A DNA stretch of 39,254 bases from contig JAWOLE010000092.1 of assembly GCA_033853815.1 (NCBI GenBank), positions 1 to 39,254 of the forward strand, read 5' to 3'. Of the stretch, positions 1 through 39,254 are shown piece by piece. The translations under genes were made by a program, and so were the position numbers. The notes beneath the pieces were generated by a model. It was not told the origin of the DNA and ran no database searches. It saw only the letters and a program-made list of their open reading frames with translations. Position 1 is the stretch's first letter. Each line of letters opens with the position of its first letter. Origin of the DNA: Thermoanaerobaculia bacterium (GTDB lineage Bacteria > Acidobacteriota > Thermoanaerobaculia > UBA5066 > Gp7-AA6).

Positions 1-1925
1 CCGGCGACCGTGAACGCTCGAGGGCCCCGCGGCGTGACGAGCGCGACTCGATCCCCGGCCCGGAATCCGAAGCGGCGCGCGTAGGGCTCCGAGACGAGGA
101 CTTCTCCTTTCTGTTTCGCCTGGAGAGCCACCTGCCTCGCGTCGCGCCCATCGAGGAGCGGGGGGCCGCCCACCCGCGCGACGACGCGGAAGTCTCCCGA
201 GGCGACCGTGAAGGGGCGTCCGCGCGCGTCCGTCGCGTCCCGCGCCCGGAACGGGTCTACGGCGGCCACGCCCGGGATCGCCCGCAAAAACGGCACGATC
301 TCCGGAGGCAGATCGCCGACGAAGCCGCGGCGCCCGCCGGCTTCCGCCTTGACCCAGAGGTCGGAGCGAAGCGTCGTCTCGACCCAGACGCGGACGGTCT
401 CCCGGATCGAGGAGACCGTGACGATCATCGCGAGCGTCATGCCCAGCGCCATGGCGAGGGAAGCGACGGCGATGGCATTTCGCGCCAGAGACCCTCCGAA
501 GAACTCCGCCGCCAGGCGTCCGGCGGCGCCGGCCAGCCGGGCGAGCGGATGCGCCGAGGCGCGGGAGGCCGCCTCGACGAGGATCGGCGCGAAGGCCGCG
601 AGGGCGGCGACGACCAGGGCCACGGCCCCAAATCCGAAGAGGGGGAACCCGTTGACCGGCTCCGCCCGCGAGGCGGCGGCCGCCGCGGCGAGCAGGGCGG
701 CCGCGGTCAGGGCGCGAGCGGTGAGTCTGCGCCGCCGCACGGACTCGATCGCGCCGGGGCGCATCGCCGGGGAGGGCTCGACGCGCGTCGCCTCGAGGGC
801 CGGCACGAGCGTCGCGGCGATGGAGACCGCCATTCCGACAACCGCCGCGAGTCCCGCCGAGGGCAGATAGCCGGCCGCGGCGATCTTCGCGGCCGGCAGG
901 TAGATGGTCGAGACCGTCCCGCCGACCGCTTTGAGGGCCGCGCGCGCGAGAAGCAGCCCGCCGGCTTCCCCCAGGACGGTTCCCGCGAGGCCGATTCCGG
1001 CGCCCTCGGCCAGAAAAGCGAGGAAGATCGAGATCCTCGAGGTTCCGAGGGCTCGCAGGGTTGCGACCTCGGGCCGGCGCCGCAGGACGGAGATCGAGAC
1101 GGCGTTGGCGATGAGGAAAGCCGCCACGACGAGCGTGAGCGAGGCGAGGGCGTTCAGGTTGAAGCGAAAGGCCCGCACCATCCGATCGGCCGTCGCCGCC
1201 GAGCGGCCGGGCGGCTGCAGGGCGAGCCCGGCCGGGAGGCTCGCTCGGATCCTTTCGGCCATCGCCTCGCGCGGCTCTCCGCGGTCGAGCACGATGTCCA
1301 CTCTATCGACGAAGCCCTCCTTGCCGAGGAGCCTCTGCGCGGTGAAGAGGTCCGTGACGAGCAGGTCTCCGCCCGAGGCGCGGGCGACGCCGGAGAGCTC
1401 GAGCACGCCGGCGATCGTGACCGTCCGCCGCTGTCCTCCGGCGATGATCGGGAGAGTTTTTTCGGCCGCGAGGCCATGGCGCCGAGCGAAGCTTTCGGGA
1501 ACGAAGACCGAGCCCGGAGCGAGCAGATTCGCGCGCCCGGAGCCCGGGACGAGGCGCATCTGGCGCACGGCGCGGTCTCCTCCGGGATCGACGCCCAGGA
1601 CTTCGACCACCTCGCCCGATCCGTCGTCGGCGACCGCCGCCCCGGTCACCGCGGGGGCGAAGGAGCCGTGCCCCCAGAGAAACGAGAGCCGCGAGAGCGC
1701 AGCGACCGGCACTCCCGACACGCCCGTGACCACGAAATCGCTCCGGCCCGAGACGGAGGCCGCCGCCTCGCGGAATGATTCGGTCACGCTGCGGTTGGCG
1801 TGTTGGATGGCCGCGGCCGCCGCGACTCCCACGGCCACCCCCACGACGGGAAGGGCCGCGCGTAGCGGCCGCCTCCTCGCCGGTCCCGTGACGAGCGCGC
1901 GTGCGACGAGCCCGAATCCCCGCAT
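1..1925 (-). CDS. FtsX/MacB-family ABC transporter permease (AttF/G-like), 3' end outside window
   Basis: Not in the ORF track (no stop in window). Manual translation from ATG at 1925 gives MRGFGLVARALVTGPARRRPLRAALPVVGVAVGVAAAAAIQHANRSV. In the same frame is the FtsX-type segment AFRFNLNALASLTLVVAAFLIANAVSISVLRRRPEVATLRALG. Confidence 0.85.
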   Translation of the reverse strand, partial: MRGFGLVARALVTGPARRRPLRAALPVVGVAVGVAAAAAIQHANRSVTESFREAAASVSGRSDFVVTGVSGVPVAALSRLSFLWGHGSFAPAVTGAAVADDGSGEVVEVLGVDPGGDRAVRQMRLVPGSGRANLLAPGSVFVPESFARRHGLAAEKTLPIIAGGQRRTVTIAGVLELSGVARASGGDLLVTDLFTAQRLLGKEGFVDRVDIVLDRGEPREAMAERIRASLPAGLALQPPGRSAATADRMVRAFRFNLNALASLTLVVAAFLIANAVSISVLRRRPEVATLRALGTSRISIFLAFLAEGAGIGLAGTVLGEAGGLLLARAALKAVGGTVSTIYLPAAKIAAAGYLPSAGLAAVVGMAVSIAATLVPALEATRVEPSPAMRPGAIESVRRRRLTARALTAAALLAAAAAASRAEPVNGFPLFGFGAVALVVAALAAFAPILVEAASRASAHPLARLAGAAGRLAAEFFGGSLARNAIAVASLAMALGMTLAMIVTVSSIRETVRVWVETTLRSDLWVKAEAGGRRGFVGDLPPEIVPFLRAIPGVAAVDPFRARDATDARGRPFTVASGDFRVVARVGGPPLLDGRDARQVALQAKQKGEVLVSEPYARRFGFRAGDRVALVTPRGPRAFTVA

Positions 1926-1931
1926 CCGACT

Positions 1932-1937
1932 ACGATA
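1932..1937 (-). promoter_or_regulatory. Putative -10 box (TATCGT), possible leaderless start
   Basis: TATCGT-agtcgg-ATG(1925); 6-nt spacing and no Shine-Dalgarno. Confidence 0.4.
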
Positions 1938-2042
1938 GCTCGGTCTCGATCGTCCGGGAGAGCGAGCGTCGGGTCGCGAACAGAGTCTCGAAGGTCGCGC
2001 TCGCTCGGGAGGCTGCTAGGATGCCGGCGAGCCCATCCGCGA

Positions 2043-3200
2043 ATGACGAGACAGAAGAGCACTCTGTTGTTCGTGCTGATCCTGGTCCTGCGCCTTTCGA
2101 TCGCGGCCCAGTACCGGGGCAATTTCGACTCGCAGTCCTACCTGATCGCCGCGTCGGCGACCCTCGCCGGCCAGAACATCTACGCCGCGACGGATCGCTA
2201 CAACTACAGCCCTGTCTGGTCCTGGATCGTGGCGGCCATTTGGAAAGCATCTGCTCCGAACGCATCCGTTTTCGTTCTCGCGATCGGAATACTTCTCATC
2301 GCGGTGGACATTCTCACGGCTGCCCTGGTCCTGGCGATCGGCGGCCGGCGCTTGGGATTCCAGCCGGGGGAAGCCCGCCGATCGGCGCTGCTCTTCTTCT
2401 CGAATCCTGTCTCCGTGTTGATCTCCTGCGCGCACGGCCAGTTCGACGGCTTCTCGATCCTTTTTCTCCTCGCCGCGATCTTTGTCGCAACCGGACCACA
2501 TGCCGAAAGGATTGGTAAAGCCCTGGCTGTCGCGGCGGCTCTTACGGCATCTCTGCTCGTCAAGCACGTCACGGCCTTCCATCTTCTCCTCTTCTGGAGG
2601 CGTATCCGGCGGCCCGGGTATTCGCTCGGCCTGCTCGCGGCTCCCGTCGTCCTCTTCCTTCTCTCCTTCTGGCAATACCGCTCGGCCCTCTCCCGGATCG
2701 TCCAATCCGTTGTGGTCTACGGGATGCGCACGACGTCGCGCTGGCAGCAACATGTCAACGGCTGGCCCGCGCTCTTCCCGGTGCGCTGGCAAGGGACCCT
2801 GTTCATGGCCGCCCTGTTCCTCCTGTCCGTCGTCTGGGCCGTCGTCGTGACGCGGAAGATCGGGCTTCCCCGTGCCGCCCTCGTTCTCTTCCTGTCCAAT
2901 ATCGTGTTCCTCCCGTCCTCCGCCGTCCAGTACGCGGTCTGGCCGATCGCTCTGGGCTCGCTCTTTTCGACGATTCCGTATGCCGTGTTCACGACCGCCG
3001 CCGCGCTGTATCACTCCTCGGCTCCCGAGAGCCTGGCGATTGGCTGGCCGATCGTCTCCACGCCCCTGGGGATCTGGTTCTGCGCCCTGGTATGGCTCGC
3101 GGCCGAGGTCTGGCGGATCCGGCGAGTCTCGGCCGAGCCGTTCTCCTCGCCGCAAGCGTTCGTCCGCGCCGAAGATGTCGCGAGGGCTGTGGACCCGTAG
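2043..3200 (+). CDS. Polytopic GT-C membrane glycosyltransferase (GT87/PIG-M-like)
   Basis: About 10 hydrophobic segments; first-loop GNFDSQSY...YNYSPVW; SNPVSVLISCAHGQFDGFSILF and LLVKH motifs typical of polyprenyl-P-sugar-dependent transferases. Confidence 0.65.
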   Translation: MTRQKSTLLFVLILVLRLSIAAQYRGNFDSQSYLIAASATLAGQNIYAATDRYNYSPVWSWIVAAIWKASAPNASVFVLAIGILLIAVDILTAALVLAIGGRRLGFQPGEARRSALLFFSNPVSVLISCAHGQFDGFSILFLLAAIFVATGPHAERIGKALAVAAALTASLLVKHVTAFHLLLFWRRIRRPGYSLGLLAAPVVLFLLSFWQYRSALSRIVQSVVVYGMRTTSRWQQHVNGWPALFPVRWQGTLFMAALFLLSVVWAVVVTRKIGLPRAALVLFLSNIVFLPSSAVQYAVWPIALGSLFSTIPYAVFTTAAALYHSSAPESLAIGWPIVSTPLGIWFCALVWLAAEVWRIRRVSAEPFSSPQAFVRAEDVARAVDP

Positions 3201-3205
3201 CCGGT

Positions 3206-4744
3206 CTATCGGGCCGCGGCGACGAAGGCGCTCGGGAAGCGGGCGAGGAGCGCTACGGCGTGGACCACCTCGCGCATGTCCACGCACTCGCCGATCGTGT
3301 GCGCGTTCTGCTCGATGCCCGGCCCGATGCCAATCATCGCGGGATGCTTGACCGGGCCCGACACGACCCAGGACTTGCGGTCGGGAACCGGGATCGAGGC
3401 GTCGTTCTTGCCGACCGGGAACCCGACTCCGTCCGTCGAAAAGATCCAGCGGTCCACACGAGGCTCCTTGCGCAGCGCCCCGCGCGTCCCGCCTTCCGCG
3501 ACGTGAGGCGTGACGACGCCGCGGTAGGCCTGGACCGCGGCGCGGACCGCCGGATGCTCCTCGGGCGTCACCCACCCCATGTAGATCTGCGGGTTGCCGA
3601 GCGCGAAGCCGCTCCATGTGGGCTCGTCATAGGTGGGAACCGTCACGGCGACCTTGAGACCGGCCGCGCGAGCGGCGGCGACGGACGGCAGGCTCTCGAC
3701 ATCGGCGACGGCTTGCTCCGGCGTCTCGCCGATCGTCAGGCGCCGGTCGAAGCGAAAGACGAACCGCTCGGGCACGGCACAGTCGCTCGGCGTGTCGAGC
3801 CTCGCCCAGGAGGCCGTGCGCGTGCCGTGGCCGAGGAACGGATGGTCCAGAAACCCCAGGCGGGCATCGTAGCGGCGAGCGGCTTCCGTCACGATCGGCG
3901 CTCCGAACTCGAGCGGATTTCTCCCTTCCCAGGGCATCGAGCCGTGGCAGGACTTGCCCGTCACCGACACCTCGATCTGCATGCGGCCGCGCTGACCCCG
4001 GTAGATGCCGAGCGCCCCCTTCGAGGAATCCCCCGTCCCCTCCGTCAGGATCACGGCGTCCGGGATCAACTCCGGCGCCGCTCCGGGGAGGACCTTCCGC
4101 ATCACGTACATCGGGGCGCCGCCGTCGTTGTCCTCTTCGGCGACGGTGCCGTAGGAGCGGACGATCGCGCCGCGAAGCGACCCTTCCGGGATCAACTCCA
4201 CCAGAATCTTCGAGGCTACGATCTGCGAGACGACCCCGGAGAGCTGGTCGGTCGAGCCGCGCCCGAAAACGAGGTGGCCCCACTCCATCTCGGGCGGCAT
4301 GTAGCCCAACTGGCTCTTGACGAAGTCCCGGTCGAGCCGGCTCGCGTCGAAGAGCCCGTCGTAGGGGTCGATGCCGCCGGTCTTCTCCCGCCAGGCCGGG
4401 CGCAGGGCCTTGACCGTGTCGGTGTGGCCGTCCCAGTAGATGACGCGCTTCTCCCGCGTGGGGATGCCGTCGCTCGGGTCCTCCAGCGTCCAGACGAGGT
4501 TCCCGAAGCCGTCGAAGCCGACGTCGTCGGCCCGGCGCACGGCGCCGCTCTCGACGATCGCGCGCCTCAGGTAATCCAGGCGCGGCTTCTCGTGGTTGGA
4601 GAGACCGCAGGAGGGATCCCCGCCGTCGTCGGCCGGCTTGTCCACGTAGTCGGCCGGGATGCGGATGGCTTCCTTCAGGATCCTCTCGGCCACCGGCCGG
4701 TATCGGGCCGCCAGCTCCGCCACGCGCGTGTCCAGGTCGTTCAT
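3206..4744 (-). CDS. ygeY: M20 metallohydrolase, YgeY-like
   Basis: DGHTDTV, GRGSTDQ, EEDNDG, GQRGRMQIEV, HGSMP, FSTDGV and GPG..NAH motifs; adjacent to ygeW. Confidence 0.75.
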   Translation of the reverse strand: MNDLDTRVAELAARYRPVAERILKEAIRIPADYVDKPADDGGDPSCGLSNHEKPRLDYLRRAIVESGAVRRADDVGFDGFGNLVWTLEDPSDGIPTREKRVIYWDGHTDTVKALRPAWREKTGGIDPYDGLFDASRLDRDFVKSQLGYMPPEMEWGHLVFGRGSTDQLSGVVSQIVASKILVELIPEGSLRGAIVRSYGTVAEEDNDGGAPMYVMRKVLPGAAPELIPDAVILTEGTGDSSKGALGIYRGQRGRMQIEVSVTGKSCHGSMPWEGRNPLEFGAPIVTEAARRYDARLGFLDHPFLGHGTRTASWARLDTPSDCAVPERFVFRFDRRLTIGETPEQAVADVESLPSVAAARAAGLKVAVTVPTYDEPTWSGFALGNPQIYMGWVTPEEHPAVRAAVQAYRGVVTPHVAEGGTRGALRKEPRVDRWIFSTDGVGFPVGKNDASIPVPDRKSWVVSGPVKHPAMIGIGPGIEQNAHTIGECVDMREVVHAVALLARFPSAFVAAAR

Positions 4745-4774
4745 CGCTTCTCCTCATTGATTCCGGATTCCAGG

Positions 4775-5902
4775 TCAGATGGATGCCAGGCGATCGGAGA
4801 GATCCTCAATTTTTGCCGCGGCCAGGGCGGCCATGATGACGTAGACCTTCCAGTTGGCTTCGCGCGCGACGCGGACGGCGTGGCGCGCCATGACGCCGGA
4901 GGAGACCTCGGCGCCGATGTCGGCCGGCAGGCAGTGCATGTAGAGAGCGTTCCCGCCTCGCGTCAGCCTCATCCGGCGCTCGTCGCAGATCCAGTCGCGG
5001 TATCTCGCGTTCTGGGCGAGGGCCTCCCTCTCAATGTCGGCCATCCGCTTCGGGTCCTTCGCGCGGTTCGCCTCGACGCGCTCGAGCATCAGGCGATACG
5101 GCCCCCAGCTCTTGGGATAGACCGCGTCGGCCCCTTCGAAGGCCTCGTCCATGGAGTTGACGACGCGGAAGGAGCCGCCCGATTCCGAGGCGTGCCTGCG
5201 GGCGGACTCGAGGCACTTCTCCATGAGCGGGTAGCCCTCGGGATGGGCGAGCGTCACGTTCGCCCCGAAGCGGGTCAGCAGCATGACGAGGCCCTGAGGC
5301 ACCGACAGGGGCTTGGCGTAGCTCGGCGAGTAGGCCCAGGAGATCGCGATCTTCTTCCCCGCGAGGCCTTCGGGAAAATTCTCGTTCAACCAGCAGAGGT
5401 CGGCGAGCGTCTGCGTCGGGTGGTCCACGTCGCACTGGAGGTTGACGACCGGGACCTTGCGGCGGTCGCCGGTGGCCGCGAGGTAGCCGTCGATGCCGCG
5501 CTTGACGTCGCGCATGAAGGCGTTCCCCTCGCCGAGGATCAGGTCGTGCCGGACGCCGAGAGCGTGCGCGTTCATGCCGAGCATGGCGCCGGTCTCGGCC
5601 GCGGTCTCGCCGTGGGAAACCTGCGTCGAGGAACCGTCCACGATGACCGGCTGCATTCCGAGCCGCGCCGCCGCCCCCGCCCAGGCCGACTTGGTCCGGG
5701 TCGAGTTGTCGAAGAAGAGCGCGTAGGCGAGCTCGTCGGAGAGAAGCGGCGTCTTCTTTCCCGCCCGGTCCATCGCCGCCAGGCGGCGCGCGACAGAGAG
5801 AAGGCCCGCGAGCTCTCCTGCCGAGTAGTCGTCGGTCAGAAGGAGGCTCTTTCCGTAGAGGCCATCGAGACTCTCGCGCCTGTCAGTTCTGGCTATCGTC
5901 AC
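4775..5902 (-). CDS. ygeW: Knotted carbamoyltransferase YgeW
   Basis: FFDNSTRT, NLQCDVDHPTQ, WAYSPSYAKPLSVPQG, YPKSW and YMHCLPAD motifs; GTG at 5902 overlaps the ygfK stop (GTGA). Confidence 0.88.
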   Translation of the reverse strand: MTIARTDRRESLDGLYGKSLLLTDDYSAGELAGLLSVARRLAAMDRAGKKTPLLSDELAYALFFDNSTRTKSAWAGAAARLGMQPVIVDGSSTQVSHGETAAETGAMLGMNAHALGVRHDLILGEGNAFMRDVKRGIDGYLAATGDRRKVPVVNLQCDVDHPTQTLADLCWLNENFPEGLAGKKIAISWAYSPSYAKPLSVPQGLVMLLTRFGANVTLAHPEGYPLMEKCLESARRHASESGGSFRVVNSMDEAFEGADAVYPKSWGPYRLMLERVEANRAKDPKRMADIEREALAQNARYRDWICDERRMRLTRGGNALYMHCLPADIGAEVSSGVMARHAVRVAREANWKVYVIMAALAAAKIEDLSDRLASI

Positions 5903-7905
5903 TTCATTTCTCCGGCGCTCTCGAGATTGTCCGCGAACATCGCGGTCACCCAGGATACGGCGTTCGGGGCGAAGAGGCCGGCCACGAGGGCGCGCAGGGC
6001 GTGGTAATGGCCGACGGGAACGACGTGGCCTTCGGGAGCTGGAATCGCGAGGACGCGCGCTTCGGAAGGCTCGGCGGCCTCGGCGGACTCGAAACGCAAA
6101 CCGGCGGCGCCGTCCCAGAAGTCGGCGGAGCCGTCCCTGTGGACGTGAAGCTCCACCTCGCGGCCGTTCCAGCGCCCTCGCGCCGCCAGTGTGCCGGCGG
6201 GCCCGCGCAGTACGAAAAAGCCCGGACGCGGCGCGTCGGCCAGGTACGACCCGAGCGACTCGAAGAGGCGCGGCTTCTCGATGTAGGGGCCGCCGTCCTC
6301 CGGGCAGAAGACGTCGCAGTTGCCGCAGTCGTTGCAGGCGTCGGCCCAGCAGGCGATCTGGTGCGGGGAGGACTCGGGGCCGCCGATCGCGAACGTCCGT
6401 GATTCCCCGGCCACGAGCCGTCCCTCGCGGACGACGAGGTCGCGGTAGAGGATCTTTCGGGGCGGGGTCTCGTAGACGAAGTTCGCGTCGTTGGGGCAGA
6501 CCGGCACGCACTTGTCGCAGTTGATGCAGTCGAAGAGCTTCAGGCGGCTTTCGATCTTGCGGGGAGGCCTGGCGTTCTTCGCGGCCGTGTAGCGCCCGGC
6601 GGAGAGGGCCTCGGCGGCCGCGCGGCGATGGTTGACTAAGGAAGCCTCCGATACGTCCGAAGCCGTGCTCCCGGCGCGCGCCCGGATGAAGGCCGGCACC
6701 GTGGCGGACCGGCTCTCGCCCATCGCGCGAGCCAGGGCCTCGGCCTGTCTGTGCAGCCGCTGGTAGCCGCCCGGGCGGAGGAGGTCGGTGCAGCTCGTCA
6801 CCGGTACGAAGCCACAGGCGACGGTGGCAGCCACGTTGCCGGCGTCCACTCCCGCCGAGAAGGAGATTGGCAGTTCCGGGCCAAGCGCCTCGCGCAGGCG
6901 AAGTCCAAGCGCGAGCGAGAGGACGTGAAGGGGCTCGCCCGAGAGGTACTGCTCGCTGCCGGGGAGCGGCCGCCCCGCGTTCTCGACGACGAGCGTGTTC
7001 GTGAGCTTCACGCCGAAGCTCAAGCCGCGGCGCGCCGCCTCCAAGGAGAGGTCGCGGATGAGCGGCAGGGCGTCGGGCCACTTCAGGTCCTTGTCGAAGG
7101 GCGCCCGCGTCAGGCCGATCTCCGCATAGCCCAGCCGCCCGTGCAGGATGTCCGCGGTCTCTTCGTAGCCGAGGAGCATCGGGTTCAGCTTCACGATCGT
7201 GTGGAGGCCGACTTCCGAGAGGAGAAACCGGCAGATGCCGGCGATCTCACCGGCGGGGCACCCGTGGAAGGTCGAGAGCGTGGCCGAGTCGGAGAGTCGC
7301 GTGGGGCAGGGGACATCGGCGAGGTGTTTGAGGTCCGCCGGCAGCTCCCGTATGAGTCTCGACCGCTCGGCGTCCAGAATGCCCGTGGCGTCGCGCACCC
7401 CCTCGAAGAAGGCGGCCATCTTGCGGGAACGGATGCCCTCGAGGTCGTAGCCGACGGATATGTCGAAAATGACATCGCGCTCGGCCGGAGGAATTCCGCA
7501 GAGCTCGTCCAGGATCGCGACGAGGAGCCGGGCCTTCGCGTACTCGCGCAGGGAGTCCTCGACGAGGAGCTCCTGGGACCACTCGATGTTGTAGCCGACC
7601 GTGCGCATGTCGATGCAGGGCCGGGCGATGACCAGCCGGTCGTTGACCTGGACGGTCTTCAGTTCCAGGATCCGGCCTCCCGCCAGATACGACAGCGCGA
7701 TGTTCTGGGCGAGCTGAGTGTGAGGGCCGGCGGCGGGGCCGACGGGAGTCGCGGCGCGGCGCCCGTGGAACGAGACCGAAAGATCGGCGCCGGGGAGACC
7801 CCTGTAGATCCGCCGCGCCGGCAGGTCGAAGACCGAGCCTCGGGGAAGCTCCCGCGCCGTCCGGCGCACGAGGACGGAGAGCGGCAGCGGGCGAAGAACG
7901 CTCAT
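5899..7905 (-). CDS. ygfK: YgfK-like oxidoreductase, short form (DHODH-like barrel plus two 4Fe-4S motifs)
   Basis: TPVGPAAGPHTQLAQNI, ELKTVQ, RPCID..GYNIEWSQEL, TLSTFHGCP, GVKLTNTL; C-terminal CINCDKCVPVCP and CNDCGNCDVFCP; ATG at 7905 overlaps the ssnA stop. Confidence 0.8.
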   Translation of the reverse strand: MSVLRPLPLSVLVRRTARELPRGSVFDLPARRIYRGLPGADLSVSFHGRRAATPVGPAAGPHTQLAQNIALSYLAGGRILELKTVQVNDRLVIARPCIDMRTVGYNIEWSQELLVEDSLREYAKARLLVAILDELCGIPPAERDVIFDISVGYDLEGIRSRKMAAFFEGVRDATGILDAERSRLIRELPADLKHLADVPCPTRLSDSATLSTFHGCPAGEIAGICRFLLSEVGLHTIVKLNPMLLGYEETADILHGRLGYAEIGLTRAPFDKDLKWPDALPLIRDLSLEAARRGLSFGVKLTNTLVVENAGRPLPGSEQYLSGEPLHVLSLALGLRLREALGPELPISFSAGVDAGNVAATVACGFVPVTSCTDLLRPGGYQRLHRQAEALARAMGESRSATVPAFIRARAGSTASDVSEASLVNHRRAAAEALSAGRYTAAKNARPPRKIESRLKLFDCINCDKCVPVCPNDANFVYETPPRKILYRDLVVREGRLVAGESRTFAIGGPESSPHQIACWADACNDCGNCDVFCPEDGGPYIEKPRLFESLGSYLADAPRPGFFVLRGPAGTLAARGRWNGREVELHVHRDGSADFWDGAAGLRFESAEAAEPSEARVLAIPAPEGHVVPVGHYHALRALVAGLFAPNAVSWVTAMFADNLESAGEMK

Positions 7906-9095
7906 GCCAGCCTCTTCCAGAGCCGTGCCGCTTCCTCGCGCCCCCGGGCGCGGACCTCGCCTTCGTCCACGCGGGTGGACTTTCGCCCTTCGACGATGAC
8001 CTCGCCGCCGGCGACGACGTCGCGCACGTGCCGCGCGCTCATGCCGAAGAGAAAGTGCCCCGCGAGGTTTTCGGTGGAAAGCGGGGTCGGCGGATCGTAG
8101 TCGAGGACCACCCAGTCGCCGGGCCGCGGCCCGAGCGCCTCGTCGGCCAGGCGCGCGCTCGCGGCGACGAGCGCCAGGGCGTCGATCCCTCCCTGCGGGC
8201 CGTAGGCGTCGCGTCCCCGCAGGTGCGCCGCGCGGGCCTCGGCGAAGAGGTCTCCGTCCATGCCGTCGGTGCCGAGGGCGACGCGCGGGCCGAGCGTCGC
8301 GACGTTGGCGTAGCCCACCGCGTTCTGGAGGTTGCTCCTGGGATTGTGGACGACCCACGCTCCGGACTCCGCGGCGCGTTCGCGTTCGGCGGCTGTCAGA
8401 TGGACGCCGTGGGCAAGGATCGTCCTATTCCCGACTGCGCCCGCGCGTTCGAGACGCGCGAAAGAACCCGAGTCGCAGCCGTCTTCGGCGCAGTGAACGT
8501 GAAACCACGCGCCGCGGCGGCGCGCCAGGTCCGCCGCCGCCTCGATCGTCCTGTCGGACGCCGTGAAGCCGGCGTGCAGGCCGACCATGGCGGGAAGTCC
8601 CGCCGCGATCGCCCTCTCGCACTCGGCGAGCCCGGCCTTCGCGCCATCGGCGCCGTGTCGGTCGGTCGCCCCGTAGCAGAGCCCCGCCCGCACGCCGGTC
8701 GCGCGGGCCGCTTCCCCGAGGACATCGAGCGAGCCCTCGATGAAGGAGGGAGACTCGTGGTGGTCGAGGACGGCGGTCGCGCCGGAGAGGGCGGCGTCGA
8801 GGAGCGCCACTTCGGCGGAGGCCCTGAGCGAACGTTCGTCGAGCGCTCGATCGAGCCGCCACCAGACGTGCTCGAGGATTTCCCGGAACGAGCGGGTCGG
8901 CCCAACCGGCGCCGGCATTCCGCGGGCGAGCCCGGAGTAGAGGTGCGTGTGGGCGATCGCGAGGCCGGGCAGAACGAGACAGCCCGAGGCGTCCAGCCGG
9001 CGCCGCGGCTCCTCGCCGAGGCGGACGTCCCGCCGCTCGACCGAGACAGGGTCGAGCGTGACGACGGTGCCCCCGGTGATCTCAATGCCGCCCAC
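7902..9095 (-). CDS. ssnA: Amidohydrolase, SsnA-like
   Basis: AHTHLYSGLARG, WWRLDRALD, DHHESP, GLHAGFT, HVHCAED, HNPRSNLQNAVG, LGTDG. Confidence 0.8.
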   Translation of the reverse strand: MGGIEITGGTVVTLDPVSVERRDVRLGEEPRRRLDASGCLVLPGLAIAHTHLYSGLARGMPAPVGPTRSFREILEHVWWRLDRALDERSLRASAEVALLDAALSGATAVLDHHESPSFIEGSLDVLGEAARATGVRAGLCYGATDRHGADGAKAGLAECERAIAAGLPAMVGLHAGFTASDRTIEAAADLARRRGAWFHVHCAEDGCDSGSFARLERAGAVGNRTILAHGVHLTAAERERAAESGAWVVHNPRSNLQNAVGYANVATLGPRVALGTDGMDGDLFAEARAAHLRGRDAYGPQGGIDALALVAASARLADEALGPRPGDWVVLDYDPPTPLSTENLAGHFLFGMSARHVRDVVAGGEVIVEGRKSTRVDEGEVRARGREEAARLWKRLA

Positions 9096-9125
9096 GCCTA
9101 GTGCCGCGTAACGAAAGTCACACGC

Positions 9126-10481
9126 TTACCATCCGCGGGCCTCTTTCAGCCGCCGGTCCACGTCCTCGGCCTTTCCGGCCTCTTCGCTCCACCAGGAGGG
9201 GGAGCGCTGGGCATCCAGCTCCTCCGCGGTCTTGCCCTGCTGCTCGACCCAGGTGAAGTACTTCAGGTTGTGCCAGCGCTCGCGGTTCTCGCGCGTTGCC
9301 TCGGCGATCCAGTCGAGCTTCTGGCCGTGGAAGATCCGGGCGAGATGCTCTCGCGCCGTCTCCCGCGTCAGGGGCCCCGTCCTCTGCCCGAGCCGCCGCA
9401 TGACGGAGGGGTAGCGGTCGAAGCCGTCGGTCGCGACGGTCACGACCGCCTGGTCCCGCCCCAGCCCCAGCCAGCGGGCGGTCTTGATCGCTCCGAGGAT
9501 GTTGCAGACGCCGCTCACGCCAAGGAGCGTCGAAAGCCGCGCCGCCAATTCCCCCAGGCCCGCCTCGCTGGCAAGGTACGCGGTTCCGGCCGGATCGCTG
9601 ACGAGCCTCAAGCCAAGCAGGCATTCCTCGTCGTCGATGCACATCATGGCGTCGAGGTTGCCGACGTGGTGGATCCAGGTGACGTGCTTGTCGCCGATCC
9701 CTTCGATCGCGTGGCCGCCGTAGCCGTTTAAGGAAAGGGTCGGGCATTGCACCGGCTCGAGCCCGACGATCCTCGTGCCGAAGCGCTTCTTCAGGGCGTC
9801 GCCCGCCGCGATCGTGCCGGCCGAGCCCATGGCCGAGACGAAGGCCGCGGGACGGCCGGCGGAGAGCTCCTCGACGGCGGCGGCCGCGGCGGCGCCCGTG
9901 ACATGGTAGTGCCAGCGGTAATTCGCCATCTCGGCGAACTGGTTCATGACGCGCACCTTCGGGTCGGCCGCGAGGCGCCGGCACTCGTCATAGATCTCCT
10001 TGACGTTGGACTCGCTGCCGGGAGTCTTGACGGCCGTGGCGCCGTAGGCCTCGATCTTCTCGAAGCGTTCCGCGCTCATCCCCTCCGGCAGGATGACGAC
10101 GGACTCGTAGCCCATGCGCGGGCCGACCCATGCGCCTCCGATCCCGTAGTTGCCGGTCGAGGGCCACACGAGCGTCGAATCCCCGGGCAAGACGTCGCCG
10201 GCCAGCTGGTGCTCCATCAGGACCGAGTAGGTCGCGCCCACCTTGTGCGACCCGGTGGGGAGGTCCCTTGCGTAGAGGAGCACGATCGGCGCCGTGACGC
10301 CGGTCAGGGCTTCCGGGAGCAGGAGCGCGCGGACGCGGCCCGAAGCGTCCCGCCACGTGATGTTGAAGAGGTTGGCGGGATCGAGGGGAGCCTCGCGTTC
10401 AGCCGCGAGCGCCCGCGCGCGCACCCTTCCGGGCAGGCGCGACGGATCGCGCATCTCCTCGTAGGTCGGGCCGTGGATCAT
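9126..10481 (-). CDS. Fold-type II PLP-dependent enzyme (cysteine synthase/TrpB superfamily), substrate unknown
   Basis: PTGSHKVG (Schiff-base Lys), WPSTGNYG, MGSAGT, HAIEGIGDKH; ATG at 10481 overlaps the upstream stop. Confidence 0.8.
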   Translation of the reverse strand: MIHGPTYEEMRDPSRLPGRVRARALAAEREAPLDPANLFNITWRDASGRVRALLLPEALTGVTAPIVLLYARDLPTGSHKVGATYSVLMEHQLAGDVLPGDSTLVWPSTGNYGIGGAWVGPRMGYESVVILPEGMSAERFEKIEAYGATAVKTPGSESNVKEIYDECRRLAADPKVRVMNQFAEMANYRWHYHVTGAAAAAAVEELSAGRPAAFVSAMGSAGTIAAGDALKKRFGTRIVGLEPVQCPTLSLNGYGGHAIEGIGDKHVTWIHHVGNLDAMMCIDDEECLLGLRLVSDPAGTAYLASEAGLGELAARLSTLLGVSGVCNILGAIKTARWLGLGRDQAVVTVATDGFDRYPSVMRRLGQRTGPLTRETAREHLARIFHGQKLDWIAEATRENRERWHNLKYFTWVEQQGKTAEELDAQRSPSWWSEEAGKAEDVDRRLKEARGW

Positions 10482-11737
10482 GCGGCCTCCGCTGCAAGCG
10501 CTTTCCGGACCGCTTCGAGTGAGGGAGAAATCCGGGAAGGCGGCGCTACCGATCGCATTGCCCCGCGGATGTCCTTCAGGCCGTTGCCGGTCGCGACGTG
10601 GAGGACGCTCTCGCCTCGCGCGACGAGTCCTCTCTCGATCGCGGCCTCGAGCCCCGCCAGCGCCGCCACGCCCGTCGGCTCCGCGAAGACCCCGGTCGCG
10701 CGGGCCAGGCGCGGGATCCACGAAAGGATGGCCTCGTCGGAGGCGGTGACGATCGCGCCGCCGGAGGCCCGCACGGCCCGCAGAGCCTTGACGCCATTTC
10801 GCGGCGCGCCGACGTTGATCGAATCGGCGATCGTGCGCGCGGCGACCGGCTCGATCTTCTCGTCCCCGCGCTCGAAAGTCCTCGCGAGCGGCGCCGCTTC
10901 TTCGGCCTGGACGGCGAGGATCCGCGGCAGCCGGTCGACGACGCCGTGCCGCTTCATCTCGGTCAGTCCCTTCCAGATTCCGGCTGTCGTGCAGCCGTCG
11001 CCCAGGGCCACGGTGACGACGTCGGGCATCCGGTCGCGCATCTCTTCGGCGATCTCCAGGCCGCAGGTCTTCTTTCCCTCGACGAGATAGGGGTTGATCG
11101 CGCAGTTCCTGTTGTACCAGCCGAAGGCCTCGACCGATTCCTGGCAGGTCGCGAAAGCGTCCTCGTAGGCGCCTTCGACGAGGAACACCTTCGCGCCGTA
11201 AACCAGCAGCTGCGCCACCTTCGCCTCGGGCGCGGAGGCGGGAACGAAGATGTAGGCCTTCAACCCGGCCTCGGCCGCGAACCCGGCGAGCGAGGAGGCG
11301 GCGTTTCCGGTCGAGGAGCAGGTCACCTCGCGTCGGCCGAGCCAGCGCGCCCGCGTCACCCCGACCGCGCTCGCGCGGTCCTTGAAGGAGCCGGTCGGGT
11401 TGCGCCCGTCGTCCTTGACGAAGAGCGCCGAAAGCGAGAGCTCGCGCGCGAGCGCCGGCGCTTCGATGACCGGCGTCCCCCCGGCGGCAAGCCTCGGCGG
11501 GACGACGTCGTCCGGCAGGGGCAGGAGCGCCCGGTAGCGCCAGATCGAGCCGTCGCGCGAGGAGGCGAGCGTCTCCTTCGAGAAGGATCGGGCGACGAGA
11601 TCGTGGTCGTACTCGACGTCGAGGATCCCCGCGAGGCCGCAGCGCGGGCAGGTGTATTCCTGCTCGCCGTGGGCGTAGCGCGCGCCGCAGAGGACGCAGG
11701 AGAGGCCCGAGACCTTCGGCAGCGGCGAGGAGGTCAA
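10478..11737 (-). CDS. Threonine-synthase-like PLP enzyme with N-terminal Zn ribbon
   Basis: CVLC...CPRC, NPTGSFKDRAS, SSTGNAASS, NPYLVEGKKT, ADSINVG, FAEP, TGNGLKD; TTG start. Confidence 0.8.
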   Translation of the reverse strand: MTSSPLPKVSGLSCVLCGARYAHGEQEYTCPRCGLAGILDVEYDHDLVARSFSKETLASSRDGSIWRYRALLPLPDDVVPPRLAAGGTPVIEAPALARELSLSALFVKDDGRNPTGSFKDRASAVGVTRARWLGRREVTCSSTGNAASSLAGFAAEAGLKAYIFVPASAPEAKVAQLLVYGAKVFLVEGAYEDAFATCQESVEAFGWYNRNCAINPYLVEGKKTCGLEIAEEMRDRMPDVVTVALGDGCTTAGIWKGLTEMKRHGVVDRLPRILAVQAEEAAPLARTFERGDEKIEPVAARTIADSINVGAPRNGVKALRAVRASGGAIVTASDEAILSWIPRLARATGVFAEPTGVAALAGLEAAIERGLVARGESVLHVATGNGLKDIRGAMRSVAPPSRISPSLEAVRKALAAEAA

Positions 11738-11741
11738 GCGG

Positions 11742-14426
11742 TCACCGCTTGAGCGCGCGCGCGGCGGGCGAGTCCTTCATCGGCAGCGTGAACCGCCGGA
11801 TACCGTCGAATGCGTAGAGGGCGCCGGCCACGGCCGGGGCCGTCGGGACGAGGCCGATCTCGCCGACCCCCTTTGCCCCGAAGGGCCCGTCGGGCTGCGG
11901 GTCCTCGACCAGGATCACCTCGACCTCCGGCATGTCGCGGGAGCGCAGGATCCCGTAATCGCGCAGGCGGAAGGTGACCGGCATCCCATCGCGGCAGACC
12001 ATCTCTTCCGAGAGCGCATAGCCCAGGCCCATGTGGACCGATCCCTCGATCTGCCCCTCGCAGAGCTTCGGGTTGATGGCACGGCCGACGTCGTGGGCCG
12101 CGACGACCTTCGCGAGGTGGCCCTTCTCGTCCAGGACGACGACCTGCGTCGCGAAGCCGAAGGCCGGGTGGAGCTTCACGGGTTTTCCCGGCGGGGGCTC
12201 GTGGCCGAGTTCGACGGTGTCGTCCTGGAGGACCTCGCCGACGTACACCTTGCCGGCGAGGTCGGCGAGCGTCGCGCCCGCGTCGAGGTCGGCTCGGAGC
12301 TGCCGCGCGGCGGCGACGACGGCGCGGCCGCCGAAGAAGGTCGCCCGCGAGCCGGTCGTCTGCCCCGACGACATCGGGAAGCGCGTGTCCACGCGGGCGC
12401 GGAAGGCGGAAGGCGGAAGGCCCGTGACCTCGCAGGCGCACTGGACGAGGACGGTTAAGAGGCCCTGGCCCATTTCGGTGAAGCCGTTGTAGAGCGTGAC
12501 CATGCCGTCCGGCTCGACGACGAGGCGGGCCTTGCCCCACTCTTTGGCGCCGTTGCCGATGCCGCAGTTCTTGATGCCGCAGGCGATCCCGGCGCGGCCG
12601 CGATTCTTTCGGTAGGCGTCCTTGACGGCGAGGAGCGTCTTCTTCAGGCCCACCGAGGCCTCGAGCTTCTGTCCACAGGACCACTCGTCGCCGGCCTCGA
12701 GCGCGTTTCGCCAGCGAATCTCCCAGCCGTCGAGTCCGACCTTCTCGGCCAGCATGTCGAGGGCCCCTTCGATCGCGAAGTGCGCCTGGTTCGCGCCGAA
12801 GCCCCGCATGGCTCCGCAGGGCGGGTTGTTGGTGTAGACGGCCAGGGCCTCGATGTCCAGGTTGGCGCAGCGATAGGGACCGGCGGCGTGCCCGGCCGAG
12901 CGCTCGAGCACCTTCATGCCGACGGAGGCGTAGGCGCCGGAGTCTCCGATCATGCGCGCCTCGACCGCCGTCAGGCGCCCTTCGGCGTCGCACCCGACTC
13001 TGTAGCGCATCCTGATCGGATGGCGCTTGGGATGGATGCGCATCGACTCCTCGCGCGAGAGGACGAGCCTCACGGGACGGCCCGTCTTGACGGCGAGCAG
13101 CGCCGTCTGGGCCTGGATCGCCATGTCTTCCTTGCCGCCGAAGGCGCCGCCGTTGGGCACGAGGACGACGTGGAGGTCGTCGCCGGGCATGCCGAGAAAC
13201 TCCGAGACCTGACGGTGGTCGTCGAAGACCCCCTGTCCCTGCGTGTACAACGTCAGCTTCGCGCGGGGGCAGTCTCCCGTGGCGTCGCCGGGGACGGCCG
13301 CGCAGGCCTCGGGCTCGAGGTACAGGTGCTCGATCCTCTGGGTCTGCCAGGTGCCATCGACGACGTGCGCCGAGGAGGCGAGAGCGGCCTGCGCGTCGCC
13401 GCGGCGGATGACGGAGCGGGAGAGGAGATTTCCCTGCGGGCCGACCCTGGGAGCGCCTTTCTCGAGAGCCTTCTCCGGGTCGGTCACGGCCGGCAGGACT
13501 TCGTATTCGACCGCGACGCGCCTGGCGGCTTCGCGCGCCGTCCTCTCGTCGACCGCGGCCACAGCGGCGAGGACGTCCCCCACGCAGTGCGTCTCCTCGC
13601 CTTCCGCGACGAAGCCCGGCCAGTCGTCCACGATCAGGCCGTAGAAGCGCTTCCCGGGCACGTCCCTCGCGGTGACGACCGCGGCGACCCCGGGATGCGC
13701 GGCTGCCAGCGCCGTGTCGATCTTCTTCACGCGGGCACGCGCGTGGAGCGAGAGGACGACCGCGCCTTGGAGCATTCCCGGAAACTGCAGGTCCGCGACG
13801 TAGGGCCTCGTCCCTAGCGCCAGCTCTTCCGCCTCGTAGCGGTCGAGGCTCGTCCCGACGCGGCCGGAGCCGTCGCCTTCCGGCAGGGACTCGCCCCGGC
13901 GAAGCCGCGCCGCGGCGTGGAAGGCCTCGAAGATCTTCACGTACCCGGTGCAGCGGCAGAGGTGCGGGTCGAGCTTGCGGCGGATCTCTTCGTCGGTCGG
14001 ATCCGGGTTGGCGTCCAGCACGCTCTTCATCCGCAGCGCGATGCCCGGGATGCAGAAGCCGCACTGCAGGCCCGCGGTCCGCGCGAACGCCTCCCCGTAG
14101 AGGCGCCGCTCCTCGGCGGGAACGCCTTCGAGCGTCAGGACCGTCTTGCCCGCGGCCGACTTCGCCGGCACCGCGCAGGCGGTCTTGGGGAGGCCGTCCA
14201 CCAGGGCCAGGCACGCGCCGCACTGTCCTTGAGGCGAGCAGCCGTCCTTGGGCGAGGTGATGCCCGCGTGGTCGCGGAGCAGCTCGAGCAGCGAGGCGTC
14301 CTCGGGGACCTCGAAGGCGCGTGGCTCGCCGTTCAACGTCAGCTCGACGCGCAGCCGGCTCGGCGCGCCCGGCACCTCCGGGAGGGAGGAAGCGGCCGGG
14401 GCCATGGTGGCGGAGGTCTGCTTCAT
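11742..14426 (-). CDS. Molybdenum hydroxylase with fused 2x[2Fe-2S] domain (selenium-dependent xanthine dehydrogenase-like)
   Basis: KDGCSPQGQCGAC, QCGFCIPG, HLCRCTGY, GGAFGGK, AMRGFG, TEMGQG, TTGSR, GAKGVGEIG. Confidence 0.85.
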   Translation of the reverse strand: MKQTSATMAPAASSLPEVPGAPSRLRVELTLNGEPRAFEVPEDASLLELLRDHAGITSPKDGCSPQGQCGACLALVDGLPKTACAVPAKSAAGKTVLTLEGVPAEERRLYGEAFARTAGLQCGFCIPGIALRMKSVLDANPDPTDEEIRRKLDPHLCRCTGYVKIFEAFHAAARLRRGESLPEGDGSGRVGTSLDRYEAEELALGTRPYVADLQFPGMLQGAVVLSLHARARVKKIDTALAAAHPGVAAVVTARDVPGKRFYGLIVDDWPGFVAEGEETHCVGDVLAAVAAVDERTAREAARRVAVEYEVLPAVTDPEKALEKGAPRVGPQGNLLSRSVIRRGDAQAALASSAHVVDGTWQTQRIEHLYLEPEACAAVPGDATGDCPRAKLTLYTQGQGVFDDHRQVSEFLGMPGDDLHVVLVPNGGAFGGKEDMAIQAQTALLAVKTGRPVRLVLSREESMRIHPKRHPIRMRYRVGCDAEGRLTAVEARMIGDSGAYASVGMKVLERSAGHAAGPYRCANLDIEALAVYTNNPPCGAMRGFGANQAHFAIEGALDMLAEKVGLDGWEIRWRNALEAGDEWSCGQKLEASVGLKKTLLAVKDAYRKNRGRAGIACGIKNCGIGNGAKEWGKARLVVEPDGMVTLYNGFTEMGQGLLTVLVQCACEVTGLPPSAFRARVDTRFPMSSGQTTGSRATFFGGRAVVAAARQLRADLDAGATLADLAGKVYVGEVLQDDTVELGHEPPPGKPVKLHPAFGFATQVVVLDEKGHLAKVVAAHDVGRAINPKLCEGQIEGSVHMGLGYALSEEMVCRDGMPVTFRLRDYGILRSRDMPEVEVILVEDPQPDGPFGAKGVGEIGLVPTAPAVAGALYAFDGIRRFTLPMKDSPAARALKR

Positions 14427-14527
14427 TTGAGCCCTTCAGGATAATCGATCGCCCCCCTCAGGGCGAACGCCGCGAGCTGGGCGTGGTGTGCACTTTGATC
14501 TCCCGGGGAGGCATCGGTTTGAAGGCC

Positions 14528-14890
14528 GCCCCGGATCCGTCGGCATTCCCTCGTCGGCACGCGGCGGCTAGGCCACCAGCACGAGATCCGTGCCGCCGCT
14601 CCGGTGCGAGGGCACAGCGACAACTTCTCGCATCTCCCTTTCGGCGTGTGCCCTCGCACAGGGCCTCCTCCGGGAAAAGCCGCCGGCTCCGGGGCTCTCA
14701 GCGCGGCTTGAGTCCCGGTGTGAGCCCCGGCGGCGGGACGACTCCCGGAGGAGGCGATGAGCGAAGGAGCATGGCACGCCGAGTCGTTCGCCTCGCCAAA
14801 CCTGCGACTGAGCGACCAGCGACGGCCCGGGTTTCGCTTTGGCGGTGGGGCCGGAGCGTGCCGACGAGGGAGGCGGCCCGACGCCGGGGC
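14528..14890. repeat. Structured ~360-bp intergenic element, copy 1
   Basis: Perfect 16-bp IR TCCCTCGTCGGCACGC at 14547-14562 / 14856-14871; perfect 13-bp internal stems 14604-14616/14647-14659 and 14663-14675/14743-14755; homologous to 31979-32339 and 36437-36800. Confidence 0.9.
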
Positions 14891-14923
14891 GTCTCGAAGC
14901 GGCACGAATCGGGCCGGCAGGAT

Positions 14924-15619
14924 TCAGGGGAGGCGGGAGGGAGAGGTCCGGGCACCCGGCGGGGCGATGCGGCCGTCGCGGAGCTCCACGACCCGGTCGG
15001 CGCGGCGCGAGGCTGCCGGCCAGTGCGTGGCGAGGACGAGCGTGACGCCGCGCTCGCGGCGGATTCCGTCCAGGAGCTCGAGCACCTGTTCCCCGTTGGC
15101 GCTGTCGAGGTTGCCCGTGGGCTCGTCCGCGAGGAGCAGGCCGGCGCCGGCCGCTAGGGCGCGGGCGATCGCGACCCGCTGCATCTCGCCTCCTGAGAGC
15201 TCGTAGGGGTAAGCCGCGGCTCGGTGGGCGAGTCCCACCCTGTCGAGCAGCTCCGCGGCGATGCGAGCCGCGTCGGGCCGGGCGTCCAGCGCGCCCGGCA
15301 GCTCGACGTTCTCCGCCGCCGAGATGTGAGGCAGAAGGTTGAAGAACTGGAAGACGATCCCGACCTCCCGGCGGCGGTAGAGGGTCAGCTCCGCCTCCGA
15401 GAGAGAGCCGACATCGCGTCCGCCGACGGAGACCGTGCCGGAAGTCGGGCGGTCGATGCCCCCGAGCATATGGAGGAGCGTGGACTTGCCGCCGCCCGAG
15501 GGTCCGACGACGGCGAGGAACTCGCCCGCGGCGACGTCCAGATCGACCGAGTCGAGTGCGACGACAGGTTGCGCTCCCTCGTAGACCTTCCGGAGCGCGC
15601 GGCAGGAAATCGAAGGCAT
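14924..15619 (-). CDS. ABC transporter ATP-binding protein (LolD/MacB type)
   Basis: [43 protein letters not shown]. Confidence 0.93.
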
Positions 15620-15626
15620 GGGTGGG

Positions 15627-15632
15627 AGAATA
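15627..15632 (-). promoter_or_regulatory. Putative -10 box (TATTCT), possible leaderless start
   Basis: TATTCT-cccaccc-ATG(15619); 7-nt spacing. Confidence 0.45.
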
Positions 15633-15636
15633 GACG

Positions 15637-15721
15637 AGTTGTCAGTTCTCAGTTTTCAGCTCTCAGTTCCCAGTCCGCTGTCGTCGTGGAACTGACGGCC
15701 GAGAACTGTCAACTGATAACT
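15637..15721. repeat. Heptamer tandem array with inverted counterpart (AGTTNTC x5 / GANAACT-like units)
   Basis: agttgtc agttctc agttttc agctctc agttccc ... gagaact gtcaact gataact, lying between divergent genes. Confidence 0.85.
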
Positions 15722-15722
15722 T
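15717..15722 (+). promoter_or_regulatory. Putative -10 box (TAACTT), possible leaderless start
   Basis: TAACTT-agcttc-ATG(15729); 6-nt spacing. Confidence 0.4.
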
Positions 15723-15728
15723 AGCTTC

Positions 15729-16520
15729 ATGAAGCCGCTGCTGCGCACGTGGAGGCAACGCGCGCTCATCGTCGCTCTGACGCGGCGGGAGCTGGCCGCC
15801 CGGTACCGCGGCGGCCTGCTCGGCTACCTCTGGTCGCTCGTGAACCCGCTCCTGCTTCTCGCCGTCTACGCGACCGTATTCCGCCTGGTCTTCACGCCGC
15901 GCGCGGACGTGCGCCCCTATGCGTTGTTCCTCTTCCTCGGCGTCCTCGCCTGGGGTTTCGTTTCTTCGGCCATTCTCGACTCCGCCGAGGCGTTTCGCGC
16001 CAACGGCCCCCTCCTGCGCAAGACGACCGTGGCGCCCGAGGTCTTTCCCGCGGCGGCTGTGGGAGCACGGCTGTCGCATCTGGTTCTCGCCCTCCCGGTG
16101 CTCGTCCTGGCGATCCTCTACGCCGCGATGCGAGGCAGCGTGACGCCGGGGCTGGCGGCGCTGGCGTTCCCCGCGGTGCTCCTGCTCCTGATGCTGACGG
16201 TGCTCGGCCTGGCCCTGGCCGTCTCCTCGCTCGCCGTCCATTTCGCCGACGTTCGCGACCTGATCGCCAATCTCCTGACGCTCGCCTTCTTTCTCACGCC
16301 GGTCCTCTATCCGGTGGACTCGGTTCCGCAGCGCTACCGCGGGCTGCTGCGCTTGAATCCCTTCGCGTCGTACTTCTCGGCCCTGCACGACAGTCTTTTC
16401 TTCTTCCGGTCGATCTCCGCGGCCGAGTGGGCCTGGATGGCGGGTACCGCCGCGCTCTCTCTGGCGGCCGGGGCGGCGATCTTCGAGCGCCTGCGCGACT
16501 CGATCGCCGAGGAAGCGTAG
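15729..16520 (+). CDS. wzm: ABC-2 polysaccharide exporter permease
   Basis: RELAARYRGGLLGYLWSLVNPL, FFLTPVLYP, LNP; six TM segments; followed by wzt. Confidence 0.9.
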   Translation: MKPLLRTWRQRALIVALTRRELAARYRGGLLGYLWSLVNPLLLLAVYATVFRLVFTPRADVRPYALFLFLGVLAWGFVSSAILDSAEAFRANGPLLRKTTVAPEVFPAAAVGARLSHLVLALPVLVLAILYAAMRGSVTPGLAALAFPAVLLLLMLTVLGLALAVSSLAVHFADVRDLIANLLTLAFFLTPVLYPVDSVPQRYRGLLRLNPFASYFSALHDSLFFFRSISAAEWAWMAGTAALSLAAGAAIFERLRDSIAEEA

Positions 16521-16552
16521 TCCCAACTGGGAGGCTGAGGCATGGAGGGAGC

Positions 16553-16634
16553 GACTGGGAGACGGGGAGACGGGGAGACTGGGAGAGTGGAGAATAGCGA
16601 CTTCACCCAGTCCCCCAGTCCCCCAGTCTCCCAG
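16553..16634. repeat. Octamer tandem array with inverted counterpart (GAC[T/G]GGGA x4 / CCCCAGTC x3)
   Basis: Read directly between wzm and wzt. Confidence 0.85.
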
Positions 16635-16660
16635 GCAGTCTCTCAGACGAGGAGAAGGCC

Positions 16661-17929
16661 TTGGTAGCGGCAGTGCGCGTGAGCGGCGTAACGAAGCTTT
16701 ACCGCAGGTATGGCCGCAAGCACACGGTCGGGACGCTCAAGTCGGCGTTCCTGACCCGCGGGGGCCTGCGGGCGCTGTCGCCCGACTCGGCCGTGTCTGC
16801 CCTCGTCAACCTCTCCTTCGAAGTCCCGGCGGGCGAGATGGTGGGCATCGTCGGCAGAAACGGATCAGGGAAGTCCACGCTCCTGAAGCTGCTCGCCGGG
16901 ATCGTCCGTCCCACCAGCGGCTCCGTTGAAGTCCGCGGCCGGCTGGCGGCCCTGCTGGAGCTGGGAGCGGGCTTTCACCCGGAGATCTCGGGCCGCGAGA
17001 ACATCGAGATCAACGGCCTGCTCCTCGGCCTCTCCAAACGCGAGATCTCCCGGCGTTTCGATGAGATCGTCCGCTTCGCCGAGCTCGAGGAGTTCCTCGA
17101 CGCTCCCTTGAAGACTTACTCCTCGGGCATGGCGGTCCGGCTCGGGTTCTCCATCGCGGCGCACAGCGACCCGGAGGTCCTGCTCGTGGACGAGGTGCTC
17201 GCGGTGGGAGACGAGGCCTTCTCGCACCGGTGCCTGGAGAAGTTCGCGGAGTTCGAGCGCGCCGGCAAGACGATCCTGGTCGTGTCCCACGATCTGGCGC
17301 TCATTTCCGAGCGGTGCCGGCGGGCGATCTGGCTCGACAACGGACGCCTGGAGGCCGACGGGCCGGCGCGGGAGACCGTCGCCCTCTATCGCGAGCGTGT
17401 GGCCGAGGAGGAGGGGGAACGGAAGATAGCTGTCCGCTCTCAGCTGTCAGCTGTCAGCCAGGAAGCCGGAGCTCCAAAGGCGTTCGCCAGGATTGGCTCG
17501 GGAGCGGCGACCGTGGTCGAGGTGAGGCTCCTGGATGCCGAGGGGCGCGCGGCGGGCCGGATCGTTTCCGGGCGGCCGGCCTCCCTGGAGATGCGCGTGG
17601 CGGTCCCGGCGCCTCTCTCCGATTTCGTCTTCGGGTTCGGCATCGCGACGGTCTCCGGCAACACCGTCTTCGGGACGAACACGGACATCGATGGGTTCCA
17701 GGCGGAGCAGTTTTCGGGAGAGGGGCACGCCGTGCTCGACATCCCCGCCCTCGCGCTCGCCCCCGGCTCCTACTCGGTGGACGCCGCCGTGCACGCGAAG
17801 GACGGCGCGCCGTACGACTACCGCCGCGACGTCCTGCGTTTCGAGGTGACAGCGGACCGGTCCGTCGCGGGAGTCTGGGACCCGCCGCGCAACTGGCGAT
17901 TCACGGGGCCCATCCGCTGGAAGTCGTGA
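16661..17929 (+). CDS. wzt: Polysaccharide ABC exporter ATPase with C-terminal Wzt_C (carbohydrate-binding) domain
   Basis: GRNGSGKSTLL, LELGAGFHPEISGRENI, KTYSSGM..RLGF, DEVLAVGD; ~150-aa C-terminal extension; AGGAG upstream of the TTG. Confidence 0.9.
   Translation: MVAAVRVSGVTKLYRRYGRKHTVGTLKSAFLTRGGLRALSPDSAVSALVNLSFEVPAGEMVGIVGRNGSGKSTLLKLLAGIVRPTSGSVEVRGRLAALLELGAGFHPEISGRENIEINGLLLGLSKREISRRFDEIVRFAELEEFLDAPLKTYSSGMAVRLGFSIAAHSDPEVLLVDEVLAVGDEAFSHRCLEKFAEFERAGKTILVVSHDLALISERCRRAIWLDNGRLEADGPARETVALYRERVAEEEGERKIAVRSQLSAVSQEAGAPKAFARIGSGAATVVEVRLLDAEGRAAGRIVSGRPASLEMRVAVPAPLSDFVFGFGIATVSGNTVFGTNTDIDGFQAEQFSGEGHAVLDIPALALAPGSYSVDAAVHAKDGAPYDYRRDVLRFEVTADRSVAGVWDPPRNWRFTGPIRWKS
17428..17458. 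repeat. Heptamer array AGCTGTC x4 inside the wzt interdomain linker
   Basis: agctgtc cgctctc agctgtc agctgtc agc. Confidence 0.6.
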
Positions 17930-18028
17930 CTTTCGGCCGAAGGCATTCGCCCGCCTTCGCTAAAACTTCGGCGCGCCGCCGGCTTCGGCAACGGCGGCCG
18001 AGAGTCTCTGCTACGGGAGCCCCCTGAG

Positions 18029-18751
18029 GTGATCCCCAGGACTCCCTCTCCTTCCCGGTGGAGGACCTTCCTGCGCGCGCGCTTCTCCCGGGAAGGCGCC
18101 GTCGGCCTGTACCTGACGGTCGGATTCCTCGGGGGCGCGGCACTGGTCGTGCTTTTCGGCCTCCTGGCGGACTCGGTGTTCGACCTGCACGGCTCGACCC
18201 CGTTCGATCGCGAGGTGACGCTCGCGATCCAGGGCTTCCAGAGCCCCGCCCGGGACCGGCTGGCCCGCGCGGTCTCCTTCTTCGGAGACCACCGCTTTCT
18301 CCTGCCGGCCACGCTCGCCGTCACCGCGATTCTGGCGCTGCGGCAGCGCCGGGTCAGCGCCCTGCTCTTCTTCGGCGTCGTCATCGGAGGATGGCTTCTC
18401 GAGACGCTCTTGAAGATCATCTATCACCGCGCGCGGCCGGATCTCTGGCCGGCGCTCGTGTCGGAGAAGACCTACAGCTTCCCGAGCGGCCACGCCACGA
18501 TGTCCACCCTCTTCTACGGCGCGGTCGCGGCGCTCATCCTCCATGTCTCGCGCAACCGGGCGCTGCGGGCCGCGGCCCTCGCGCTCGCGACCGTCTTCAT
18601 CCTCTCAATCTGCTACACGCGCATCTACCTGGGCGCGCACTGGACGACGGACGTCCTCGCGGGGATCCTGGTCGGCCTCTTCTGGGTCGTCGTCTGCGCG
18701 ACCGGCACGGAATACCTCGCCCGCCGCACCAGAGCAGTCCGTAGTCCTTAG
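18029..18751 (+). CDS. PAP2-family phosphatase (probable undecaprenyl-pyrophosphate phosphatase)
   Basis: K.IYHRARP, SFPSGH and TRIYLGAHWTTDV: the three PAP2 motifs. Confidence 0.9.
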   Translation: MIPRTPSPSRWRTFLRARFSREGAVGLYLTVGFLGGAALVVLFGLLADSVFDLHGSTPFDREVTLAIQGFQSPARDRLARAVSFFGDHRFLLPATLAVTAILALRQRRVSALLFFGVVIGGWLLETLLKIIYHRARPDLWPALVSEKTYSFPSGHATMSTLFYGAVAALILHVSRNRALRAAALALATVFILSICYTRIYLGAHWTTDVLAGILVGLFWVVVCATGTEYLARRTRAVRSP

Positions 18752-18838
18752 TCCCTGGCCCTTGGTCGGAGTCGCCCGGCCAGGGTCCAGGGACCAGGGA
18801 CCAAGGACCAAGGACCAAGGACCAAGGACCAAAGGACC
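18736..18838. repeat. Heptamer tandem array with inverted counterpart (RGTCCTT-like x4 / ARGGACC x8)
   Basis: agtccgt agtcctt agtccct ggccctt ... agggacc agggacc aaggacc x5; spans the PAP2 stop codon. Confidence 0.9.
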
Positions 18839-18864
18839 GATCGACTAGACTTGCGGCAGACAAC

Positions 18865-20028
18865 ATGCGCACGACGTTCCTGCCGTTCGCGCGGCCCTTC
18901 CTCGGGGAGGAGGAGATCGCTGAGGTCGCGGACACGCTGCGCTCGGGCTGGATCACGACGGGGCCGAAGGTCGAGAAGTTCACCGCGGCCTTCTCGGACT
19001 ATGTCGGCGGGCGGTTCGCGGTCCCGGTCTCCTCGGCGACGGCGGGGCTGCACGTGGCCCTACTCGCGCTCGGCGTCGGGCCGGGGGACGAGGTCCTCAC
19101 GACGCCTCTGACCTTCGTCGCGACCGTCAACACGATCGTCCACTGCGGGGCGACCCCCGTGCTCGCCGACATCGACGCCGCGACGCTGAACATCCGCGTC
19201 GAGGAGATCGCGAAGCGCGTCACGGCGAAGACGAAGGCCATCGTGCCGGTCCACTACGTGGGCCAGCCCGTGGACCTCGATCCCATCCTGGAGCTCGCCG
19301 CAGGGCGCGGGATCGCCGTCCTGGAAGACGCGGCGCACGCGGTCGGCGCCGAGTACAAGGGGAGGAGGATCGGCTCCTTCCCGACGACGTCGGTCTTCTC
19401 TTTCCATCCCAACAAGAACATGACGACGGGCGAAGGAGGGATGGTCGTCACCGACGACGAGGAGGTCTTCGAGAAGGCGTCGCTCCTGAAGTTCCACGGG
19501 ATGGATCGGGAGTCGTGGAAGCGCTTCGCGAAGTCGGGCAGCCCCCGGTACGACGTCGCCCTGCCGGGGTTCAAGTACAACATGATGGACATCCAGGCGG
19601 CCCTCGGCCTCCACCAGCTCCGGCGCCTCGACGGCTTCCTCGCAGAGCGCGCACGCCTGGCGGAGCGCTACGGCGACCTGCTTTCGAGCCTCCCCGGCCT
19701 GATCCGCCCACAGCGTGTCGCGTATCCCGTCAAGCACGCCTGGCATCTCTACACCCCCCTCGTGGACATCGACCGCCTCACGATCTCCCGCGACCGCTTC
19801 ATGGAGGAATTGAAGAAGCGCAACATCGGCTGCGGCCTCCACTACACGGCCGTCCACGAGTTCTCCTACTACACCGACCGGTTCGGATGGCGGCCCGAGG
19901 ACTTCCCGGAGGCGCACTACGTCTCGGAGCGGATCGTCTCCCTACCGCTCTTCCCCGGCCTGACCGACGCCGACCAGGACGACGTCGTCTCCGCCGTCGG
20001 CGACATCGTCGCGGAGTTCCGCCGTTGA
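18865..20028 (+). CDS. arnB: DegT-family aminotransferase, UDP-4-amino-4-deoxy-L-arabinose aminotransferase-like
   Basis: FLPFARP, SGWITTGPK, EDAAHA, FSFHPNKNMTTGEGG, LKFHG, GFKYN; arn gene context. Confidence 0.85.
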   Translation: MRTTFLPFARPFLGEEEIAEVADTLRSGWITTGPKVEKFTAAFSDYVGGRFAVPVSSATAGLHVALLALGVGPGDEVLTTPLTFVATVNTIVHCGATPVLADIDAATLNIRVEEIAKRVTAKTKAIVPVHYVGQPVDLDPILELAAGRGIAVLEDAAHAVGAEYKGRRIGSFPTTSVFSFHPNKNMTTGEGGMVVTDDEEVFEKASLLKFHGMDRESWKRFAKSGSPRYDVALPGFKYNMMDIQAALGLHQLRRLDGFLAERARLAERYGDLLSSLPGLIRPQRVAYPVKHAWHLYTPLVDIDRLTISRDRFMEELKKRNIGCGLHYTAVHEFSYYTDRFGWRPEDFPEAHYVSERIVSLPLFPGLTDADQDDVVSAVGDIVAEFRR

Positions 20029-20993
20029 GAGCCTCGGTCGTCGTTCCGGTCTTCAACGAGGAAGCGAACCTGGACGAATTCGTCCGCAGGCTGCTCGCGG
20101 TGATGGACGGACGCGGGGAGCCGTACGAGGTCCTTCTGGTGGACGACGGGAGCCGCGACCGCTCTCTCGAGATCCTGAAGTCGTGGGCCGGGCGGCGCCC
20201 CGACCGCGTGCGGGTGCTGGAGCTCGCGCGCAACTTCGGGCAGCACCAGGCCATCCTCGCGGCGTTCCGCGACGTCACGGGAGACGTCGTCGTAACGCTC
20301 GACGCCGACCTCCAGAACCCTCCCGAGGAGATCCCGAAGCTCCTGGCGAAGTTCGCCGAAGGGTACGACGTCGTCGGCGGGGTGCGGGCCCACCGCCAGG
20401 ACTCCTGGCCGAGGAAGCTCGCCTCGGCGCTGGTCAACCGCGTGACGGCGGCCATCACTCGCATGCGGCTGACGGACTTCGGATGCATGCTGAGGGCCTA
20501 CTCGCGCGACGTCGTGGAGGAGATCAACCGCTGCGACGAGGCCTCGACCTTCATCCCGGCGCTCGCGCAGAGCTTCGCGCGGCGGCCGACCGAGGTCGAG
20601 GTCGCGCACGCGCCGCGCGTCGGGGGAGAGTCGGCCTACTCCTTCTACCGCCTGATCCGCCTGAACTTCGATCTGATGACCGGCTTCTCGTCCGTGCCCA
20701 TCCAGGTCTTCGGGCTGCTCGGGAGCTTCGTCGCTCTGGGAGGAATCGCCTTCGGTATCTTCCTGCTCGTGCGGCGGCTGATCGTGGGAGCCGAGGTCGA
20801 AGGGGTTTTCACGCTCTTCGCGATCCTCTTCACGCTGCTCGGCGTCGCGATGGCGGGACTCGGCATCGTCGGCGAGTACGTCGGGAGGATCTACGAGCAG
20901 GTGCGGGGCCGCCCGCATTTCTCGGTGCGCCGCGTGTACGGTCTGGGGGCCGAAGCTCCGAAGCCCAAGCCGATCAAGGAAGAATCTCGATGA
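20025..20993 (+). CDS. arnC: Undecaprenyl-phosphate L-Ara4FN transferase-like GT2
   Basis: [57 protein letters not shown], two C-terminal TMs, GEYVGRIY; TTG overlaps the arnB stop. Confidence 0.85.
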
Positions 20994-21901
20994 CTCGAAT
21001 GGCGGTCTTCGCCTACTCGGACACCGGGCACGCCTGCCTGAAGTCCCTCCTCGACCGGGGAGAGGACGTCGCGCTCGTCGTCACGCATGCCGACGACCCG
21101 AAGGAACCGCGCTGGTTTCCCAGCGTGGCGGAGCTGGCCCGCTCGAAGGGGATCGAGCCTCTCGTCGCGGACGACCCGCGCGACCCGGCCGTCCTCGCCC
21201 GCCTCGAGGCGGCCCGGCCCGACCTGCTGTTCTCCTTCTATTACCGGGGCATCCTGCCCAGGAAGCTCCTCGACCTGCCGCGGCTGGGAGCGTTCAACAT
21301 CCACGGCTCGCTCCTGCCGAAGTACCGTGGCCGCGCGCCCGTCAACTGGGCCGTGCTCCAGGGAGAAAAGGCCACCGGGGCCACGCTCCACTGGATGATC
21401 GAGAAGGCGGACTCCGGAGACATCGTGGACCAGCAGGAGGTTCCGATCGGCCCCGACGACACGGCCTTCGACGTACAGCGCCGCGTGAGCGCCGCGGCCG
21501 TCCAGGTCCTCGAGCGGCGCCTGGAGCAGTTGAAGAGCGGCTCGGCGCCGCGCCGCCCCCAGAAGGAGGCCGAGGCCACGACCTTCGGCAGGCGCGGGCC
21601 CGAGGACGGGCGAATCGACTGGACGCGAACGGCCGGGCAGGTGCACGACCTCGTCCGCGCGGTGACGCACCCGTACCCCGGCGCGTTCACCGACATCTTC
21701 GGCGGCAAGATCTACCTCTGGAAGACGCGCCTCCCCGGCCTGGGAGCCCACGACAACTTTCCCGGGCAGATCCGCACCGAGGCGGGGCGGCTCTACGTGG
21801 CGTGCGGCGACGACCGCTACGTCGAAGCGTTGCGCCTGCAGAGAGAGGGCGAAGCGGAGATGGACGGAGCGTCCTTCGCCGCCGCGCTGCGCCGGCGATG
21901 A
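20990..21901 (+). CDS. Stand-alone formyltransferase (ArnA N-terminal domain homolog)
   Basis: [51 protein letters not shown]; ATG at 20990 overlaps the arnC stop. Confidence 0.88.
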
Positions 21902-22920
21902 AAGTCCTGATCCTCGGCGTCAACGGCTTTATCGGGAACGCGCTGACCGGGCGCATCCTCGAGACCACCGACTGGGCCGTCTCCGGCCTCGACATTGCGA
22001 GCGACAAGATCGCGCCGTTCCTCGACCACCCGCGCTTCACGTACCTGGAAGGGGACATCGCGATCAACAAGGAGTGGATCGAGTACCAGATCAAGAAGTG
22101 CGACGTCGTGCTGCCGCTCGTGGCGATCGCGACGCCGGCCGCGTACGTGAAGGATCCGCTGGCCGTCTTCCAGCTGGATTTCGAGGAGAACCTGCGCATC
22201 GTCAAGCAGGCGGTGCACTACGGCAAGCGCGTGGTCTTCGCCTCGACCTCCGAGGTGTACGGGATGTGCCCGGATCCCGCGTTCGACGAAGAGACCTCGC
22301 CGCTCGTCTACGGCCCGATCCGCAAGCAGCGGTGGATCTACTCCTGCTCGAAGCAGCTGCTCGACCGCGTGATCTGGGCCTACGGCCAGGCCGAGGGCCT
22401 GCGCTTCACGCTCTTCCGTCCCTTCAACTGGATCGGCCCGCATTTAGACGACATCGACTCTCCCAAGGAGGGATCGAGCCGCGTGCTCACGCAGTTCCTC
22501 CACAACATCCTCTACGGCCAGCCGATCAAGCTCGTGGACGGGGGCCGGCAGCGGCGCTCCTTCACCTACATCTCCGACGGGATCGAATGCCTGATGAGGA
22601 TCCTCGAGAACCGCGGCGGCGCGGCCGACGGAGGCATCTTCAACATCGGGAACCCGGCAAACGATATTTCCGTCGCCGAGCTGGCCGAGAAACTGATCGA
22701 GACGGTCGCCCAGCACCTCGAGTTCGGGCAGAAGGCGCGAGGAACCCCGATCGTCAACGTCTCCTCGGGCGACTACTACGGCGAGGGCTACCAGGACATC
22801 CTGACCCGGGTTCCCTCGATCCGCCGCGCCCGCGAGATCCTGGGCTGGGAACCGAGGGTATCTCTCGATGAGGCGCTGCGGCTCACCGTGGACTTCTACC
22901 TGTCGAGAAGAATCGGGTGA
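21898..22920 (+). CDS. arnA: UDP-glucuronate dehydrogenase/decarboxylase (ArnA C-terminal domain homolog)
   Basis: [74 protein letters not shown]. Confidence 0.9.
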
Positions 22921-22970
22921 TCTGCGATCGGGTGATCGGGTGATCGAAACACTCCGGTCAATCACCCGAT
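22912..22970. repeat. Octamer array ATCGGGTG x3 with inverted copy ATCACCCGAT
   Basis: Spans the arnA stop codon and reaches into the arnD start codon. Confidence 0.75.
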
Positions 22971-23940
22971 GAAGCGCGTCGCGCTGAAAGTCGACTGCGA
23001 CACCTACGTCGGGACGCGCGACGGCGTACCGCGCCTGCTGGAGGCGTTCGCCGCCCGCGGGATTCGGGCCACGTTCTTCTTCACCTACGGCCCGGACCGG
23101 TCGGGGGTCGCCGTCAAGCGGGTCTTCACGAAGCCCGGATTCCTGACGAAGATGCTGCGCAGCCGCGCGGCTTCGCTCTACGGCTTTCCGACCGTGCTCT
23201 ATGGGACCTTCCTCGCCTCGCCCATGATCGGGGAGCGCTGCGCGGGACAGATACGAGCCGCCGGGCGGGCAGGGCACGAGACGGGAGTCCACGGCTGGGA
23301 CCACGTCGGATGGCACGACCACCTGGACTCCTGGACGACCGAGAAGATCCGGCAGGAGTACGGCCGCGCGCACGAGGAGCACGCGAGGATCTTTGGCGCG
23401 CCCGCGCGGGCGAGCGCCGCTCCCGGCTGGGCGGCCAACGCGAGATCGCTCGCCGTCGAGGAGGAGAGAACACTCCTCTACACGTCCAACACCCGCGGCG
23501 GCCCGCCCTTCTTTCCGTCCGCGGCCGGCCGCGTCTTCAAGACCCTCGAGATCCCCTCGACCCTGCCGACGCTCGACGAGACCCTGGCCTGGCCGGACTT
23601 GAAGACCGACGAGGACCAGCGCCGGTTCTTTCGCTCGGCCGTCAACGGCACCGACCGCTCCGCGGTCAACGGCACCGAGGTCCACACGATCCACGCGGAG
23701 GTCGAGGGACGCTCGAAGCTTCCGCTCTTCGAGCGGATCCTGGACGACTGGACCGCCGGTGGCGTCTCCTTCCCGACGCTCGAGGAGCTGGCCGGGGAAA
23801 TCCTCGCCAGAAGGGAAGAGATTCCCGTCCGGGAGCTCTCGCGAACGCGTCTTCCCGGCCGCGGCGGGGAGGTCGCGACGGGCTGGCCGGGGTCAGGGAG
23901 AAGCCCCTCTTTCGAAGACGCGGATGAAAAGGTCCGGTGA
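22969..23940 (+). CDS. arnD: 4-deoxy-4-formamido-L-arabinose-phosphoundecaprenol deformylase-like polysaccharide deacetylase
   Basis: LKVDCDTYVGTRDGVPRL, TFFF..GPDRSG, SLYG, HE.GVHGWDH..W, AAPGW, IPSTLPTLDE, HTIHAEVEG. Confidence 0.88.
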   Translation: MKRVALKVDCDTYVGTRDGVPRLLEAFAARGIRATFFFTYGPDRSGVAVKRVFTKPGFLTKMLRSRAASLYGFPTVLYGTFLASPMIGERCAGQIRAAGRAGHETGVHGWDHVGWHDHLDSWTTEKIRQEYGRAHEEHARIFGAPARASAAPGWAANARSLAVEEERTLLYTSNTRGGPPFFPSAAGRVFKTLEIPSTLPTLDETLAWPDLKTDEDQRRFFRSAVNGTDRSAVNGTEVHTIHAEVEGRSKLPLFERILDDWTAGGVSFPTLEELAGEILARREEIPVRELSRTRLPGRGGEVATGWPGSGRSPSFEDADEKVR

Positions 23941-25662
23941 ACCGATCCCGGCATCCGGCGGGGCAGGGCCGAAGGAAGCTCGGGCGCTGTAGCGCCGCGT
24001 GATTTCGCTCCAGACGCCGGTCGCGTAGTCCTTTCCGAAGACGGCCCCGCCGAACCCGGGCGCCGGCGAATTCGCGACGAGGATGAACCGGGGCCCGCTC
24101 GCCTCGATTCCCCGAATCAGTCTCTCTTCCGCGGCCGGATCCAGATGGCCGGGCAGCACCTGCTCCTCGCGCAATGGATTGCGCAGCCCGGTCGTGAAGT
24201 TGAAGAAGCCTCCGATCTCGGGGAAGCCGGAAAGGGTGTCCCCGGGCCGTGCGCGGGACTGGAGAAACCGAAGGGTTGCCGTGATTGCCGCGGCCCTGTC
24301 CGGGCGCAGGCGCAGGGAGCCGGCGGAGGTGACCACCGGGGCCTTGCCGTGGGCCAGGTATCGCTGCCACCGCAGAAGGGCGACTGCCGAAAGGGCGAAG
24401 AAAAGCACGGCCAGGAATCGCCGCGCCCGGCGCTCGCGCGCGAAACGCTCCGCGAGCAGATCCACCGTCAGCACCGCCGCGGTGGCCGCGAGCCCTGGAA
24501 ACGCCAGGATGGAATACGGAGTCGTGATCGCTCCGTACTGGAGGCCGAAGAGCACCCGGGCGCCCACGAGGGCGGAAAAGCCGAAGAGCAGCCATCGAGC
24601 GCGGCCGGCGCCGTCGGCAGGCCCTCGCAGCAGGACGATGAGAGCGGCCGCGGCGGAAACGAGCGGCATCGGGGAGAGCAGCGGCGGAAGTCGGTCTTCG
24701 AGAGACGTTCCGGGCCCGAAGCCGAATAGCGCGACTGCGGCAACCACGGCCGCCAGCCACGCCGCCTCGAGCGCTCCCGAGAAGCGTCCCGCGAACCGCG
24801 AGGCAGCCAGTGCCGCGGCCAGGATCAGCAGGTCGAGGAAGAGTGAGGTCGCGACCGAGCGCAGCGACGCCTCGGGGGTCGCGAGTCCGGACATGACGCG
24901 ATAGACGGCGCGCCACGGTTCGGGCGGCGAGAAGAGGGCGAGCGGCCCCTCCGGATAGAGGTCTCGCCACGGGAGGCCGAGGAAGGCGACCGCGTAGAGC
25001 ACCGCCGCGGCGCCGGCGCCGAGGAGGACGGATCGGAACAGCAGCTTCTTCTCCTCCTTCCAGCCCGGCCAGCGCACGGCCGCCGCCAAGACAACGACTG
25101 CGCATGCCGCGCCGATCTCCGGTTTCGCCGCCAGGGCCAGGGCGACTCCGGCGGATCCGAGGAGGGTTCCGGCGCGGGAGGGGGGCGCGCCGCACACGGA
25201 CAGAGCCGTGAACGATCCCGCCAGGGCGAAGAGCGCTCCGAAGGAGTAGGGAAAGAGAAACGAGCCGCCGTTGGGCGCTCCCACGCAGAGGGCCGCCGCC
25301 CAGGTCAGGGCCGCGCAGGCGGACAGAGCGCTGCCGGCGCGCCGGGTCAGTCGAAAGAGCGCATAGAAGAGAAGCGCCGCCGCAACGAGGCCCGTGAACT
25401 CCAGCGCGGCGAACCTCCGGCCGAGGAGCCGGATCGACATGGCGTTGATCCACGGCCCCGCGGGGCCGTAGTGGTAGACGACGTCCCGGTACAGGCGCTC
25501 TCCGAGCGCAAGGCGCGCCGGTACGTTCATCTCGCGCGAAGAATCGACGAAAGGGTTGATCCAGGTCCGCCAGGCGACCGCAGCCGAGACCGCCCCCGCG
25601 GCCAGGGGAGGAAAGAGCCCGCCGAATCGAAGGGAATCGCCGCGATCAGCCTCGGGACGCAC
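23893..25662 (-). CDS. Polytopic GT-C-like membrane protein
   Basis: C-terminal ~590 aa of ORF 23893..27627; probable GTG at 25662; N-terminal loop VDSSREMNVPARLALGERLYRDVVYHYGP, AKPE, many TMs and a soluble C-terminal domain; start uncertain. Confidence 0.65.
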   Translation of the reverse strand: MRPEADRGDSLRFGGLFPPLAAGAVSAAVAWRTWINPFVDSSREMNVPARLALGERLYRDVVYHYGPAGPWINAMSIRLLGRRFAALEFTGLVAAALLFYALFRLTRRAGSALSACAALTWAAALCVGAPNGGSFLFPYSFGALFALAGSFTALSVCGAPPSRAGTLLGSAGVALALAAKPEIGAACAVVVLAAAVRWPGWKEEKKLLFRSVLLGAGAAAVLYAVAFLGLPWRDLYPEGPLALFSPPEPWRAVYRVMSGLATPEASLRSVATSLFLDLLILAAALAASRFAGRFSGALEAAWLAAVVAAVALFGFGPGTSLEDRLPPLLSPMPLVSAAAALIVLLRGPADGAGRARWLLFGFSALVGARVLFGLQYGAITTPYSILAFPGLAATAAVLTVDLLAERFARERRARRFLAVLFFALSAVALLRWQRYLAHGKAPVVTSAGSLRLRPDRAAAITATLRFLQSRARPGDTLSGFPEIGGFFNFTTGLRNPLREEQVLPGHLDPAAEERLIRGIEASGPRFILVANSPAPGFGGAVFGKDYATGVWSEITRRYSARASFGPAPPDAGIGSPDLFIRVFERGASP

Positions 25663-25691
25663 CGCAGGACCGGCTTCCTCGGCCCCTGCCC

Positions 25692-28094
25692 TTATCTCGA
25701 GCCCGCGAGACTTTGCGACCCTGCGCGGGCGGCGGCGAGGAGAATCGCGACGAACGCGGCGGCCTGGAGGAGGACGCCGCGGCGGAAGGGAGCGCGATCG
25801 TAGGAGAACTCGACGCGGTGGCTGCCGGCGGGCACCGCAACCGCGAGGTCGCGCGCGTTGGCGACCAGGACGGGGACCGGCCGGCCATCGAGCTTCGCCT
25901 TCCAGGCGGGGAAATACGTTCGGGAGAAGACGAGATGCCCGGCTCCGCCGGCTTCCACGCGCGCCGAGGCACGGTCGGCTTCGACCGTCTCGACGGTCAC
26001 CTTGCCGGGGATGGCCGCGGCGGCCTCCCGGTCGGCCGGCCCGGGCAGGACGACCTCGGCGTCCGGCCGGAATCCCTCCGAGCGGACCAGCTCCAGCGCG
26101 CCGGAGAGAGAATTGCGGCGGTATTCCCGGCCGGCCCACCGCAGTTCTGGCAGCGCGTCGGGAAGCTCCGAGAGATTGAGCCGCTGGCCGGCCACCGCGA
26201 TGCCGGTCACGGGCTCGAAGAAAGGCGCCGGCTCTCTCTCGTCGTGCAGGTACCACCTCGCGCCGTAGGCGCGGAGGATCCGGCTCCTCTGCTCCGGCGT
26301 CGAAGCCGAGGCCGCTTCGGCCGCCAGCCGGTTGTAGTAGCCGTAGGAGCCGTCGGGGTCGGCGTCGAAGACGTAGCGGACGCCGAAGGCCGCTCCCGTC
26401 TCGGGGACGAGCTCCTCGATCTGGGCGCGAGCCAGGGCGACGAAACGCTCCGGAAGACCGGAGTTCGCGCCGCTGGAACCCGTGTCCGGCTCGGGATTGC
26501 GGGTCCGGACGTAGACGAGCCCCTCCCTGTCGAGCGCCTGGAGCAGGGCCGGCGGGCGTTCGAGGTCTTTCTCCCGGGCCGAAACGAAGAGCGGGAGCGC
26601 CCACGGGAAGGCGAGGAGCAGCGCCGTCAGGCCGAGCAGCCACGCCCTGCCGCGAAGCCGACGGCGCCCGAGCAGCACGAGGCCGAGGACGCCGACGGCG
26701 ATCAGTCCGAAGACGGCGTCTCCGCGGAGGGTCGCGAGGATGGCGGGCAGGTGCTTGCCCTGCGCGAGCCCTCCCTCCGTCAGGACCGGCGCGATCGTCC
26801 GGTCCGCGAACCCCCCCGGGCCGGCGAGCAGGAACGCCGCCACATAGAGCAGGGCCGCCGCCAGAAGGGCCCAGCGCTCCCTGCGGCCTGTTTTCGCGTC
26901 GGGCGAAAGAAGGCGCTCGGCCGCGAATCCCGAGAGGAGCGCCAGGCACATCGTCGTCAGCAGATAGAACTTGATGGGATAGCGGAGCCGGCGCAGCGCC
27001 GGGAAGGCGAAGAGGAGCCGGAAGAGCGGTAGTGAATTGCCGAAGGAGAAGAGAAGGGAAACGGCCGCTCCCGCCGCGAGCCAGAGCGAGCGTCCCTTCC
27101 AGAACTCCCGCCGCAGAATAGCCAGGAGAACGAGAAGCAGCGGGATCACTCCGAAGGTGACGCACCAGACGTAGACGACGTCCCCGGCGTGGAGGGCGTA
27201 CTGCCAGTGGGCCCGGGCTCCGAGGTCTCCGGGGTCGCCGTTGAAGCGCGGGAAGATCCACTCGAACAGCCGCCAGGCGGCAAGGGGCGCGGAGCCGAAG
27301 GCGCGTTCGGAGTAGAGGTGCTGCCCCCGATAGGTGAGCTTGAAGACCGCCGAGAGCGGCAGCAGGAGAGGCGCCGCGAGCGCCGCCGCGATCGAGCCGG
27401 CCAGGACGGTCCGGGAGAGGAGGGCCGGTGCGCTCGGACGGGACGCGCGATCCGAGCCGAAGAACTCGCCCGCCGCGAGGAAGGCCGCGAACAGCAGCGT
27501 CAGCACCGAGATCGCCGGCTCGCCCGCCAGCAACTGCATGCCGAACGCGCAGCCGGCGGCCGCGCAACCGCGAAGAGCCCGCGGGAAGGAGTCCGCGCGG
27601 ACGGCGTCCAGGGTCGCCGCCGCGCACCAGGGAAGCCAGGAGGCCGACGGGCCCGAGTTGGCGAAGGCCGAGAGGAAGGACATCAGGGTCCCCGAGAAAG
27701 CGAAAGCCACCCCCGAGAAGAACGCCGACCCTTCCGACAGGCCCAGGCGGCGGGCGAGCGCGCGCGCGCCAAAGAACGCCCAGAAGACGTGAAGGAGATA
27801 GTGCAGGTTGAAAGCGGAGGCGGGAGGCAGGAGCTTCTCGAGGAGGAGCGTCGGGTACAGCAGGACCGCGTTGGGATTGGGCAGGAGGGGCTCACCGCCC
27901 GAGGCCGAGGGGTTCACGAAAGGGACGCGGCCGGCGGCGAGCGAGGCCATCGCCACCCGCCGCCACGGCCAGTGCGTGACCTGCGCGTCGCGAAAAACCA
28001 GGCGCCGGGTGCCGAGGATCTCCGGGAGCAGGGGCAGGCAGAAGAGCGCCACGACGGCCAGGATGGGCACGAGCGCCCGGGCGCGGGGAGACAT
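25692..28094 (-). CDS. YfhO-family GT-C membrane protein
   Basis: FRDAQVTHWPWR, PFVNPSASGGEPLLPNPNAVLLYP, LRYPIKF; C-terminal LVFSRTYFPAWKAKLDG...ANARDLAVAVPAGSHRVEFSY. Confidence 0.8.
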   Translation of the reverse strand: MSPRARALVPILAVVALFCLPLLPEILGTRRLVFRDAQVTHWPWRRVAMASLAAGRVPFVNPSASGGEPLLPNPNAVLLYPTLLLEKLLPPASAFNLHYLLHVFWAFFGARALARRLGLSEGSAFFSGVAFAFSGTLMSFLSAFANSGPSASWLPWCAAATLDAVRADSFPRALRGCAAAGCAFGMQLLAGEPAISVLTLLFAAFLAAGEFFGSDRASRPSAPALLSRTVLAGSIAAALAAPLLLPLSAVFKLTYRGQHLYSERAFGSAPLAAWRLFEWIFPRFNGDPGDLGARAHWQYALHAGDVVYVWCVTFGVIPLLLVLLAILRREFWKGRSLWLAAGAAVSLLFSFGNSLPLFRLLFAFPALRRLRYPIKFYLLTTMCLALLSGFAAERLLSPDAKTGRRERWALLAAALLYVAAFLLAGPGGFADRTIAPVLTEGGLAQGKHLPAILATLRGDAVFGLIAVGVLGLVLLGRRRLRGRAWLLGLTALLLAFPWALPLFVSAREKDLERPPALLQALDREGLVYVRTRNPEPDTGSSGANSGLPERFVALARAQIEELVPETGAAFGVRYVFDADPDGSYGYYNRLAAEAASASTPEQRSRILRAYGARWYLHDEREPAPFFEPVTGIAVAGQRLNLSELPDALPELRWAGREYRRNSLSGALELVRSEGFRPDAEVVLPGPADREAAAAIPGKVTVETVEADRASARVEAGGAGHLVFSRTYFPAWKAKLDGRPVPVLVANARDLAVAVPAGSHRVEFSYDRAPFRRGVLLQAAAFVAILLAAARAGSQSLAGSR

Positions 28095-28099
28095 GCCAC

Positions 28100-28105
28100 A
28101 TTCTA
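28100..28105 (-). promoter_or_regulatory. Putative -10 box (TAGAAT), possible leaderless start
   Basis: TAGAAT-gtggc-ATG(28094); 5-nt spacing. Confidence 0.5.
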
Positions 28106-28173
28106 GTTTCAGGTTTCATGTTTCAGGTTTCAGGAATCGAGCCGGCCTGCTCTTGAAACTTGAAACTTGAAAC
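28106..28173. repeat. Heptamer array with inverted counterpart (GTTTCAG x4 / TTGAAAC x3)
   Basis: Fills most of the 93-bp gap between divergent genes. Confidence 0.85.
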
Positions 28174-28187
28174 CGGAGAATCGTGGG

Positions 28188-29867
28188 ATGCCGCCGCAGG
28201 CGCCTCGGGACCGCGAGCGCCGCGCGGGTTTTGCGGTCGCGGGACTCTTCGCGTTCCTGACCGTCTATTTCACCGGGGCCTTTCCGCCGTTCGCGGATCC
28301 GAACGAGCTGTCGCGCCAGGAGGCCGTTTACGCCTTCGTCGAGACGGGGACCTGGCGGATCGACGACGCCATCCGCGTCCTGGGAGACCAGGAGGACAAG
28401 GCGGTCTCCGGCGGCCATTTCTACTCCAACAAGGCGCCCGGCCTGGCGTTCGCGGCGGTCCCCGTCTACCGCGCCCTGCGCGTCTTTCTGCCCGCGCCCC
28501 GCTCCCCGAGCGCCGCGATTTTCCTTCTCCTGCGGATCCTGACCGTCAGCCTGCTGTCCGTCCTCGCGCTCTTCCGGCTCGCGGCGCGCCTCGCGCCGCA
28601 AGGGGGCGCGGCGACTTCCGCGCAACGGCGGAGCGCGGCGAACTCCGCGCAACAAGGGAGTGCGGCGAATTTCTCGCCGCGTCGGGGCGCGGCCCTGATT
28701 GTCTTCGCCGTGGCCTTCGGCACGCCCTTTCTCTTCTACGCGCGCAGCTTCTTCTCGCACACCTGGTCGGCGGCGCTTCTCTTTCTGGCGTGGGACCTGG
28801 TGCGCCGGCGCGAGGACGCTGTCCCGGAGCGGGGATGGCCGCTTCTCCTGGCCGCAGGCCTGCTGGCGGGTTGGGCCGCATTCTCGGAGTACACGGCGGC
28901 GCCGCTGGTCCTCTTTCTCCTCCTGCGCGCGGCATGGCGGCGGGCGCGCAACGCGATCCCGTTCGCGGCGGGGGCGGGGATTCCGTTTCTGCTGCTCCTC
29001 TCCTACAACGCTGCCTGTTTCGGGTCCCCGTTCGTGCTCTCCTCGGCGCGCGAGTGGCGATCGGACTTCGCTTCGCTGGCCGGGAAGGGCCTCTTCGGTC
29101 TCGGGGCGCCGAGCCCCAGGATCGCCTGGAGCCTGCTCTTCGATCCGGCCCGGGGGTTGCTGCTCTTCTCCCCGTTCCTGGTCTTCCTTCTGCCCGGGTT
29201 CATTGCCTGGTGGCGGTCCAGGGAGGATCGCGCCGATTTCTGGTTCTGCCTGGCGGCCATGCTCGGCCTCTTTCTGCCGATCAGCGGCTATCCCAACTGG
29301 CACGGAGGCTGGTCGCTCGGAGACCGCTACCTTCTGCCGGTCATCTTCCTGGCCGCTCTCGTTCTCGCTCGGGGTCTTTCCACGCCTCTTGCCCGAGGTC
29401 TTTTTTCGATGGCCGCGGTGTTCTCGGCGGCCGTTCACCTGCTGCTGACCGCCAGCTGGGTTCATCTCCCGCCGGACCTCTCCTGGCCACCCGGCAGCGC
29501 TTCCCTCTGGTTTCTCATCCATCGCTGGGCGGCGCCCAATCTTCTCTCGCCGCTCGGATGGGCGTCCCTGCTGCTGCCGTTGCTCGCCTGCGCCGTGGCG
29601 GGAGCCCTGGCACTCAACGCGGCGGCCCCGCTCTCCCCGCGGCCGCTCCTCGGCGTTTCCCTCCCGCTCTTGCTTTTCGCCCTGACGCTCGCGCGTCCGC
29701 CCCGGCCTCCCTACTGGGTGCGGCTCTGGCGCGCCGCGATGCTGGGAGCCTTCTCGGGGCAGGATCCCGCGAGGGAAGAGCTCAAGCGAGTCGGGCTCTC
29801 GGCGAGCAGCCCGACCGAGAAGAACATGGCGGGAGGCGCCTGGCGGCTCTACGGGCCGAGCCGTTAG
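28188..29867 (+). CDS. Polytopic GT-C-like membrane protein
   Basis: DPNELSR, D....GHFYSNKAPG, FGTPFLFYARSFFSH, LFDPARGLLLFSP, WHGGWSLGDRYLLP; ATG at 28188 preferred over the repeat-derived TTG at 28167. Confidence 0.7.
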   Translation: MPPQAPRDRERRAGFAVAGLFAFLTVYFTGAFPPFADPNELSRQEAVYAFVETGTWRIDDAIRVLGDQEDKAVSGGHFYSNKAPGLAFAAVPVYRALRVFLPAPRSPSAAIFLLLRILTVSLLSVLALFRLAARLAPQGGAATSAQRRSAANSAQQGSAANFSPRRGAALIVFAVAFGTPFLFYARSFFSHTWSAALLFLAWDLVRRREDAVPERGWPLLLAAGLLAGWAAFSEYTAAPLVLFLLLRAAWRRARNAIPFAAGAGIPFLLLLSYNAACFGSPFVLSSAREWRSDFASLAGKGLFGLGAPSPRIAWSLLFDPARGLLLFSPFLVFLLPGFIAWWRSREDRADFWFCLAAMLGLFLPISGYPNWHGGWSLGDRYLLPVIFLAALVLARGLSTPLARGLFSMAAVFSAAVHLLLTASWVHLPPDLSWPPGSASLWFLIHRWAAPNLLSPLGWASLLLPLLACAVAGALALNAAAPLSPRPLLGVSLPLLLFALTLARPPRPPYWVRLWRAAMLGAFSGQDPAREELKRVGLSASSPTEKNMAGGAWRLYGPSR

Positions 29868-31894
29868 TCCGGAACGATCTCGAAGACCTTCCAGCGCGCG
29901 AGCCAGCGTCCGCCGCGCCGGATCGCGGAGCGAGAGCGGTAGACGAGGCGGAAATGAGCGAGAGGCGCTATCTGCACGTCGCCGGCCCGGGCGCCGCCGC
30001 CGTCGAAATCGTAGAGGCGTGACTGGAGAGTGGAGAAATACGCCGGCATCGGCACGGGGCCCTGTTCGGTGACGCGCAGGTAGGGGGGGCGCCCGAGAAA
30101 GCCCGCGTAGTCGTTCATGCGCGGCACCAGGTCGGTCGCAAGCACCCAGCGCGCCCTCCGCCCGGCGGCCAGGGTTAGCGCCTCCTCCTCGGATTCCGCG
30201 AGGAAGAACCGGACCGAGTCGAGGAAGCCGTAGCCGAAGTTGTTGGCGACGACCGGCAGTTCCGCCTCGTACAGGATGAGATGGCCGAGCGACCAGGGAG
30301 CGAGCACCGAGGAGGCCTTCGCCAGGTCCGGAAGAGGGGCGCTCGAGAGCAGGCGCGGGTCGTAAGCGTCCACAGCGTGCGGGAGGCGCAGGCGCATCCA
30401 GTCCAGGGTGTCGAAGAGGTCCGAGCCCGGCACACGGATGGCCGTCACCTCTTCGCGGATGCCCGGCGCCATCGGCAGGGCGAGGGCCGCTCCGCAGAGG
30501 ACTGCGAGAACAGAGGCGGACCGAGGGGTCGAGACGAGCCGACGGGCGAGGCCGGCGGCTTCGATGAGGCAGAGGCCGGCCAGGGGCACGGCGTAGTAGA
30601 CGTTCAGCCGCTGGGATAGGGCGAGGAAGAGTGTGACCGCGCCCCAGACCGCGAGAGCGATGTGGACGCCCGGCCGCTGCCGGCGCGCGGCGCGAGTGGC
30701 CCACAGCAGCACGATCAGCGGCGAGAGGAGGAACGCTGCGGAGAGCTGCGTGACGGGCAGGCCGAGGCCATCGGCCAGTAGGGGACGCGCCTCGAAGATC
30801 CCGGAGAGCCAGTTCTTCGGATAGGAGACGTAACCGCTCGCTCCCGAGACTTCGCTCGTCGCGCCGGCGACGTAGCCGATTCCGCGGGCGAGTCCCAGCC
30901 AGAGGTGCGGGGCGAAGGGGAGGACGGCCAGGGCCGCGGCCGCGATCGCGGCGGCACGCCAGCCCGTCTCGCGCCGCGTGAGCTGCCAGCGCGCGGCGCG
31001 CACGGCCGAGTCGAGGAGGATCGTCCCGCCGGCGAGCGCGGCGAGGAAGAGCGGCTGGAAGAGTCCGAAGCTGATGTAGGTGAAGGGGGGGCGCGCGGGG
31101 CCGAGCCAGGCCGCGGTGGCCGGCAGGACGATCGCCGCGGCGAGCCCGAGGATCGAGACGGCCGGCCGGAAGACGCTCTCCCGGGTCACGAGGGCCTCCA
31201 GGAAGAGCGAGAGAGCAATGACCGCGCCCCAGCAGATCGCTCCCTGCCAGGTCAGCACGGCCAGCGCCAGAGCCACGCCCGTGGCGACTTCATTCCAGAT
31301 TCCAGGTTCCAGATTCCAAGCGGCCCGCCTCGCCTCCTGGAATCTGGAATCTGGAATTTGGAATCTGCTCCTGATGAAGAGGAGCAGGACAAGCAGTCCG
31401 AAGAAGGATTCCGCCACGTGCTGGTCGGTGTGCCCGAACTGGGTCCACAGGATGTGGCCCGGCGCGACGGCTACGAAGAGGGCGAGGACGGCGCCTCCGG
31501 CCGGGCCGGCGGCCTCGAGACCCAGGAGGCCGGCCAGGACGATCGAGCCGGCCGCGAAGAAGAGGGGAACCCAGAGCGCCTCCCGCTCGACAGCCTCGGG
31601 CGGGGCGGAAGCGCCATGGAGGATCCGGGACGGCGTCGCGAGCGCGACGTCGAAGAGCGGCGGCCAGATGGCGACGCCTCCCTGCGGGAAGTTCATCAGC
31701 GGATCGAATACGATCGTGCGCGGATAGTGGGAGACCGCGAAACGCGCGCGCCGCAGATGGTAGTAGTCGTCGGCGGTCAGGGCCCGCGCCCGCGCTCCCG
31801 AGGTCAGCTGCTCCCGCGTGGAGAGGCGCAGGCCCGCGCCGATCGCGACCGCGGCGGCGATGCCCAGGAGCAACAGCGCCCGCCGTGATCGCAT
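29864..31894 (-). CDS. STT3/AglB-like oligosaccharyltransferase
   Basis: ADDYYHLRR, FDPLMNFPQG..IWPPLFD, GHTDQHVAE (DxH-type metal motif), IFEARPL (TIxE equivalent), VLAPWSLGHLI...VVANNFG (WWDYG equivalent), FFLAESEEEA; GGAGG before the ATG. Confidence 0.8.
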   Translation of the reverse strand: MRSRRALLLLGIAAAVAIGAGLRLSTREQLTSGARARALTADDYYHLRRARFAVSHYPRTIVFDPLMNFPQGGVAIWPPLFDVALATPSRILHGASAPPEAVEREALWVPLFFAAGSIVLAGLLGLEAAGPAGGAVLALFVAVAPGHILWTQFGHTDQHVAESFFGLLVLLLFIRSRFQIPDSRFQEARRAAWNLEPGIWNEVATGVALALAVLTWQGAICWGAVIALSLFLEALVTRESVFRPAVSILGLAAAIVLPATAAWLGPARPPFTYISFGLFQPLFLAALAGGTILLDSAVRAARWQLTRRETGWRAAAIAAAALAVLPFAPHLWLGLARGIGYVAGATSEVSGASGYVSYPKNWLSGIFEARPLLADGLGLPVTQLSAAFLLSPLIVLLWATRAARRQRPGVHIALAVWGAVTLFLALSQRLNVYYAVPLAGLCLIEAAGLARRLVSTPRSASVLAVLCGAALALPMAPGIREEVTAIRVPGSDLFDTLDWMRLRLPHAVDAYDPRLLSSAPLPDLAKASSVLAPWSLGHLILYEAELPVVANNFGYGFLDSVRFFLAESEEEALTLAAGRRARWVLATDLVPRMNDYAGFLGRPPYLRVTEQGPVPMPAYFSTLQSRLYDFDGGGARAGDVQIAPLAHFRLVYRSRSAIRRGGRWLARWKVFEIVPD
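31292..31366. repeat. Heptamer array with inverted counterpart inside the STT3 CDS (ATTCCAG x4 / CTGGAAT x4)
   Basis: Encodes RFQIPDSRFQEARRAAWNLEPGIWN between two TM helices. Confidence 0.9.
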
Positions 31895-31978
31895 GAGCCT
31901 CCATTATGGGGCCGCAAGGCGTGATGCGAATCGGTAGTGGGTCGTTTTCAGGATCGAGCGGATCGTGGCGGAAAGGAC

Positions 31979-32339
31979 GCCCCGGAGCCGTCGGCATTCC
32001 CTACGAGGCACGCTCCGGCAGGCCGCTCTATCCTCAACCGGCCGTCGCTGAGGGTTCCTCGCAGTCTCAGCGTGGCACAGGTCGCACCCTTCCGTGCTCG
32101 TCACCCATCACCTCGTGCGGGAACGCCGCCGTCTCCGGGGCTCGCGTCGGTGCATAACGTCACGCTGGAGCCCGGCGGCGGGCCCGCCTCCCGGAGGAGT
32201 GCCTTTTGCGAAGGCGCTCCACCTGCGACTCCGTCACGCCACGATGCGACTGCGCCTTCGCAATAGAGCGACGGCCGGTACTCGCTACCTATGGACGTGC
32301 CGTCGCGTGCCGACGAGGGAGGCGGGCCCGACGCCGGGC
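31979..32339. repeat. Structured ~360-bp intergenic element, copy 2 (most diverged; core inverted relative to its flanks)
   Basis: IR at 31998-32013 (degenerate) / 32305-32320; perfect stems 32037-32049/32267-32279 and 32206-32217/32252-32263. Confidence 0.85.
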
Positions 32340-32451
32340 GGATGAACAGGGAAGTTCTGATACTGACCCACTGCCCGCGAATCGCCACGTCGCCGCTCCG
32401 CCTTACGGCCTACCGCCTTTCGCCTCCCGCCCGGTTATCATTCCCGCAACC

Positions 32452-33150
32452 GTGAAACTGTCCGTCCTGATCCCCGTGTACAACGAGGCGCAGACGATCG
32501 ACGATGTCTTGCGGCTGGTCTCCGCCGTGCCGATCGATAAGGAGATCCTCGTCGTGGACGACGGCTCGGTGGACGGCACTCCCGAGATCCTGGCGCGGTG
32601 GGAGGGCAGGGACGGCGTGCGTGTGTTCCGCCACCCCCGCAACATGGGCAAAGGCCGCGCGGTCTCGACCGCTATCCGCGAGGCGCGCGGCGAGATCCTG
32701 CTGATCCAGGACGCGGACCTCGAGTACGACCCGGCGGAGTATCCGACCCTGCTCGGCCCGATCGAGGCCGGCCGCGCGGACGTCGTCTACGGCTCCCGCT
32801 TCCGGGGCGGCTCGGAGAACCGCGTCCAGTTCTTCTGGCACACGGTGGGCAACCGGCTCTTGACGCTCATCTCCAACGTCTTCACCAACCTGAACCTGTC
32901 CGATATGGCCACCTGCTACAAGGCGTTTCACCGGCGCGTCGTGCCCGCCCTCGACCTGACGTCGAAGCGCTTCGGCGTGGACGCCGAGTTCACCGTCAAG
33001 GTCGCCCGCGGCAGCTTCCGCATCTTCGAGGTCCCCGTCTCCTACTTCGGCCGTTCCCGCGCGGAAGGCAAGAAGATCCGCCTGCGAGACGGCTTCGCCG
33101 CGCTCGCGGCCCTCGTGCGGCACACGCTGGAGCCCAAACGGAAAGCTTGA
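32452..33150 (+). CDS. GT2 polyprenol-phosphate glycosyltransferase (DPM1-like)
   Basis: KLSVLIPVYNE, VDDGSVDGT, NMGKG, IQDADLEYDP, VYGSRF, DMATCYK, EVPVSY; GTG at 32452. Confidence 0.88.
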   Translation: MKLSVLIPVYNEAQTIDDVLRLVSAVPIDKEILVVDDGSVDGTPEILARWEGRDGVRVFRHPRNMGKGRAVSTAIREARGEILLIQDADLEYDPAEYPTLLGPIEAGRADVVYGSRFRGGSENRVQFFWHTVGNRLLTLISNVFTNLNLSDMATCYKAFHRRVVPALDLTSKRFGVDAEFTVKVARGSFRIFEVPVSYFGRSRAEGKKIRLRDGFAALAALVRHTLEPKRKA

Positions 33151-34937
33151 GCGGAGCGCACCCAACACGGTCAAGCCGCGGGCCGCTCGCGATCGCCCTG
33201 GCGGCTGTCGGAGCGGGGGCCATCTCTCTCCTCCTCGTCTACGACCATACCCGCAACGATTCGCTCTCCGCCGACGAGCCCGTTCACATCCTGTCCGGCT
33301 ATTTCGAGGTCTGGGCGCACAACGCGATCGTCAACATCGAGCACCCGCCGCTCATGAAAATGCTGGCCGGCCTCGCGCTCAAAGCCCTTCCCCTGCCGCC
33401 TCCGCCGGCGAGCGTCCCGATGGGCGTCACGTTCACCGACTACGGACACGCCTTCCTGTTCGGCGGACCCGTCTCGCCGGACGCGATCGCCGCGGCCGCG
33501 CGGGCTCCCTTCCTCGTCGTCCTCGCGCTCCTCCTCGCGACGGTCTTCCTCTGGGCGCGCCGGCGCTGGGGCGGCGGGCCCGCCCTCTTCGCGATGGCCC
33601 TGCTCGCGTTCGATCCGAACCTCGTAGCCCACGCCGGCGTCGTGCACACCGACCTCGGCGCGGCGTTGACCTTCCTCATCGCCGTTCTGGCCTGGGAGAG
33701 CGCCCGGCGGCGCGGGTCGGTCGCGGCGCTCATCGGCGCGTCCGCGGCGTTCGGCCTCGCACTCGCGACGAAGTTCTCCGCGGTCTACCTCGCGCCGATC
33801 TTCCTCCTGCAAGGCCTCCTCGGGATCCGCGGGCGGGAGAGGCCCGCGGCCGAAGCGGGCCGCGTGCTCGCGCGGTTCGCGGCCGTTTGCGCCGGAGCGC
33901 TCATCGTGGTGCTCTGTGTGTACGCGCCCGTGACGTCCCGGATGAACCGGGCCGACCAGCGCCGCGTCATTCACGAGATGGTCGCCGGCCGCGGCGCGCC
34001 GGGCCTCTCCGCGGCGATCGAGAACGTCGCCTCGGTTTCCCCGCCGCTCGGGCACTATCTTGGCGGCCTCGCCTCGGTCGCGCGCCAGAACGCGGTGGGA
34101 GGCGGGGTGAACTTCCTGTTCGGAAGGGTCTCGGAGGCGAGCTTTCCCCTCTACTTCTTCGTCGCGTTCCTGGCCAAGAGCACCCTGGCGTTCCTCGTCG
34201 TCACCGCGCTGCTCCTCGTGTCGCTCGCGCGCGACGCGGAGACCCGGGCGGAGGCGCTTCTCCTGCTCCTACCCGTCGGGGTCCTCTTTCTCGCGTCGGT
34301 CGGCACGAGCTACAACATCGGGATCCGCCACATGCTGCCGGTCTATCCCTTCCTGGCGCTCGCCGGCGCGGGACTCCTCGCCAGGGCGCGGGCGAGGTCT
34401 CCGCGAGGAGCCTTGGTGTGGCTGCTGGCGGCGCTCCCGCTCCTCTCGGCCATCGAGATCGCCCGGATCCATCCGCACGAACTCTCGTACTTCAATCCCC
34501 TCGTCGGCGGGCCGGAGAAGGGGCGGACCATCCTCTCGGACTCGAACGTGGACTGGGGGCTCGATCTGAAGCGCCTCGCCGCGGAGATCCGCCGCCGGAG
34601 CGCCGCCGATCCCCATCGGCGCGAAGCCGATCCCACAGTCGCGTACTTCGGCGGGGACGACGTGCCCTACCGGATCGGTGTTCCGGACTTCGTGGCCGAT
34701 CCCCGCGTGCGGGGAGGCCTCGTCGCGGTTTCCTCTCTCTATCTCGCCGAAGGGCCCGAATACTTCCTCTACCACGGCGCTCCGCAAGTCGCGGCCGCCT
34801 TGAAACGGCTGCGGGACGACCTCGCCTCTCGCGGCCGGCCCGCCGGGCGGATCGGCTACTCGATCTATCTCTGGGACCTGCCGCCGTCCGGCACGAGTCC
34901 CGAGTCCGGAGTTCCGAGTCCCGCTTCCCGCCCTTGA
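33147..34937 (+). CDS. ArnT/GT39-like GT-C glycosyltransferase
   Basis: SLSADEPVH, NIEHPPLMK, FDPNLVAHAGVVHTD, LATKFS, NIGIRHMLP, LSDSNVDWG; TTG at 33147 overlaps the GT2 stop. Confidence 0.75.
   Translation: MSGAHPTRSSRGPLAIALAAVGAGAISLLLVYDHTRNDSLSADEPVHILSGYFEVWAHNAIVNIEHPPLMKMLAGLALKALPLPPPPASVPMGVTFTDYGHAFLFGGPVSPDAIAAAARAPFLVVLALLLATVFLWARRRWGGGPALFAMALLAFDPNLVAHAGVVHTDLGAALTFLIAVLAWESARRRGSVAALIGASAAFGLALATKFSAVYLAPIFLLQGLLGIRGRERPAAEAGRVLARFAAVCAGALIVVLCVYAPVTSRMNRADQRRVIHEMVAGRGAPGLSAAIENVASVSPPLGHYLGGLASVARQNAVGGGVNFLFGRVSEASFPLYFFVAFLAKSTLAFLVVTALLLVSLARDAETRAEALLLLLPVGVLFLASVGTSYNIGIRHMLPVYPFLALAGAGLLARARARSPRGALVWLLAALPLLSAIEIARIHPHELSYFNPLVGGPEKGRTILSDSNVDWGLDLKRLAAEIRRRSAADPHRREADPTVAYFGGDDVPYRIGVPDFVADPRVRGGLVAVSSLYLAEGPEYFLYHGAPQVAAALKRLRDDLASRGRPAGRIGYSIYLWDLPPSGTSPESGVPSPASRP
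34895..34929. repeat. Heptamer array GAGTCCC x4-5 at the 3' end of the CDS
   Basis: gagtccc gagtccg gagttcc gagtccc gcttccc. Confidence 0.7.
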
Positions 34938-34994
34938 GGGATCGGAGAAGAGCCTCGTTGGCCGCATAATGCTCGCAAGAGGCAGATCCCGGCA

Positions 34995-36413
34995 ATGAAG
35001 CTTTCAGTCGTGATGCCCGTCTATAACGAGGCGAAGACGGTCCGCGAGATCGTCCGCCAGGTCCAGGCCGTTCCCGTCGACAAGGAGATCCTGATCGTGG
35101 ACGACGGCTCGACGGACGGCACGCGGGAGATCCTGCGCGCGATGGACGGGAAAGACGGCGTGAGGGTCTTTCTCCAGCCTCGCAATCAGGGGAAGGGCGC
35201 CGCGGTTTCCGTCGGTTTCCGCTACGCCGAAGGGGACGTCGTCGTCGTGCAGGACGCGGACCTCGAATACGACCCGCGCGAGTACCCCCGGCTCCTGCGC
35301 CCGATCGAAGAGGGACACGCCGACGTCGTGTACGGCTCGCGCTTCCTCGGCGGGGGCGAGCGGCGGGTCCTCTACTTCTGGCACACCGTGGGCAACCGCC
35401 TGCTGACGCTCGCCTCCAACATGGCGACGAACCTGAACCTGACGGACATGGAGACCTGCTACAAGATGTTCCGGCGCGAGGTCGTCCAGTCCATGACGAT
35501 CGAGTCGCGCCGGTTCGGCATCGAACCCGAGATCACGGCCAAGGTCGCCCGCCGGGGGTATCGCGTTTACGAGGTCCCGATCTCCTACTACGGCCGCACC
35601 TACGAAGAGGGGAAGAAGATCGGCTGGAAGGACGCCTTCTCCGCCCTCTGGACGATCGTCAAGCACCGCTTCCGGGAGGCGGAGAACTCGGCCAACGTCG
35701 GGCACGTCACGCTGGCGCGCCTGGCCAGGCTCGAGCCCTACAACCGCTGGCTCGTCGAGCGTTTCACGAAGGCTCTCGGCCGGCGCATCCTGGAGATCGG
35801 AGCGGGTTTCGGAAACCTGACGCGGCACCTCGTCGAGAGCGACGGAGGCCCCGAGCGCGAGCTGGTCGTCGCTTCCGACGTGGACCCGGTGGCCGTCGAG
35901 TATCTCAAGGGGGCCTTCCGCGACAACCGGATCGTGCGGGTCTCCTCCTACAGCTTCCCGCTGACCCCCGCCGAGCGCGAGGAGATCCGCTCCCTCTCGA
36001 TCGACACGATCGTCTGCTGCAACGTCCTCGAGCACATCGAGGACGACGGCGGGACGCTCGCCGACATGCTGGCGATCCTTCAGCCGGGGGGGCGCCTGGT
36101 GCTCCTCGTCCCGGCGCTCTCCTGGCTCTACGGCACGCTCGACGAACACCTGCGCCATTTCCGGCGCTACGAGAAGGCGGAGCTCGAAGAGAAGCTCGCG
36201 AAGGCCGGGTTCGCGATCGACGACTGCCGCTTCGTCAACCGCGTCGGCATCCTCGGCTGGTTCGTGAATGGAAGAGTCCTGCGGCGCAGGGTTCTGCCGC
36301 GCGGCCAGCTTCGCGCCTTCCGGCTCTTCCTGCCTCTTCTCCGCCGCGAGGAGCAGACCCCCCCGACAACCGGCATGTCCCTGCTCGCCGTCGCCCGCAA
36401 ACCCGCCCCGTAG
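34995..36413 (+). CDS. GT2 (DPM1-like) fused to a class I SAM-dependent methyltransferase
   Basis: N-terminal half paralogous to 32452-33150 (VQDADLEYDP, DMETCYK, FGIEPEIT); C-terminal half ILEIGAGFG, DTIVCCNVLEHIEDD, LQPGGRL, GTLD..L.HFRRY. Confidence 0.88.
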   Translation: MKLSVVMPVYNEAKTVREIVRQVQAVPVDKEILIVDDGSTDGTREILRAMDGKDGVRVFLQPRNQGKGAAVSVGFRYAEGDVVVVQDADLEYDPREYPRLLRPIEEGHADVVYGSRFLGGGERRVLYFWHTVGNRLLTLASNMATNLNLTDMETCYKMFRREVVQSMTIESRRFGIEPEITAKVARRGYRVYEVPISYYGRTYEEGKKIGWKDAFSALWTIVKHRFREAENSANVGHVTLARLARLEPYNRWLVERFTKALGRRILEIGAGFGNLTRHLVESDGGPERELVVASDVDPVAVEYLKGAFRDNRIVRVSSYSFPLTPAEREEIRSLSIDTIVCCNVLEHIEDDGGTLADMLAILQPGGRLVLLVPALSWLYGTLDEHLRHFRRYEKAELEEKLAKAGFAIDDCRFVNRVGILGWFVNGRVLRRRVLPRGQLRAFRLFLPLLRREEQTPPTTGMSLLAVARKPAP

Positions 36414-36436
36414 AGCGGTTCCTCTCGCTTCGAGCC

Positions 36437-36800
36437 GCCCGGGCGTCGGGCCGCCTCCCTCGTCGGCACGCTCCGGCCCTGCCGCCAGAGAGAGAACCGG
36501 GCCGTCGCTGGTCGCTCAGTCGCAGGGATGATGGAGCGAACGATTCAGCATACCTTGCTCCTTCACTCATCGCCTCCTCCGGGAGGCGTCCCGCCGCCGA
36601 GGCTGACGCCCAGACATAAGCCCCACTGCCAGCCCCGGAGCCGGGGGCGTTTCCCGGAGGAGGCCTTGTCCGAGGGCACGCACCGCAGTCGTGGCTGAGA
36701 CTTGCTGTCCCTGTGCCCGAAAGACTAGAGCGGCGCCCGCCGGTGAATTCGCGGCCTGGCCGCCGCGTGCCGACGAGGGAAACGGCGACGGATCCGGGGC
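36437..36800. repeat. Structured ~360-bp intergenic element, copy 3 (reverse complement of copy 1)
   Basis: IR at 36456-36471 / 36765-36780; stem 36572-36584/36652-36664; collinear with the reverse complement of 14528-14890. Confidence 0.9.
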
Positions 36801-36872
36801 GTCTTTCTCAGATCAATCTGCGTTGAGGGTTCTGCGGACGATGGAACCCAGCACTCTTGATCGGTTCAGGGG

Positions 36873-38333
36873 TCACTTCGGTGACGGTGGCGGCCCGGTG
36901 GTGAAGGCGGCGAGAAACGCGGCGGGGAATGAAGCCACCGTCCGCACACGGCCTCGGGCGGAGAGAGACTGCTCGAGGCGCGGCGTCCAGAAGGGGCGAT
37001 CGAAAAGGAGGAAGACGGTGTGGTCCGTCCCGGCGCGCGAGGCGTTCTCCACGAGACGGTTCTCCTCTTCCTGCGACGGGTGCTGCTGGAGAAACCAGCC
37101 GGGATGGTTGGCAAGGTCGGCCGGGAAGGCGGCGAGGTCGGCCGCGAGCAGGCCACGATCCCGCGCGAGGCGCGCCGGCAGGTACATGGTGGCTGTCGCC
37201 ACGACGAGGTCGCCCTTTCGAGCCTCCGACTCGACACTCGGGATCAGGTCGGAGGAGGGGCGGGGCCGCGTCGGCGCCGTGAGCAGGAGAAGGCTCGCGA
37301 CGGCCGCGATGAGGGAGGCCGCGGCGACGCCTCGCCGCACCGCGCCCGACCCTTCCGCTTTTCGCGCCAGGAGCCAGAACCAGATCGGAAGGACCGTCAT
37401 CTCGGTCCGGCCGGCGAAGGCGACCGGGCGTCCGAGCGAGGCCGCGAGGACGCTTCCGAGCGTCAGTAGAAGGGTGGCGATTCCCAGTCGGTCCTCGGCG
37501 TCGTGGGGGCGCCTGAGGGCGAGGAACAGGAGCGCGGCCCCGGCGGCGCAGGCAAGCCACAACAGCGGCTCGGGCAGCCGCGGGCCGAAGGGCGCCGAGA
37601 CGCGCAGGGCGCCTCCCAGAGCGGCGAGGAAGCCGGCCGCGGCGACCTGCGGCGGCTCCCGCATCCAGGCGGTGGCGGCCCGCGGCTGCGCGATGAGGAC
37701 CGGCGACCAGGGTAGGAAGAGGACGAGTCCCGCCGCGAGCGCCAGAGCAGAGCGCCGGCGCCCCTGGGTGACGGATGCTAGCAGAAGGGAACCCACGAGG
37801 AAGAGCGCCAGGTAGTGCGTCCACAGGGCAAAGGCCGCCGCGAGCGCGATCGCCGCGAATCCGCGCCAGCCGGCCGCATCGGCGGCCACGAGAAGAAAGA
37901 GCAGGAATCCGACGAGGGCGAGCACGGCGTAGGCCCGGGCCTCGGCCGAGTAGAGAAGAAAGAAGGGCGAGCAGGCCGCGAGCAGGAGGAAATAGCCGCG
38001 CGAGCGGCCCGGCGGGAGCGATCGAGCGCCGGCGAAGAGAATCGCGAGCGCCAGGAAGGGAAGGAGCCGTGCCGTCGAGTCGGGCAGCGCGAGCGCTTCC
38101 GCGGCTCGCACGAGCGGCTTCTCGAGGAGATAGAAGAGCGGCGGCCCGGAATCGAGGGCGAGCGCGTGCAGCAGGTGGGGCGGCGAGAGCCTCGCGGCCC
38201 AGAGCGTGAAGATCTCATCGTGCCAGAGAGGCCGCGTGGCGAGCAGCCACACGCGCGCGGCGACCGAGAGGGCCGCGAGGGCCACCACCGCGGCCGCCGC
38301 GATCCGTTCGCGGTTGTCTGTCTCTGTTTTGAT
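36873..38333 (-). CDS. GT39/PMT-like GT-C glycosyltransferase
   Basis: PLWHDEIFT, DSGPPLFYLL, YSAEARAYA, WTHY, FLPW motifs; frame open to ATC at 38333 (first canonical start is GTG 38288), so start is uncertain. Confidence 0.75.
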   Translation of the reverse strand: MKTETDNRERIAAAAVVALAALSVAARVWLLATRPLWHDEIFTLWAARLSPPHLLHALALDSGPPLFYLLEKPLVRAAEALALPDSTARLLPFLALAILFAGARSLPPGRSRGYFLLLAACSPFFLLYSAEARAYAVLALVGFLLFLLVAADAAGWRGFAAIALAAAFALWTHYLALFLVGSLLLASVTQGRRRSALALAAGLVLFLPWSPVLIAQPRAATAWMREPPQVAAAGFLAALGGALRVSAPFGPRLPEPLLWLACAAGAALLFLALRRPHDAEDRLGIATLLLTLGSVLAASLGRPVAFAGRTEMTVLPIWFWLLARKAEGSGAVRRGVAAASLIAAVASLLLLTAPTRPRPSSDLIPSVESEARKGDLVVATATMYLPARLARDRGLLAADLAAFPADLANHPGWFLQQHPSQEEENRLVENASRAGTDHTVFLLFDRPFWTPRLEQSLSARGRVRTVASFPAAFLAAFTTGPPPSPK

Positions 38334-38351
38334 GGCTTATCCTAAGTTAAC

Positions 38352-38429
38352 TGATGATTGAAGATTGACGATTGATGATTGAAGAGAGCCGGTTCCTCAA
38401 TCGACAATCGTCATTCGGCAATCGTCAAT
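38352..38429. repeat. Heptamer array with inverted counterpart (TGANGAT x5 / ATCGNCA-like x5)
   Basis: tgatgat tgaagat tgacgat tgatgat tgaagag ... ttcctca atcgaca atcgtca ttcggca atcgtca; supplies the start codon of the next gene. Confidence 0.85.
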
Positions 38430-39254
38430 GGGTCGCGCCGGCCGCGCTCTTTCTGCTGCTCGTTGCCGCCGTGTACGCGGACCCTCTCCTGCTCCGCCGC
38501 AACTTCGCCGGGCGGGATCTGCTGTCCTACAACCTCCCGATGGAGAAGGCGATTCACGACGCCTGGGCCTCCGGTCGCCTGCCTGTCTGGATGGCGGACA
38601 TCTCGGGGGGCCGTCCGCTCCTGCCCAATCCCAACGCCGGCGCGCTCTATCCGGGGCGGGCCGTACTCTCGCTGCTCGCCTTTCCGGCGGCCATGCGGCT
38701 CTTTCCCGTCCTCCACTGGGTGCTGGCCGGGGCGGGAGTGATCTGCCTGCTGACGTCGATCGGGGCCTCCCCGGGAGCGGCCTGGATAGCCGCCGTCACC
38801 TACGACTTCTCCGGCGTCGTGGCCGCGGAATCCTTCTTTCCGCACTACATGCCCGGCATGGCGCTCCTGCCCTGGATCCTCTGGGGAATCGAGCGCGCCG
38901 GCTTGCCGCGCGGGAGGATCCTCGCCCTCTCGGTCCTCTTCGCGCTCGAGTTCCTCGCGGGCGACGTCTTCCAGATCGCCGTCGTCATCGCGGCTTCGCT
39001 TCTCTGGATCCTTCTCGAGGTGGAACGCGCCCTTCGCGCCCGCCGCCTGTCGGCGTTGGCCCTGGCCCTCTTCTTCGGCGCTCTCGCGGCCGCGCCTCAG
39101 ATCGTCGCGACGGCCCTCTGGATCCCGCAGACGCGGCGCGCGGTGACCGGGATTCCGCTCCGGGACTCGCTGCTCTACTCGATCTCCCCCTTCCGGCTGC
39201 TGGAGTTCGCCGTGCCCTATCCCTTCGGTCCCATCGCCACGGACCCGGCCCGCC
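38375..39254 (+). CDS. Second YfhO-like GT-C membrane protein, 3' end outside window
   Basis: Not in the ORF track. Manual translation: MIEESRFLNRQSSFGNRQWVAPAALFLLLVAAVYADPLLLRRNFAGRDLLSYNLPME...GRLPVW..DISGGRPLLPNPNAGALYP; paralogous to the N-terminus of 25692-28094. Confidence 0.78.
   Translation, partial: MIEESRFLNRQSSFGNRQWVAPAALFLLLVAAVYADPLLLRRNFAGRDLLSYNLPMEKAIHDAWASGRLPVWMADISGGRPLLPNPNAGALYPGRAVLSLLAFPAAMRLFPVLHWVLAGAGVICLLTSIGASPGAAWIAAVTYDFSGVVAAESFFPHYMPGMALLPWILWGIERAGLPRGRILALSVLFALEFLAGDVFQIAVVIAASLLWILLEVERALRARRLSALALALFFGALAAAPQIVATALWIPQTRRAVTGIPLRDSLLYSISPFRLLEFAVPYPFGPIATDPAR

Follow-up and report, generated by a model that had tools for sequence, protein, structure and literature searches.

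The window analysed here, i.e. the whole stretch of 39,254 nucleotides, is contig C92 of G000, a draft Thermoanaerobaculia MAG of 4.06 Mb in 477 contigs; the G+C content of the window is 69.7%, and the genome is that of a soil acidobacterium. Three related intergenic stretches of about 360 bp are found in it, at positions 14528-14892, 31979-32339 and 36437-36800 (hereafter copies 1, 2 and 3), lying between a tandem, a divergent and a convergent pair of ORFs, respectively. The initial annotation had described these copies and their gene contexts correctly, and the features it had recorded inside them, namely a 16-bp motif (TCCCTCGTCGGCACGC / GCGTGCCGACGAGGGA), a central arm and side hairpins, were likewise found in the sequence. 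Copies 1 and 2 are read on the plus strand; copy 3 lies on the minus strand, inverted with respect to copy 1, to which it is 84% complementary over a length of 270 nt.

The repeat of about 365 bp is indeed a conserved unit, as first annotated, but it is not the entire element. Alignments of the subfamilies described below, made with 200-bp flanks, showed that the elements reach some 35-60 bp further out on each side, giving a whole element of about 440-470 bp of which the 365-bp repeat is the conserved core. The ends can be read directly in copy 2, which spans 443 bp (31933-32375) and is bounded by 11-bp TIRs, GGTAGTGGGTC at the left (31933-31943) and GACCCACTGCC at the right (32365-32375), the reverse complement of the latter, GGCAGTGGGTC, agreeing with the left TIR at 10 of 11 positions. 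Immediately outside, TGCGAATC (31925-31932) and CGCGAATC (32376-32383) match at 7 of 8 positions and form an 8-bp target-site duplication (TSD), a feature that had been reported as absent; a direct-repeat search at copy 2 returned GCGAATCG. In copies 1 and 3 the ends have decayed, no convincing TSD was seen, and the outer limits are approximate. Those of copy 1 (14480-14930, without a clean TSD), with about 48 nt outside the core at the left and about 36-38 nt at the right, were set by homology to the sister copies C454 and C288, whose flanks have 8-mer direct repeats; those of copy 3 (36405-36858) were placed by homology to the consensus of subfamily 3. In the window, the left edge of copy 3 abuts the TAG stop codon (36411-36413) of a GT2/methyltransferase ORF.

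Within the core, a module of about 170-185 nt is present twice in inverted orientation, the left half being a diverged reverse complement of the right half. In copy 1, the left half contains the side hairpin (14604-14615 / 14648-14659), and the right half, 'U' (approximately 14724-14892), ends in GCGTGCCGACGAGGGAGGCGGCCCGACGCCGGGGC; in copy 2, the side hairpin (32206-32217 / 32252-32263) belongs to the right half. The three compensated changes previously noted between the side hairpins of these copies are real, but they compare mirrored positions, one in each half.

A blastn search of the whole assembly with the three window copies gave 561 alignments, which merged into 131 loci, 102 of them at least 330 bp long, in agreement with the initial expectation of many copies genome-wide. 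The lengths of these 102 loci range from 360 to 421 bp. Summed, the loci make up 44.9 kb of the 4.06 Mb, i.e. 1.1% of the assembly, and 24 of the 131 touch a contig end. Grouping of the 99 full copies with flanks at 75% identity yielded four groups: subfamily 3, with 36 copies including copies 1 and 3 (mean identity within the group 85%); a group of 37 copies (80%); subfamily 1, the youngest, with 21 copies (91%); and a group of five copies to which copy 2 belongs (88%). The small size (360-470 bp), the 131 loci and the lack of an internal transposase gene or of any frame constraint are those of a MITE.

Matches were obtained in 19 of 41 related genomes, G000 counted (two of the genomes searched, G018 and G020, are unpublished), and these comprise all nine congeners and several other genera of the same family; among the same 41 genomes, a second family gave three weak single matches (E ~1e-4) and a third family none. 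A blastn search in distant mode of a plasmid collection, with the whole of copy 2 as the query, returned no matches.

Two classes of ends were found on one and the same core. Class i takes in subfamily 1 together with part of subfamily 4; its TIRs, about 25-30 nt long, begin with GTTCCCTGTAAC. The 21 copies of subfamily 1 are bounded by CTAG followed by TGGTGTGTAACA at the left and by TGTTACACGGAA followed by CTAG at the right or, read at greater length, extend from CTAG and TGGTGTGTAACATTCGAATCGATAG to GGTATCGATTCCGCTGTTACACGGAA and CTAG; in part of subfamily 4, CTAG is followed at the left by TTCCCTGTAACGATTGAATCGATATCGCG, and a matching inverted end is present at the right. The flanks are mostly C-TA at the left and TA-G at the right, which fits a duplication of TA at a CTAG target; a 4-bp duplication of CTAG can be read equally well, because CTAG is a palindrome. 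CTAG is the target preferred by IS630. These outer sequences were found solely beside the core (16 of 16, 14 of 14 and 12 of 12 matches), and shorter words taken from the TIRs occurred 28, 11 and 17 times near the core, against 3, 0 and 0 times elsewhere.

Class ii is defined by TIRs of the GGTAGTGGGTCA type, paired as GGTAGTGGGTCA...TGACCCACTACC, and by 8-bp TSDs. Copy 2, in which both marks were seen directly, is a class ii copy, and its TIRs recur in the congeners G007 and G006. Perfect 8-bp TSDs flank class ii copies of relatives, namely L015 (GAAGGATC), L031 (CGCCGTGC), L082 (GAGTTGGG) and L083 (GGACCGCG), and the TIRs of L015 and L031 match at 11 of 11 positions. The consensus of subfamily 3 has a diverged class ii TIR, GGTAGTGTCCTG ... 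AGGACACTA, and it is through this subfamily that copies 1 and 3 may be assigned to class ii. An exact 8-mer direct repeat stands at the expected place in 6 of the 36 copies of subfamily 3, compared with 20 of 1260 controls in which left and right flanks were mismatched; with up to one mismatch allowed, the figures are 20 of 36 and 380 of 1260. A search for flanking direct repeats that was not constrained in position gave results indistinguishable from the controls. Partial homology between the two classes extends beyond the core into their outer parts, over about 25 nt beside the core at the left and in GGAT..AGGGAAGTTC at the right. Judging from this partial homology, class i looks like a relative of class ii that has gained IS630-type termini, or the reverse.

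A candidate partner for class i was found in G007, a complete congener genome. A 15-mer of the class i TIR led to two 1118-bp units, 100% identical to each other, whose ends read CTAG followed by TTGCCTGTAACAGTTGAAACGCTATC and GTTACAGAGAA followed by CTAG. Because their 357-aa product has DDE_3 (E = 6e-24) and helix-turn-helix domains, the unit is an IS of the IS630 family. Class i copies would thus be moved by an IS630-family DDE transposase like that of the 1118-bp IS, and class ii copies by a different cut-and-paste transposase. Searches of G000 with the G007 protein, tblastn among them, found no homologue. It should be noted that this is weak evidence, because G000 is a draft in 477 contigs and ISs, which assemble poorly, are often missing from draft assemblies. 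A search for TIR pairs in G000, G006, G007, G008 and G022 did not reveal a partner transposase for class ii. Considering the 80-91% identity within subfamilies and the absence of a cognate transposase from the draft, the copies of G000, which are mostly old, are probably fossils. A link with TnpB and omega-RNA was considered and discarded, there being no match to PF07282 in G000.

Comparison of orthologous sites, a check proposed in the initial annotation, showed the sites of copies 2 and 3 to be empty in four congeners each. At the site of copy 3, 459 nt separate the stop codons of the convergent genes in G000, whereas the corresponding spacers of G006, G007, G001 and G002 measure about 20-60 nt, and the sequence just past the element in G000 aligns with the post-stop sequence of these four genomes (MAFFT comparison of the downstream part alone). 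At the site of copy 2, the divergent genes are about 560 nt apart in G000 and about 40-125 nt apart in G007, G008, G001 and G002. G006 has a copy of its own in this intergenic region; this is a separate insertion, because its TSD is different. The reverse case was also found, copy L046 of a relative filling a site that is empty on contig C34 of G000. The exact junctions of the empty sites are blurred by a divergence of about 20%.

The distribution of the copies along the genome is intergenic, 88 of the 99 full copies overlapping by less than 10% with crude ORF calls, with an excess in convergent intergenic regions (27 of 80, against 301 of 1547 genome-wide). When the assembled contigs of four sequencing runs were aligned over positions 31400-37400, the element bins were 20-40 times deeper than their flanks in the DNA runs, and contigs derived from other copies diverged from the window at 32338, 36426 and 36801, i.e. 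at the core edges; none of the contigs of the four runs crossed an empty site in this interval.

Its TIRs and TSDs, the orthologous sites that are filled in one genome and empty in another, and a copy number above 100 mark the family as mobile and non-autonomous, as had been proposed from the sequence of the window, and the combination of TIRs with TSDs of TA or 8 bp points to DDE-type cut-and-paste transposition. Very likely, then, copies 1 to 3 belong to a MITE, i.e. a DNA transposon that is about 440-470 bp long, lacks a transposase of its own and is moved in trans by transposases encoded elsewhere.

The initial annotation had considered a different route of movement, that of a REPIN- or MITE-like element perhaps moved in trans by an HUH/RAYT enzyme. 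In a REPIN-like element, inverted, REP-type, GTAG-headed ends would be moved via single-stranded hairpins by a RAYT (HUH/Y1) enzyme. The family does resemble REPINs and REPs in being high-copy, intergenic and strongly palindromic; it folds strongly, and the class ii ends (G-GTAG-TGGGTCA ... TGACCCA-CTAC-C) contain GTAG, the head of REPs described in PMC3733652. In addition, G000 has four Y1_Tnp matches above cut-off. However, none of these four genes is flanked by, or adjacent to, a copy: three are on contigs that have no copy at all (C166, C333 and C134), and the fourth, on C3, is separated from the closest copy by about 4.3 kb, so that the check for copies flanking a RAYT or TnpA gene gave no RAYT association. 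Moreover, the chemistry of IS200/IS605 and RAYT enzymes is not known to produce a target duplication, whereas the copies studied here are flanked by TSDs of 8 bp or TA; with 440-470 bp they are about ten times larger than REP doublets; and one of their two end classes matches an IS630-family IS. A REPIN-like origin thus appears highly improbable.

In comparisons across genera, the middle of the element, above all the right half of the core, is more strongly conserved than the TIRs, a pattern that is unusual for a MITE and that a model in which TIRs matter and filling does not fails to predict. Because the core is an inverted duplication, two drawings of it are possible, a single long hairpin and a pair of self-folding domains, and minimum-energy folds of single sequences were divided between the two forms. 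For an alignment of 28 cores (the three of the window and 25 of relatives, one of which is from the unpublished G018), RNAalifold picked the two-domain fold. In this local fold, 97.5% of cells are paired, compared with 91.3% in shuffles, and changes on both sides were observed in 16 of 50 pairs, compared with 7.5 in shuffles, none of 500 shuffles reaching 16; because the fold was derived and scored on the same alignment, and related rows inflate such tests, these figures are shuffle counts and not probabilities. Sliding the partner by 1-3 columns left 2-5 double-changed pairs.

Covariation is clearest in an 8-bp hairpin of the left half, the variants of which are GCGCCGGC/GCCGGCGC, GCGGCGGC/GCCGCCGC, GCGCGGGC/GCCCGCGC, GCGCCCGC/GCGGGCGC and GCGCGCGC/GCGCGCGC. 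The side hairpin of the initial annotation likewise has several fully paired variants; the loose regular-expression scan used for them returned mostly chance matches, and five all-paired variants lying inside elements were kept. Within G000, the arms of local stems paired better with their own partners than with shuffled ones in subfamily 3 (z = 5.0) and subfamily 4 (z = 9.6), and no such within-copy excess was found in subfamily 1 (z = -1.3). The stems of the right half (helices 7, 8 and 10) hardly vary, and are therefore uninformative either way.

The long inter-arm hairpin, which includes the 16-bp closing repeat and the central arm, behaves quite differently from the local stems. Its cells are paired to 79.8%, against 79.5% in shuffles (86 of 500 shuffles reach the observed value), with 18 double-changed pairs against 20.9 in shuffles, and in G000 the two arms of one copy do not complement each other better than arms combined from different copies do (z = 2.5, -1.5 and -1.0). 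With neither covariation nor a within-copy excess of arm pairing, the long single hairpin was ruled out as a conserved structure, and with it the originally proposed fold, in which the 16-bp inverted repeat closes all the stems into one structure. Because of its compensated changes, the structure had been suggested to be under selection; covariation now supports the local stems, but not the long closing stems.

Compensated changes could also be a mutational by-product, arising by template switching in quasi-palindromes without any selection on structure. Such a DNA-level process predicts strand-symmetric compensation, as is observed here, and the stems concerned are short, GC-rich hairpins, which are prone to these events. 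The best substrate for template switching, however, would be the longer inter-arm palindrome, and this is precisely where both covariation and a within-copy excess are missing; the youngest subfamily, too, lacks an excess in its local stems. For these reasons, compensation looks tied to the founders of subfamilies and not ongoing in every copy, and we give little credence to template switching as its explanation. As part of the MITE interpretation, each half of the core would fold into a few local stems, and these local hairpins would be kept by selection acting on copies that were still propagating.

The conservation of the right half also raises the question of a function at the RNA level. 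Long runs of it, such as AGCGACGG, GCGTGCCGACGAGGGAGGCGG and CCTCCCGGAGGAG, are invariant across genera, and in relatives there are monomer variants, about 200 bp long, in which the right half is all that is left; together with the covariation of the local stems and with a Shine-Dalgarno-like GGAGGAGG that is followed by ATG in many copies, this would be compatible with a functional structured RNA that corresponds to the core or to its right half alone ('U', about 170 nt), either a small RNA or a cis-acting transcript element, in the service of the host or of the element, and of which the MITE is a mere carrier. A multicopy structured ncRNA had in fact been one of the two original proposals. 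However, the invariant right half is also the part whose stems, as mentioned above, say nothing about pairing, and the ATG is replaced in many copies. A small ORF beginning at GGAGGAGG-N-ATG was accordingly rejected: in the 110 of 133 copies in which all anchors were found and the second interval between them could be scored, the anchor spacing was 38, 39 and 40 nt in 23, 82 and 5 copies, respectively, which leaves no reading frame.

Nor did the comparison of strands favour an RNA. Strand-specific structure, with G:U tolerated on one strand only, would be expected of a functional RNA and was not found: in the union of pairs from folds of both strands, 38 cells were G:U and 43 A:C, and the plus strand was the more stable one in 13 of 28 sequences, i.e. 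the two strands fold equally well. Copy-specific single changes produced G:U in 422 cases and A:C in 379; for subfamily 3 alone the figures were 183 and 126, with an excess of C>T. Orientation with respect to flanking genes is unbiased, 23 copies in tandem contexts pointing with the genes and 17 against them. No Rfam 15 family matched at its gathering score over the whole window, in line with the initial annotation, which had not recognised a known family, and with E values up to 10 allowed, the best match to copy 1 had E = 1.1 and 17 bits, against a gathering score of 60. Finally, in one RNA library (a metatranscriptome, available as assembled contigs without ends, strand or level), the element bins over positions 31400-37400 had depths of 57 and 29, against 0-7 elsewhere; this matches the copy number, with no sign of transcription beyond that. 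An RNA function of the core is in our opinion improbable. Because the local stems covary equally well on either strand, we infer that they are DNA-level hairpins, formed in single-stranded DNA or as cruciforms, and not a host RNA; a symmetric constraint on local hairpins would fit a DNA structure that is relevant when the element is moved or copied.

A further feature of the core came to light in G006, where four pairs of class ii TIRs are 1.93-1.98 kb apart. Two of these loci were retrieved, and each turned out to be a MITE with a 1485-bp insert, the product of which has DEDD_Tnp_IS110 and Transposase_20 domains. Both inserts are located at the same motif of the conserved right half, ...GGAGGAGCGCCG-TGAG-CGAAAGC... 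The two loci differ at 25 positions, all of them in the 496 bp of the MITE (95% identity) and none in the insert, and their TSDs are different. Therefore, an IS110-family element landed independently at one motif in two copies. No such IS110 gene is present in G000. Bridge-RNA-guided insertion of IS110 elements into repeated palindromic sequences is described in PMC12288879 and PMC11208160. The G006 element likewise hits one repeated site, as does ISPpu9, which is reported in PMC12288879 to land in REP sequences; ISPpu10 is reported to land in a conserved intergenic repeat (10.64898/2026.03.19.712850), whereas the landing site in G006 is inside the core of a MITE. An IS110 element landing twice at one core motif would offer a natural bridge-RNA target.

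Taken together, the two end classes and the IS110 landings allow a bolder reading, which we regard as rather unlikely: the core of about 365 bp may be a selected self-folding DNA module, made of two inverted domains of about 170 nt with covarying local hairpins, that two or more unrelated transposition systems have adopted (one IS630-type with TA, the other with 8-bp duplications) and that also serves as a specific landing pad for an IS110 bridge recombinase. If this were true, the core module would be no passive filling, but a hub at which three kinds of mobile element interact in Thermoanaerobaculia.

Read as a MITE, the family is best compared with the IS630-derived MITEs of bacteria, such as RUP of Streptococcus pneumoniae and Nezha of cyanobacteria. 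Like these, it is non-autonomous, intergenic and present in many copies, its class i TIRs resemble those of an IS630-family IS of a congener, and TA is duplicated preferably in CTAG. However, IS630-type ends are found in subfamily 1 and part of subfamily 4 only, whereas the subfamilies of the three window copies have other TIRs, and the TSD of copy 2 is 8 bp long. In comparison with bacterial MITEs in general, the element is large, and it is conserved better inside than at the ends. Large structured ncRNAs of bacteria (OLE, GOLLD, HEARO and ROOL) and foldback or long-palindrome transposons are similar to the core in having several hundred nucleotides and many stems, but the core has no Rfam match and no strand specificity, and its long palindrome shows no covariation.

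The MITE family described here is therefore a new one, from a lineage that has been little studied, and is ordinary as to the type of element, with a middle that is unusually conserved and self-folding; its one unusual trait is this conserved, locally covarying core common to two end classes. In a full-text literature search, transposable elements of this lineage appeared undescribed, and the supplements of a MITE survey (PMC11602168) may list Acidobacteriota families. The MITE accounts for about 1% of the genome and explains to a large extent why this MAG and related ones of Thermoanaerobaculia are fragmented. Its identification keeps such stretches from being mistaken for regulatory RNAs, and defines, for this lineage, the precise ends of the element, the rules of its target choice and a candidate partner of the IS630 family.

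Class i MITE ends, at which TA is duplicated within CTAG, are similar to the terminal inverted repeats of an IS630-family insertion sequence of a congeneric genome, G007. Its two copies (G007:C1:680811-681928 and G007:C1:2565370-2566487) are identical in sequence, measure 1118 bp each, and have CTAG on both flanks. In the draft genome that contains the window (G000), four Y1_Tnp (HUH) transposase-like genes, the enzyme type of the earlier REPIN/RAYT idea, scored over the Pfam cut-off (L011-L014, on contigs C166, C333, C3 and C134), and none of the four is adjoined by a MITE copy.

The intergenic region at the start of an STT3-like gene is occupied both in G000 (window 31933) and in the congener G006 (G006:C3:552290). 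The target-site duplications differ, TGCGAATC versus GGACCGCG; the two insertions beside this gene are independent hits. Immediately after the STT3-like gene, the congeners carry a GT2 glycosyltransferase gene. Two stretches of the window, 32453-33123 and 34996-35666, are 71% identical and 2543 bp apart, and look like a duplicated start of such a GT2 gene. In a relative, a short, one-half variant of the MITE (about 220 bp, L046:465-685) lies inside the first codons of a gene, as compared with G000 contig C34 (about 6047-6125), and a new ATG, immediately beside the CTAG end of the element, appears to be in use.

A second repeat family is represented by a palindrome with 33-nt arms made of heptad repeats (ATTCCAG/GGAATCT type) at 31292-31364, because the overlapping first 66 nt or so of the query 31300-31924 match at least 16 other places in G000 and several in the congener G008. 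GGAACCT runs akin to these heptads are found on the flanks of some MITE copies.

Relative to their distinguishable left and right ends, copies 1 (14528-14892) and 2 (31979-32339) have their inner halves exchanged, the side-hairpin half being on the left in copy 1 and on the right in copy 2, as if the inner segment had been flipped between inverted repeats.

In G006, two different MITE copies, with unlike 8-bp target-site duplications, hold a 1485-bp IS110-family insert at one common conserved motif (L082, G006:C8:63300-65620; L083, G006:C3:552120-554440). Between the two inserts, whose protein domains are DEDD_Tnp_IS110 and Transposase_20, sequence identity is 100%, against 95% for the MITE parts. 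The left end of the insert comprises about 250 non-coding nt; this candidate source of a bridge RNA could have the MITE as its target.
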